Shown: in pieces, positions 1 through 64,000 of the stretch
How the letters are laid out: every line of letters starts with the position of its first letter
Numbering within the stretch: position 1 is the first letter of the stretch
The notes under the pieces: model-generated
Database searches by the model: none
What the model was told of the DNA's origin: nothing
What the model saw: the letters and a program-made list of their open reading frames with translations, nothing else
Source: Podarcis erhardii
Lineage: Eukaryota
Length of the DNA stretch: 64,000 nucleotides
Direction: 5' to 3' (one strand)
NCBI GenBank assembly: GCA_964252035.1
Contig: OZ176208.1
Program-made: the position numbers and the translations under genes

Positions 1-754
1 TGGAAATACCTAACATAATGTGCAGGTAGTTCTTAAACACTTGTAACTTGATGCTTCACATCTTGCATATGCCCCATTCACAGGTTTAATTAATCTTTTC
101 AGGTCCTTCATCATGAAGTTTCACGCTTCCTACAGCATGTTGCTACTTTACCTTGAATAGGCTGGTGTCTTATGTTCATTCATTTCCTCCACCTTACATA
201 CCCTCTTAAATTTTTTTCACTTATAATTCTTACAGCACAAGCCTACTCATTTATAGTACAACCCTATAGCAGGAGTCTACTCGGAATAAACCCTACTGAG
301 TTCCATGGAGTGATTTTGAGTGTATTGTAGTGATGGAAAGTTGTGGTCCTCCAGATGTAATTGGGCTCTAATGCCCATAAGCCCCAGTCAACAAGAGAGT
401 GGAGCACTAAATCATCTGCACACGTTATGATCGACATCTTTCTGTTCCTAATTACTGGAGAGGGGGAGTTTGCATTATCTAAATATGGCACCAAAGGAAG
501 TAAAAAAGAGTGGGAGCCAGAATGCAACTTTGCTTCACTCCTTGTGATATTTTAAAAGCATCAGTCATAGCACCATTTAAACCTACTCTGCCCCTCATTT
601 CTATGTTGCTGTATAGTTCTTGAATCAATAGCAGAAGTCTGCAGTCAATGCTGGCAATATAAAAATCTCACTTCATTTAAACCTCAGGTCACCAGTTCCC
701 ATAATTTATCTTCCCTCTATTCCATTACTGCTGGTCCCAATTCCTGTCACTGGG

Positions 755-757
<3 letters not shown>

Positions 758-802
<45 letters not shown>
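758..802. repeat. (TG)n microsatellite (others at 8633, 15518, 28847, 36234, 36413)
   Basis: Seen directly. Confidence 0.97.
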
Positions 803-804
<2 letters not shown>

Positions 805-3330
805 TCAGCTTTCTTTGTTTTGAACAGACTCTTGTGTTCCAATCTACACTTGATCAAATTTTCCATGGATTCCTCTTATAGATTGTTATATGAATCCCTA
901 AGTGCCATAGCCAGAACTTTCTTAGTCACTTTGCATTTACCATCAAACCAGCCAAAGTGTGTTGATTGTGTGTAGGTAGTAATTATAGAAGTTATCAACT
1001 AGGGCCTGAGTTCTGTGACAGTTTGCTGGAAGACAGCTACAAGAGTTGGAGATATGCTCATAAAAAGTTGACACAAGCTCATCTGATGATTACTATATAG
1101 TGTCTCTTGAATATCACTGTTCAATCCATGAGACCATTTAAGTCTTTTTATGCCCTATTTTTCTCCACACATTCTTGCAGATTCCATTGTTGGTTTGTGT
1201 TCTATTAAAGGACATAGCGTCACTGATATGGAGAATTATGTGTTAGCCTTCTCCTTATATAGAGACCCAAGAGATCACTTTCTGAAACCTTTGTTTACAC
1301 AAGCAAGAGATACACCCTGGCAGAACAGGTTTGGTTTCATTTGAGTCACAATAATAGCCTTGAAACACACAGCATGGCCTTTTATGCACTGGTTGCATTT
1401 TAAAAAAGAAAAAGGGGGGGGGGAAGAGTTAGATAAAATTGCTGTAAATAGCTGTGGCGATTCAGAGGTTTAATCTTAAATCAAGCTAGAATTTACTTTG
1501 TTGATGTCTCATAACTTTTCTCTCTTCACCATGAATGTTGGCTTATAATATGGATGTACTACTGCTTCAAGTTTGTCATGGTCTTTGGCTAGAACTATAA
1601 ACTTAAGAACAAAAAGTAATCAGTGAAGTACTTTGTTCTCAGCACTTAAGCTAGTGAAAGTTCACCTTTTTTGATGCCGTGCAAACCATACATTTTTTAA
1701 TATCATTCAATGGTTTTTGGCAAATTACATTTCCTCATACCACTTTGTTCAGGTATTCAGACAAATTGTCCTACAATTGTTTCCATGAAATCTTTAAGTA
1801 GTAAATTCTAATAAAATGATTTGAGAAATCTTTTCCCTGAAAGAGCCATGCTATTCCCTAATGTGGATTATCCCCCATTAAAATAATGAAACAAACCACC
1901 CAAACTATAGCAGAGTTTACAGCTGTTCTTCTGTGTTGCCTGTGAATTTCTGTGCCATGGTGACCAACGAAAGCATATAGTTAGGAAAATGGGACATTTG
2001 GGTGATTAAGCAGATGTGCACTTTTGCCCTACATGGGGAAATTTTTCAGAAATAAGTAGTCATCTGCTTCTGCAGCTGGAAAGCTCTGAGGGAGGATTAG
2101 CACTTTCAGACTGCTCATTGTAAACAACCTCAACACCACCAAGAAGCACGGGCGATCTCTACCAGGTAATGATCACCCAAGGAGCAATTTAGAATACAGT
2201 GAATGCTTCCTTAATACATATAACTGGCCTACAGACTCAGATGAAATTTTATTCCAAATTATTTTATATTTAAATAAATGCAATAGAAAGATTCATTAAT
2301 ATCCTGTACCAGAGAGTATACAGAATAGAAGTGAATTATTTGATTAAAAAGAGAGAAAATTAAGCTCTTATAATTAGGGGTTTTAAAATGATTGCAAACC
2401 CAGGACATTATTTAGCTTTGTAAAGGGCATTGTTACACAGCCAAGGAAATGTGTCTTGGGATCACAGAAGTTGGAAGAGAAGCAGAACTTTTTGTTGGTT
2501 TATTGTAAATTCTATATCACTTCTTGTACCATAAGAAGAAGAAGAAAATATACAAAGCTGATAAGCATAGTGAATTATTGAAAGTATTTAATTCCATTAA
2601 AGTATTTGCCTTCATTGCCTATGATTTTAATTTCTAAAAGGTTTATTTGTAGAGACCTTTTGGAGATGTTCGGTGCATTTATAGATTGCATTCTTCAGAA
2701 TGCCAAAGCATGGATTAAGGGCTAGTATGTTTTATGCGTCAAGGAGTTCAAAATATGTTCGCTATAAATTGTAGTGTCAGGTTTTTCCAGTTCACCACAG
2801 CTCCTTTGCTACCAGCTGGGCTGAAAATTGCAAAAACTCAAAAAATGCTGCTGGAACCCTTTGCTACACATACACATACAGGCATGAAGGACTAATGATT
2901 TTACAGAAACCCTGGGGAATATGTTAACATTTTTGTTGTAGAGAGAAAATTCAACAGAATCAAAAGAACTTCTGAATATTTTAGTATTGCATTGGCCAGT
3001 CTTATCAAATTTAGTGCAGACTGGCAGTGTTAGGTACATGACTAGAATGGGAAAATATGAAATAAATATATTTTGTCAAGTATATTCCTATGTTCAAGTA
3101 CTAAGATGTCAGCTCAGAAGGGAGGACATGACTATAAAGATTATATTAATTAAGATGCCTGCATGAAAAATCTCTCCTCAAGCAGCAATCCTTGTGTGAT
3201 TGAAACATTACTATGTGTTTGGTCATTTATTTATAGCAGGCATGGAGAAACTGTGGCACCCCATATGTTGGTGGACTAGAACCCACATAATCCCTAGCCA
3301 TTGGTCATGGTGGCTCTGGCTGATGGGAGT

Positions 3331-3474
3331 TAGAATAATAGAATCAGAATTGTAGAATTGGAAGGTACCCCAAAGATCATTTAGTTCAACCACTTGCAGT
3401 GTGGGAATCTTTTACTTAATGTGGGGCTTGAACCCACAGCTCTGAGATTAAGAGTCTTATGCTCTGTTGACTGA
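3331..3474 (-). mobile_element. SINE with a tRNA-Lys(CTT)-derived head and a CR1-derived 3' tail
   Basis: 3412-3474 is the reverse complement of a degenerate tRNA-Lys (GAGCAT(A)AGACTCTTAATCTCAG...GTGGGTTCAAGCCCCAC); 3331-3410 is a CR1-like tail. Confidence 0.75.
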
Positions 3475-5974
3475 CTTCACACAATTCAAGTTACCCATTT
3501 CCCTCTGAATGGTGACATATGTCCTGTGTCCTCTTTTCACCAAAGACACATTCCATTTGATCTGGTAGACAACCACATTGGCTGCTGCAAATGCTTCCCA
3601 TTCAAACTAGACCTCACCTCACCTTGCTGACCTTCAGGGCCTTGGTGGGGGCTCCTTTACTGAGGGAAGGAAAAAAATGAAGTTCAGCTTCTCTCCATTC
3701 TGTCCCAGCCACAAGGAGCCAAAGCCAACTTGACACTAAGCTAACAGAGCAGATAGCAAGGGAGCTGAGCGGCAACTGGACAGCTGCTTTTAACTAGCAC
3801 AACTTTCACTTCTCCAGATCCTAAATGGCAAAACTATAATCCATCCAGGTTTTTTTCTGTTTGGTTTTTACTGCTTCTCATTTATTGTATTGGATTAAAT
3901 TGTGTTTTGCTTTTACATTGCATTGTATTATTTGTTTTAAACCTCCTTGAGATGCCCACATAACAGGTGGTATAAATATTTCAACAAATACAATAAAACG
4001 GGGACAATTTTTGGTGATACCTACATACCCCAGAAGCTGTTGCTGCCCCAGCCCCAGGCCCAGCCCCAGCCCCAAATCTGTTTTGGAGGGTCCTTCCCTC
4101 AGAAGAGCAATCCCTGTCAGATTCCACCCTACATATAATGTTATCCACCCCTATCACAACCTTCTTCAGTCCTCTTGTGATCTTATCCTGGTGTAGTGGT
4201 TACATGTATTGGCACTAGGCAGCTGTCTTTGGTTAAATAGCTTCTGTGGGAGTTTTCTGGGGGGTATATTGCATTTCTGTAGTGCTAGAGAACTGAAATC
4301 ACTCCTTTGGAATAGTCTGTTGCAAACAACTTTTGTCTTACATTATTCTGAAAAGGTTCTGTTGATAAATTGTATCTCAAATGGCACTGAACTCTTTTAG
4401 CCTGACACAGTGGACTTTCACCACAGCTCAGTTTGGCCTAAAGTGTTTTAGAGCTTGGAAAGAGAGTGACCCACCTTTCATAGCATTTATAGTATTGTGT
4501 AGTCATGCATGGCTTTCTTCTCTTCTGGAAGTCTTTTGAACACGCTTAAAGTTGCTGTTCCCAAATGATTACTTCCTTTCTCAATTGATGCAACAAAAGA
4601 TCATCACAGGGGGAAAAAATGTCCCACCGTGCCTTTTCTTTTCAACACACAGGCAGTGCTGAAAACAGAAAATGTGTGTGTGCAAAAGCTGTCATCTCAT
4701 GCCCATTTCTGAAATCTATTAGCTCCACGGGAAAGCTAAAGAATAAGAGCATGTTAAAGCTTTCTGCATTGCAAGGGTGAAGAACTTCTATTCTACTATT
4801 GTTGTAAAGATGCCATTGATAACCAAAAAGAAGGGGGAGGTGCAGCTGCAGTTCTTTAAATTGTTATGTTTTAAGGTAAAGACCAGAAACAATTTCTAAA
4901 ATAAATATCCCACCTACTCTGAGTGGGTGCTTTTGTACTCCCCATCCCCCGCACTCCATTTCAGAAAGGAAAGCCAGCCATTCACTCATTTTTTTATTGA
5001 TAATTTCTCCTTACTATTAATTCCATGATGATTTGATCTAAAAAAAATTTAAAAAATGAACAGTATATTCATGAAATATGCATGGACGTGACTATAGCTT
5101 CTTTATAACAAGAGGAAAAGTAAGTATCAGTTGTTTACAGGAAAGCATTTTCCATTTTATTTACTCCATATCCCAATATATTTTACAAGTGTCCCATTTT
5201 AAACTACCAACAGCTGTGATAGTGACAGAGGAGGAGAAATGATGTAGTCAGTCACAGTGCAATATTGCACAGAAGGCCAGATCATGATGGGGTTGTAGTT
5301 GTTATAGTAAACATTGATACAAACCAAACATACCACTGAGATCTTGTACTGAAATGTTTCCCAAGAAATAAAACATGACAACAAGATTTAGAATTGGGAG
5401 AGGGGGAAGCTTCAGAACAGTTTAATCAAACATGCAGAAATTGGAGGAGCTGCTATGTATTCTGATACAAAGTTTACTTGTATTTACAACCGTAGCACAT
5501 TTGGAATACTGTTTCCCCCTTTTATTTCTCTCTTCCCCCCTCTTGCTACTTAATGATGTATCCTGGATTTTCCATATTTGGTTTCGGCATTTTATGTCCA
5601 TCTGATTAAGAAACAGGGGTGTGCATTTGCTTCAAGTGCAGCCCGAATCTGGAACTGAAACAAGTTACTTTGGAATGATTTGGCCTGGTTCCTTCTGAAA
5701 TTTTGCAGCAGAAGTGGGAAACAGAATCCAGCTCAAGGATCTGAAGAATTAAGCTGCAGGTGCAAAGGAAGAATCAGAAGGATACCTGGAGTATGCTTCT
5801 GATTCCTCCTTTTGAATTTGACACTTTTCTTTGTCACACTTCTTTCAGAAGTGGTCAGCTATCCATTCCCCAATGAAATCAGCTTGGCAGGGTAATGGGC
5901 CACATTCACACAATGCTGAATCCAAGGGCGTAGGTGGGTGGGTGTGAGAATGAAATACTGTTTTGGTGTTTCCT

Positions 5975-6170
5975 GGTAGTTCTTAAGGAAGGACATTAAA
6001 TCAGCAGTAGAGCATGGAGAAATTCCCAGAACCAATACCTGCATCTCCAGATGGACCAGGGAATGAATTCTGTCTGAAGCCCTGGAGAAGGGCAATCAGT
6101 CAGTGTAGATTTTACAGAGCTAGATGAACCGATGGGTCTGATTCAGCATGAAGCAGCTTTCTGTGTTCCA
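5975..6170 (+). mobile_element. Old SINE/LINE-tail repeat (related copy 57110-57280; related tail 21560-21757)
   Basis: Shared GAGCTAGATG(A/G)ACC...GGTCTGA(T/C)TCAG 3' end. Confidence 0.55.
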
Positions 6171-6339
6171 AAATAAAATAAACCCCTAAGGTGAATTATG
6201 TTAGCTCTGTTCACTTGAATGGCTCACACTTCTTAAGGTACCAACTCAACCCCAGCAATCTTACCAGTGTTGACCCTCCCTTTCCCTTTTAGAAAGGTGA
6301 TTGAGAAGTGCTCGTGAGACAGCTGTTGTGCCATCTGGA

Positions 6340-6700
6340 GGCACAGACTTCTGTGACCTGTTTCAATCTGGCTTGAAGCCTGAGTATGGTGCTGAGACGC
6401 CTGTGTTTAATTGGTCTATGATCTCCTCTTGGCAAAATACAGAGGTCAACGTTCCATGCTGATTATTTCTGATCTGCCATCAGCCTTTGTTAACATGAAG
6501 CATGATGTTCTGTTGAATCATCTGCGGATCCTGGCAAGCAAGGCCAAAATCACTGCTGTGATTTCATATCTTTTTTAAAAAGAAAAAAACACAAAGGTCT
6601 CCAAGGGTGATGTTGGACAAGAGTTCATTTGCCCTGAAGGCTATCTAGTGCAGGTGTTGCAAAGTTATACTCTGTCACCTCTGTTGTTTGACATTTATGT
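6340..6700 (+). mobile_element. Degraded L2-like RT remnant
   Basis: TTTCAATCTGGCTTGAAGCCTGAGTATGGTGCTGAGAC and CTGATCTGCCATCAGCCTTTG resemble QSGF.P..GTETA and D...AFD coding sequence. Confidence 0.5.
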
Positions 6701-6760
6701 GAAAAATGTTCAGGGATGAAGAGAGATGATTTAGGCTGCATACACTACCATCTTTCTGTC

Positions 6761-6766
<6 letters not shown>

Positions 6767-6808
<42 letters not shown>

Positions 6809-6810
6809 TC
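6767..6810. repeat. (TTTC)n microsatellite
   Basis: Seen directly. Confidence 0.97.
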
Positions 6811-6820
6811 ATAGAAAGAA

Positions 6821-7068
6821 GAGTTTTGGAAGAGTTTGGATTTGATATCCCGCTTTATCACTACCCTAAGGAGTCTCAAAGCGGCTAACAATCTCCTTTC
6901 CTTTCCTCCCCCACAACAAACACCCTGTGAGGTGAGTGGGGCTGAGAGACTTCAGAGAAGTGTGACTGGCCCAAGGTCACCCAGCAGCTGCATGTGGAGG
7001 AGCGGAGACTCGAACCCGGTTCCCCAGATTACGAGACTACCGCTCTTAACCACTACACCACACTGGCT
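6821..7068 (-). mobile_element. tRNA-derived CORE-type SINE (Squam3/MIR-like), young
   Basis: Reverse strand has A box TGGTGTAGTGG, B box GGTTCGAGTC and CORE-like GGGTGACCTTGGGCCAGTCAC. Confidence 0.85.
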
Positions 7069-8629
7069 GAAAAAAATCATCTGGTCCACATGGCACCATT
7101 GCCTTGATATTTTCAGTGTGTGGAGTAGATGTAAGCACAACTTAGGGGTATAAACAAGTTTATGCACACAAATCAGCTGGAACATCTATAGCTACAGCTG
7201 GAGCAACAAACCATAAGTGACGATGCAGGAATGCACTATGTAACTATATGTATTCCCATTATAGTACCCATGTCCATTAAGGAGATTGTGTAAGAAAAAG
7301 TGTCTTATTACAATGAGCTGCAGCAGTAATCAGCTTTATATTGCTTCTTCAATTCTCTGGGAGAGGCTACAAGAATAACTGAAACAGTGTTAGCTAATTT
7401 ATAAAAGAGTCCCGACTTGGGATGGCTGAATGTGACAGTTTCAGTTTCTGGTTATTCCAACATTAAATTCAGTTCCCCACATTTCTACAGCAGTTTTTTT
7501 AAGTCCTCATGAAAAATCACCACCATTTTAGTGAGAATTTCTACTAATAAACATTTGTATATTTCCCCTAATATACACATTTTTTTCAAAGCAATTTCCT
7601 TTAATATAACACATCTGTGTAAGTTATTCTCACTGATATATGCATTATGATACTCATTTTACACTATATTTACATTTTGTATTTAGCTGGAGAGCTGGAC
7701 TGCAAAACAGAAGTGCAGAATTTGAAGAATGGCTGTTTTTTTCCATTTGCATATTGTTTTGGTAAGGCACAAATTAAGTATGTTCGCCTTTAAATGTGGA
7801 ACTAAATTTAGATTATCCCAATCTGTAGATACTACACAAGAAGAAGAAAAAACTAAAATGGAAGGCCAGGCCTAGCTTCTGAATACAACTAGTAATGATA
7901 GAACTAGTAATGATAATCAAAAGAAGTGATAAACCAAAAATCCCTAAATCATGTTACAGTGCAGTAGGCAGAAATTCATTATTTTTCTTAGATAAATACA
8001 TTTTTTTTTTTAAAAAAAGAGATGTTTTGGCTTCCTTTACAGCCATTTTTGGATTCCCTAATAAATGTAGAGAGCACAGAAATTCATTTTATACAGAGCA
8101 GCTCATAACCCAAATTACAGTGCAAGAGAGCACTGAGTGGCTTAGAAACAGACTAGAATTCTTAAAAACACAGATAAATATCCAAGACCAGTTTTAAGAC
8201 CTTTATATACCCCTGCTACTTATAGCTCAAGCTTTTAGAGCAGAAAATGAACACGACCAAAACAAGCTCTGTGATAAGAGGAATGAAAAATCAAGTGCTC
8301 CAACAACAGGGTGGGGGGCAAAATTCTAAATGACGTGATTTATTCTTGACCTCCAACCTAGGAGTCAGATATTTTGGAATACAAGACATTTTTCACAGCT
8401 AACTTAGAGAAACTTGTCCAGCAAAGCTTGGCTTTAGCAGTTACTCACTACTAAAATAAAGGGCTTCTCTCACAAAGCCTTGATAGTGGTAGCACACAAA
8501 CTGGATTTTATTGGAAAGAGCACAGAACTGCTTTGCCATCTCTTTTTTGTCATCAGACTAACGCCTTGTCATCAGCGAAATATTTCTTCTGAGCACTGCC
8601 AGTGAGTTCCTTATAAGGAGGAGATCTGC

Positions 8630-8670
<41 letters not shown>

Positions 8671-9295
8671 ACACACATGATGCAACACATATTTTCATGT
8701 GAAAAGAAGCAGGGCAATAGAAATAACTTGCTTCCACATAAATATCTTCCAAAAGAAAAAAAAGATAATGTTTCATGACCAATCAATATACTATACATAC
8801 ACACAGAAGAGAAAACAAAACAAAATGATGTATATGATCCCTATTTCCTAGGAGGCATTTCCAATTTGTTATTTTTGCTTCTTGGATAGATTTGGGGTAT
8901 GTCTTTTAAAATGAAGGAATTCATATGTGCACTAGACTAACTTCCCTCCAATCCAACCCTTCAACTGCTTCAGGAATGAGGAATGTCTGGTTTTCCAAAT
9001 TTTTCCAAATCATCCCTGTTTAGCGGTCATCCTGGCTAGGTCTGCTGTAAGTTAAAGACCTTCAAAATCTAGAGGGACAGAAGTTCCCTATTCCTGCTCT
9101 AGTTATCTATCCATATAATAAATGTTAGCAGAAGTCCTTGTTTCAGCTGTCACATACAAGTTCAATCTACCCATTGCAAGCTTAAGCATTCTAAAAGTCT
9201 TCAAATCTATGCACACCTACCAGGTTGCAGGGGTGTCTGAATGAAGAGCATTCCTCAGATCTTCTAATGCTGTGATGTGCCTGATACTTTATAAA

Positions 9296-9330
9296 TATAA
9301 TAGATAGATAGATAGATAGATAAATAAATA

Positions 9331-9386
<56 letters not shown>

Positions 9387-9408
9387 ATTGCTATAAATAA
9401 ATAAATTA
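9296..9408. repeat. Compound (GATA)n/(AAAT)n microsatellite
   Basis: Seen directly. Confidence 0.95.
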
Positions 9409-11282
9409 ATGCTCACAAAAGCACTGAAAATAAACATGAGCAAAGGCCCACTAACATAGGATCAAAAATGGGTGATTTAAACACTTGTACAAGGAAAAAC
9501 CTTCACTATTTCAAATCAAGTGGGGTCAAACACATTAGTTCCATTTAAGAAGTAAAAATTCCTGCTATGATTTTTTTTATACCAATACATACCACACTGC
9601 AGTGGACTGTAATCTTTCCTTTTATAAACATCATTAATACAACAATCCTATTTATCCAGCAGTAAGCACCACTGAATATACTGAGACTTAATTCTGAGTA
9701 AAGATGCATAAGATTGCATTGTAAATTATTTTAGCTTAGAGTCCAACCTTTGTAATTTTATCAGTATTTATTATCCTTTCATGAGGGTGATGATCTGGTT
9801 ATTAAACAAACATACACTATCATTTGTATCATACAGAATATCAATGGTGTATTAACAGTACATAATAACATAATGAAGCCCAATAACCTATATGAGAAAT
9901 TTTACTGATTTCATCAACCATTTGATCCATCCCTTTAAGAACAGATAGCAAAACTGATTCAGGCTTATCAAAGAATTTCTATTATGTGCATTTGCTTATG
10001 CCAGCTCTTTTTGTTTGAAGAAGCCTTTAGTGCATGGGATAAGGATCATCTTAATGCTATACATTAGAATGTGTGCTTCTTTCAATATTTCAAGAATTTG
10101 TATCATTTTTTATCAGAATGCTGGGCTTTTTAAAGTACATTTTCTATACGAAGTACATTTTGACACTATCATTACTATTGCCTGCTATAAAACACTATTC
10201 AGAGTAAATCCCAATCAATGTACAGGCAATAAAATTAAGCTCAAGTTGTCACTTCCTATGAGCTCTTCCAGATGGGACAGACAAAGAAGGAAGGAATAAA
10301 ATAAATTAACAAGCATCCCAGATAGAACATATATTACTGGACATTTTCCAAACTAAAACATTGTTGGTTATTTTCTGATCTCTCGTTCTCCCCAAATATC
10401 ATCTCCAAAGCCATGTCATTGATTGGATAATGTGTGGCTTTGATGTAATGCTGTTTTGAAGGCTTTTGAAGTAATGTTTGAAATACCAAAGATAATGCAA
10501 AGGGCACCATGTAAGAGTGTTTGGGGAATAAGTCTCTTCCGGCCTGTTAATCCATAATCTGCAATTACACTGAGCTGGCACACACACGGGCACACACACA
10601 CATACACGTCTAGAGGTTTATAAGTGCAAGCCAGGTTGCTTTGGCTCTGATTTGTGGCAATGACGTAAAGGGTTTTATGAATGAACATGGACGTTGTCCA
10701 GCAGAATATCATGTTAAACTATTTCAGTAAATCCACAGGAAGTCAAAGGCACTAAATGTGCTACGTGCCCCCTTACATAGATCTTTTTAGGGCTTAAAAA
10801 GGGGGTAAAAATACCAATTGACAGATGCTGCTTTTGGGGAAGAGCCAGAATCCCTCTCTTGGTTTCTTTCTCCAGCCAAGTGAACAACATAGCACATACA
10901 GCTTCTCAACTACACTGATTATGTGCTTGTAAATGCTACAGATATTGGAAAATTTAATTTAATTAGATTGCTCATTTATTCCTCAAAAATAGGAGGTTAG
11001 GTTTGCTTGTCATATTTGAGCTGTCTACAATTTTTGCAAATAGCAATTTATACCTGCTAGGTCGTGAGCATCAGGATTATGTTATGTATTAAAGAAAATA
11101 CTCAGTCATTTATAGCAGAAAAAAAGCATAATGGGTGATGGTGGGCAGCATTTAGATCTGCAGTTATGTGATGCTGAAACAAGCTAGAGAATAAAGAGAA
11201 GGCTGACGAGGCAGCATTTGACTTACATGGAAGTAAAGAAAATAAATACAAACAGAGAAAACATTATAGAATGCTAGACACT

Positions 11283-12008
11283 GAGGAGGAATTAAAGAAC
11301 TTTTTAATGAGGGTGAAAGAGGAGAGCGCAAAATATGGTCTGAAGCTCAACATAAAAAAGAAGAAGAAGATCATGGCCACTGGGCCCATCATTTCCTGGC
11401 AAATAGAAGGGGAAGAAATGGAGGCAGTGAGAGATTTTACTTGTTTGGGCTCCATGATCACTGCAAATGGTGACAGCAGTCACAAAATTAAAAGACGCCT
11501 GCCCCTTGGGAGAAAAGCAATGACAAACCTAGACAGCATCTTAAAAAGCAGAGACATCACCTTGCCAACAAAGGTCTGTATAGTTAAAGCCATGTATGGA
11601 AGTGAGAGCTGGACCATAAAGAAGGCTAAGCAATGAAAAATTGATGCTTTTGAATTATGGTGTTGGAGGAGTCTCTTGGGAGTCCCATGGACTGCAAGAA
11701 GATCAAACCTATCCATTCTTAAGGAAATCAGCCCTCAGTGCTCACTGGAAGGACAGATCCTGAAGCTGAGGCTCCAACACTTTGGCCACATCATGGGAAG
11801 AGAAGACTCCCTGGAAAAGACCCTGATGTTGGGAAAGATGGAGGGCACAAGGAGAAGTGGATGACAGAGGACGAGATGGTTGGATAGTGTTCTCAAAGCT
11901 ACCAGCATGAGTTTGACCAAGCTGCGGGAGGCAGTGGAAGACAGAAGTGCCTGGCGTGCTCTGGTCCATGGGGTCACGAAGAGTCGGACACGACTAAACA
12001 ACAACAAC
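11283..12008 (+). mobile_element. Bov-B (RTE clade) LINE, 5'-truncated 3' end
   Basis: ORF remnants EEELKNFLMRVKEESAKYGLKLNIKK...RDITLPTKV and WTARRSNLSILKEISPQCSLEGQILKLRLQHFGH. Bov-B 3' end GAGTCGGACACGACT with (CAA)n tail. TSD AGACACT at 11276-11282 and 12009-12015. Confidence 0.93.
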
Positions 12009-14943
12009 AGACACTTTGCTATGCCTTGGTTGTAAACCAAGATCCAAGTCCTATTGATTTCAGTAGAAGTGCCTTGCAGCTGATGGACATAGAATTATAT
12101 CCCAACAGCCTATGAAGCAGCAAAACACTTCTACAGGCATAGCAGGGTAGTACTAGCAAAAGGAATGGTGAATACACAGAGTTATCTCAAGGATAGAGTC
12201 AAGGGAAAAGCAGCTGTCATTGCTTCTGAGGCAAAGCACCCTATGATATATGGGAAAAGGTGTGTCCATATATTGCCATTCACATTTAGTCATTATGGCT
12301 CCATCTTTTAGGGTCAAATGCCTACTCCTACCTCCCTAAGCCTCAGTGATGCAGAATCTGCTTTTGAATTAACAGTTCAAATTAGTGCTCATTCTTTTGT
12401 TGTTACTGTTGTTTTCATCCCTGCTCTTGATGGGCTATGGCTAATGAGACTGAGATCTATATTACGAAGGCCTGAATTGATCATGACCGGCAGGTTCGGT
12501 AATGGTCTGGGAGTTGCAAGGTGATATTGCTAACCATTGAAAAGAGTTGGGGTCTCTACTGCTAGAGTAGCTTTGTTGATGTCAGAGACCAGGAATACAG
12601 CCTGGTGTTAGTGCTGCTTGTAGCTCCCTCAACTCTTTGAAGGGGTTGGCTATAAGTAGCAAGGATCACACAGTTGCTGATCTCAGGAAGAAGCCGGAGT
12701 GCCATTTTAAAAAGCAGCTTCATTGTAATGAATGTTTATTCCCATTGCCAATAATGTTCCATTAACAATGTTTCTTAATCAATTATTTAACTGTATTCTG
12801 TCAATTTTATGTAGTATAAACTTTTAAGAGTTTTGTCACCCTCAAGTTTGCTTGGCTACAGATAGGTGGCACTGCAAACTACAGGGGGTGAGAAGTGGTG
12901 GATGGGCAGCCAAGGCAAGCTGGAGAAAAAGAAAGAGAGAGAGAAGGAGAGAGAGAGAGAAAGAGCCAGAGCAGGCTGCAGCAGCCCCCCAGAACTTTCA
13001 GCCAGCCTTCGGGTTGCTGCCTCCTGGAACCAGATCATTAGGCCAGCTAGCATCACTACTGGCCATCTTCCTCCTCCATGACAAGCCTTAGAATCTGCTG
13101 CTGCTGCCACCACCAATTAGCATGAAAGTGCCAAAAGGAGTGGTCTGGGGAAGACAGCCAGAAGAAGCAGCCAGCCTCAGGATCCATAACAGTGGCTGTG
13201 GCATGAGTTTAGAAACAAGCGCTGCTTGGGTTACGTCTATACTGGGCCAAATGCTTATGACCTAAATGTTTCACCGAGGGACAATCCCACCACTTGTGGA
13301 ATTAACAAATTTGTAGCCCTGTTGCCTTGAGTGTGGGATAAGTCCCATTGTTCCACTCTGATGGTGATTGGGGTCATAATTCCTTCCTGACTTCTTGTGC
13401 AGAGTCCATACACAATAGGAGCTGTGGGTTTTAATTACTTTCTTTTATAATTGCATTTGTATCTTACCTGTCTCCGAAGTCACGAGGTGACTAAGAGGAA
13501 ACCAAGATAAAATAACATGGCAATAAAAGTAATTAAAATTAAATAGAAGAACAGATTATTGTTATTTTTAGGTAACCATACTATGCAGAGCTGTTCCACA
13601 ATATGGGTGTCATGTCGGGGGGGGGGGGCGGAATGAATGGCAAATTCTTCTTTTTCTTGTTCCCATCAAGAGAATCTTAGTAAGTGGATTCAGGTAAGTT
13701 GTCACATCTGCAATCAAAGGAGGGCAGCGCTAGACTGTCCCCCTCTGCTCCTCAAACATTAGATCATGCTTCAGCTGCAATGCACTTGAATATGTCACTA
13801 CATGCTCCATAGCAGCTTAAGCCAAGCATAGGATTGGACTGCCTGGCACAGATGCTGCTATTAAGAGCCTAGACTGAGTTTTCACTATTACCACTTTTCA
13901 GCAGCCATTTTTGCCAGTTCATGCACTCAACTTTTGTAGATAATAACCTTATCTGTAGAAAGCCTTATAGCAGAACAAGCGTGTTTAGATTGTGAATGTG
14001 CTTAAACTTTTGCTGCAAAGCTTAGTGCCCGCACTCTGTTGTGTTCAAAGTCCTCCCATACAGAGAACCAGTACGAACTCCAACCACAGATGAAAACAAG
14101 TGATAATTAAGTAATTAGCCACCTTCTTCATTTTCATTTCATGATCGGCTTGAGGTATTCAGTATAGTTATCACTAGGCTACACAGTGTGCCATACGCAG
14201 ATGCACCAGGGGATCTATTGTAATAATATTTCCTGGATAGGACAAGTGTAGCTTCATAAGCAGAGGGTGACACAGTGTTAATTGTAAACTCAACTGGATG
14301 ATAATGGCAGATAGCCAGTTAAGCTGTGCTCAGTCCCAGCTACACACAACAGGAATCGTTTTCTTGAAGCAATTCAGAAGGCATCTATTTTCAGCCTTTG
14401 CTTACTGGTAAAGAGTGTATATCCAACAAAATCAAAGTTCCTTGAGGAACAAGGAGATTAGCCCAGTATTCTGTTGACCATGTTTCAGCTTCCCTTGGCA
14501 GAAGTTTACCCTCTCTTTTATTCTAGCCTATGTAAGCAAACATCAGTTTTTCATATGTAGCAGAAACAACTCCCTCCGGCTACAAAGTGTCTCTTAAAGC
14601 TTCAGCAAGCGTGCGCACACACAAAGACATACACCAGGGATACCAGACACCCTTAATTCCTGGGCCAATAAATTTTAGAATTTAATCAATGCTTTGAGTA
14701 TTAAACTGGGTGTCAGACAGTGAACCCCTGGATTCAGCTTATGTTAAAATATAAGAGAGGGTAGCTTCCTCATGTGGTAATCACCTGGGAGACAACTCAT
14801 TAACGAAGAACAAAAGGAAAGTAATGGGCCATTAAGAAAGCCAAGTAGAGGAGGCCTTGTGCCAGAATGCTTTTGGGAGGCCGTTCCCCACCAGCTCTGA
14901 GTTAGTTAGAAAAACAAAGATCAGCGTTGAAATAGAAGAGCTA

Positions 14944-15163
14944 CAGTGGTACCTCGGGTTAAGTACTTAATTCATTCCGGAGGTCCGTTCTTAACCTGAA
15001 ACTGTTCTTAACCTGAAGCACCACTTTAGCTAATGGGGCCTCCTGCTGCGCCGCCGGAGCACGATTTCTGTTCTCATCCTGAAGCAAAGTTCTTCACCTA
15101 AAGCACTATTTCTGGGTTAGTGGAGTGTGTAACCTGAAGCGTATGTAACCTGAGGTACCACTG
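14944..15163. mobile_element. Tc1/mariner (Tigger-like) MITE, 220 bp
   Basis: TIRs CAGTGGTACCTC(G/A)GGTTA flanked by TA duplications at 14942-14943 and 15164-15165. Confidence 0.92.
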
Positions 15164-18100
15164 TATTTGAATTGGGTTTTCAGTGTTGGTGTGATGCAAG
15201 CAAGAGGGGGAATTGTTACAGTCGGGTAAAGGCAGAAGTTGATAAAACACAGCAAGCTGAAGAGTGGGTCAGAGGCATGGTTGATATATGTTTGAGTACA
15301 TGGCTACAGCTATGGGGGAGAAGCAAGGCCCTCTTGGGGTGTCAATGCTGTGAAGCCCTCCACCACATAGGTTGCATATATGTATAAATAAACCATATAT
15401 CATAGACACCATAGTCTCTACTGTGCCTCTTTCCAAAAGAAAACACAGATGCTGGGTAATTGTCAGGAACCCCATGAATCTCATACTGCTCAGAGATAGA
15501 AGTGGCATGTAACAATGTGTGTGTGTGTGTGTGTGTGTGTTTGGTTAAAAACCATGTAATAAATAAGGAAACATATTAGGAAAAAAATATGCTTGTAAAC
15601 ACCCTCATGCTGACTGGGGATGAAGACCCATTAGACTAGAGAGGAAGGGTGAATATCACTGCCTTGGAAGAGAAACTGTCATCAGTTGCCTTTCAGCTCT
15701 AACCCAGTTCAGTCACTGGCAAAAGGAAATGAGACTTTGCATCTCTGTCCTTTATGTAGATGACAGAGAAAACACTGATGGAGTTAATCAACAATTGAAC
15801 TTTGACGTTCCATTGACTCCCTCATCCTTCCTGAAATGAATGGAATTTAAAGTGCTTACATATGGTAAACTTACTTAATTTTACTTATTTATTTAATTAT
15901 AAGCATTTGTATATAAACCGTTTAATATTTTTTTAAAAATATCCAAATGTGTACAACAGAAAGCAATAAATAATATAATTGGCATCACAAAGCAAATAAA
16001 ACAGTTGTATAAGCCCCGTTCTGTGCCCAATAAGCACAGGACGCGTTTGCCTGGAGGCACTGTGGCCAATAGATTGCTGAAAAATGCTGGTGAAGGTTTT
16101 GCCCAGTATCCTCTCTGTGCCATGAGCTCATGCAGTAAAGCTATCCCATGAGTCCTTGTAGCAGAGGGGAGGGGAAAGCCCATAAAAGGCTGCTTGCCCT
16201 GGAGTTCAGAGCTATTTTGAGAGCTTCCCACCTGTCCACCCTCAGGTTTGAGCCTTCACTGAGCAATTTTGGGTCACTTGTTGACAGAGCCATCAAGGAT
16301 TTCCCCCCCTCTCAACCTAATTGGCACTTGGTGGTTTTTCCTCCGCTTTCCCTCAGTGAAATTATGGTTTTCCTTTGTTAGGCAGAAGAACATTGTTTCT
16401 ATGAGGATGGAAATGGCATTGGGCAGGATCAACATAGTATAAGGGAGCCCCCATAAAGGGTCTGAGGGGAGGATTGACCACGGCAAACCCAAGCGTGGGT
16501 TCGGTATCTGCCTGGTTGGAATCTGCCCCCTGGTCCCCCAGTGAGACCTTGCTTGCTTGGCTTGCACCATGGCAAGGCTCAACAATGGCTGTCTCCCATG
16601 GTAGAGGTTTGGAGCAATCCAAACCCAGTGGATCCATTCCATCAACATGAGGCTTGTGGAATGATGAACTGATCCTGGGCCCAATGCCATGCCAACCCTT
16701 GCCCTGCCTGCTGATGGCTATAAAGATTTGGCCTGGTTTTATCCCATCACCATTGTACAGTCTAGTTACTTTGCTGCTCTCATGGGGCACATAATTCTCC
16801 TGCCTGGGCAAAAGCATATAACTACAGGAATTCAGACAAATATTCGCAAGCCTGTATCACAATACAGCTTACAAATGCATAGGAAATAAATCACTTCATT
16901 ATAGTGTTAGCCAGTGTCTTGCTCCAGCAATCAAAGTTTTTTTTGTTGCAAAGTGTGTCATGTGTTTCTGACTGGTGTCTTCTCTCTGGATTCCAAATTA
17001 CCTTGACTACTAGAGTAATCATAGAGAGAGGGCAGGGATCATCGATGACAAGATGAAACTGGTCCTTTAAGTAATGAAGTTAAGGTTCTGGGCCAGTCAG
17101 CACAAGGACTGTGTAAATTAGTCAAAGAAAAATGGTCATGTATTCCAACACAGAGACATTTATACTTACAATGGTGTTGATAATGCAAAAGTCTGCCTGC
17201 TAGAGGTGTTTATGTATGTTGCTACTTGTCACAGAGATTGATCAACAGATGCATTGTAGAAAAGTTCACCCACAAGTTTCTACAGGCCCTTTAAGTCATG
17301 TGTTGGTTCATTACATAAGCTTATTCTTAATTCTGTGAATGGTAACTATTGAAAACCTTGCTAGTTAAAAGGCATGCATAATAGGAACTACAATAACGTC
17401 CAGTAGATTTTCCCCCAATAGATCCATATGTTAAATATGCATTGTGTGAAGTTGTGCCATACACTCCAATATTTCTCCAATGAAAATGAGGTGTCCTATT
17501 CCATAATAATAACAATGATAATTTTATCATTTATACCTGCCCATCACACTGGGTTTCCCCAGCCCCTCTGGGTGGCTTCCAACATACAAAGAAATAATAA
17601 AAACTTAAAGATCAAAAACTTCCCTATATAGGGCTGACTTAAGATGTCTTCTAAAGGTTGCATAGTTACTTATGTCATTGGCTTGGGGGTCGCATAACTC
17701 CATACCCTCCAACATTTCTCCAATGAAAACAGGAACTTGTTAAGGAAAAAAGGATCAAATTAGAAACCGGGACAGCTTCTGTAAATTCAGGACTGTCCCT
17801 GGAAAATAGGAACAATTGTGGGGGCTTTTGTGGTGCATTCCTTTGTTTTGTACCAACAAAGAATTGGGTGTGAACACACCTTTCCAAATTAGCATGTGAA
17901 GCCTCTGAAGACCATGCTTCCCAGAGCACGGCTTGAATGAAGATAGCTATGATTCATAACACTCTTTGCATTCATAGATTATCTTGTAATATTTGTTAAT
18001 GGGGACTACAGTTTCATGTTCCTATGATCCACACTTGGATTTCTGTAATCTTATCATGCAAATCTTTGTAGAAGAGATTAAAAGGTAGATCAGATTTCTT

Positions 18101-19542
18101 AATCGAGATGCAATAGACTACTCCTCAGCTTTAATTTTTTCAGCGATGCACACTGCAATGCAATAAGATGGGTTTATATTTTACCTTTGTCAAATTGATG
18201 TGAATGAGTAATCTTTGCAACACTCAGAATCACTGTGGATTTAAAGATTATCTTTCTCTTTATCTTGTCAGAGCCTCAGGTTGACATCTCATTGGAAAGA
18301 TGGCACTAGTGGCTTCCATCTTATTTTCCTAATGCGGCATTAACATAAAAACATGACAGCTCCAACCTGCTAAAATGTTGAAGGGGGTCCCTTCTGCACA
18401 TCTCTCTCATCACAACGCTACACCTTCATCCCCCTTTGCTCCTTCTTCCCACAAATGCTTCCCTGACAGTTTTTGTCAATGAATCCGTTTGAAAAGGAAG
18501 AAATGTGGTGCCATAAAACTTGTTCTCCTGGCAGAAGATATATTTGCATGGTTTACCTTCAGCTTCTGTTTGATATTTTGCTTCAGCTTCCGCTTAATAC
18601 CCAACAAGATGACACTGTGTTTGCTAACATCATTGCAGACAGCAGCAGGCTTTTTCTATTTCCACACCCCACACCCCACCCGGCAAGCAGTGTGTTTGTG
18701 GGTAGCTGAAATGTAATTATAGATTGCAAATTAACGCCTAAATACTTCGTCTCCTACTCGTTACCAAAATAGGTGCTCAATATATCAATACCATGAATAA
18801 TGAATAAAAACCACTCAGCCACAAATACAACCTTGCTTTCAGAGCACTTTACAAGGCACAGGTTCTTTAAAAAAAGTGAGAAGTCACTTATTACTTTGAC
18901 TTACAGATATGAGCCCCTTTAGGTATGCATAAGTATATGGGGATCTACAGATTATTTCAAGGTTTCTCTCTGGCAGTAGAACCTTGCACAGGACCAAAGG
19001 TCTAGCTGGCATTTCCTTGAGCTTCATGTTGGGTGTGCAAATGCTCCCTGAAATGGTTGCTCAGAGGCTCTGCTTCATGTGCTGGGTTCACGACACAGTC
19101 CTTTGGACTAGGGCCGATAAGCCCAATCAGAGCACACATAGGACTCCTAAATGTGCACAAGACTCCAGTCAAAGAGGTATTTCCTTGGTCTCTCCAGCAA
19201 AAGGGGAGACTTTTGTGTAAACAATGGAGAGAATGGTTGTGCCAGTACAGAACACCCTGAGGCATAATTATGGTGCAGAAAGGAATACCCATACCAACTT
19301 CAAGTGAACTAGGATGGGGACCTTCCTTTGGCACTGGTAGATTCACTGAACTCAAAAGTTAGATGGCTAGAGTATGGTGCTGTTGCTTGTAGTTACCTCA
19401 GCTTTTGGAAAGTTTGGCTGTGTGATGCATGGGTCAGACAGTAGCTGATAACAGGCCAAGAGCTAGGGAAGGTGGAGTTGGCCAGTGGTGATGATACACA
19501 CCGAAGCCATCCTAACTATTATCTTACAAAACAGTACCTACA

Positions 19543-19923
19543 GTAAGGTAAAAGGCAAAGGACACCTGGACAGTTGAATTCAGTCAAATTTGACTATGGG
19601 GTACAGTGCTCTCTTGCTTCAGGCTAAGAGAGCCGGTGTTTGTCCACAGACAGCTTTCCGGGTCATGTGGCCAGCATGTCTAAACCGCTTCTGGTGCAAT
19701 GGGACACATGACTAGTGCCAAGATGCACGGAAACACCATTTACCTTCCCGCCACAGTGGTACCTATTTATCTACTTGCACTGGTATGCTTTCGAACTGCT
19801 AGGTTGGCAGAAGCTGGGACAGAGCAATGGGAGCTCACCCTGTCATGTGGATTCGAACCACCAACCTTCCAGTCAGCAAACCCAAGAGGCTCAGGGGTTT
19901 AGACCACAGTACCACCTGCTCCC
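19543..19923 (-). mobile_element. Sauria SINE
   Basis: Contains GGGTCATGTGGCCAGCATG, ACCTATTTATCTACTTGCAC and GGATTCGAACC (B box), with a (TTTACC)n-type tail. Confidence 0.9.
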
Positions 19924-22900
19924 TTTAGTGCCTATAGTATGCATATGTGTTTGTGTGCAGGCAAGTAGCTAATCCACATTGGTCTCTCTGTTGAGTTTAG
20001 ATCATTGCAAATAATAATAGTTATGTCCCCTAGTTTATCTCAAATATTGTCCCATTCACATTTGGGGCAAGGGTGAGGAAATAGAGCTCTCGTGTATGGT
20101 AGAGGCTTTAAAAAACTCTCAGCACAGGAACAAATGACACATTGCCAATTGGTTCATCATGAGAAAACCATTTACACTGGTGCCTGCTACTTGCTTTGTA
20201 GGGAAGACAATCTATGCCAGCTGGAAGGTGGCAAGAGTGTAGCAGGTGAATGTCCTTTACATATGCTGGAATAGATTTTTTGAAAAGCACAGATGGCACC
20301 TGGTCAAGCCATTTCCCCTGGAATACAATGAGTGCTTTGCTATTCTCTATTTTGAAATAGGACTCTCATATAGCAGCTGTTTATTGGGAACATGTGGAAA
20401 AACGTGAAGAGGCTGCTAGTCCCTGGTGTCACATAGAAGAGAGCTTGCCTGGATTTCAAACCATCATTTCTTTTGGTCATTTTATGCAAGAGGAATGAGC
20501 ATTATGCAAGAGCAGCTGAAACTGTCATTGACTCCACCATGGCTAAATTCAGAACTGTGGTCAAAGAATGGAAGAAAAGCCATGGCTCGGGCACAGAGTA
20601 TACTCTGCATGCAGAAGGTTAATATTCAGACCAGTCATATTTAGTATTTTGAATATGTGACCACCCACGCTCCCCATGTACAGTATGGGCAATAGCCAGT
20701 CATCAGTTGAAGGGGCTAAGTAGGGATTTTGGAGTGGGTGCCCTGATTGGCATCCTTGGAATGGCATGGCTGGTTCCTGTTGTGGCATGAAGTATGTTCA
20801 GGTAAGGAAACGAGTTCAGGTAAGGAAACGAATAGTTGGGGGAACTGAGTTATCACAATATTGGGTAGAGGCCATTTTGGGTAGAAGCAAATATGCAGTC
20901 TATGACATCTAGTACAATGGAGACAAAAGGGAGTCAGAAGTGTATGCTAATTGATTGATTGATTAATTAATTAATTAAAAATAAATGAATCACATTTCAT
21001 ATAAAATGGCATGGCAGTTTACAGGGTAAAATCAATTCAATAAAACAATAAAATACACCTCCCAAGGGTGCCAAGGGGGGGGGGGGGGCAGTCCCTTCAA
21101 ATATTTTATTGAGGGGACCAAAGACCCCTCAGCCCCTAGGAGTTGGCTTGTATACACACACACACACAATACAGATACTAAATTCCCAAGAGAATTCTTA
21201 TTAAAAGTTACTTATTGGGAATGCCCTTGATGTCTTAGCCAACTGGTGGCACACCATTACTGCAGGTGCCCAATGTGTTTCCATGGGAAGGTTCTACCAC
21301 AGCAAGAGCTTTACTGTGGAGGAAGCCCTTCCTTGAGTTATCACTAGATGAATCTCTGTAGGGTGCAGAACAGCTAGAAGCACCTCCTTCAACCACATCT
21401 GTGCTCAGGTTGTGATGAATAGGAGGAAATAAAAGACATGGGGCAAGAGGTACATGTGGGCACAGCATTTTCTTCACCAAGTGCAGTTGGTCCCTGGAGC
21501 TCCAGAAATAATCTCTATCTTACCTTCTGAGACATAGCCTCATATTGCCTGCAAAAAAAGAGTTCTACCTCCACAATCAGATGCAGTATGCTTCTGAATG
21601 ACGATTGCTGGAAATTGCAGTAGAGGAGAGTGCTGTCGCACTCAGGTCATACTTGTGAGTTTACCATTGGGGCATCTGGTTGCCCACTATGGGAGCAGGA
21701 TGCTGGACTAGATGGGACACTGGCCTGATCAAGCAGGGCTATTCTTACATTCTTAACATTGACGGCGAAATCTAATTGTTAAACTATTATTCTGGTAAAC
21801 TTCTACTTAATGACTCCATATTTACCGGTACTATTCCTTTTTGGAAAAGATATGCAGCTTCACATTTGTTTCTTTAGTGAGTAAAAACTTCAATGCTGCT
21901 TGTGCAGTCACATAAATTAGTAAGTTACTGATAATATTTTGTTGTTCTCCTGATCCATCCTTCCTTCCTTCCCATAAATATCAGCCAGTTTTCATAGCAT
22001 ATACAATGACAGTCAAAGACACTACCAAAATACCTGTCCACTCCTTTCAGAAATGCTATGTTGGTGGTTTTCATTGTTTAAAAAACGTTAAGTATTTTAA
22101 CACGAATATGTGCAGCTCACTAAACAGACAAAAAGGAAAAGAATATTGCTCCATATAATGTTAAATAGATAAACAAGGCTAGCCAACATTAAGATGAAAG
22201 GGGTTCATTTCTGAAGATCTAGGGTTTCTCTTTTCCTGTAACTTTAATTATAATCATTGAGTGTCATCTCCTTTGACATTTATGGGAATTTATTAATCAT
22301 GGACCAAATAGGATAAGGCATTGCATTTTGTCTTCTTTGGTTACCAAGTCCTCAGCCAGACAAGAGACAGCAGTAAGCATATATGGCCAGGCTTTACTGG
22401 TGATTGGTTTCTGCTGTTTCTGTTGCTTGACTGGTTGTAATGCTCAGCAGGGAGCATGTGTTCCCACATGCTCTCTGAAATATTAATACACAAAATCGTA
22501 CTGAGGTTTCTGATAGCAGCAGATTGGCTGCTCTGCGGTTTTCTGATTAGAGGTGTATTGGTGATTCCGAGAAGCCAGTGGCGCCTAAATGGCCTATGCC
22601 TAATAAGGTTTTGAAAGCTGATAGCATAATTTAAGAGGGCTCAGACTCACAAAGCTACAGACCTGGCTGACCTCTGCAAATTGCAGTGTTTGTTAATGCT
22701 TCTGGTATAGACATCTTTTAGTCAACCAAAAGCAGGTATATTAAGTGAAAAATTGACTTGTGGTTCACAGCAAGAGGCTAGTCTCCTGGCTTAGGCTTGA
22801 CAGACACTTTCTCCTCATGTTTAAACAGAGAGGTTTCAGAATCTATTTCTTCCCTGAGCGTTTGAGAATGCAGCATTCAAAAGGGATCCCTTTATGCTTT

Positions 22901-24739
22901 CCTTAAAAAAACACACCCTACACCCCCCCAAAAAATAATTACATGGGGAAAAAACTTTTAGCGTCATAATCTTGTACATCATGCACCTCTTGGGAAATCT
23001 AAAAACAATTTAAGGAAGAGAAAGCACAGGAAGGGAGGGGAAATCCTTTTACTTTGAGCTCTGTGATTATAATCATGTAAGCGTCAGACTTGGTAGAAAT
23101 GGAATATAAAAGAAGAAGTGATTAAAACGGGCACTAAAATTTATATTGTGTTTTCAGAATCAATTTTAATTAAATGAGGTGGTGGCCAGCTAATGGTGTT
23201 TTTAAAATGAATATTCTTACTAAATGTTTAATGACAATATGTCTGCTAGAGAACATCCCCCTTAATCTTTCAAAGAGGATATTATGGAAATGCGAGAGAG
23301 TTTTGAAGTAGCAGCAGCTGCCAGTTTGCAAGGTTTTGTAGAGGAAGAGAAAGTTCTCTCTGTGATAATGTGATGGATGCTGATCAATCTCTAGAAGCCA
23401 TACCAGTGGAATGGTTCCGTCACATAGTTACAAAGGTAACACACATCATTCTCAATTATAATTAACTCATTGGTCAATGCAGAAGCAAATAATAAACCGC
23501 TGTTCTGGACGTACCCTTTATAACAGTATCTTTACTATGTTTTACTACATTGTTATTGTGAAACTTCAATGGACTTTCCATATTAACATAATCGTTTGAT
23601 TGTTTTTGAAAGTGTGATTAGGTTCTTTCCTCTCCCTCTCACCAGCAAAATCCAGTTTTATGAACATGCAGACAAATTATTGATAGCTCTTTGTGTCTTT
23701 AGGGGGGAAAAATACCCTTAGTATAATGGAGTCCTGAGGGACATTTTCCTGCCACACTTTCTGGATCTGATGGTTACCACTGTCATTTCCCTCAATATCT
23801 AACATTTTACTGACAAAAATGGAGCTCAAAGGCAAATAAAGGGCTCATGCAAAAGTTCCTTGGTTCAATCCCTAGAATCCTCCAGGGCTCACAGGCACAC
23901 TTGTTTGATATCTTGCAACACACACAAACACACACAAATCCAACTAGTTGTAAGGTATCAAAACTTGTTTGGGCATTACTCAGCAAGCAGACAGCTGAAA
24001 ATTGATACACACTTAGTTGAAAACACCCTCTAATTGTTATAAAATCTAAAAACGGAAGATTTTTTTTTTTTTTACCTTTCTAGTCTGGAAAGGGAGGAAT
24101 GATGTACATCCCAGAAATTTAAAGATACTTATACTTTAACTATAAAAGTACAGTTCAGCACACAGCCAGGATAATAAAATGTGCACCAGCTTTCCAGTGG
24201 TTCTCTTCTTCTCCAGAATCAGAGCTGTTGGCATGGAACTAAAAAGTTTGTATATTGCTATGACTGTTGTTATTCACAGATGCTCAGAGCTGTTCTTTAT
24301 TGAAAATCAACCATGTCCACAAACCTCACAATTCACACCAAATTCATTGGTGAGCCAAATTATTAAGCCATTCTCAATTGATCAAGATTATGATTTTTGC
24401 TACACTTACACAAAATTAGGACAAACATGTGCTTTATCTCACCACAGGAGAATGTGACTTTCCGAAGCAAGTACAGAAGAAAGGATGAAGCAGACAATAC
24501 TGTACTCAAGCCAAAAATAAACACTAGGTTCTGTATTTTTGTCAAGATTCATAGAATCCTTGCTATGGAAACACCATAATGAAAATTTGAATATATTTAC
24601 TATTTAGCTCTAGTTAAGATATAGGAAATTCAGACCTGTCTTATGTTAGGACACAGGTGAGGAATAAGAACTAGTTGGTGGGCTAGAATTCAGTATGGTC
24701 AAAATAATTCAGTATCTTTAGCCAGGGGAGTAGAAGATT

Positions 24740-25020
24740 GAGGAGGTGATGGAGATATGATAACAGTCTTCAAATATCTGTAGGGCTATCACACAGTAGA
24801 TATAGCCGTCTTCCGCTCTGTTGCCCCAGAGAGTAACACTAGAAACCATCAGTGGAAATTGCAGGGAAATGTAGTTCAGCTTCTGAACACAAAGAGCTGT
24901 TCAGCAGTGGAACAGATTAACTCAGTAGCTGGTAAGCTTTCCTTTACTAGAGGTATTAAACAGACATTGGACACCCATCTCTCAGGGATGCTGTAGCTGC
25001 ATCCTAGATAGCAGGGCCTG
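24740..25020 (+). mobile_element. Degraded CR1 3' fragment
   Basis: GATATGATAACAGTCTTCAAATATCTG...GCTGTTCAGCAGTGGAACAG...CATCTCTCAGGGATGCTGTAG resembles CR1 3' coding/UTR sequence. Confidence 0.7.
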
Positions 25021-28000
25021 TGCTGAGGAGGAGAAATCAAGCAGAAACGTGGTCACATTTATGCTATCTCCCAGCATAGACCATCCACCAGGCTGACTGA
25101 AAAAAATGTCTCACAGTCTTTTCACATTATTTTACCACAGAAACATTCTTCTTTAAAAAATATCACCTGTGATTCTGAGAAGCAAATGGGAAAGTATCTC
25201 AATCTTACTCTTGAAGAATTAACTCCAAACCTTCAATAATAAAGTGATAAGGCAGCCAATTAATTTGGACATTTTTAGTTTAGAGTAGACCATATGCAGT
25301 TAAAATTCAAAAGTTTGGTCATTATTATACTTAAGACAACATCATCTATGCTACTCATCACTGAACAAGTGGGGACGAGAACTTCAATTTAAACTGAATG
25401 AAAGTTTCAAATATTTAGTTGATGTAAATAGGTTATGTATGGTACATCTACACCCTTATATATGCTAGCTGATTATCCCCTTTGTTCTCTAGACATGTAC
25501 TTTCTGCCTAGATAGTGGGGTTATTTTAATGTCTGACTTTAATGTCTGGTGTAGTGTAGTGTAGTGTGTAGTGCATTAGTCTTGAACTGAAAAGGCCTAG
25601 CCGTGAAGCTCAACTGGTGTTCTTGGACCAGTTAGAGTGTGTGATTTCAGTCTAGTCAAGCTAGGGATAGACTAATAAGTCAATTTTTATTTCTCCCCAT
25701 TTCTCATTCTTTTCCAACCTTAAATTCAGCTTGCCTTATTTCTTTCACTTTTTTTGTCCCCCCCCCCCAAAGAATAGTCTGCACAAATTTCCATTCTGCC
25801 TAACATACACATTTTTGCAACATACGTCTCCTAACACAATGGTAAATTCTAGGGTAATGAAATCTACCAGAATTATATAGGCCTCACACCACATACAGTA
25901 AGTGGGTAATAACTTCTGATAGATACAGTATCTTATGGATTTTTGCAGGTTCCGAGCCACACAGTGATGTACATGCACAGTTGTACATGCAGTTCCATGA
26001 AGATGTTGAAATGAATGCACATAGATTACATGTGGTACTTACTGTAGTCCTGCTTCTCCTTCTCATCTATGGTTGCACACCCTTAATTCTTCATCTGAAT
26101 ATGGTTAATGAAAGATACTTTTCAAAAATATATTATGTGCCAATATTCTGTTTCTCATGGTAGTTTTGAAATATGCAGATGCATCTTAATTGGAAAAATA
26201 ATGTGGTTGAATGAGGTGATGGCCAATGAGTTCTTTACCAGAACTGAGCATGGTTGGATTTTACCACAGGCAATAAGGCAAATATAATCTTGCCCTGGGA
26301 ACCTACAGTGGACAGTCTAGAAACAGAACGGCCACACTGCAGTTATCACCTGCATTTTTTATTGCAGACTCTTAAAATATTTGTACACTTACAGATATTC
26401 TTCAACATGTGCCTCCACCATTGAATTGTCTTATGTGTTATATATTTGCTCCAATGCCTTTAATAATCTCTGAATATTTTATATTACACATATAAAATGA
26501 TACCTTTTTCTTTGCACCTGAGTGACCTGGAAAAAAAACAGCAATAATTTCCACCTGTGATGGTAGGTTTAGTTTTAAATACACATTGCAGCCATTTTCT
26601 TCTGATCTCAATGAAACTAGTAACACTGCTGCCATCCTCTGCTTTTCATTCATGTAAGCTCATTTTACAGTCCAACACATCTCTCCCTGTAGATGTAAAC
26701 AAATACTTGGCAACCTGCTCTTTTACAGAGCTATTTACTTTAAAAGACTGGGGGTGAGGGGGAGAGAACTTACCAAAGTACCTGCTCTTTGTAATATCAG
26801 CATTTGTATTCTGATATATACTATTTTAAAGGAAGCACTGACTCTGAGAGCTTCACAAACAGCTATTCTTTAAAAAGGCAATATAGCTTGCTAGAAATGC
26901 CTATTTCCATCTCTCTATATCTTTCTATTATAGCCTCGTGAGATATGCTCCCAACTGGGAAAGACAAAGGATAAGCTGGGTAGTTTAGAAGACAATAGCA
27001 GAGGCACAAATTTCTGGTGCTTTTAAGTGAGGATATTCAGCATAATAAAATGGTAGAGTTGGAAGGGAACCCAAGGGCCATGTAGTCCAACGCCCTGCAA
27101 TACATGAATCACGTTTGAAGAACTCCTGACAGATGTATTCTGCTGGGTACAATTTCTTACCAGAATGTACCTTCATTATAAAGTATGCAAAACAGGCAAA
27201 GCATCCTAAGGTTAGAGATTGGACTAGTCATAAGCATGTAAGTAAAGTCCTGTTGGAGAAGGTCAAAAGCTCATTGGGCATCCTCTTCTCACAGAAACCA
27301 GCCAGATATCTACAGGAAGCCCACAAGCAGGACCTGAGTGCAGCAACACTCTCCCCATTTGTGATTCCTAACACCTACTATCCAGAGGCATACTGCCTCC
27401 AGCAGTGTTCAGGAGCCATCTATGGAATCCTATGCAGACCTGTTGTCAAACTGACACATGCATCGCTACCTGTCTTAGCAGAGCATACAAATGCAGTTGA
27501 GCCAACAATGGCATTTTAAGGATAGTTAACAGATGTTTCCCTAGAAATTCAGAAAGGCACCTTGACTGCCCCACACCTGGTCTTCCTCTCTAATGCTGCC
27601 AGTTGCAGTTCAATCCTATAATGTTTACTCACAAAAAAGCCCCATTTAATGCAATTGGGCTTACTCCCAAGTAGGAGACTGTAAGACTGCAGCCTTAATC
27701 ATTTGCACAAAACGAAGGATTCTTCAAAAAGAACAAAGCAAAATAAAGAGAAATAAAGAACAAAGCAAAATAAAGAGAAAGAAATAAAAGAAATGTGGCT
27801 TCGTAATGCCTATATTTGTCACAAAATGATAGGCTGTAAATCTGAAGTGTTGCTAACAGATTTCTTCAGGAATGCTTCAGCAAGAAACACCAGCTATTCC
27901 AAACATTTTTAAGCTAAAGATGATTGGCAATACATATATATTTAAGCATAAACTAATTGTCCCTCGATTTTTATCATAGGATTGGCAAAACGGATGAAAA

Positions 28001-28844
28001 CATAGATTGCTGATACATAGTTACTCGCCTTTCCAGTAGATGGTGGTGCAGATGTGCTTAAGAGAAGATTGCACTGTAAACTGAAACAAACAGTATGCAG
28101 GGATTCTCTCCCCCACTCCCCACATATAGATTATCAAGGCATTTTTACATGTTTCAGCATTCTAATTAAATTGTGGGAGGCTGTAGAATATGGGAGGAAA
28201 TGCACAACGTGAGTGTTTTATTCTAGATACAAATCCTTCGAAACCACCTCTAGAGGTTCTATTTTTAGAGAAAACCTCTGCTGATTTATACAAATGTTCA
28301 TAAATGAAAGACAAGGATATGTACAAATCAATAGTGCCTATAATTATGTAGCATTGTAAATCTGAGTGATGGCACCAAATCTTAAGTTCTTTGGCAGTGC
28401 ATAAAGCTTCAGCAGCAAGCCTGTTGTAAATTTCATTTCATTTCCTTAACCATGCTTGACCTACCGATCTCACTAATGACAGCAAACAAAACCCTGCATT
28501 TTCCCAATGCAAACTTGAGAGAAAAATCATCTTGCATATTTGCTATGCTTGAACAGTTCATTGGATTTTAAGCATCAATACCGATTATGTAGCATGATCA
28601 TAATAAACTTTTCTTGTATGTAATGAACCCACTGCCTCTTTAGTATACTTAAGGTTGCATTCTTGCAGCATGGCAAGCATCCTATGAATGTTTACTCTGA
28701 AGTAAAACCTGTTGCCTTTCTAGTAAGCATGTTCAGGTTATAGTCTCAGTTTGATAAGATTTCCATAGGAAGGTTTTTTTTAAAAAAGGAAAACCTGTGT
28801 CACATAACTAGGGACACTCTTCCTTCATAATATTAATTATATGT

Positions 28845-28889
<45 letters not shown>

Positions 28890-28894
<5 letters not shown>

Positions 28895-29298
28895 GGACCC
28901 CTGGATGGTTAAGTCCAGTCAAAGGTGACTATGGGGTTGTGGTGCCCATCTCGCTTTCAGGCCAAGAGAGCCAGCGTTTATCCACAGATAGCCTTCTGGG
29001 TCATGTGGCCAGCATGACTTAGCTGCTTCTGGCAATGGAACCGCTGCATGGCAATGAAGCCGCTTCACAGCAATGGAACACTGTGACAGAAGCCAGAGTG
29101 CATGGAAATTCTGTTTACCTTCCTGCCACAATGGTACCTATTTATCTACTTGCAGTGGCGCACTTTCGAACTGTTAGGTTGACAGGAGCGGGGACAGAGC
29201 AAGAGGAGCTCACCGTGTTGCAGGGATTCGAACTGCCGACCTTCCGATCGGCAAGCCCAAGAGGCTCAGTGGCTTAGACCACAGCATCACCCATGTCT
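28890..29298 (-). mobile_element. Sauria SINE
   Basis: Same diagnostic blocks as the 19543 copy. Confidence 0.9.

Positions 29299-29385
<87 letters not shown>
29299..29385. repeat. (GATA)n microsatellite
   Basis: Seen directly. Confidence 0.97.
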
Positions 29386-30470
29386 CAGATCGGAGCAGAA
29401 ATGTGGAGCCAGTATTAATAGAGGTTAATTGATAGGAACCACAATTCCCAGTGATCATGACAACATGCTTCTAAACATGTTCACAGAAGTCAACATTCCC
29501 CCCTGCATGCAGCATTGTCTTCCAATGTCTCACTACCAGAGGTTCTCCACCCTTGTTCTACCTTGCCAAAACCTCTTTTCCATAGTCTCCAATTACAAGA
29601 ATGACTCTATTTTCATCAGAGGAATGTTGAAGGGTATGATGTTTCATCACTTCCACATTTGGAATGAGATATCTGGCAGAAGTTAGCTAAAAGTCAGGAT
29701 GTAGTCTTGGATGTTTGTGTTTACATTTTCTATCTCTGATAATCTACTGTCTTCTGTAGCATGGAGAGATTAGATGGAAATTTGGATCAGTTCACATTTT
29801 CATATGAACCTACTTAATTCATCCCAAAACATTCAATCCCAAAACAATATCTGAACCAAAATTTTTCTCTGAATGTTATGGTCTGCTCTCCAGTGAGAAA
29901 CATATGTACTAAAACCCCTATATTAGTGTAAAATAGCATCAAAGTTCATCATATTAATGGGCGTTGCCTGTAGAAATGTGTGCATTAGGCAACATTGCAG
30001 GGCAAAATGTGGTGTAGATCATGCTAAAAGTCTGCCAATTTTTTTTTATAAATGTTTGAAAAAATAAACAAATGCAAGCTGATAGGGAAATACATGAAAC
30101 TGAGCATTGAAATTAAGACTGAGAAAAGGAGAAACTGAGAAAAACCTAAATTCACAGTGTAGGAGCAATTTGCTTCCATTCTTATACATTGGGATTTTTT
30201 AAAAAAAATTGATGAAGATTACAGCCTCACTTCAGACAACCAGGAGAGAAGTGGTGCATGTTTTGAAACTGCTTACTGGTTGTGGAATATTGTAATTCTC
30301 TTTCTACAGCCTAAATGGGGCTTCCACTGTCAACATTAATGCAGCATTAGGGAAAATTCCACCCGCCATTAGGCAGCCTCACAGAAGAATTCTGCTGCTG
30401 GTAACACCAACAATGTTAACAAAGGGGGGGGGGGACTACTAATGCCGATTCTACCACCACTAATCATCAA

Positions 30471-30695
30471 NNNNNNNNNNNNNNNNNNNNNNNNNNNNNN
30501 NNNNNNNNNNNNNNNNNNNNNNNNNNNNNNNNNNNNNNNNNNNNNNNNNNNNNNNNNNNNNNNNNNNNNNNNNNNNNNNNNNNNNNNNNNNNNNNNNNNN
30601 NNNNNNNNNNNNNNNNNNNNNNNNNNNNNNNNNNNNNNNNNNNNNNNNNNNNNNNNNNNNNNNNNNNNNNNNNNNNNNNNNNNNNNNNNNNNNNN
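30471..30695. other. Assembly gap (225 N)
   Basis: Run of N. Confidence 1.
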
Positions 30696-31129
30696 CCGTG
30701 CCCCTCAGTTTAAAGCCAAGTGTTCTTATTGGAAATTTTTCAGCTCAACACTAGCAAAGACTCCATAAATCTCCAATAGTTTTTCATCCAAAGGAAACTA
30801 AGCCCCGTAGTGCTACAGCTGGATCCTTGGTTCCTCATGGAGGAGTGTGTAGTAATAGGTTGTAACAATAACCACTGGATATATGGAAGGGCACTGATAT
30901 TTTGAAGACATGTTTATGAAACTCTTACTTTGTTCGTGGTGTTTCATGCTTTGCTGTTGTTCTGTTTTAGCTCTTGCTTCTATGCTTGACATGCTTTACT
31001 TAAAGGAAGCCCCTGTGTCTTTAATGCTTCATGGCAAAGGAATGTCAGCAGGTATAGTTTCTCCCCCAAGAAAAGAAAGTAGAAAGCTTCTCAGTGCACA
31101 GAAATATATTTACTGAGCCGAGCATGTTT

Positions 31130-31710
31130 TAATATAAAAATATTTCCATTGTTATTATTGAAATGTCTATCTTGCTTTTCCTCCCAAAGGAGACCAGAGT
31201 GGCAAACATCAAAATGTTAAAACAGTAGAATAAAAATCAAGCACATTTAACACATTTAAAAACTATGTAAAACCATAAAAAACATTTGAAAGCAATCACA
31301 TACCTTCAGTTAATTATTTCATGGTTTCTATGGCCAGTTGTGAAATACCTGGGAACATAGAAATGTTTTTAAATATCTCATGAAAGTCAATAGTGTGAAA
31401 GAGAGGCATTTTACTGGAGAGTGCATTCCACAAATGAGGAATCACCGCCAAGAAGGCCCTGCCACATGCCTGTGCCAGTGGTGACACCACCAACAGGACC
31501 TCCCCTGTTGATCATAGGGTCTGAGGTGGTTGAGATTGGTGCAGTTGCTCCTTTAGATACTTGTGTCCCAGACCATTCAGGGCTTTGTATACTAGTATTA
31601 ACAAATTGAATTGTGCGCAGTAGCTCACTAGCTTTCAGTGCGGAGCTTTCAGGACAGGTGATTCATATATCCATCAGGCTGACCCACTTACCAGCCTAGC
31701 TGTGATATTT
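31130..31710 (-). mobile_element. Degraded L2 LINE 3' fragment
   Basis: GTGCATTCCACAAATGAGGA...AAGAAGGCCCTG and AGACCATTCAGGGCTTTGTA resemble L2 3' sequence; no ORF. Confidence 0.5.
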
Positions 31711-31991
31711 CTTTAGTGTTCCACTATTTTTGTAACAGAAGAGCTCAAGTTATCTTATGCCCAAGAATGCCCCTGAATATTTACAGTATATTTTAGACGT
31801 GTGAGGTTTAATAACGTTATGTCTTGCACCTGATGGCTTCTTTTCTTCTCTGACATTTGATGCTTTCCTTTTCTCTGTATCCCATGCTAAGACCTAGAAG
31901 CCCTCTTCAGGAAAATGCACAAAGGGGGAAAGGGTGGATAATGGGGTGTGTGCTGGTGGACCCACTTACAATGGTGGCCTCTCCCAATCCT

Positions 31992-32386
31992 AGAATCCTA
32001 GAATCCTAGAATCCTAGAATCCTAGAATCCTAGAGTTGGAAGAGACCACAAGGGCCATCGAGTCCAACCCCCTGCCAAGTAGGAAACACCATCAGAGCAC
32101 TCCTGACATATGGTTGTCAAGCCTCTGCTTAAAGACCTCCAAAGAAGGAGACTCCACCACACTCCTTGGCAGCAAATTCCACTGTCGAACAGCTCTTACT
32201 GTCAGGAAGTTCTTCCTAAAGTTTAGGTGGTATCTTTTTTCTTGTAGTTTGGAGCCATTGCTCCGTGTCCGCTTCTCTGGAGCAGAAGAAAACAACCTTT
32301 CTCCCTCCTCTATGTGACATCCTTTTATATATTTGAACATGGCTATCATATCACCCCTTAACCTCCTCTTCTCCAGGCTAAACATG
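31992..32386 (-). mobile_element. CR1 LINE 3' end (young)
   Basis: LGMFSLEKRRLRGDMIAMFKY...FLTVRAVRQWNLLPRSVVESPSLEVFKQRLD; (TAGAATCC)n tail; CCCAATCCT on both flanks. Confidence 0.93.
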
Positions 32387-32957
32387 CCCAATCCTGACTT
32401 TTTTATTATTATTTTTGCATGAAGAAAGGGACTTTTAAGGGCATTCAGCACTTAGATGGTCCCCAAGTTCAGAAAACTGTTATCAGGATTCCCAGTCACC
32501 AGGAAGTTCCTAAATACAGGAGGTTAGAACCCACCTTCCTCAGACCTTTCCTCTCAATATGGAAAATTTGAGAGAAATTTGGTACAGGTAGGGAGGTTGA
32601 GGTGGGGCTGATGGCCATGCCACCATGCCATCAGCCTCCTATATTTTACTTTCACAAGTTCAGGTTGAGCACCTCATGAGATCTATGGTGCTGCAACTGT
32701 TAAAGACAGCTGCCACATAGTAATTTCATCTATTCCATTCAGTTAAAGTATAAATACTATTGGATGCTATACTTGCAATCAGACTCAACATCTCCAGTGA
32801 ATTTCCATCCTCTTCCCTGGGCATAGTATGTTTTTGCCTGGTGCCTAACTGCTAGTAATGAGTTACAGATAGGTAGCTGTGTTGGTCTGCCATAGTCAAA
32901 ACAAAATAAAAAAATTCCTTCCAGTAGCACCTTAAAGACCAACTAAGTTAGTTCTTG

Positions 32958-32995
32958 GTATGAGCTTTCGTGTGCATGCACACTTCTTCAGATAC
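32958..32995 (-). ncRNA. Second (inverted) copy of the same minimal hammerhead ribozyme
   Basis: Exact reverse complement of 33541-33578. Confidence 0.85.
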
Positions 32996-33000
32996 ATTGA

Positions 33001-33360
33001 AACATCACACATACCATCTCGGGACTATTTAATTGCTCATCGTCTAACATTGTGTATGCCATCAAATGCCAACAGTGTCCTTCAGCTCTCTATATTGGAC
33101 AAACAGGCCAAACCTTACGCCAAAGAATAAACGGACATAAATCTGACATCAGGAATCACAAGACAGAGAAACCAGTAGGAGAACACTTCAATCTCCCAGG
33201 ACATTCTATACAAGATCTCAAAGTAGCTGTTCTATTACACAGGAATTTCAGAAATAGACTGGAAAGAGAAGCTGCTGAATTGCAACTTATTACCAAACTT
33301 AAAACCATGGAGAGACCTGGTCTGAACAAAGACATTGGATTCTTATCTCATTATACATGA
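33001..33360 (+). pseudogene. GIY-YIG endonuclease C-terminal fragment of the Penelope-like element
   Basis: CSSSNIVYAIKCQQCPSALYIGQTGQTLRQRINGHKSDI...EHFNLPGHS...ERE...GLN. Confidence 0.92.
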
Positions 33361-33540
33361 CAAAGCCATTTTTCACCTTCTCACCCCTTGCTTTTTCCTA
33401 TAAGACCTATTGCAGTCGTTAAGAGTCGTCAACAGGCTCATCACAGCTATCTGCCAATCACCCATTCCCACCACCCTTCTGAGTAATACCCCTCCCCACC
33501 TTCTCACTATATAGAAGGGTCTGGTGACTTCTGTTTCAGT

Positions 33541-33578
33541 GTATCTGAAGAAGTGTGCATGCACACGAAAGCTCATAC
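33541..33578 (+). ncRNA. Minimal type I hammerhead ribozyme in the Penelope pLTR
   Basis: GUAU-CUGAAGA-A-GUGUGC/AU/GCACAC-GAA-AGCU-C|AUAC: stem I GUAU:AUAC, stem II 6 bp, palindromic AGCU stem III. Confidence 0.85.
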
Positions 33579-34311
33579 CAAGAACTGACTTAGTTGGTCT
33601 TTAAGGTGCTACTGGAAGGAATTTTTTAATTTTGTTTTTGCTAGTAATGAGGTATCCAGGTGTTTCTCTGCTTGGGGGTGGTAGTCCAAAGGTCAGGAGC
33701 CACCACAGCAAAGGTTCTTTTCCCAGTGCCCACCAGATGACAGGGACACCTGGAGAAAGGGCTCATATGAGAATCTCAGTGGATGGGCAAATTAATACAG
33801 GAGAACTACTGAGTAGCTTTGAAATGGGATTGAAGGCATGAAACTCAGTGATATCTCCAACTCTTGTAGTCAGTTACTTTAAGCTAGGGGTAGCCAACAT
33901 GTTACCCCCAGATGTTGTTGGATTCCAACTCCCATCAGCCCCATCTGACATAACCATTGGTCAGGGTAGATGAGAGTCTAACAATCATCACGGTGTGTGT
34001 GTATCTGTTCCTTGTATGCAGGCTAGATTTTAAGCACTACAGCTTATACTATCAGAGTAGTGGTAAATGATTCATTGCACTTTTCTCTCCAATCATCTTG
34101 CAAAGAATTTTCTTATCTGATGTTTTGCAGCTTCAGAGACACCAATTAGCTCACAATTATTCAGGACCTGGATAAGTCTCCCAATATGGATGATAATTTG
34201 ACACCATCCTGATTCTGAAGTATCACGTTTCCCGATTGGATTGAATTCCTGCATGGAACAAATTAGAAGTCATCTGCCTTTCCTTGAATTCCACAATGAT
34301 CAAAATATGTA

Positions 34312-34447
34312 CAGTTCTCCTTTTCTAGAAAAAGAGGTGTCGGAGCTCACCATGAACTTCTCCCTTGTTCTCTTAGAATGGCAAAGGCATCCACCAGAGA
34401 AGTGCGGGAGCTGAGCTCCAGTGAGCTCCGGCTGAAAAAAATCCCTG
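34312..34447. mobile_element. Small MITE with degenerate CAGGG(C/A)TTTTTT-type termini
   Basis: TTTTCTAGAAAAAGAGGTGTCGGAGCTC ... GAGCTCCGGCTGAAAAAAATCCCTG. Confidence 0.5.
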
Positions 34448-36230
34448 CATATATATAATATTCATATATAATAAACTACAAAGCAGTATAGCCTTTCAGA
34501 TGAAACTATATCTCCTGTGAAAGCAACACATTATAAATATGCCATGGAATTTATATAAAGCAACTCAACAATTCTCTTCTGCTTTTATACCTCTTTCTAA
34601 TGAAAAACATTGCCTTAAGTTATTTTTTTAATAAGATCTTTTATTATCTATGTTCTACACTGGATTTCCTTTGTTGTGATATCTACTGTCATAGCAAAGC
34701 AATATGAGCATTTTTTTCATGTGAGAGTTTATTTATTTTTTATTGTGGAAGGCATTAGGAGATGTGATTTGATATCTTTTGCATTTAATGCATTTAAACA
34801 TTTACCTGAACTTCTGTCCTCTTTCGTCAATAAACGATTTCCAAACATGAGTTACAACATTCTCTGTTATTATTCCAATTATCATTTGAACTGGAATGAT
34901 TATGAAACCTTATTTAAAGACTTTGGAATTTTGTGTAGCCAAATTCCAAGCTGAGTAATGACAGGCTGCCTATTTAATTCCCTTGGTAGTTGCAGCTAGA
35001 AGAATTAAATTATTCCTTTATATCTCAGGTTCGCAAACTGCTCAGTAGTGGTTCCACCATTATTAAGCAGCTGTGGAATATTCTTCAAAGGAGGCTGTTC
35101 CAGCTTCCAAATGTCTTGGGTCCCATTCAGGAGAAAACTGCTATTAGCGAAAGCTATTAAGGCCATTAGTGTATGCAAAAAAAGGAGAGGGAAAACCCTA
35201 CATTTATATCACATGCTTCAATATTCCATACAGCTAACATTTTAAACGAGGGGCCAATTTGCACATGTTGCTGGCATCTTGAGAAATTAAAAGTTGCTGT
35301 CAGCCTTAAATATGGGTATCACTCGTATGAAGGCATTATTGTTATCACTATTATTTTTCACATGAATGTTAGGTTGGCCACTGTGAGAACAAAATGTTGA
35401 ACTAAATTTGGTCTGATCCACCAGTGCTCTCCTTATGTTCTTATGATGTGAGTGAAAAAAATATCTGTTGAATTTTGGAGCAGGCAGAAATAGCACAATA
35501 TTAATTGCCTCTGTTTGCTCCAAAGCTCAGCATGCCATATGAAGCCCCCCTCCCATGTCCCCAATTCTCTAGCATATGCAGAGAACTGGAAAAATCCACA
35601 CTATAACTGGCAATGCGCAGGTCAGCAAAGGAGATACAAAAAGTAGCTATGGATGCATTAATCAAAAGTGAGAATGTATTTTTCATGTGGGGGGAAAAAA
35701 CCCATGATGAGCAAGTGTGAAAAATATGCCGATCTGAACTGTGCTAAAAAGAGTGGTTTCACTTCAAAGTCTCAAGGGCATCTTCTTTTTCCTGCTTGTA
35801 ATCAGGTTAGGGAGAAAGGTAATATTATATTCTCTATTAATATCTCTCAGGTTTTTATGGGATGCCAGCAATGTCAATGTGGCCATAAAAATGGTTGCTA
35901 GCTGAATGGGTGGATGCTGTTCCCATCTTCCACCAGAAAGCAGGAAAGTGATTGTTTCCTCTATGTTCCACATTGGAATATTACATTTTTACAAGACATC
36001 CATTGTAGATTAAAGAAACAGCTTGAAAGAGGCAAACAGTACAGTGTAAATCAGCCAACATTATCTGGCAAAATTCCCACAGAATCTCTAGGGAATAAGT
36101 ATTTTTTTCTGCGTCCTTTATCTGCTTGGCGTAGGAAAAAAATCGTTACAAGAATTCCAAAGCATTTTTCTATAATACATAACTGCTTCTGTAAAATAAT
36201 TGTATTGAATACTCAAAGCATACAGTGTTG

Positions 36231-36279
<49 letters not shown>

Positions 36280-36412
36280 TGAATTAGAGAGAATGTAACT
36301 GCACCTGACCATCATCCAAGTTATGAACATCATGCCTGGAAGGCCAACTTTTTTGTAAATGAAGCTTTATTATGTGATAATATTCTGCACAACATGAAAC
36401 TGTCAGTTAAAC

Positions 36413-36453
<41 letters not shown>

Positions 36454-36499
36454 AGAAGCTGAGAGCAATCAAGTGTTGAATATTTAACTAATAGATGTC

Positions 36500-37190
36500 T
36501 TCTTCTTTGATCACTTGTAGCCGAGTAAGATTGTCTTCCATGAACATAATTTTAACAGTGATTCCGTAAGTGACCGTGGAAGCTAATTCTGGATCCATAC
36601 TTCCTTTCACAGTGGGGACATAGGTTTCTATGCTGGAGATGATCATAGTCACAGTTTACCAAATATGCCTTTCTCTCAGCATGTTTCTCCCTTTTGTCCT
36701 GAGCGCAAGTGTCTTCAGAGTCCATGACACCTTTGGTAAAGGGTGTTCTCTAATTGGCGTGCTCACAGGCCAGTGTTTCCCAATTGTTGGTGTTTATACT
36801 ACTTCTTTTTTTTTTAGATTTGCCTTGAGAGAGTCTTTAAACCTCTTTTGTTGACTATCAGTATTACACTTTCCATTTTAAAGTTTGGAATAGAGTAGTT
36901 GCTTTGGAAGATGATAAGCAGACATCTGAACAACATGACCAGTCCAATGAGGTGGTTGTTGAAGAATCATTGCTTCAACACTGGTGATCTTTGCTTCTTC
37001 CAGTACACTGGCATTTGTTTGCCTACCTTCCCAAGTGATGTGTAAAATTTTCTGGAGACACCATTGATGGAATCTTTCGAGAAGCTGGAGATGGCATTTA
37101 TAAGTGGTCCATGTTTCACAAGCATACAGTAATGTTAGTAGCACAATAGCTTTGTAAACAAGCATTTTGGTTTCCCTGAGAATGTTGGGT
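36500..37190 (-). mobile_element. RTE-clade LINE 3' fragment (non-Bov-B)
   Basis: TKMLVYKAIVLLTLLYACETWTTYKCHLQLLERFHQWCLQKIL...WTGHVVQM...LPKQLLY. Confidence 0.85.
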
Positions 37191-37564
37191 TCCCTGATAT
37201 ATGTACACATAGAACAGCCAGTCCTTTTTTGTACCTTTCCTGGAATCTACAGGACATGCTAGTCTTATCACTGAGATCAGTAACTGATTTAAAATATTAT
37301 TAATTTCAGCAGTAGCTTACGACAACTATCTTTCTGGGCCAGATTATTTAACAGAGTGACACTTTGCTATAATAAATAGGACTGTGGCTATCTATAACAA
37401 ATACTCTGTATGACAAGGTAGTTTGAGAAGCTAAAGCTAAAATAATGATTACTGTTGCATGTAGTCAGTCACCCTATCCTCCCCAAGGCTATTGCTCTGA
37501 ATTTACCTTCAGGCTACTATCTTAAAATGACTCCATAAAGTTGGCAAAGCAGAAACAAGTTGTT

Positions 37565-37700
37565 GCTAGACCAGGGAACCTGAGCCTCTCCAGATGTTGC
37601 TTCACCACAGCACCTATCATCTCCAACCAGCATGGCCAATGGTAAGTTAGAATGGCACTTTAAATCAAGCAATATCTTGAGGGCCACAGGTTGCTCCTAT
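37565..37700. mobile_element. Degenerate hAT-like MITE (related copies near 335-400, 3236-3330, 33885-33985, 57280-57335)
   Basis: Shared CCAGATGTTG...CCCATCA...CATGGCCAATGG and GAGGGCCACAGGTT motifs. Confidence 0.55.
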
Positions 37701-38496
37701 CCTAGCCTATTTCTGCAGGACGATTGCCACAATTGTTTCTTTTTGTGGCAAGATTCAACATCAAACCTATTCTTATGAATTGATTCAATATGTACGCACA
37801 CACTTGCCTTCCGTCACATGCCCAACAAGTCCCTCCCCAATCTTTCATGACAAGTGGTAGTGAGGCAATGGAACCACTGACTTACATATAATGATGGAAA
37901 CATCATTGTAGGTATCTGGCGTGAAATGCGTTCTTCCCTATGTGACAGTCTATTAAGAACTACAAGTCCCAGAGTTCTTTAGTTATTGCAGGCTGCTGTG
38001 GCCCACAGAATATGGCAAGTAATTGGCAGCAAGCAAGAGTGACAAGCATAACCAGAGATGTTGAGACCCAAAAGCAAGTCAGAGACAGTACAATTGTTAT
38101 GATTCACCAACCTCGTATATACAGAAGCTAATCAATTAGGGGCAAAGTAGATATCAACTGGGAGTTTCATTAATGAATCTCACTGGTTCCTTCTTTTAAA
38201 AATATATTATTGAATTTTTTCCTTGAAACAACACAATAAACAGCATCAATCACAACTTTCAACTTTGTAAATAACAAGCAGATATCATTGGCACCATGGG
38301 AGCAAACAGGTAGCACCTCTTCTCCTATGCCTGCTTTTGGAGGAAATGAAGCATGGGGACTTCTGTGTGACTTTCAGCCAGACAGGTGAGCAGAAGATCA
38401 ACCCAATTCTCTCATTGGGACAACAGGTTCATGGTATACGGGGGATTCGGGAATGGCACACATGTACTGTAAAGTTTTCGCAGTACCAGAGATTTG

Positions 38497-38830
38497 AATC
38501 ATAGAAGCATAGAATTGTCGAGTTGGAAGGGACCCAATAGTCGTCTGGTCCAACCCCCTGCAATGCAGAAATCTCAACTAAAGCATCCATGGCTGATACC
38601 AATCCAACCTCTGCTTAAAAACCTCCAATGAAGGAGGGCTCACCACTTTCTGAAAGAGTTTGTTCCATTGTCAAACAGCTCTTACTGTCAGAAAGTTCTT
38701 CATAATGTTTAGTTGGAATCTCCTTCATTGATCCATCAAGCTTGTAACTTTATCAAAAAAAGAGAAATGAATCTGGTATGACTTGTTTTTGAGAAACTCA
38801 TGTTAGGTGTTAGTAATCACAGCATTAAGA
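38497..38830 (-). mobile_element. Older CR1 LINE 3' fragment(s)
   Basis: GAATCATAGAA tail, GAGTTGGAAGGGACC, ACAGCTCTTACTGTCAGAAAGTTCTTC, similar to the CR1 at 32030. Confidence 0.75.
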
Positions 38831-41800
38831 AATGATGCTCTGATGCTACTGTTATGTTGTTACTCTTCCCACAACTATTATGTCCATTCCTTTACAAAGT
38901 ACCGTATGTAAAACAACACTTCTTTCTTACCCATATAAGCAATTGACTGTTCCTGGTAGTGATGTCCTTTCTATAGACCACTTGGAAAGATTGCAGTGGT
39001 AATTTCCTAGATTTATGGAGAAACAATTTGACAAAGTCTGGAAATGTGGTAAACCCATTGCTACTTTTCAGCAGTAAACCCATAATATTCAATTGGGGGG
39101 GATTAATTCAGGGGCTGAGCATCATATTGGAAGAAAAATTATTCTACACTGCAGCTGTCACTATTTTTCCACATATATAAAAGAAAGAATACATAATAAA
39201 AATCACCATAAAGAGAAGCTCATAACTTTTGTGAAGTTGCCCTCTGAGATCTGTGCCTCTTGCATATCACCAAATAACAGCTGTCCCTTTGAACATATTG
39301 ACAACATACTAAACAATACTAAATCCTCCTTTTTCAATGAAATCCTCACTCATGAAGTACTTATCATGTTTAAGCTTGATACAAGTATAGTGCATTTGTC
39401 ACATTTCTCTTATGGCTAAGAGAAACACAGTGATATTTTTCTCCTCAGAAAATCTGCACCCACTCTGCTTATGGATAAAAGGATAGGCATACCCCCCCCC
39501 CCAAAGAAAAATCCATTAACCATTTAAGAATTCAGAAATATGTCCCTATTGCTTTCTAGTTCTGTCATTCTTCCTCTTTTCAGTTCAGTTTTCCACAGTT
39601 GAACATAAATTTGTGCACATTCCCTCCATTGAAGAAAATACCTTTTGCTCTCTCTCATGCGCGCGCGCGCGCACACACACACACACACAACCTTTAGAAA
39701 GACACCTAGAGGACTCTAGGACCCTATCAGAGCCCTCACAACTTCTTCCCCAAACCTGGCACTGCACACTTAGCTCCATTAATTTCAATGAGTCTCATCT
39801 GAGTATGACTTAGTTTGATCATCAACCAGTGTCAAGGGCACTTCCCAGTCAAGGAATGCATACAGCAGATAGCTAAGTATTTATTGTCATAGATAACACA
39901 GTCACTTCTACATCTCTGGATATCTACACACACCAATCTAACAGCTAGGCAGCTATTCCCAGTTCTGCACTCTATGGAGCAGCTGCAGCAACAGTAGGCA
40001 ACTCCCCTCCATCAGTTTATGTACCTCCCCCCTTAAGTCTGCATTCTCAGTGCATCCATTTTCAATTCCCACCTGGTTATGGGAGACAGCGGTGCAGGAT
40101 AGGGTGAGTAAGTACCTGGCCTAACCTGCCTCTTCCTCTTCTTCTCCTGACCCAACCTGCGCTCCACCTTCCATCTCCAAAGTTTCCCCTGTCTCTGATT
40201 CTTGCCTCCTGGCTGGTACAGGTCTCCACAAACCACTGCCCACTTTCCATGAGTTAGACTCCAGTCCCCCCTGCCCCCAGGGCACACTTGTCAGCCGCCT
40301 GCCATTCCTGACACCCACTGACAAATGCAAAAGTTTCCAAATCATCTAACAAAATGAAACATTTTACAGAGGGGGAGGAGACCCACCCATCCCCAACCAA
40401 GGGACAATTGAAGTTGGGAGGGAAAGATTCTTCCCAACCCTGTTATCCAGTGACCCAAGTAGCCCCATGAGGCTCTAATACTGAGGGTGGGTGAGAAGAT
40501 CATGGGGTAAAATGGTCCTGAAATGTAGTGTGAGGTCTTTTAAGATCTTGACATTTCTTACTCTCTTGTGAGATCCCATGTGATGATCCCCTTCCCATGG
40601 GATCTCATAAGAAAACAGCAGGGATAGAAAACCCTCCTCTCCTCCTTATGACATTGCACCTTTCAAGAAATACCATATTTCCTAATCCATTCAGATATTG
40701 TGATCAAGAAATATCACAGGAGTCCATTTTTATCAGTAAGAAACACAATAATGACTGGTTTATGTATGAGAGAGACAAAAGCATTCAAGAAGCTGTTCAA
40801 ATGTAGCAAAGATTCACAACACAGAGTATTTCTTTGTGAGTACGGCTTCAACATACAAAGAGTAATGTGATGGGAGCAGGAAAAGATTTACAGCCTATGG
40901 GCATATTATTATTTTTAATGTTCTTGATACCTTGGAACCTCACTATGGTAATTGAGTCGTCAGCATCATCATATTGGAAATGAATGCTTTTTTTAAAAAA
41001 AATGCCAGGTTTTATAAGGGTACAAGGCACTGTGGCTGGTTGTTTGTGTTGCTTACAATGAGTCTGAAAGGTAAATGCTTTGACACATTTGTAAACTAGC
41101 AATTATGGCACATACCCAACAATTTGAAATATTTCTGAATTGTTCAGTGCATCCCCAAACTGCACACCTAATGAAAGGACACAAGAATGTTATTACCATT
41201 GCTTCTACTTGTCTACCATTTCCCACTGGAGAACTTTTGTCAGCTTAACATATTTGTGTTTGTTTTCAGCTCTTTATTTATTTGGTTTTGGTCCTGGAAT
41301 GGAAATCAGCTTAATGATACCTCTTCTTATCATACACACACTTGTGCAATTGAGGAAGACTTGATTAGTCATGCTGCTGCATGATCCCAGGGTTAGAACA
41401 AGATTCACTGAAAATCCACCCTCCCCAAGAACGCAGGACTGCATTATTCAGTTCTTGAAACTAGCATCCCTGCCACCACTGTCACTGTTTTTAACACACA
41501 GTTGAATCTATACCTTAGGCTATTTTATTTTTTTATTTTTTGGCAGGTAAAGATGAGAAACCATCAATTTATGCAGAAGGCCAAGATGAATATTTTCCCT
41601 CTAGGAGTTATGGAACTTTGAGGCTTAGGGAATTGGCAATGGGATGTGGCAGCTCTCACTTAGCAGGGACCCAGATGAGTGCGTTAGGTACAGATATTGT
41701 GACTATAAACCTTAGCATGATATAATAGTCTGCAGAGAACAAAGAAAAACAATGGTCTTTATTTTCAAGTGTCTAGCATTTTCAATGGGTTATTATTCCC

Positions 41801-42088
41801 TTTATGTACTCCCCTTCAAGGCACTGTGTAAAACCCCAGTTGAACCATTTGATTGGAAAAGAATGCTGGAATGGGGGGGGGAGGATTGTTGTAAGAAGAT
41901 GGGAAATATCAGAAAAGCAGATGAATTATTTTTATTAGGGAAGGTGGTATTGGACCATTTTAGATGGTGGTTCATTTTTAATCATTAAATTGTATTAATT
42001 CTAATTCACATATCTATAATTGTTGCAATCCTCTTGACTGGATGATTGGAAGGTCACCAATTGAAAACCATTTACCGAAAGAGTCCAG

Positions 42089-42307
42089 AATGCCACTACC
42101 GAGCTCAGGAGGGGGTGGGGTTGCGGGCTCCCGACCACGCCCACACGCCTGCGAGGCTGGCGTCAGCCTCGCGGGAAGCAGGGATTCCCTCGTTTCTTCC
42201 CCGCGCGCCAGCTAATCGGCTGGCGGCAGGGGCGGGCCTTTCAGAGGCCACTTAAGGTCAGGGCAGCCCTTGGCTCGCCCCTTTCCTACCTTGCAGCTGC
42301 GCGATTT
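42089..42307 (+). repeat. Split direct repeat A1 (5' terminus)
   Basis: 219 bp, AATGCCACTACC...GCTGCGCGATTT, repeated at 48984-49202; GC/CpG-rich. Confidence 0.95.
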
Positions 42308-42393
42308 GGATCACTTGGATCGTCCTCCTGGCGCTGCTGCTTTCTTTCGCTTCCTGGTTCTAGCGACTCGCTGCTTGCTCAGGATCAACTGTG

Positions 42394-42555
42394 CCTCCTT
42401 AGGTTTACACCCCCACCGTCCCCGGAGTCTGAGCGCCGGCAGCGCGCGCGGTCCATGAGCCGCCAAGTCCACGTACCTCCTTAGGCTTACACCCCCACCG
42501 TCCCCGGAGTCTGAGCGCCGGCAGCGCGCGCGGTCTGCGAGCCGCCAAGTCCACG
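42394..42555 (+). repeat. 82-bp tandem duplication in the DIRS 5' leader
   Basis: CCTCCTTAGG(T/C)TTACACCCCCACCGTCCCCGGAG... starts at 42394 and again at 42476. Confidence 0.9.
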
Positions 42556-43008
42556 CTTCTCCCCCCTTTTGCGTCGCCTGCTCGCCGCTTTAGCGGGCGA
42601 GCCTCCTGGGAAAAAACTACACTCCATGGAGGGCTTCGCAAGGATTGTCGGTTAGCAAGCCGCATCAGCGCTCGCTGGAGGTTTCTAGCCGGGAACGGGG
42701 GAGCTGCGGGGGCGCTTTGGGGGGGTGTACGGGTGCGGGGTTAGAGGCACTGGGGGTTTTCTTTTCCGTTTTCTTACCTTTAGTTCTGCTGCTGTACTTT
42801 GTTCTGCTGCCATTTGTTCTGTGTTGCATTTGTCTCATCGGCCACTCCGCATCGCTTAGCTAAGGTTCGGAGCTACTTGGGGGCAACCTCACCGCCTTTA
42901 CTGGCTTGGAGGCAACCTCAGCGGCCTACCTAAACTTCAGTGGTTCGTGGGGTTGTTCTCAGCAGCATTTTGCTTCAGCGTCCAGGTTGCCTGGACAACG
43001 GCTGGGGC

Positions 43009-43082
43009 CGGCTGCCATCTTAAGTTTTCCACGTGGCTTCTGCGGTGGCCATTTTGGGTGGCTTCTGCGGCGGCCATTTTGG
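43009..43082 (+). promoter_or_regulatory. Cluster of YY1-like motifs (GCCATCTT, GGCCATTTTG x2 in a 25-bp tandem repeat) in the DIRS leader
   Basis: The motifs resemble the YY1 consensus CCGCCATNTT; motif match only. Confidence 0.35.
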
Positions 43083-43923
43083 GTGAGACAAATTTGGTAG
43101 AAGGGCTCTGAGATCAGCCTATTCTTTCAGTACTTCGCCTGGGGGGCTTATTTGGGCCTCGGTGGATACTTTCTGTGGTTTTACCCCGAAATAGATTACT
43201 TTAATTCCTTCATTTCCGTTTATTACTTTTTAGCCTTTGCAAACTTTCTAGTTTCTTTCTCCTTTAACACCCCCCCCCCCCCGTTTCTTCGCTAACCTTT
43301 GGCTGGATAATTGTTACTCTTTTGGCCAAAATTCTTAATTTGCCATTACAGTTTATTCGGGCATTTGTTTCCCTCCCTCGCTAACTACCAGTGCTGGTTG
43401 GCAATTTTATTTCTCCTTAGCAAGTCCTGGGATTTGTTGCCTTTCAGTCAGCAGCCGGCTAAATCTTATATTTTGGCCTTTTCTATTCTAATTATCCTTT
43501 CAGTGTCTACTCCTTGCTAGCTTGTTCTGCAATTAGGCGTGGTATTTACGCTCCAGTGGGCAGTTATTTACTTCTATAAGCAGATAGGCTGACAACTATT
43601 AATAGCCTGACTGTTAATACTTCTTCCTTGCTTATTAAATAATATATATATATATTTATACCAATAAATAAATAAATAAATAAATACAATAAAAAAATAA
43701 TAATAATTAAAAAACACAATAATAATAAATAAATTAATTAATTAAAAAAAAATTCTTCTTCTATACTTGAACACAACTTCATAGGCCAAGTAGATAAGCA
43801 AGACCCTGCCAAGTTGGAACAGTCTGCTTGAAGTACCTTTTAGATTTTGATCAATAGCTGGTAATACGTCAGACTGATCTAGCGCTCCGTGCCAATTTCC
43901 TGCTTTCTCCTTTCTGCTTTATT

Positions 43924-45408
43924 ATGGAGGGCAACGGTAATTCCCAAGCACCTCAGCCTGGTAATGTTCTGGTGCCAACGGGCCCTTGCAATCCTCAGGC
44001 CCTGGCTCAGCTATTTTCCGCTCTTCAATCCTTTTACACCCAGTGCAGGGCACCCATCACTCCCTCTCTGAACATTGTGGAAGTGACTCAAGATTGCATC
44101 CCGGATACCCCCTCCAGTCAGCAGGGTCAGGAGGGGCCCTCCACCAGCGCAGCTTCCATGGTCCAGCAGGCCCCCAGCAGGCCTCGGACACGTCTGCAAA
44201 CGGCGCGTGCTCAAAAGTCTAAGTCAGGTCCACAGAAGGGTAAGGTGCCTGCTCAAAAGCCTAGGGCCAATACACAGAAGCCTAGACCATCGGTGGCCTC
44301 CCCTGCGGTCCCTCGACAGGAGGTAATAGACGTCCCTAGTGTTTTTCAGGACAACCCAGGGCAGCAGAGTTCCTCGGAGGGGTCAACATCGGATGAGGAG
44401 ATACTCCCACAGCAGGCCATCAATGACCCTGCCCCGGGCGACGGTGTCCCACGGGGTGGAAAACGGAAGTCGAAGAAGAAGCATCGGTTGAAGAAGAACA
44501 AGAGGAGAGACACTTCTGACTCTGAGGAGGAGACAGGTACTTCTTCTTCTGAAGGGGATAGTGATGCTCCTATGGAGACATACTGGGGAGAAGGGGAGGA
44601 CACGGGAGCCCCACTGTGGATCCATGAAAGGAGGGCCAATTCACACAGAAAAGCCTTTAATGGCACTCTTGACTGGAAGGATGGTGCTTTGGTCCAAGAC
44701 ATTAAAGTCTCAACCAACTCCGCCACTGACTTTATTCTGGGGAATCACCTCTCTAAGAAGAAGAGGAATAAGATATTAAATGGTGATTACGTTGATATGT
44801 TTTCGTTGCTACCCCCAGCTCAAGTTAAGGGAAAAGGGGAGAAAAGAAGGTATTACGGTAAAAAGAGGTACAGGGCTCCTGGGGTTGAGCGAACTTTTGA
44901 GAATTGGCTTAATGGGTATCAAGTTTTTATGGCAGTAGTGTCCAGTTGTTATCCCAAACGGGGCATGCACCTCGCGTCTTACCTGGCGCACGTCAGGCGG
45001 GCGCGGGAATTAGCGGGCGATGAGGCCGCCTTGGCGTATGATGAGGAATTTCGGAGGAACGCCTCGCTGCTGTCCTCTACGCGATGGGACCAAAAGGACA
45101 ACAACTGCTGGATGGAACATGTGGGGCCGAACATCGAAAAGAAATCCACTGAGCAGCCAAAATCTGGTAAGGTGGAGACGCAACGCCGTAGACAGTGCTG
45201 GGACTTCAACAAGGGTACCTGTCAGCGCGTAGCCTGTAAGTACTTGCACGAATGTGATAAGTGCTTAGGCAGCCACCCAGCAATCAACTGTTACAAAGGG
45301 AAGCAGCAGCCCTTTCGCGGAGGCAGGGGTCACCTCACCCGGGGTAATCGAGGTGCCCCCGTGGGACCCGCTGGTCCCGCCCAAGGGCCGTCTGGGTCCC
45401 GATACTAA
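43924..45408 (+). CDS. Gag-like ORF1 of the DIRS/Ngaro element (494 aa)
   Basis: ATG in strong Kozak context (ATTATGG). Low-complexity N-terminus, basic NLS-like run (KRKSKKKHRLKKNKRR), typical DIRS Gag core (HLSKKKRNKILNGDYVDMFSLL; YDEEFRR; RWD). C-terminal C-x7-C-x4-C-x3-H plus C-x2-C-x3-H-x4-C zinc fingers. Confidence 0.9.
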   Translation: MEGNGNSQAPQPGNVLVPTGPCNPQALAQLFSALQSFYTQCRAPITPSLNIVEVTQDCIPDTPSSQQGQEGPSTSAASMVQQAPSRPRTRLQTARAQKSKSGPQKGKVPAQKPRANTQKPRPSVASPAVPRQEVIDVPSVFQDNPGQQSSSEGSTSDEEILPQQAINDPAPGDGVPRGGKRKSKKKHRLKKNKRRDTSDSEEETGTSSSEGDSDAPMETYWGEGEDTGAPLWIHERRANSHRKAFNGTLDWKDGALVQDIKVSTNSATDFILGNHLSKKKRNKILNGDYVDMFSLLPPAQVKGKGEKRRYYGKKRYRAPGVERTFENWLNGYQVFMAVVSSCYPKRGMHLASYLAHVRRARELAGDEAALAYDEEFRRNASLLSSTRWDQKDNNCWMEHVGPNIEKKSTEQPKSGKVETQRRRQCWDFNKGTCQRVACKYLHECDKCLGSHPAINCYKGKQQPFRGGRGHLTRGNRGAPVGPAGPAQGPSGSRY

Positions 45409-47017
45409 CGTTTCCCTCAGCTTGGCGTACTCCCCGATAAAATTACAGCCCCTGAGAGCACTGTTGAAGCTTTATCCAAATAGACAAGCGGCCTGCCTCT
45501 TAGAGGAAGGGTTTTCCCAGGGTTTTAGAATCCCGGTCACCTTCACCCCCAACGCAAGTTGTCCCCCTAACCAGACGTCTGTGCTAGAAAGACCCGACAT
45601 TGCCACAAAAAAGATCCAAAAAGAGATTGCCGCCGGGAGGGTGGCCGGGCCCTTCACTTTCCCCCCCATTGAGGGTTTGCATATTTCTCCCCTTGGTATT
45701 GTCCCTAAGAAGGCCCCCGGGGAATTTCGTATGATACATAACTTGTCTTACCCCAAGGGAGCCTCGGCCAATGACGCCATCCCCCAGGAAATGTGCACAG
45801 TGAAGTATGCCTCCTTCGATCAAGCTGTGCGGTTGGTAAGGAGTTTTGGTAGGGGCGCCTTTATGGCAAAATGCGACATTGAGTCGGCATTTCGCCTTCT
45901 TCCGGTCCACCCAGATGACTATCGTTGGTTGGGTTTCAAGTTCCAGGGAGCCTTCTTCATCGATAAAGCTATGCCTATGGGATGTTCGATTGCCTGCGCT
46001 GCGTTTGAGACCTTTAGCACATTTCTGGAATGGGCCTTAAAGTTTAGAACTGGTTCCGAAGGGGTGGGGCACTATCTGGATGATTTTATTTTGGTGGCGA
46101 GGAACGCTGGTGAGTGCAGGACCTTGCTTCTAGCTTTTGAATCCCTAGCCAGTGAACTGGGGGTCCCTTTGGCAAGTGAGAAGACAGAGGGCCCGGTCAC
46201 GACCATGACGTACCTGGGTATCGAACTGGACACTTTGGCCCAAACTTCTCGCTTACCAGCTGAGAAGTTGGTTGCCTTAAAAGAACTTATTGGCCAAATG
46301 CTGCCTTTAAAGAAGGTCACCCTGAGACAAATTCAATCCCTTCTGGGGCACCTCAACTTTGCCTGCCGTGTGGTTTCCCCCGGCCGCCCCTTTTGTGGCC
46401 GTCTAGCTAAGCTGTCTGTGGGTTTACGGTCTCCACATCATAGGGTTCGCCTATCCAAGGCGGTAAAGTCCGACCTCCAAGTTTGGTTGCAATTCCTAGA
46501 TGGTTTTAACGGCATATCTTTGTGGCAGGATACCTTGGTCCTGCAGTCGGATTTTCAGGTACATTCGGATGCAGCTGGATCCTTAGGTTTCGGTGTGTAC
46601 TTCAGGGGGCAATGGTGCGCCCAGCGTTGGCCTCCCTCTTGGCAAGGAAAACCAATACTGCGTGATTTGACATTCCTGGAATTCTTCCCTATTGTAGTCG
46701 CAATCCACATTTGGGAGGAGCAGTTAAAAAACCATAGGGTTTGTTTCTGGACGGACAACCAAGCGGTTGTCTCAGTTCTGAATAAACAATCTTCACATTC
46801 TCCTAGAGTTGCTTCGCTTTTGCGGTATTTCGTCCTTTCATGCCTGCGGTTGAACCTTCACGCTTCCGCCAAATTCGTTCCCGGTATAGACAATAACATT
46901 GCGGATGCTTTATCTCGTTTCCAGATGGAACGCTTTCGCTCATTGGCGCCGGATGCGCAGCAGCAGCCGCAACCGTTTCCGGAGCACCTCTGGAGTATTG
47001 GCAACGAGAAGCAATAA
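45353..47017 (+). CDS. Reverse transcriptase / RNase H of the DIRS/Ngaro element (554 aa, uninterrupted)
   Basis: RT motifs: ISPLGIVPKK, FRMIHNLS, KCDIESAFRLLPV, MPMGCS, HYLDDF, YLGIELD. RNase H motifs: SDAAGS, LEFFPI, WTDNQ, NNIADALSR. The frame is open from 45269 (+1 relative to gag); the first ATG is only at 45731. Confidence 0.97.
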   Translation: MPPWDPLVPPKGRLGPDTNVSLSLAYSPIKLQPLRALLKLYPNRQAACLLEEGFSQGFRIPVTFTPNASCPPNQTSVLERPDIATKKIQKEIAAGRVAGPFTFPPIEGLHISPLGIVPKKAPGEFRMIHNLSYPKGASANDAIPQEMCTVKYASFDQAVRLVRSFGRGAFMAKCDIESAFRLLPVHPDDYRWLGFKFQGAFFIDKAMPMGCSIACAAFETFSTFLEWALKFRTGSEGVGHYLDDFILVARNAGECRTLLLAFESLASELGVPLASEKTEGPVTTMTYLGIELDTLAQTSRLPAEKLVALKELIGQMLPLKKVTLRQIQSLLGHLNFACRVVSPGRPFCGRLAKLSVGLRSPHHRVRLSKAVKSDLQVWLQFLDGFNGISLWQDTLVLQSDFQVHSDAAGSLGFGVYFRGQWCAQRWPPSWQGKPILRDLTFLEFFPIVVAIHIWEEQLKNHRVCFWTDNQAVVSVLNKQSSHSPRVASLLRYFVLSCLRLNLHASAKFVPGIDNNIADALSRFQMERFRSLAPDAQQQPQPFPEHLWSIGNEKQ

Positions 47018-47025
47018 AGGGAGTA

Positions 47026-47898
47026 TTGTCCGCACTGGCTCCTTCTACTCTCAAATCTTATAATAAGGCATGGCTAGACTTTACATCTTTCCACAGGAAG
47101 AAGGAGTGGTTTAGGCCTGGTAGGCCGCCGTCTAAGTCGGAAGTCATAGAGTATATGGTTCGCCTTCGAGATCTAGGTCGGGCTCCCAAAACCCTCAATA
47201 TCCATTCGGCGGCGATATCCTTCTTTTCTAAAGCCTTATTCTCCGTCGATCCCTGCTCACATTTTGTTGTCCGGAAAATGCTGGAGGGCTGGCGCAGGGC
47301 CAGACCTCAGGGCCAAGACGGTAGAAGGCCCATAACGCTGGACATACTTACCCAAATCCGCAGAAAGCTTAGGGTCCTTTGTTGGTCAAGGTATGAGGCC
47401 AGATTATTCTCTGCTGCATTTTCCTTTGCATTCTTTGGGGCTTTGCGCATTGGTGAGGTGGTCTGCGTAGACCGTGCAGCCAATAGGGGCCTATTGTTGG
47501 AGGATGTAACGGTAGCCAGCTCGCACGTCATACTAAAAATCCGCAGTTCCAAGACCGACCAGCTGGGCAGGGGAGCCTTTATCCACCTCCAGGCGACCCA
47601 GAAGGCTGGCCCTTGCCCAGTAAAAGACGCTAAGAAATATCTGTGTGTAAGACCGAAATCTAATGGCCCCTTTTTCTTGCATTCCGATGGGTCCTTTCTC
47701 TCTAAACATCAGTTCACGAGGGTCATGCGCAAAGCGATCGCGGCCATTGGTCTGCCGCAAGAGGAGTATGCTGCACACTCCTTTCGCATTGGGCCGGCGA
47801 CCACCGCCGTTCATATGGGTTTACCGGCTGAAAGGATTATGGACATGGGGCGTTGGAAATCCAACGCATACAAGGGTTACATTCGGAAGCCTTTTTAA
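47026..47898 (+). CDS. Tyrosine recombinase (phage-integrase family) of the DIRS/Ngaro element
   Basis: Catalytic motifs FFGALRIGE (R), SKTDQ (K), HSFR (H-x-x-R), GRWKS (W) and YKGYIR (Y), plus an N-terminal LAPSTLKSY core-binding region. The frame is open from 46897 and overlaps the RNase H end; the first ATG is at 47155. Confidence 0.96.
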   Translation: MSALAPSTLKSYNKAWLDFTSFHRKKEWFRPGRPPSKSEVIEYMVRLRDLGRAPKTLNIHSAAISFFSKALFSVDPCSHFVVRKMLEGWRRARPQGQDGRRPITLDILTQIRRKLRVLCWSRYEARLFSAAFSFAFFGALRIGEVVCVDRAANRGLLLEDVTVASSHVILKIRSSKTDQLGRGAFIHLQATQKAGPCPVKDAKKYLCVRPKSNGPFFLHSDGSFLSKHQFTRVMRKAIAAIGLPQEEYAAHSFRIGPATTAVHMGLPAERIMDMGRWKSNAYKGYIRKPF

Positions 47899-47973
47899 TT
47901 TCCTGTCACTCTTTTCTCTTCTACTCACCAAGGGCATCCCTCCTGACCCGGCTTTCTTATTCTATCCTTCCAG

Positions 47974-48558
47974 GTGCTGTTTTGGTGCGACTGTGGATTA
48001 TCGGTCACAGTATCGTTCATTGGGCTAAACGTCGAGCAGAGCGCAGGCGACGGGATGCTGACCTCCTACTACCTAACAATGTTAAAGTGTCATGGGTTAC
48101 TAGGCGTGGTATGCGTTGGGAAGAATTCTTCCCAGCCATATCCAGAAGAATTGCGGAAGAAGGTTCGCCTGACGCCTTGATCATACAACTGGGCGAGAAC
48201 GATCTGGCTTATAGGAAAGGGGTAGACTTAATGTGGAACATTATCAATGACTTGGAACCGTTGAGGGCGTCCCACTCTAATATTACAATAATTTGGTCAT
48301 CCTTGCTGGAAAGGCGAGTTTGGCGGGATGCAGCGTAACCCGCAGCGGTGGATAAAGCCAGAAGGATTGTGGAGCGCACCGTGGCGCGTAGGGTGGCCGC
48401 GCTGGGCGGACTGGTCATCAAACACCCGGAAATTCAATATAACGATACACTCTATCGCTGGGATGGCGTACATCTATCTGATGCTGGCAATGATATCTGG
48501 TTGGCTGATATTTGGAATTTGGCTGATATTTGGAATTAGGGATTGGTTACAGGTCTGA
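47974..48558 (+). pseudogene. SGNH/GDSL-type hydrolase (esterase) ORF of the element, disrupted
   Basis: Blocks WIIGHS (Ser), RGMRW (Gly), IQLGENDL (Asn) and DGVHLS (His) lie in one frame. In-frame TAA at 48336-48338. An 18-bp tandem duplication (48501-48536) leads to TAG at 48537, and a shifted frame continues as RDWLQV. Confidence 0.88.
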
Positions 48559-48594
48559 GGGTATTGGCGGCGAGCCGGCGTAACGCGGCTCGAG

Positions 48595-48985
48595 TGGCGG
48601 TAGGCATTGGCCGGGGTATTGTCATGCAAATGAGATCGGGGGGGAGGAGCGCCATCACCTCCCCCAATGCTTGAAGGGTAGTTCGTTAAAGGACTCCGAG
48701 GGGCGACGCCTCGTCCGAAACCTACAGAGGCTAGGGCCTAAAGCGTGCCCCCAAGCGGTAACCCCTCGGGGAGCGCCTAGGGATATGCATCTCGGGTAGC
48801 TCCCCCTGTTGGTGTTTAACCCTTCCTGGTTAGACCGGATAGTTGGTTAGGGGCCAATGCCTAAAGCCAATACCTCTCTTACCTGTAATCAATAAAGTTG
48901 TGGCCATTTTCGCCCATTAACCTAAATACTTGTGTCCAGTGTCTTTATTCATTCCACCTGTGGGGGGGAGGGTATAGCCACGCAA
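48595..48985 (+). repeat. Split direct repeat B1, containing AATAAA at 48891-48896
   Basis: About 390 bp, repeated at 49366-49755 with about a dozen differences, mostly transitions. Confidence 0.95.
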
Positions 48986-49202
48986 TGCCACTACCAAGCT
49001 CAGGAGGGGGTGGGGTTGCGGGCTCCCGACCACGCCCACACGCCCGCGAGGCTGGCGTCAGCCTCGCGGGAAGCAGGGATTCCCTCGTTTCTTCCCCGCG
49101 CGCCAGCCAATTGGCTGGCAGCAGGGGCAGGCCTTTCAGAGGCCACTTAAGGTCGGGGCAGCCCTTGGCTCGCCCCTTTCCTACCTTGCAGCTGCGCGAT
49201 TT
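48984..49202 (+). repeat. Split direct repeat A2
   Basis: Copy of 42089-42307; shares the AA dinucleotide with the end of B1. Confidence 0.95.
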
Positions 49203-49365
49203 CCCACCCACCCACCCTTTAGGTTTGCCATCGACTTTGCTATGGGCTTCGGCTGGTCGCCGCTTGGGGCCAGGTAGGAATTTTTTCCATTTGGCTAAGT
49301 GGCTGGTTCGGAGCCATTTGGTTTTTTGCCTACCTCTTAGCAATTCGTCACAACTTCCTCGGTTA

Positions 49366-49755
49366 TGGTGGTAGGCATTGGCCGGGGTATTGTCATGCAA
49401 ATGAGATCGGGGGGAGGAGCGCCATCACCTCCCCCAATGCTTGAAGGGTAGTTCGTTAAAGGACTCCGAGGGGTGACGCCTCGTCCGAAACCTACGGAGG
49501 CTAGGGCCTAAAGCACGCCCCCGAACGGTAACCCCTTGGGGAGCGCCTAGGGATATGCATCTCGGGTAGCTCCCCCTGTTGGTGTTTAACCCTTCCCGGT
49601 TAGACCGGATAGTCGGTTAGGGGCCAATGCCTAAAGCCAATACCTCTCTTACCTGTAATCAATAAAGTTGTGGCCATTTTCGCCCATTAACCTAAATACT
49701 TGTGTCCAGTGTCTTTATTCATTCCACCTGTGAGGGGGAGGGTATAGCCACGCAA
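49366..49755 (+). repeat. Split direct repeat B2 (3' terminus), AATAAA at 49661-49666
   Basis: Copy of B1, ending GGTATAGCCACGCAA. Confidence 0.95.
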
Positions 49756-52614
49756 AAACAAGTCCATCAGCTTACCTATGTTCTATATATAAATACGTAT
49801 ATAAACATATCCCCATTGTTTCTATCTAATAGAGAAGAATAACAACATAGCAGTTTGGAATAGCTATCATCAAAAGGAGGTAGTTATCTGCTCAAATTGA
49901 TTGCAATTTCTTGAGCATAGGATGTTCTGAATTATTTATTTTGTGTGCAGATTACCACATAGTTTGGATCCTACCATGATTTTGCTTATTCCCTGTCTGA
50001 AGGATTCAGTTGGCCTTATATGTGAGCAGTCATGTAGGATTCCATAAACACACAAACAAAATCAAGATTTAAAACATGTAGTTCTACACAGTCTACACAA
50101 ACTGACATACAGCAGCAGCAGCCAGAACAATGGGAACTCCCAATATTTGAAGAAAGGTAAGCCAGCCTAGCTTCTCTAATTATCTTTCTATTTCATTGGT
50201 TCTTCTGCAATTCTAACAGAATACTGATTATCATAAGTGAATTTCACCATTGACAGAGACCTTTTACCAGAAAGACAAGATTGACACAAGCAATTGAAAG
50301 CCAGCTAATGAAAAAAGCCAAATGTACTTTTTACGAATGTTAAGTTTGTGGATTACTGCCCAAGCCCTGGCACCACTCAACAAGTGTCCTGATTTTCCAG
50401 GGACAGACCCATAATTATGAAAGCAATCCTGGCTTCTGATTTGATCTCAGAATGGCCTTATTTCCCCTGCTAGTACTGCCGCTGCCAAGCTCGGGGCGGA
50501 GGAGAAGGCAGCGTTTGTCTCGAGCGACAGCAGTGGTGGTGGCAGTGGCGAGAGAGCATCCCATTGCCTCTCCATGGTCTTGCCATGGCCACTGCTGCTG
50601 GCATCCTCCCTTGGGCAGCTTGTAGTTGCTGCTGGGGATCAGACAAAGAGGAGAAGTGGCTGTTGCCATTGAGGCCCATTCCCATGTGACGATTGGCTCT
50701 GAGGGGCAAGCAGAAAGCAGGCCCCCGTCTGGGTGGGAAGAAAGAAGAAGCGGAGTGGAGTACACCAAGCAGCCTTGGGTTTTTTAATGCTTGGTAAATT
50801 TCTGAAATTGCTTTCGAGTGCATTTTTCTTTTTATAACTCTACCAAAGGGGGGGGGAGGATTGGATTAAGGGGTTTTCTCAGCACAGTGGAGGGCGTATG
50901 TGCTGTGCTTCATTGGTATCATGGTGATAGCACTCACCTTTCTTTTGATAGGAAATGGTCTTTGAGGGAAGACAACAAAGAAATGGGAGGTGAAGGAGGG
51001 TCAGTTGGTGGGGAGTGTGTGAGAGACTAGTGTGTGTGTGTGTGCGCACACACACACACATGCTAATATATATATAGAAAAATGTGATACAAAAAAGTAA
51101 ACATTAGTTAAATCTACAAAATCAGACTTCAATTTGAATGTCTGCAGAAATAAAAATGTATTCACTGGTGCCAGAAGTTCAACAGGGTGGGGGGCCTGTC
51201 TGATCTCAGTTGGAAGAGAGTTCTGTAATTAAAGCTGGTATAGAAATAATAATGATGATGATGATGATGATGATGATGTTTATTAAATTTGTATCACCTT
51301 TCATCCATAGATCTCAGGGTGATTCACAAATAATAATAAAATTGGACCCACAATACTGAATGTATGACTGGTGGATACGAACCATGCATCAGAGCCATTG
51401 GGGACCACTACCAGTCTTTCTCCCCAAAAACACAGTGGTCAGGTATCTCATGAGTCTCCTTCACCTGAACTGCAATGTAAGCCAAGACACACACCAAATT
51501 TTCCAAGGTTAAATAGAAAAAGATGATATCAGAAAGGTTGGTTTGATTTTGTATATGCTTTATTTCTCATGGTTAATAGTTATAGAAAACTAAAACCGGA
51601 AACTGATATGATAGAATTTCTGGTTGAGCTGGACTTAGCAAGTATTTTATTATTATATTCAATAGGTCGACAGTCATGATTGATGGTGGATTTTCATTTA
51701 TTTATGCTTAATTTAGTTCTGTTTGCCATCACATTTGTTATATAAAGTTCATCTCCCTCTTATATATTGTGATGACCTATTGTAAGCAATGCATTTGAAC
51801 TGAAATCTCAAAGTGAGCAACTAAAACATACCAAATCACAGTAAAAAGAGGTAAAAATCATGTCCCCCTCTCTTATACATAACATTTTTGAAATGTGGTA
51901 CACAACATATTCTAGGCAAAAACTGAGCACCTTTTAAGCCTCATGGATGGCAGTTGAATGCTTAAGACACCCACTAAAATCAATGGGAATTATCCATGCT
52001 TCAGTTTAGCTAGATTATTTAATAAATATGATAAGCACTGAATATTCAATCTATGTCTGTCCTAAATGATATTGATTAAGTGAATCTTCATCTCTGACAG
52101 AAGTTGACAGAATTTTTCTTTCAGGTGATTTGGATGTGCTCTCGTTCTTGCCAGGACATCATTAACTATAAGGTGACTACAGGATTAAATCCCTCATCAT
52201 TTTCATTCTTCAGTACTCTTCAAGATGTGTATTCCTCAAACATAATTGAGTGCTGTTTAGATGATAGGAGAATTTCAAAGATTTCTTTAGTCAGAGGGTG
52301 ATGTCTCTTCTCATTATTCAGCCTTACTAAAAAGGCCAAGCTGATAAGGATGCCTTTGAAGACAGACTAGTTTATTAAGTGTCTACTATCTCTTTTTAAA
52401 TCATATCCTACACGATAGCTTCAATTATTTACTATACAGCAGTGGTAAAAAAGTGTTAATTAGAAAAGATTAAAAAGCTCCACTCTAGGGGAGCTCCTGT
52501 ATAGACACTTCCATTTCCAATGGCTGAAGTGACCAGCTAATTTGCAGTTTCTAATAGACTGAATACATGATGTACAGAATATATATATATGCTTTCGTAG
52601 ATTTCCAAAACCTG

Positions 52615-52658
<44 letters not shown>

Positions 52659-52661
<3 letters not shown>

Positions 52662-53324
52662 CTTTCGTAGATTTTCACGGGTACAGGAATGCAGGTTTTG
52701 GTGTCCTCGGGTGTCTTCCCGTGTAAAAGTTGGGGTGTCTAGGCGACGTTTCGACGAGGTCTCACTCGTCATCTTCAGGCTGGTGCTTTCGGCTTCTTGT
52801 TACTGGAACAGAGCAGGATCTCAGTGTTTGAGTTCCTATAAATACTGTAGAGGGGGTGTGGTGTATAGCCTCCAATGTTCTGGGCAGAGAGGAAGTTCCC
52901 AGGCTAGTGTGCCTTTTCTTCTTTTGTTCCTTAATTACTTGAGAGATATCTTGAGTGATTTCTTGAGTGATATCCTGAGTACCACTTAGGTGGGTCATTA
53001 GGTGTGGATTAGTTGTTAAAGTCTTTGTGTCTTGACCTCTTGAACTTTGTGAAGAGTTTACCTGAGAAGATGGCTGTACTGTACTTAGTTGTGCTCTGGC
53101 TTGGCTTCGTGTATAGGGGCGAGCTGTGGTTTTGTGGCTTGTGTCAGCCAGATCTGTGTAGGGATTGCAGGGGGGTGCAGCATCCGGAGGTGCCACCATG
53201 GATTGGCTACTGGAACAAGAAGCCGAAAGCACCAGCCTGAAGATGACGAGTGAGACCTCGTCGAAACGTCGCCTAGACACCCCAACTTTTACACGGGAAG
53301 ACACCCGAGGACACCAAAACCTGC

Positions 53325-53326
<2 letters not shown>
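52659..53326 (-). mobile_element. Penelope-like element 3' end/pLTR (different family from 32863) with an inverted terminal copy, inserted in an (AT)n tract
   Basis: 112-bp inverted arms at 52689-52800 and 53215-53326 contain CTGAAGA...GAAACGTC; (AT)n lies on both sides. No coding domain is visible, so the family assignment is by architecture. Confidence 0.75.
53235..53272 (+). ncRNA. Minimal hammerhead ribozyme-like motif (inverted copy at 52743-52780, - strand)
   Basis: CUGAAGA-U-GACGAG/UGAGAC/CUCGUC-GAA-ACGU-C; palindromic ACGU stem III; stem I has only about 2 bp. Confidence 0.65.
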
Positions 53327-53358
<32 letters not shown>

Positions 53359-53560
53359 TAAAAAAAATACATGCCATGTGCATTGCAGTTAATGAATACA
53401 GGGTACTGTTCCAAAAGAAGAAGGAAAAGAAACCTGTAATGTCATTTATAATTCAGTAAGTTGTGATAATTGAACATACACACATACACACTTCTGAGAA
53501 TGAATATGCTATATGAAACAAGAATTTACTAATAGGTTTACTATAGGGCATAACAATATA

Positions 53561-53612
53561 GACTCTTGAAAAGACTCTTGAAAATGACTCTTGAAATGAC
53601 TCTTGAAAAGAC
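53561..53612. repeat. 12-13-bp minisatellite (GACTCTTGAAA[A/T]) x4
   Basis: Seen directly. Confidence 0.9.
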
Positions 53613-53759
53613 ATCAGAATATGCTGCTGCATCTCAGTTTGATCAAACAGATAAATTTGATTTGGGGAACAGCAGATCCCCTGCTTTGCATGCAGTTTCA
53701 AACCCTGGAGAGCCAGGCACAATAGACAATACTGAGAGAGATGAACCATTGGTCTGTAA

Positions 53760-54310
53760 CATCATAAGATGGTTTCCCATGTTCCTGAAATAAGAGTCCT
53801 TCTTTGTATTCAATGTGTGGGCCTTGCTTGCCCTTTTCAGTACCATTTCCAGCTCTATAATATCCTTTTTCAGATGTGGTAAACAGAACCATGCACAACA
53901 TTCCAAACCTGGTCACACCATAGTTTTGTATAATGATGTTATAATATAGAAAAGTTTGTTCTCAGACTTTCCTAATGATCCCTAATATCGAATTAGTGAT
54001 ACATGCTGGGTCGTTCTCTTCACTGAGCTATCAAATATCACCTCAAGGTATTGTTCCTAGTTAATCGCTGCCACTTCAGACCCTATCAGCACACACTGAA
54101 GTTTTTGTCCCACCATGCATCACCTTACACTTGCTTTCACTGAATTGCATTTGCCATTTTTCTGCCTGTTCACCAGTGTCAAGAGATCCTTTTAGAGTTC
54201 CATGCAATCCCTTTTTGTTTTAATTACTCTGATCAATTTGGCGGCATCACCTAAGTCAGCTACTTCATTGCTTATTCCTAAATGAACATGTTAAAAAGCA
54301 CATGTCCTTA
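53760..54310 (-). mobile_element. Degraded CR1 RT C-terminal fragment
   Basis: ECCAWFCLPHLKKDIIELEMVLKRASK resembles the CR1 motif EYCVQFWSPHLKKDI.ELEKVQKRATK. Confidence 0.75.
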
Positions 54311-56180
54311 TCCACATAACCAGCTGTATTGTGTGTGTTTCTCTCTTGTAAATGTAATATCCCATGCTAGCCTTGGTTTGGTTGAATTTAGATTTTATGT
54401 GTTTGTCTAAAGTTCTATTTTCTTATTTGAATTATATGGTAAAATTTAATTAAAAATACCCTTAAAAAGGACATGTCCTAATAGCAGCTGTTGGAGGAAT
54501 GCTGACTATTGGGAAATACTGAGCACTGCTAATAGTTGGGATTCCTACAAAATATGCTGAACTATATTGACCTTTATCTGATTTGGTTAAGCACTTCTTA
54601 CAATGAAATGAAAGTGTTTATTAAGGATCAAGTAACATAGCTTACTAATCATTTCAGTGTTAGGAGATCCTGAGCCTGCAGTTTAGAATTTTGCATTTAA
54701 AATTAATCAACGTATTATACAGATTCCAATAATAACACAAAGTACACACCTGGTCAGCCCATTCCGGGTTTTAAATAATGTTACATAAAATATGGAACAT
54801 ATATTTTGAGCAGAACTACACTACAAAATGCAGAGAAATGTGCCGTACGTAGGATTACTCCATACTGATCTGCATCTTAGTTCAGGAGGTGAGGAATGCA
54901 TTCCTGAAGCATCCCTGAGTGTATCCCCAGTGATATTCAATCCCTGCATCACCTGTCTGTCTGTCTACCTTTCTCCCATAGTATGGTGTACAGAGTATAT
55001 AATCATGGATAATTAAACAACAATTTCCTTCTGTTTTCTACCAGTTGATACACCTTTCAAGCGCTTCCTGCCTCTATAATTCATCATGTTAACATATTGT
55101 AAGCATTGCAGATCTCCTTCAATTAACACCTAATTTCCCCTCCTTTTTCATGTTTATTTGTTCATTTTGTTGTTGTCTTCCATATTAATGAGGTATTAAG
55201 TGGTATTTGTTGTGCTTCAGTTCTCCTCTTCTGCCCATTTTCTAACTGAGTCTGGCATAGTATGTGATCATGCCAACAAATAAAGTCAGCATGACTTTAA
55301 TTCACAGCTACAGATTTAAGATACATGTGATGGTGCCATAATCAGGACTTCATTTGCAAAACAAACTCCTTGACAGAGACAATGTGTGAAATGACAGGAT
55401 GGAAAATAAGCTTTGAAATGTCATTCACTGGGAAAGCAAGGGAAGCACTGACAAATCATGCTAAATTATTGTGAGCTGGAGGACAAATGAGAGTGAACAT
55501 TTTACCAACTTAAGCATCATTAGCAACCAACAGACCTGTACTTTGTGGTTGGACAGAGCTACTAATGTCTATAACTGCAGGGCATCTGTTGGCCTTCAAC
55601 AAGTTCTGGTTGAAGAAACTGTCACATAATGGAAACATTTAGCATAAATGTTGGTTCAAAATAATTCATACATTCAAAATAATCTCCTTTGTTTGCAGTT
55701 CAGTGTCTGAAAAATGTTAGTGACCTGAATTTACTACACATATTCTGTAAGGCAATAGAAATAAAATTCAAATTTATTGCAACCTTCCATTTTCTGAATG
55801 TTTTGGATATGCTTTCTCCTCTCAGCTGCTTCAATGATACATGCAAAATTTTAGTCACAGAGTACCCTAATTTAATACCGGAGTATTCACTTGTATACAT
55901 TTTCTTTCTCTTACCATTTTCATTTTCTCCTTTGTCTCATGGTTCATTCCAGACAGGGCTAACAAATAAAATATAGAAAAATATGTGAAACTATTGTGTT
56001 AAGTGGGATGTTCTTCAGAAGAGTTAATTCATAGAAGGTATGGTCATTTGTCCATGCACTTTTTAAAGGTTAACAGGCAGTTGGGACATTGGGCAGACAA
56101 AACTGGATTGCACATAAACAGCCTCAGTTTTGCACATAGACTTAGGAACTGCTCAGTTGGTAGCCACAATCAGCTAAGCA

Positions 56181-56560
56181 GGTAAAAGGTAAAAGGACCC
56201 CTGGACAGTTAAATCCAGTCAAATTTGACTATGGGCTGTGGTGCTCATCTAGTTTCAGGACAAGGGAGCTGGCATTTGTCGACAGACAGCTTTCCGGGTC
56301 ATGCAGCCAGCATGACTAAACCACCACAGGCACATGGAGGACCATGATGAGTGCCAGAGTGCATGGAAATGCTGTTTACTTTCCTGCCACAATGGTACCT
56401 ATTTATCTACTTGCACTGGTATGCTTTTGAACTGCTAGGTTGGCAGAAGCTGGGACAGAGCAACAGGAGGTCACCCCATCAAGCAGATTCGAACTGCTGA
56501 CCTTCCGAATGTCAAGCCCAAGAGGCTCGGTGGTTTAGAACACAGGACTACCCATGTCCC
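56181..56560 (-). mobile_element. Sauria SINE
   Basis: Same diagnostic blocks; approximate TSD ...TAAGCAGGTA on both flanks. Confidence 0.9.
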
Positions 56561-58927
56561 TAGATAAGCAGGTATCTTTCTTTGAGGGACATTGCTCAAT
56601 CATGCCTGGTTTTTGCTTGAAGCCCACTGTAGTCTGGAATGTAGGGGAAAGTGTGGAACACAGTATCTTGTATTACAATTCTACTGTTCTTATTTTTTTA
56701 TATAAATCTCAATTTGCCCAAGATTATTTCTGCACCACTGAAAACCTTGTTGGAAGAGATCATCACAGACTCCAGCTGAAGCAGTGGGCCAAGCAATATC
56801 AGGAACTGTACTCCCAGGAAAACATAGTCTCTCACACAACCACTGAAAATTGTGCCTGTTTGATCTTTTGAGCCATCTGGATTAGAAACTAAATCAGGTT
56901 CAGAAAAACTTTTGTACCATCTCTGCTTGTCATATTGTCCAACTAGATACTTTTAGAAGATGCTCAAGGAAGAAAGGAATCCAGTTTCTGGAGACACACA
57001 CATACACACCAATTGCTCCTAATCCAATTGTATTTAGTGGCATAACAGCTCAGAACATACTAGTTCCATATAAGCATTTTCTTCCTGAATCTGGCTAATT
57101 CCTAGCAGGGAAGGCTCAGTGGTTCAGCATTTGTTTTACATGCAGAAGTTTCCAAGTTTCCAGGATACAGCTGGAAAAAAAACCTGTCTGAAATCTTGAC
57201 GAGCCACTATCATTCAGGTTAGACAATATTGAGCTAGATGGACCTATAGCCAGTATGGCCAAAAGTAGTTCCATCCAGATATTGTTAGCCACAGCCATCA
57301 TGGTCAAGGATCAGGGCTGATGGGCTATCACTGAACCTATGATCTGGCTCGATAAGGCCAGTTATCAGTTGCCTTCACCATATTTTGTAATAGTGAGGAC
57401 AATGAATTGTGAAGAGTATTTTCCTTTTGTCCTGCCATATTCTGCACATTTTTAATACAGAGGAAAACCTCTGGATTAGATGTGTATGGGCAAAAGCCAG
57501 GATTCATTTAGTAGGAGTTGTGCACTGTATTTCAGCAGAAAAGGAAATATAAGGAATACTATACAACTTTTTTTCGGCATGATGACTTCAAGGATTTTTT
57601 TTTAAAAACCACCTAAAGTAACCTTTATAGCCAAGAAAACTAGGTCAGTCATGTGTGACCTGAATTACTGAGCTAATGATATTCTTAGCCTTGGCTGTCC
57701 TCTGGGCACTGCCATTGAGAAGGAAAGCTTGTGTGTTGCAAGTTGAAGCACGGGAGGAAAAAGATATTGTCAGGTTGCTTTCCCTTCCTTCAGCAAAAGT
57801 GTTCTGCGTCTCTCTCAGATAAAGATAAAGTTGATTTCTTTAAAAACACATTTAAAGTAAGAGATAATGCCAGGAATGCCAAGAGCCAAAAGGGGATGGG
57901 GGCGGGGAGGCAAACAAAACAGGCTGCTCTCTCACATTTCTTCCTCTACATTTTGGCCAATATGCTGTTTGTCTGTGTAGATGATATCAGACATTTGTTT
58001 GTGGATTTGTGGGATTGTGGTTCTGGTGTGAGCATTTTCAGGAGCAAGGCCTTGTATAGAGGCAGTAAACTGAGGCTGATAACAGAGGTTTAGATGTTTT
58101 ATTTAGAATAGCTTGAGGTTTAGAAATAATTTAAGCCAACGTTTAAACCCTTACAAAGTATCTGTAATAGCAACACTCCCTGCATGTCTCCTAAATATAC
58201 ATGCTTAGGTTGGCAAGAGGGTGCCTTTTTGGTAGGTCTGCCACTCCCAGGAATCTCAAGAATGGCAACATAGGAATGGGTTTGATATGTGGCAGCCCCT
58301 TAATTGTGGAAATCCTTCCCCACAGAGGTGCATCCAACACCTTCATTGTACAGATTTTGCTATAGGCTGAAGACACACCTCTTTACCTTGGCCATTTTAT
58401 GGGTAAGGGCGGGGAAGGCAATTGACAAATAAATAAACAGCACCACAGAGCTTTGTATTACTCAAGCCCCAATTGAAAAACAGATGTTTGTTGAGCATAA
58501 GTTTATTGCTAAACATTGGTTCTGAAAATACATAAACTAAAATGTTGCTTCTTTGAGAATTCAGGGGGCCACATATATTGGAACATGATAACAAAACCTT
58601 TTTTTAGTAGAAATATGAGCAAAGACTGAACTTGGCGACACTTTGGTCAAAACTTCACCAATTTTGAATGATATTGTTTCCTGCCCAGTTCCTGGTTACA
58701 CAAGTATCTCACGGGTATTGAATTTGTAGAAGGGCAATCTGATTCTTAGTGAATGTGTTAAGTATGCGTTAAAGTTGACAAATACTCTCTCCAGGTCTTT
58801 AGTATTTTGGAATGGTAGATATGGGACCAAATAGACCGTTGAGGTGACATAAAATAGCATGTATTTCCTGATGTTCTTAAGCATTTCATTCTAACATCTT
58901 AGTTGAGCATGCACAACATCACAAGTA

Positions 58928-59283
58928 ATGGTAAACGTAAAGGGACCCCTGAATATTAGGTTCAGTTGCGGACGACTCTGCGGTTGCGGTGCTCATCTCG
59001 CCTTATTGGCCAAGGGAGCCGACGTACAGCTTCCGGGTCATGTGGCCAGCATGACTAAGCCGCTTCTGGTGAACCCGAGCAGCGCATGGAATTGCCATTT
59101 ACCTTCCCGCCGGAGCAATACCTATTTATCTACTTGCACTTGGATGTACTTTTGAACTGCTAGGTTGGCAGGAGCAGGGACCGAGCAACAGGAGCTCACC
59201 CCGTCATGGGGATTCGAACCGCTGACCTTCTGATCGGCAAGCCCTAGGCTCTGTGGTTTAGACTACAGCGCCACCCGCGTCCC
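58928..59283 (-). mobile_element. Sauria SINE (second subfamily), full length
   Basis: 15-bp TSD ACAACATCACAAGTA at 58913-58927 and 59284-59298. Confidence 0.92.
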
Positions 59284-59328
59284 ACAACATCACAAGTAGC
59301 TGGGCCAATACAGTGGTTCTTTCATTAA

Positions 59329-59629
59329 ACGTACAGCTTCTGGGTCATGTGGCCAGCACGACTAATCCGCTTCTGGTAAACCAGAGCAGCACACAGAAAT
59401 GCTGTTTATCTTACCGCCAGAGGGGTATCTATTTGCACTTTGACATGCTTTCAAATTGCTAGGTTGGCAGGAGCAGGGACCGAGCAACAGGAGCTCACCC
59501 CATCACGGGGATTTGAACCGCTGACCTTCTGATCGGCAAGCCCTAGGCTCTGTGGTTTAGACTACAGCGCCACCCGTGTCCCACAACATCACAAGTAGCT
59601 GGGCCAATACAGTGGTTCTTTCATTAAAC
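59329..59629 (-). repeat. Tandem duplicate of the SINE 5' part plus TSD plus unique flank
   Basis: Repeats 59022-59330, including non-SINE flank GCTGGGCCAATACAGTGGTTCTTTCATTAAAC. Confidence 0.9.
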
Positions 59630-60799
59630 CCTGTGTACTTATTTCTAACTGAGAATGTTTAAGGATGGAGCCTTGGACACCAATTAACAAACAACTTGTT
59701 CAATTACAAAGCTGTATCCTCATGTAGAAAGTGATATTCAATGGATTATTTCATTGTTTTGTGTAACATTTTTATCTATTCCAGAATTAGCACACTTTGT
59801 AAGTGTTGCATTTAAATCACAGATTAGTCAACTGTTCTCTTAACTGTAATTCCATTTTTGTGACCTATGCTCACATTTTCTTTGGCTGCAACATGTTCCC
59901 CTCCCCCTTGTATGATGTGCAGGAGGTGTTATTGCAATTTTATGGCTCCCAGGTGGAATATTAGTGCACAACTTTGTATAAAGGTTTAAACTAGGAAACA
60001 TAATGCATTCCTTTATCTTGTCAGTATAGATTTTCTGTATTTATATACAAGCCTGTGGAGAATGAAAGGGTACTTTAGTGTCAAAATAAGCGATACTCAA
60101 TGACAAATTTTACCGCCATAAGCATATATCAACCTGGAGGTGAAATTTAAGAATTTGAGAAAAAAATTCATTGCACTTCTGAACGTAGATTTAAAAAAAA
60201 AAAAAAATCAAATATGGATGTATTCAAGTCATGTGGACTGGTCCTTGTACCTAATTTTTCACTGCAAAGCCAAATAGCCTAAATATTGCTGCTGTCTTGG
60301 TTAATTTTCTTTTAATTGGTTTACCAATTAACATGGCAATATTTTGTTATGACAGAATGTCTATACAGAAGGTATTTCAATCAAGCTAAGCAGAAAAGTT
60401 GCAAACAGTTAAACTCAGCAATTATACATGGACGTTGAAAATCAATTTTGACATGGATAAACATTTTTTAAATGATACCTAAATGACTTTGTCCTTTGTT
60501 ACCGAAAGCAATGATGTTTGGATGGGACCAATGGTCTTCAATGATATCTTTTTGGTATTTCACTTAACTCCATTTTTCTTCCTGTTTTCACATTTGGACT
60601 CACAACCACAAAATATATACAGAAACTGAGCATAGTTTCTATTTCTTTCTAGAGACTCACCTGTTTCACAGATATGCCTTGTTCCATGCCCAATAAGCGA
60701 GGGGTGCCTTTGCCTGGTGGCACTGGGGTCCATAGTTTGCAGCAAAATACAGGGCAAGGTTTTGTTCATTATCTTGTCTGTGTTATCGGCCCACGGCCC

Positions 60800-60800
<1 letters not shown>

Positions 60801-60846
<46 letters not shown>

Positions 60847-61062
60847 TTTTAAAAAATATTTCTATTGAACAATTTCAACAAAACAAATTCTCAATCAAAA
60901 TAACCAATTACATTTTTTTGCCCATTTTTATTCCCCCCTCCCTCCCTCTCCCCCCCCCACCAAAGACTTCCCTCAGCTCCCCTCTCTGATTTGTTTGCAC
61001 ATATTATTCTCTGCATGTTAAAAATTGTACATATCGTTACCTTGTCTGTCATATATTCTATT
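60801..61062 (-). mobile_element. L1/Tx1-like 3' end with (GAAA)n tail, inserted in an older repeat
   Basis: Poly-purine tail and GA-rich 3' UTR; flanked by GGCCCACGG(G)CCC at 60788 and 61063. Confidence 0.55.
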
Positions 61063-62259
61063 GGCCCACGGGCCCATTAAAAGGGGAGGGGAAAACCCAT
61101 ATACGCCTGCTTTCCTGGAGCTCAGGGCCATTTTATCTGGACAGCTTCCAGCCACCCACTGAGAGCTTCCCCGCTTCACTGATCAATTTTACAAATGTAA
61201 AATTAGCACCATTGTTCTGTCACCTTTTGTTTCTTGCCATGCCCTCCTTTGGTATTTGGCCCCAGAAAGTTACTTACTAGGGAATGTGACCCTTAGGTTA
61301 GAAAAAAAAAGATATTATCCCCTATTCTGTACTATTTTGCTTTGACAGATAGCATATACAAATCTTGAATCTGCTTTGTAAGCAGATGGAAAACTGCAGA
61401 ACATATATTGGAAACAACTGAATCTACAGTAAGTTGATGTGGAATTTTCTCAATATGGCATGCAGGGTTCTCATTAATGGCTTCCTAGCATTTGGTACAT
61501 TATATTACAGTCCCCAAACAGCTCTCCAAGTCACTATAGCAAAGATTTGAATCAGGCAGAACCAGGATGATGAGCTAGCACACTGAAAAGCTCTGTGGGA
61601 ATCACTTTTATTTCACCTTGGCTTAACTTAATCTGAAAGGAATTCTCTCTGTGGGTGCATATATATGGAAAAACGTAACTGATAAATTTAAACAAAGGAT
61701 ACTAAACCTACATTGTACTACAGAGAAGTACTCTTATCTTGAAAGATGAGATGAGCCCTTGACTTATGCTTTGAATTACTGATGCCGCATAGATGAAAAA
61801 TGTCAGGGCAATTTTTAGCAGTTGCCAAAATAAAAAAAAAGGCTCTTCTATGATTGCATATAAATACCAGGTCATTACTTGCTCGGTCATTTTCTCATTT
61901 ATCACCCCAGGCATCTGAATTGTCTACCAGAAAGAAACCATTGTGAAACAATTCCACCTGCCTAATAAAGTGTGAGGTGTTTTAAAACATTTTGCAGTTG
62001 TCATACATACTGCAGTTGTTGCATTGCATCCTCACACACCACAACTGTGGTATGTAATGAAAAAAAGGCATGGAGCTACAATATAAGAAAAAGACCATCT
62101 TGTGTTGAGTTATGATGAATGAGGTAACAAATGGTTCAGAGAGAGGCAATTATGTAAGAAGAAGAGCTGATGGCAATGTCTCTTCAAATACTTGAAAAGA
62201 AGAGCTACAGTGCTACTGAAGTCTCACCTAAATGCTCATTTTTATATATATACGCACAA

Positions 62260-62586
62260 ACCACAGAGCCTAGGACTTGCTGTTCAGAAGGTCAGCGGTT
62301 CGAATCCCCGCAACGGGGTGAGCTCCCGTTGCTCGGTCCCTGCTCCTGCCAACCTAGCAGTTCGAAAGCACGTCAAAGTGCAAGTAGATAAATAGGTACC
62401 GCTCCGGCAGGAAGGTAAACGGCATTTCCGTGTGCTGTTCTGGTTCGCCAGAAGCAGCTTAGTCATGCTGGCCACATGACCCGGAAGCTGTACGCTGGCT
62501 CCCTCAGCCAATAAAGCGAGATGAGCGCCGCAACCCCAGAGTTGGTCACGACTGGACCTAATGGTCAGGGGTCCCTTTACCTTTAC
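62260..62586 (+). mobile_element. Sauria SINE, 5'-truncated
   Basis: B box GGTTCGAATCC, 3' end GGTCCCTTTACCTTTAC; TSD-like TA(C/T)GCACAA at 62251 and 62588. Confidence 0.92.
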
Positions 62587-64000
62587 TTATGCACAATTCC
62601 ACCTCTCATGGCTCCATTATCCAACAGTAACAAGGGCACTGAGTCAGAAGGTGTATATATACAGCCAGACTGAGTTCCTGAGTATGAATCTGATGCTGGT
62701 GACTGGTGACCACTGAACTTGAGGCTGGTAGACAGGAGAATCTTGACCCTCATCCCACAGCACCAGAACCTGTAGAACCAAAGTCAGGACCCTCACAGGA
62801 ACTTTCCACTTGGCCAAAAGACCTAGCAGTGACCTGAACAACCTTACCAGGCCAATGGCACAAACCGTGCAACAGGTGAGAGGCCATATAGCACAGGATA
62901 ACTATCCATTTTCAGGTCATAATGTTGTACTTTTGAGGGTGCTAGTTCTTAAAAAGGGGTGGAGCCTAAGAAAAATAGGCCATAGGCAAAGGCTCGAAAA
63001 CCTTAGTTCACTCTCAACCATTGTCAGAGCAAGTTACTCACTTGGAGGTCTCTGTGGTGCTGTGACAACTGACCTGCCTTGCTCCCTTATGCCATAGACT
63101 CTTCAAAGGAAGAAGAAGTGTGGGATACCATTTATTAATTTAGCAAATTGGACAGCTGCTAAAATAAAAAGAGTATTTCCTTGATTACATATAAATATCA
63201 GGTAATTACTTGCTTGGTCATTTTCTAAGCTAATCTCATTTATCATCCCAGGTATCTGAATCAAATATTAGAGAGGAACAGCTTGTGAAATAATTCCATC
63301 TGTCTAATAAAGTGCCAGTGATTTTAGAACATTTTGCAGTTGTTCATAAATACTTAAGTTGTCATCTTGTGTCTTGACTGTGCATTGAAAAAAGGCATGG
63401 GGCTGCAAGTTAACCCTACTTCAGGTGTTATTAAAGTGAAACCATCAATCATCTCTTGCCAGCTACTAGCCGTTAAAGGCCTAGGAAAATATCCCACAAT
63501 ACTAATCTCTGGAAATGGCCATGCAATTAAAAAGGTAATCACAGTACTTCCAGGCTTCCAACTCCCAACCCACAGAATCATTCCATGAAGATACCATTTT
63601 TGATACCAAAGGTCATCAAGAGGGGGGCGGGCAGAGAGAATCAACAAGATTACACTTCTGTTTCTCTCTCAAGAAAGGTGATCCACCAGTGTCTGAAACC
63701 CAGTGTAAAGCCGAATTGAACCATCGGCTGGGTGAGGACTGCAGGGCCTGCTCCCTTCCAGGGCCTTTTCCAGCTGGCCCAGGGGGCGTGGCCCAGGCCC
63801 TTATTTGGAACAAACTTTTTGGGAAGGGTGGGAAGTGTTCTGCCATTGCTTCCTTGTTCCAGGTGGTTAATGTGCTTTAAAATGTCCTCAAGCAGTCGGT
63901 GGCAATTTAAATTTTTATTTCTTTTTTTCCTTTTTTCCATTGTTGGGGGTGGGTGGGATGGATATTTGGTTGGGGATTAATTTTAGTATAATTGTTCTGT

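What the first reader, a model, noticed from the sequence alone, without database searches (positions are those of the whole stretch)
42089..49755. Near-intact four-ORF tyrosine-recombinase retrotransposon (Ngaro-like) with an SGNH esterase cargo
Seen: A1-[gag, RT/RH, YR, SGNH]-B1-A2-spacer-B2 architecture; gag, RT/RH and YR are uninterrupted; A1/A2 and B1/B2 differ by only about 3%, and 6 of 7 A differences are at CpGs. Established: Ngaro elements have this split-repeat layout and some vertebrate ones encode a hydrolase, but the hydrolase's role is unknown. Inference: this is a recently active lizard family whose intact siblings could be used to study the complete system (RT, RNase H, YR, esterase).
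Basis: partly seen in the sequence, partly recalled or inferred. Interest (0 to 1): 0.8.

Follow-up and report, generated by a model that had tools for sequence, protein, structure and literature searches.

The report
Decaying Ngaro retrotransposon with spliced esterase
This is a real, full-length but already damaged copy of a known kind of lizard jumping gene (a Ngaro-type tyrosine-recombinase retrotransposon carrying an esterase gene), ordinary in kind, though its conserved splice signals suggest how the esterase and the recombinase are made.

Summary
Window 42089-49755 (+) is one full-length tyrosine-recombinase retrotransposon laid out A1-[gag, RT/RNase H, YR, SGNH esterase]-B1-A2-spacer-B2. 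A1/A2 match at 212 of 219 bases, and 6 of the 7 differences are CpG transitions.

It meets every structural Ngaro criterion I could test. I could not run an RT tree against DIRS1/PAT references.

It is not a new kind. The same four-ORF Ngaro-like elements are described in Xenopus, and relatives are common in lacertids, anoles, geckos and amphibians.

This copy is dead or dying:
- The esterase ORF has an in-frame stop and a frame-disrupting 13-nt length change near its 3' end.
- The repeats have diverged about 3%, suggesting insertion a few million years ago.
- The nearest siblings I could reach (Podarcis muralis) are only 81% identical in DNA, although those copies are themselves young.

One added finding: a splice donor in gag and two acceptors, before YR and before the esterase, are conserved and frame-compatible here. 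Public gene models in Podarcis, Zootoca, Anolis and Xenopus use these same sites. This suggests YR and the esterase are made as fusions to a gag N-terminal leader from spliced RNAs.

Consensus building was left out and referred.

The parts
42089..42307 (+). A1 repeat (promoter-like: CCAAT-type box, GC box, TTAAG about 45 nt before its end; 10-nt-stem palindrome near 42149-42174)
   Evidence: 212/219 identical to A2. Motif blocks are conserved with P. muralis A repeats. CpG o/e is 0.77 against 0.09-0.20 in the flanks. By comparison with the outgroup, the CCAAT position carries one of the three A1-specific substitutions.
42308..43923 (+). long 5' leader with an 82-nt tandem duplication (42391-42554), a 25-nt x2 repeat (43033-43085) and an AT-rich microsatellite (about 43640-43755)
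   Evidence: Relatives have leaders of similar length, 1.5-1.7 kb (A1 ends, gag starts), but not alignable to this one. No Rfam family or tRNA was found.
43924..45408 (+). gag-like ORF, 494 aa, intact; basic NLS-like stretch 44455-44508; CCCH/CCHC-type zinc knuckles 45196-45291
   Evidence: dN/dS against the P. muralis relative is 0.06-0.10.
44536..44537 (+). predicted splice donor (CAG|GTAC) inside gag; exon 1 = 43924-44536 (204 codons + 1 nt)
   Evidence: The homologous CAG|GT site is conserved in L001, L002, L004 and L006, and in L005's gene model. It is used by the public gene models P0266, P0265 and P0123; the models at the Anolis sagrei locus L007 use a donor at the same relative place in gag.
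45269..47017 (+). RT/RNase H ORF, intact (YLDD 46073-46084; RNase H DAAGS 46568, TDNQAV 46751, ADALSR 46901-46918); overlaps gag by 137 nt in the +1 frame; no methyltransferase domain
   Evidence: Pfam RVT_1 E=7e-13. 89-90% aa identity to P. muralis proteins. Motif coordinates. The ORF ends 32 codons after the last RNase H motif and YR follows at once.
46924..46925 (+). predicted splice acceptor for YR (TTTCCAG|ATGGA), inside the RNase H 'SRFQME' codons; phase-compatible with the donor
   Evidence: Conserved in L001, L002, L004, L005 and L006. It is the acceptor of gene model P0123 in L006 and of P0183 in Anolis sagrei L007.
46925..47898 (+). tyrosine recombinase ORF, uninterrupted, no ATG near its start; catalytic R (47440-47457 ALRIGE), H-x-x-R (47776-47793), W (47848-), Y (47875-47886 GYIR)
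   Evidence: Weak end-to-end alignment with Cre places the query's R, H-x-x-R, W and Y under the Cre motifs that I recall as R173, H289, R292, W315 and Y324; the numbering is from memory. 196 homologues. dN/dS 0.06.
47973..47974 (+). predicted splice acceptor for the esterase (pyrimidine tract + CAG|GT), 76 nt after the YR stop; phase-compatible with the donor
   Evidence: L001 has TTTCAG|GT at the homologous place. Gene models P0266 and P0265 and the 357-aa L007 model use acceptors at the same relative place, a few codons before the conserved esterase start. Protein conservation between families starts only here.
47974..48539 (+). SGNH esterase coding region, broken: blocks I GHS 48003-48017, II RRGMRW 48102-48119, III GENDL 48192-48206, V DGVH 48462-48476; in-frame stop 48336-48338; 18-nt tandem duplication 48501-48537 with a net +13 nt
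   Evidence: The intact relative P0241 models as an SGNH fold (pLDDT 88.5; Foldseek prob 1.0 to TesA, PAF-AH and sialate esterases). dN/dS 0.18.
48595..48983 (+). B1 repeat, with AATAAA at 48891-48896; abuts A2
48984..49202 (+). A2 repeat
49203..49365 (+). unique spacer between A2 and B2 (roughly 165-180 nt in the P. muralis and Xenopus relatives too)
49366..49755 (+). B2 repeat, with AATAAA at 49661-49666. The element ends ...CACGC-AA, and the AA dinucleotide is shared with the start of A1 (crossover dinucleotide, no target-site duplication)
   Evidence: The same two-base sharing is seen in L001 and L005 (AA) and in Xenopus L003 (TG).

Best explanation
The region is one insertion of a Ngaro-type retrotransposon of the DIRS order in a lacertid lizard genome. 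It is now methylated and decaying.

Shown:
- The split direct repeats, with B1 abutting A2.
- Four co-oriented, overlapping reading frames: gag, RT/RNase H, tyrosine recombinase, SGNH esterase.
- Catalytic motifs of RT, RNase H, YR and esterase are all present.
- There is no methyltransferase domain, no inverted repeats and no target-site duplication. A single AA dinucleotide is shared by the two ends.

Inferred life cycle:
- A behaves as the promoter part and B as the polyadenylation part of a split LTR.
- The RNA lacks the ends. The internal B1-A2 junction supplies the template that restores them.
- The recombinase joins the B|A junction of the cDNA to a genomic AA without duplicating the target.

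Inferred expression:
- Full-length RNA gives gag and, by an unknown +1-frame mechanism, RT/RNase H.
- A donor at 44536|44537 spliced to acceptors at 46925 or 47974 gives two fusion proteins. Each carries the first 204 gag residues, including a basic NLS-like stretch, joined to YR or to the esterase.
- This would explain why neither ORF has its own ATG here.
- The esterase is kept by selection in the lineage and probably serves the particle, as the esterase domain of CR1/L2 LINE ORF1 proteins is thought to. Its substrate is unknown.

This copy: the esterase is interrupted twice and one promoter motif of A1 is changed, so it is very unlikely to be autonomous.
For: - Layout and repeat identity.
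- ORFs and frames.
- Domains and motifs.
- Same layout with 99-100% identical repeats in P. muralis (L001, L004, L005) and X. tropicalis (L003).
- Xenopus elements of this layout are called Ngaro-like in PMC9210276.
- Two-base sharing at the ends in 4 independent insertions.
- Purifying selection on all ORFs (dN/dS 0.05-0.18 with dS about 1-1.4).
- Splice model, two-exon models: P0266/L004 and P0265/L005 have canonical GT..AG introns that remove the rest of gag, RT and YR.
- Splice model, P. muralis: P0123/L006 joins the gag leader to YR.
- Splice model, Anolis sagrei: L007 has two models sharing exon 1, one ending in YR and one in the esterase.
- Splice model, Zootoca: LOC118082278 isoform X1 is RT and X2/X3 is leader + esterase.
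- Splice model, X. tropicalis: P0269/P0400 are leader + esterase.
- Splice model, window: all three window sites are canonical and phase-compatible. The donor and the YR acceptor are conserved at homologous positions in every relative the alignments reached, and the esterase acceptor aligned in L001 only.
- Host-exon + esterase chimeric models, for example VGLL4 + SGNH, suggest the acceptor works in vivo.
- SGNH fold and best solved sequence relative, the ZfL2-1 LINE ORF1p esterase 4c1b (E=1.6e-4).
- Decay.
Against: - No RT/RNase H tree with DIRS1, PAT or VIPER references could be built. The Ngaro call rests on structure and on the nearest amphibian relatives.
- The splice model rests on public gene predictions, whose transcript support I could not inspect, and on site conservation. 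No RNA reads were examined.
- The YR acceptor lies in conserved RNase H codons, so its conservation is partly explained by coding constraint.
- Some gene models instead fuse YR directly to the esterase (P0163, P0164, P0268). One relative (L001) has an ATG at the YR start. Internal initiation or reinitiation is therefore not excluded.
- The link to LINE esterases is weak (24 bits). The fold search returned only generic SGNH enzymes.
- The replication scheme is inferred from the layout. DIRS-1 has been shown to use linear single-stranded cDNA (PMC7192593), so a circular intermediate is not certain.
Confidence: 0.8

Rival explanations
1. The element is a DIRS1-like or PAT-like element rather than Ngaro.
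For: All three groups share RT/RNase H plus a tyrosine recombinase. PAT-like and VIPER-like elements also have split direct repeats (PMC6681497). I could not run the RT tree.
Against: No inverted terminal repeats or internal complementary region. No room for a methyltransferase domain between RNase H and YR. A hydrolase ORF is present, which the literature assigns to Ngaro. The nearest amphibian relatives are the four-ORF SGNH elements called Ngaro-like.
Confidence: 0.04
2. YR and the esterase are translated from the unspliced RNA (frameshifting, reinitiation or internal initiation), and the spliced gene models are annotation artefacts.
For: The ORFs overlap by 64-137 nt, as in frameshifting retroelements. 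L001 has an ATG at the YR start. Some models read YR into the esterase. I could not inspect transcript support for the models.
Against: Canonical, phase-compatible sites recur across lineages whose synonymous sites are saturated, and in frogs. The same shared first exon is modelled in at least 5 species by different pipelines (NCBI, Xenbase v10, a P. lilfordi annotation). The region just upstream of the esterase acceptor is not conserved as protein.
Confidence: 0.2
3. This particular copy is young and still active, possibly polymorphic in the population.
For: gag, RT/RNase H and YR are open. CpG o/e is still 0.6-0.8 against 0.1-0.2 in the flanks. Related lineages in P. muralis have 99-100% identical repeats.
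Against: 18 substitutions in 607 nt of repeats. The esterase has a stop and a frame-disrupting length change. One A1 promoter motif is changed. No near-identical sibling was found among about 5.8 billion protein clusters; the best are 90% for RT, 86% over part and 82% over most of YR, and about 70% for the esterase.
Confidence: 0.05
4. The esterase ORF is a captured host fragment or an unrelated nested insertion, not part of the element.
For: Pfam support in the window copy alone is weak (E=0.085). Large host-like proteins with tandem SGNH domains exist in a gecko.
Against: The same position, downstream of YR and upstream of B1, is seen in every full-length relative examined, from lizards to Xenopus. 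dN/dS is 0.18. Catalytic blocks are conserved.
Confidence: 0.02

Closest known systems
[quoted passage not shown]
   Same: A1...B1-A2-B2 split direct repeats. Four overlapping ORFs: gag, RT/RNase H, YR, SGNH hydrolase. No methyltransferase. A Xenopus copy I fetched (L003) shows the same spacer, two-base end sharing and spliced leader + esterase gene models.
   Different: Only about 48% RT identity. Different repeat lengths. Lizard host. The Xenopus gene model has an extra small exon from the YR start. I could not compare with the Repbase consensus sequences themselves.
Ngaro-like elements of Podarcis muralis (loci L001, L002, L004, L005, L006; annotated only as 'uncharacterized protein' or 'integrase/recombinase xerD homolog')
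   Same: Same layout, same end sequence (...CACGC-AA-TGCC in L001), and the same splice sites. The window's RT nests in a 100/100-supported clade with P0001, P0002 and P0010.
   Different: 81% DNA identity at best, with dS above 1. The 5' leaders are not alignable. Those copies have 99-100% identical repeats, whereas this one has about 97%.
DIRS1-like and PAT-like elements
   Same: RT/RNase H of the same broad type plus a tyrosine recombinase. No target-site duplication; insertion at a short identical sequence (3 bp in DIRS1-like, PMC3266345).
   Different: DIRS1-like elements have inverted terminal repeats, an internal complementary region and a methyltransferase domain. PAT-like elements also have the methyltransferase domain. 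None of these is present here.
Esterase-type ORF1 proteins of CR1/L2 LINEs (ZfL2-1 ORF1p, PDB 4c1b; PMC3905857)
   Same: A small SGNH esterase carried by a retrotransposon. 4c1b is the best-scoring solved structure by sequence (E=1.6e-4). In the splice model the esterase sits behind a helical, self-association-type leader, as in ORF1p. The catalytic Ser/Gly/Asn/Asp-His blocks are kept.
   Different: An unrelated element class. The similarity is weak. Block I reads GHS rather than GDS. No biochemical data exist for the Ngaro protein.
Subgenomic splicing of retroviruses and some LTR retrotransposons
   Same: One donor near the 5' end of gag and alternative acceptors upstream of downstream genes.
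   Different: Here the products would be in-frame fusions to a 204-residue gag leader. Not shown experimentally.

Membership tests
Ngaro (DIRS order) | Split direct repeats: A1 at the 5' end and B1-A2-B2 at the 3' end, with A1=A2 and B1=B2 | tested here: met
   A 212/219 and B about 96.5% identical. B1 abuts A2. A 163-nt spacer lies before B2.
Ngaro (DIRS order) | ORF order gag - RT/RNase H - tyrosine recombinase, co-oriented | tested here: met
Ngaro (DIRS order) | No methyltransferase domain (present in DIRS1-like and PAT-like) | tested here: met
   The RNase H ADALSR motif is at 46901-46918, the ORF stop at 47015, and the YR frame is open from 46897. Pfam finds nothing else.
Ngaro (DIRS order) | RT/RNase H groups with Ngaro references, apart from DIRS1/PAT/VIPER | not testable with these tools
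   No named DIRS1, PAT, VIPER or Ngaro reference sequence was reachable by reference. The tree holds only Ngaro-like tetrapod sequences. Indirect support: the nearest amphibian relatives are four-ORF SGNH elements.
Ngaro (DIRS order) | Insertion by recombination, without target-site duplication | tested here: met
   There is no duplication. A single AA is shared by the B2 end and the A1 start, as in L001 and L005, and as TG in Xenopus L003.
Ngaro (DIRS order) | Optional extra hydrolase (SGNH) ORF after YR in vertebrate members | tested here: met
   Blocks I, II, III and V are present, but the ORF is interrupted in this copy.
Tyrosine recombinases | Catalytic R...H-x-x-R...W/H...Y | tested here: met
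   All align with Cre motifs whose catalytic residues I recall as R173, H289, R292, W315 and Y324 (numbering from memory). The alignment itself is weak, E=0.23.
SGNH/GDSL hydrolases | Four conserved blocks with Ser, Gly, Asn and Asp-x-x-His, on a flavodoxin-like fold | tested here: met
   The blocks are conserved across lizard and frog relatives. The model of relative P0241 has pLDDT 88.5 and Foldseek prob 1.0 to many SGNH enzymes. The fold was tested on the relative, not on the broken window ORF.
SGNH/GDSL hydrolases | Esterase activity | not testable with these tools
   Needs an enzyme assay.
DIRS1-like | Inverted terminal repeats plus an internal complementary region | tested here: not met
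   No inverted repeat of 40 nt or more in 41000-51000.
LTR retrotransposons / endogenous retroviruses | Two complete direct LTRs, a DDE integrase and a 4-6 bp target duplication | tested here: not met
   The repeats are split, the integrase is a tyrosine recombinase, and there is no duplication.

The most novel reading that the evidence does not exclude
Tetrapod Ngaro elements may be 'complex' retroelements. A single splice donor inside gag and two alternative acceptors would yield subgenomic mRNAs. Their products would be in-frame fusions of a roughly 200-residue gag leader (helical segment plus basic NLS-like stretch) to the recombinase or to the esterase. The enigmatic Ngaro hydrolase would then be a leader + esterase protein, analogous in architecture to the esterase-type ORF1 proteins of CR1/L2 LINEs. 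Intronic Ngaro copies would act as ready-made exon traps. I found no description of this in the papers I could search.
Probability: 0.5. Interest if true: 0.65.

Novelty: new member of a known kind. Interest (0 to 1): 0.42.

Why it matters
As an element it adds little. Ngaro elements with a hydrolase ORF are known, and this copy is damaged.

Its value is as a clean, full-length example whose conserved splice signals, read with public gene models from lizards and frogs, give a testable answer to two small open questions:
- how the ATG-less YR and hydrolase ORFs of Ngaro are expressed;
- in what protein context the hydrolase acts.

It also explains a class of odd database entries, such as 'xerD homolog', 'mucin-1-like', 'collagen alpha-2(I) isoform X2' and VGLL4 + GDSL. 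These are probably Ngaro products or host-Ngaro chimeras.

For experiments, the young natural P. muralis copies with identical repeats are the useful material, not this one.

Tried and rejected
- Reference sequences for DIRS1/PAT/VIPER. I looked for a DIRS1-like element through lower-scoring YR hits. P0186 and P0263 were not on record. P0183 turned out to be another Ngaro. Pfam on distant YR hits showed no methyltransferase-type partner. I gave up on the RT tree against other DIRS-order groups.
- The Xenopus paper's supplement, wanted to tie L003 to DIRS-53/54_XT, is not held. Goodwin & Poulter 2004 is not held.
- Literature searches for Ngaro in lizards or squamates, and for Ngaro splicing, gave nothing specific.
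- Rfam and tRNA scans of the element and window found no primer-like RNA gene or SINE.
- No other copy or fragment of the element lies in the window.
- The PDB sequence search with RT/RNase H gave no hit at E<=0.001.
- The fold search placed the esterase only among generic SGNH enzymes, so no substrate could be inferred.
- I first read the absence of an ATG at the YR start as a lesion. I rejected that once the spliced models explained it.
- A possible 11-13 nt imperfect flanking repeat (GTCCA motifs) was considered as a target duplication. I rejected it as too imperfect for a copy of this age.
Full report
**1. Observation**

The region 42089-49755 on the + strand contains two pairs of direct repeats.
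- A1 (42089-42307) and A2 (48984-49202) match at 212 of 219 positions.
- B1 (48595-48983) and B2 (49366-49755) are 96.4-96.9% identical, with 11 substitutions and 3 indel positions.
In B, 9 of 11 do.
- B1 runs straight into A2. A unique 163-nt spacer separates A2 from B2.
- No inverted repeats of 40 nt or more exist, and no second copy lies in the window.

Stop-to-stop frames:
- gag: 43858-45405, with its ATG at 43924.
- RT/RNase H: 45269-47014, in the +1 frame, with a 137-nt overlap.
- Tyrosine recombinase: 46897-47895.
- SGNH: 47832-48335. It meets an in-frame stop at 48336-48338 and continues in the same frame to 48536.

A second lesion sits near the 3' end of the esterase. An 18-nt tandem duplication (48501-48537) gives a net +13 nt relative to two relatives, which changes the frame of the last codons.

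So three ORFs are intact and the fourth is broken at least twice.

**2. What it is**

Domains and motifs:
- Pfam gives RVT_1 (E=7e-13). The Phage_integrase, SAM-like and GDSL hits are weak.
- Motifs of RT (YLDD), RNase H (DAAGS, TDNQAV, ADALSR) and the esterase (GHS, RRGMRW, GENDL, DGVH) are present.
- The recombinase aligns end to end, though weakly, with Cre. Its R, H-x-x-R, W and Y fall under the Cre motifs I recall as R173, H289, R292, W315 and Y324 (numbering from memory).
- The RNase H domain ends 32 codons before the ORF stop and the YR frame is already open there. There is no room for the methyltransferase domain of DIRS1-like and PAT-like elements.

Relatives by protein search:
- The RT ORF has more than 1000 homologues. 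The best are Podarcis muralis proteins (89-90% aa), then Zootoca vivipara (74%), geckos, anoles, snakes and amphibians.
- In a maximum-likelihood tree of 33 tetrapod sequences, the window nests in a 100/100-supported clade with three P. muralis proteins. That clade sits inside a lacertid radiation of at least four lineages.
- The host is therefore a lacertid, very likely Podarcis.

Relatives by genomic copy:
- P. muralis copies (L001, L004, L005) and a Xenopus tropicalis copy (L003) show the same layout: A1, long leader, four ORFs, B1-A2, spacer, B2.

Insertion ends:
- In four independent insertions the last two bases after B2 equal the first two of A1. They are AA in the window, L001 and L005, and TG in Xenopus.
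- There is no target-site duplication.
- This is the Ngaro counterpart of the 3-bp identity described for DIRS1-like elements (PMC3266345). It marks the crossover dinucleotide.

**3. Age and state of this copy**

- Using P. muralis A repeats as outgroup, 3 of the 7 A differences arose in A1 and 4 in A2. One A1 change falls in a conserved CCAAT-type box.
- Over 607 nt of repeat there are 18 substitutions (3.0%), but only 3 are outside CpG (0.5%).
- I assumed neutral rates of 0.8-2.4e-9 per site per year; this is my own assumption, not a tool result. Non-CpG sites then give roughly 1-3 million years, and all sites give 6-18 million years.
- CpG observed/expected is still 0.6-0.8 inside the element against 0.09-0.20 in the flanks. 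The element is therefore evolutionarily young but methylated and decaying.
- The nearest siblings reachable are 81% identical in DNA. Synonymous divergence is near saturation (dS 0.9-1.45) and dN/dS is 0.05-0.18 for all four ORFs.
- These siblings are separate, long-lived lineages under purifying selection, the esterase included.
- The P. muralis copies themselves have 99-100% identical repeats. L004 gave single unbroken matches to all four ORFs, though I did not scan its ORFs for stops.
- Lacertid Ngaro lineages are thus recently active. The activity of the window's own subfamily cannot be judged from what I could reach.

**4. How the downstream ORFs are probably expressed**

Neither the YR ORF nor the esterase ORF has an ATG near its start in this copy.

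A profile search with the esterase found 2893 relatives. Most of the best 150 have a non-YR, non-RT N-terminal extension. Several of those extensions match the first half of gag.

Gene models that show the splicing:
- P. muralis P0266 (L004) and P0265 (L005) are two-exon models with canonical GT..AG introns of about 3.4 kb. The intron removes the rest of gag, RT/RNase H and YR, and joins the gag leader in frame to the esterase.
- P. muralis P0123 (L006) joins the same leader to YR.
- Anolis sagrei locus L007 has two models that share exon 1. One ends in YR. For the other, applying the same donor to an acceptor before the esterase gives an open 357-codon frame, exactly the annotated length.
- Zootoca LOC118082278 has isoform X1 = RT and X2/X3 = leader + esterase.
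- X. tropicalis proteins from two annotation pipelines (P0269, P0400) are leader + esterase, with an extra small exon from the YR start.
- A 1677-nt Logan contig (L008) carries a continuous leader + esterase ORF, as a cDNA would. I do not know whether that run is RNA.

Sites in the window:
- Donor CAG|GTAC at 44536|44537.
- YR acceptor TTTCCAG|A at 46924|46925.
- Esterase acceptor, a pyrimidine tract then CAG|G, at 47973|47974.
- All three are present and phase-compatible, 1 nt + 2 nt in each case.
- The donor and the YR acceptor are conserved at homologous positions in every relative the alignments reached, and L005's own donor is known from its gene model. The esterase acceptor aligned in L001 only; the other loci were too diverged there, but L004, L005 and L007 have acceptors at the same relative place in their gene models.
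- Protein conservation of the esterase between families begins only at the acceptor.

Host-exon + esterase chimeras such as VGLL4 + GDSL (P0289) fit an acceptor that works in vivo.

I searched the window's exons separately by reference. I did not build or search a joined exon 1 + exon 2 protein of the window copy. For public loci the join was only checked, inside a script, against the annotated protein.

I found no paper describing natural splicing of Ngaro. The founding paper is not held, so I cannot claim priority for this point.

**5. The esterase**

- An intact relative (P0241, 68% identical to the window's first piece) models confidently (pLDDT 88.5). It matches many SGNH enzymes, including TesA, PAF acetylhydrolase and sialate O-acetylesterases, at probability 1.0 but without a specific nearest family.
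- By sequence, the best solved relative of the family profile is 4c1b, the esterase domain of the zebrafish ZfL2-1 LINE ORF1 protein (E=1.6e-4).
- That paper lists CR1, RTEX and Penelope esterases but not Ngaro.
- In the splice model the Ngaro protein is a leader + esterase, which resembles the coiled-coil + esterase ORF1p. The resemblance is one of architecture; homology beyond the shared superfamily is not shown.

**6. Mechanism (inference)**

- A carries conserved CCAAT-type, GC-box and TTAAG motifs and a 10-nt-stem palindrome. B carries AATAAA about 90 nt before its end.
- If B+A is read as one LTR, the element is half-LTR (A1) - body - full LTR (B1A2) - spacer - half-LTR (B2). The RNA lacks the outer ends, and B1-A2 is the template that restores them.
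- The recombinase would then exchange strands at the AA of the B|A junction with a genomic AA.
- Whether the intermediate is circular is open, because DIRS-1 uses linear single-stranded cDNA (PMC7192593).

**7. Verdict**

The kind is known (new member of a known kind) and the copy is not a candidate active element. The most interesting by-product is the conserved splice architecture.

**8. Constraints observed**

- I took no contig for human.
- The N run at 30471-30695 was left untouched.
- The broken esterase was searched in its two pieces only.

Noticed in passing
P0257, P0258, P0261, P0267 (Sphaerodactylus townsendi and others; found): Very large proteins (1900-3100 aa) with 4-6 tandem SGNH domains closely related to the Ngaro esterase. 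Here block I reads GDS, and there is no similarity to gag, RT or YR. They may be a domesticated or ancestral host gene family, or an annotation of tandem retrocopies.
   Followed up: partly
P0289, P0264, P0275, P0423, P0427, P0432: Public gene models that join host-like N-termini or host names to the Ngaro esterase domain. Examples are VGLL4, 'zinc finger protein 638-like', 'SPRY domain-containing protein 4 isoform X2', 'mucin-1-like' and 'collagen alpha-2(I) isoform X2'. They are likely exon trapping by the esterase acceptor, or misnaming of proline-rich gag leaders.
   Followed up: partly
window 42078-42088 and 49754-49765: The two flanks each contain GTCCA within a loosely similar 11-13 nt stretch (AAAGAGTCCAG / AAACAAGTCCAT). 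It is too imperfect for a target duplication. It may be chance or a target preference.
   Followed up: no
window about 42149-42174 and 49044-49069; also L001 and L002 A repeats: A palindrome with 10-nt arms (CGCGAGGCTG..CAGCCTCGCG) is conserved in the A repeat across subfamilies that are otherwise only about 80% identical. It could be a protein-binding or priming structure.
   Followed up: no
window 42391-42554, 43033-43085, 43640-43755: The 1.6-kb 5' leader holds an 82-nt tandem duplication, a 25-nt x2 repeat and an AT-rich microsatellite. Leaders of related lineages are of similar length but not alignable.
   Followed up: partly
L003 12603-13800 (Xenopus tropicalis): A 31-nt tandem array of more than 30 copies lies close to the 3' end of the Xenopus Ngaro-like element.
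   Followed up: no
L008 (Logan SRR6291285 contig, 1677 nt): A continuous 394-codon ORF with a coiled-coil-like leader directly joined to the esterase, on a contig too short to hold the intron. It is a possible spliced cDNA or a processed retrocopy. The organism and library type are unknown.
   Followed up: partly
window 30471-30695: A run of 225 N (assembly gap or masked stretch). Left as it is.
   Followed up: no

Follow-up and report, generated by a model that had tools for sequence, protein, structure and literature searches.

The 64,000-nucleotide stretch of Podarcis erhardii DNA analyzed here, hereafter the window, contains one 7.7-kb Ngaro tyrosine-recombinase (YR) retrotransposon, and we consider it probable, judging from its sequence, that this element makes Gag-YR and Gag-hydrolase proteins by splicing from a single donor within gag and Gag-Pol by +1 ribosomal frameshifting. 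This reading draws on the splice and shift sites, their phases, their conservation among copies and the gene models that match them (Table 1); from these, the spliced RNAs and the frameshift product may be expected to exist. Four proteins would arise from one transcript of the element: unspliced RNA would yield Gag (494 aa) and, with a slip on CCC_UUU_CGN, Gag-RT-RNase H of 1030 aa; joining 44536 to 46925, with 2388 nt removed, would yield a Gag-YR protein of 528 aa; and joining 44536 to 47974, with 3437 nt removed, would yield Gag-hydrolase, which is shortened in the window copy.

Table 1 Features of the Ngaro element, in window coordinates.
Feature	Position	Strand	Details
Repeat A1	42089..42307	+	Left end of element, first letters AA; 96.8% identity to A2
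gag-like ORF1	43924..45408	+	494 aa; CCCH and CCHC zinc fingers at C-terminus
Predicted shared first coding exon	43924..44536	+	613 nt = 204 codons + 1 nt, phase 1; segment common to RefSeq models
Conserved phase-1 splice donor (predicted)	44534..44542	+	CAG/GTACTT; last exon base 44536
Predicted site of +1 ribosomal frameshifting into pol	45310..45318	+	CCC_TTT_CGC
pol frame (RT + RNase H)	45317..47017	+	566 codons, counted from the predicted shift
YR 3' splice site (predicted)	46893..46924	+	ATAAC branch-like motif to TTCCAG; within RNase H coding sequence
Predicted YR exon	46925..47898	+	Tyrosine recombinase with N-terminal SAM-like domain
Non-coding spacer	47899..47973	+	75 nt; CTGAC branch point 47943-47947, pyrimidine tract, acceptor CAG
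Predicted SGNH hydrolase exon	47974..48338	+	120 codons in window copy vs 190 in most copies
Repeat B1	48595..48985	+	AATAAA at 48891; 96.9% identity to B2
Repeat A2	48984..49202	+	AA at 48984-48985 common to B1
Repeat B2	49366..49755	+	Right end, last letters AA; AATAAA at 49661

By repeat layout and domain content, the element is a Ngaro retrotransposon (DIRS order). Repeat comparison revealed split direct repeats in the order A1-[ORFs]-B1A2-B2, a layout also present in copies L038, L103, L144 and L089, and motifs, homologues and weak Pfam matches place the YR ORF after RT/RNase H. The pol ORF contains RT and RNase H, with YLDDF and RNase H motifs, and lacks a protease or DDE integrase, RVT_1 being its sole Pfam match (E = 7.7e-13); a methyltransferase domain is absent after RNase H, as pol stops ~30 codons past the last RNase H motif and gave no methylase match. 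We rejected a DIRS1-like assignment, for which inverted terminal repeats along with an internal complementary region were sought and direct repeats only were found. The YR exon carries the R, K, HxxR and Y catalytic motifs and has homologues named integrase or recombinase, and its Pfam matches (Phage_integrase and SAM_4) are weak and below the curated cut-off. GDSL matches of the hydrolase are likewise weak and below cut-off; intact copies contain the GHS (Ser block) and DGVH (DxxH) motifs of SGNH enzymes, and in the window copy the frame is broken, with a stop codon at 48336-48338 and, near 48501-48538, a short duplication. A search of viral and metagenome contigs found no relatives.

Conservation was assessed across 117 other copies, obtained by retrieving 119 10-kb loci and dropping 2 that had no YR match. 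For gag, 40 long ORFs were reduced to 32 distinct intact ones (median amino acid identity 52%) by removing 4 with a wrong first Met and 4 duplicates. Donor counts cover 86 mapped elements, shift-site counts 90, YR-acceptor counts 114 and hydrolase-acceptor counts 117; 4 loci had no mapped YR junction and 1 had no mapped hydrolase. These counts are not independent because the copies are kin. Within non-redundant sets below 85% DNA identity, the YR acceptor was kept in 38/38 and the hydrolase acceptor in 35/38, and in a set below 60% Gag identity the donor and the shift motif were both kept in 8/8.

An earlier note on this DNA had proposed that all three enzymes are expressed by alternative splicing, and every motif it named is present where it placed it. 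The downstream ORFs do lack a start ATG, their first in-frame ATGs falling inside domains at 45731 (pol), 47155 (YR) and 48111 (hydrolase). Its two donors, AGG/GTAAGG at 44239/44240 and CTG/GTAAGG at 45166/45167, are both phase 1 from the ATG at 43924, but neither is conserved: GTAAG occurs at the first in 2/32 intact gag ORFs and GTRAG at the second in 53/85 elements. The conserved donor is instead 44536/44537, where G/GT is found in 84/86 mapped elements, as is A at −2. The Gly codon that creates it is GGT in 32/32 distinct intact gag ORFs; among the other 17 conserved Gly columns, the commonest codon accounted for at most 18 of 26-32 rows. Its GTAC (+1 to +4) is a weak match to the donor consensus, and its phase 1 matches that of the YR and hydrolase acceptors, for which the note's assignment of phase 1 was borne out by a frame check. 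Candidate donors near the gag ATG or within the 5' leader were ruled out, as they are not conserved. Elsewhere in gag, the CAG at 44347-44349 is a candidate acceptor; the Gln codon there is CAG in 28/28 cases and absent in 4/32 rows, with an AG 9 nt before it. Just before the end of the predicted first exon, a basic stretch (44461-44508) resembles a nuclear localization signal and may act as one, in which case the shared exon would provide the fusions with both a start codon and a nuclear-targeting stretch.

Both downstream acceptors identified in the note are conserved beyond chance. The one ahead of the hydrolase lies at the end of the 75-nt spacer that runs from the YR stop (47898) and varies in length and frame among copies. 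It is YAG in 113/117 elements, placed exactly 20 nt upstream of the catalytic-block Trp; a CTNAY branch motif is equally frequent (113/117), and an extra AG between −28 and −4 occurs in only 4/117. The features of a U2-type intron are present: a GT donor, a branch point, a pyrimidine tract, YAG, matching phase and signs of selection. The YR acceptor, for which ATAAC (46893-46897) and TTTCCAG (ending at 46924) had been pointed out, is embedded in conserved coding sequence for RNase H and has a weaker branch point and pyrimidine tract than the hydrolase acceptor. Its CAG is found in 114/114 elements, and the corresponding Gln codon is CAG in 33/33. Of the 314 degenerate columns conserved in pol, just this one and one other have an invariant codon; in the 7 remaining Gln columns, CAA and CAG are mixed. 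Upstream, the YR frame closes within 2-10 codons in 113/114 elements, and it has no Met common to the copies.

RefSeq predicted models of other lacertids fuse Gag to YR or to hydrolase at the same donor codon. Of 11 longer hydrolase homologues, 7 join Gag there and 4 show other joins; the same codon is used in 6 of 41 YR matches, and at least 7 of the 41 open the YR frame otherwise. At Zootoca LOC118082278, predicted isoforms X1 (XP_060139102.1, YR) and X2 (XP_034965332.2, hydrolase) have 207 residues in common and then diverge.

These observations bear on the frameshift model for Ngaro YR proposed by Poulter and Butler (2015) and quoted in section 3.4 of PMC13003380, in which YR, in the −1 frame, begins before RT/RH has ended, as it does in the window element. 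Applied here, YR would be made by −1 frameshifting in the RNase H/YR overlap, reinitiation would give the hydrolase, and the splice-like motifs would be by-products of coding. The frame relationship of YR to pol fits this account, as does the presence of some Met before the catalytic Ser in 27 of 88 intact hydrolase frames, the other 61 having none. We nevertheless find it very improbable: the overlap holds no common X_XXY_YYZ slippery site (the best heptamer occurs in 3/114 elements), the hydrolase acceptor is located in non-coding DNA that varies in length and frame, there is a conserved donor of matching phase, and gene models show the joins. In contrast to the quoted model, we favor a splice into the YR frame, with the frameshift signal at gag/pol and in the +1 direction.

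For RT, the likely best explanation, on sequence grounds, is +1 ribosomal frameshifting at CCC_UUU_CGN. This motif lies in the gag (zero) frame where the +1 frame opens and stays open; intact gag ORFs have +1-frame stops downstream of it in 0/32 cases, compared with 10/32 upstream. TTT_CG is present in 82/90 mapped elements, and in intact gag ORFs TTT is found in 32/32, the Arg codon is always CGN and CCC precedes in 29/31. The site resembles that of PA-X: UUU_CGN is in the zero frame where an overlapping +1 ORF begins and shows synonymous-site conservation, part of which could be accounted for by protein constraint on P-F-R-G-G. The earlier note had RT reached by splicing as well, through acceptors ending at 45420 or 45448 from the donors at 44239 or 45166. 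Its motifs do exist in the window copy (TACTAAC at 45403-45409, overlapping the gag stop, and AG at 45419-45420 and 45447-45448), and TACTAAY recurs in 40/86 copies, but this consists of the gag stop and neighboring letters, and TACTAAC itself is found in 17/86. The AGs are present in 12/86 and 34/86 copies, respectively, and their phases, 2 and 0, allow no in-frame join to a phase-1 donor. With branch point and acceptors unconserved and phase-mismatched, while the +1 motif in gag is near-invariant, splicing of all three enzymes is highly unlikely; conservation and gene models speak for alternative splicing in the case of the in-frame Gag-YR and Gag-hydrolase fusions, and for RT it is not supported.

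It is also unlikely, if less so, that YR and hydrolase are spliced as proposed and Pol is made by another route, be it splicing into the pol frame, a slip of −2 or initiation at a non-AUG codon, with CCC_UUU_CGN serving as a different RNA signal or a protein motif. Among the 120 pol homologues listed, 6 are models that carry gag sequence, one of them using a 45166-type donor (the GTRAG present in 53/85 elements) with an AG in the zinc finger, and CCC in place of UCC reduced frameshifting in PA-X (PMC3498833). The six models, however, have six different gag-pol junctions, the zinc-finger AG occurs in 15/32 gag ORFs, and such a route would leave a codon-invariant motif in the gag frame exactly where the +1 frame opens for good.

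Exact-match genome searches for spliced retrocopies, which are silent on RNA, returned 0 matches to the gag-YR junction pattern and 0 to the gag-hydrolase pattern; YR exon starts without T at −6 numbered 0, against 96 unspliced matches. Among the rows listed for five sequencing runs of DNA-like behavior, none showed a joint at a predicted site.

Retroviruses and LTR elements produce spliced subgenomic RNAs (env, foamy-virus pol, copia gag). The window element is predicted to resemble them in having one genomic RNA, partial splicing to downstream ORFs and a frameshifted Gag-Pol; it differs in integrating by YR and in a donor that lies 204 codons into gag, and YR and hydrolase would therefore each carry the Gag N-terminus. 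Xenopus DIRS-53_XT and DIRS-54_XT share the A1-[gag, RT/RH, YR, SGNH]-B1A2-B2 layout, with overlapping frames and no methyltransferase (PMC9210276); that report describes the SGNH ORF in amphibian Ngaro and makes no mention of splicing or frameshifting, whereas the lizard element has it with conserved splice and shift signals. An SGNH esterase is also encoded in frame within ORF1 of the CR1/L2-type LINE ZfL2-1, attached to a protein with basic motifs (PMC3905857); unlike in ZfL2-1, the Gag-SGNH fusion here would arise by splicing. The UUU_CGN +1 frameshift is known from influenza A PA-X and plant amalgaviruses, where the same zero-frame heptamer core precedes a downstream +1 ORF and all four CGN codons are used (PMC3498833, PMC5052127); the window element differs from these in its setting, a retrotransposon gag/pol overlap, and in the CCC before UUU. 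In the titles and abstracts found, UUU_CGN was described for viruses or ASXL genes only. A search made without the main review's text or supplements found no published account of a Ngaro splicing and frameshift program.

We lean toward the broader view that Ngaro retrotransposons have a conserved expression program of retrovirus grade, in which a gag donor gives the Gag N-terminus and a nuclear signal to recombinase and hydrolase by alternative splicing, and Pol is reached by a PA-X type +1 shift, which would then serve a vertebrate genomic element and perhaps animal Ngaro in general. How YR retrotransposons express enzymes from ATG-less overlapping frames has so far been a guess, with frameshifting proposed for YR; splicing of YR, if true, revises that route, and one donor, two acceptors and one shift site can now be named. 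The proposal defines Gag-YR, Gag-hydrolase and Gag-Pol as the real proteins, which is relevant to the biochemistry of the recombinase and of the unexplained hydrolase, and the UUU_CGN +1 shift would gain a user in a host genome, with the motif in scores of diverged copies. The proposal would also account for a group of lizard RefSeq genes labeled "uncharacterized".

The window element has split direct repeats arranged as A1-[ORFs]-B1A2-B2, a layout reported for Ngaro elements of Xenopus (PMC9210276, in part), and four frames: gag, pol, a tyrosine recombinase (YR) and an SGNH hydrolase. Among named records, its nearest relatives come from lacertid lizards. At least 135 YR matches of 55% identity and up occur in the genome; 119 10-kb loci were fetched, 117 of which contained a YR match, giving 118 elements with the window copy. 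The repeats of that copy are ~97% identical, and its hydrolase is interrupted by a stop. Each end of the element carries an AA, and so does the B1/A2 junction; recombination of a circle junction with an AA target would be expected to leave this pattern. A sizeable fraction of the YR matches is found on one 30-Mb contig (G000 contig C19), which would be consistent with a sex chromosome or another region of low recombination.

Window positions of element features and side observations
Feature	Position	Description
Inverted arms, short elements	32893-33643; 52689-53326	arms ~112 nt
Element	42089-49755	7.67 kb
AA dinucleotides	42089-42090; 48984-48985; 49754-49755	element ends and B1/A2 junction
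Joint in runs X4, X5	42262-45844	omits leader and gag
Tandem duplication	42391-42555	82 bp, 5' leader
gag	43924-45408	frame in the 7.67-kb element
Shared first coding exon	43924-44536	predicted
PSVFQ codons	44338-44349	CCT AGT GTN TTT CAG
Donor Gly codon	44536-44538	GGT
YR splice	44536 to 46925	predicted
Hydrolase splice	44536 to 47974	predicted
gag Arg codon	44632-44634	AGG
pol Phe codon after YLDD	46085-46087	TTT
Stop in hydrolase	48336-48338	window copy

The earlier note had proposed that frames lacking an ATG are expressed by alternative splicing, and both its motifs and the lack of ATGs ahead of the downstream domains are borne out in the window. Across the family, a YAG lies exactly 20 nt upstream of the catalytic-block Trp of the hydrolase in 113/117 elements, preceded by a pyrimidine-rich tract and a CTNAY branch motif (113/117); a second AG between −28 and −4 is found in only 4/117. 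The frame after this acceptor runs 190 codons in most elements, the distance between the YR stop and the acceptor differs among elements and falls in all three frames, and the catalytic Ser is preceded by no Met in 61 of 88 intact hydrolase frames and by a Met in 27. The YR acceptor reads CAG|AT in all 114 elements with the junction retained. Because it overlaps RNase H codons, we examined synonymous freedom there, using 34 distinct intact pol ORFs and 314 conserved degenerate columns: only two columns use a single codon throughout, one being the acceptor Gln (CAG, 33/33), and the remaining seven Gln columns of pol use both CAA and CAG. In 113/114 elements a stop closes the YR frame 2-10 codons ahead of the acceptor; the first Met codons of the frame are scattered from 22 to 204, and no slippery heptamer common to the 114 elements was found in the pol/YR overlap. 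Separately, the Phe codon after YLDD is TTT in 34/34 pol ORFs, a further synonymous constraint.

The remainder of the splicing proposal fared less well. Although the YR and hydrolase acceptors are conserved and in-frame phase-1 fusions are supported, both proposed donors fell (44239, GTAAG in 2/32 intact gag ORFs; 45166, GTRAG in 53/85 elements), as did the RT-side sites (TACTAAC 17/86, AG 45419 12/86, AG 45447 34/86), the fixed part of the TACTAAC region being the gag stop. A codon scan across 32 distinct gag ORFs instead identified a GGT, within a Ser/Glu-rich stretch, in 32/32; codons vary at the other 17 conserved Gly columns. Over 86 elements the consensus is CAG|GTACNT, with G|GT in 84. 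This donor is phase 1, like both acceptors, giving a predicted Gag-YR of 528 aa and also joining the hydrolase in frame. Very probably, the YR and hydrolase are spliced from the 44536 donor.

Elsewhere in gag, the PSVFQ codons are conserved amid poorly conserved surroundings and could be a second acceptor or other RNA signal, and one Arg codon is AGG in 31/32 ORFs, again a synonymous constraint. In the most distant subfamilies (loci L127, L135, L137, L141, L144, L146, L148), a YAG follows a T-rich tract 2 nt upstream of the gag ATG, suggesting a possible intron in the 5' leader.

Gene models from other lizards contain the same joins. In lacertid RefSeq/UniRef entries, all predicted models, the Gag N-terminus meets the hydrolase at the 44536-38 codon in 7/11 longer hydrolase homologues; it meets the YR there in 6/41 YR matches, and at least seven YR models open the frame otherwise. 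Zootoca LOC118082278 has predicted isoforms X1 (533 aa, YR) and X2 (397 aa, hydrolase) with identical first 207 residues; alternative isoforms of the RefSeq pipeline are usually backed by transcript alignments. Pogona, Anolis and Eublepharis models (P0041, P0049, P0010) carry an N-terminal low-complexity segment at a similar place ahead of the YR, and an immunoglobulin-superfamily model of Lacerta agilis (P0002) contains a hydrolase segment, possibly by exonisation via the element's acceptor or by model error. Among the joints listed for sequencing runs of unsettled, DNA-like kind, none lies at the predicted splice sites; the high-depth joint in X4 and X5, away from those sites, is a deleted derivative in organism B. 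An exact-match genome search, with a control, returned no spliced retrocopies (gag-YR, gag-hydrolase or YR exon start).

The pol frame is +1 relative to gag, and nearly all copies read CCC TTT CGN 66-93 nt upstream of the gag stop. Among distinct gag ORFs, TTT is invariant (32/32), Arg is always CGN and CCC occurs in 29/31; TTT_CG is present in 82/90 elements. Stops in the +1 frame number 0/32 downstream of the motif versus 10/32 over an equal length upstream, and the frame spans 554-581 codons where intact. The motif contains UUU_CGN, which has been demonstrated as a +1 site in influenza PA-X (~1%) and put forward as one in amalgaviruses (PMC3498833, PMC5052127, both in part). In the pol frame of lacertid, gecko and Anolis carolinensis entries, P-F-[VADEG] is found 33-43 residues upstream (9/57 with upstream extension, many of which begin downstream of the shift site). 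Pol could alternatively come from a spliced RNA, which stays a rival because one gag-pol fusion model uses a 45166-type donor; it is one of six such models, with six different junctions. A +1 shift is the probable route to Pol, and its conjunction with YR/hydrolase splicing is likely, if slightly less so. In Gag homologues (P0174-P0323), FR is the most frequent dipeptide in the 25 residues past the last zinc knuckle (57/121), hinting, from amino acids alone, without codons or a formal null, at wider occurrence of the motif. Two models (P0110; P0123, Xenopus laevis) show PF-R/Q in the pol frame at ~75 residues upstream; in related elements the motif may therefore be used in a different frame.

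The Ngaro family and its hydrolase ORF are already known. Goodwin and Poulter reportedly mentioned spliceosomal introns in some YR elements in 2004, and the main review lay outside our search, so an earlier mention of this programme is possible. It was not found in the literature searched, nor by term search in PMC7192593, PMC6681497, PMC9210276, PMC4157794, PMC4495291, PMC3783388 and PMC8547959 (each in part); the printed expectation for the Ngaro YR is frameshifting (quoted in PMC13003380, in part).

We propose that unspliced RNA would serve as copying template and yield Gag with a small share of Gag-Pol, while two spliced RNAs would encode Gag(1-204)-YR and Gag(1-204)-hydrolase. A LINE SGNH esterase binds phospholipids and has weak activity (PMC3905857, in part), and a similar role for the Ngaro hydrolase, by analogy, would be a guess. 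The predicted shared exon terminates directly after KRKSKKKHRLKKNKRR and would therefore direct YR and hydrolase alike to the nucleus or to the particle.
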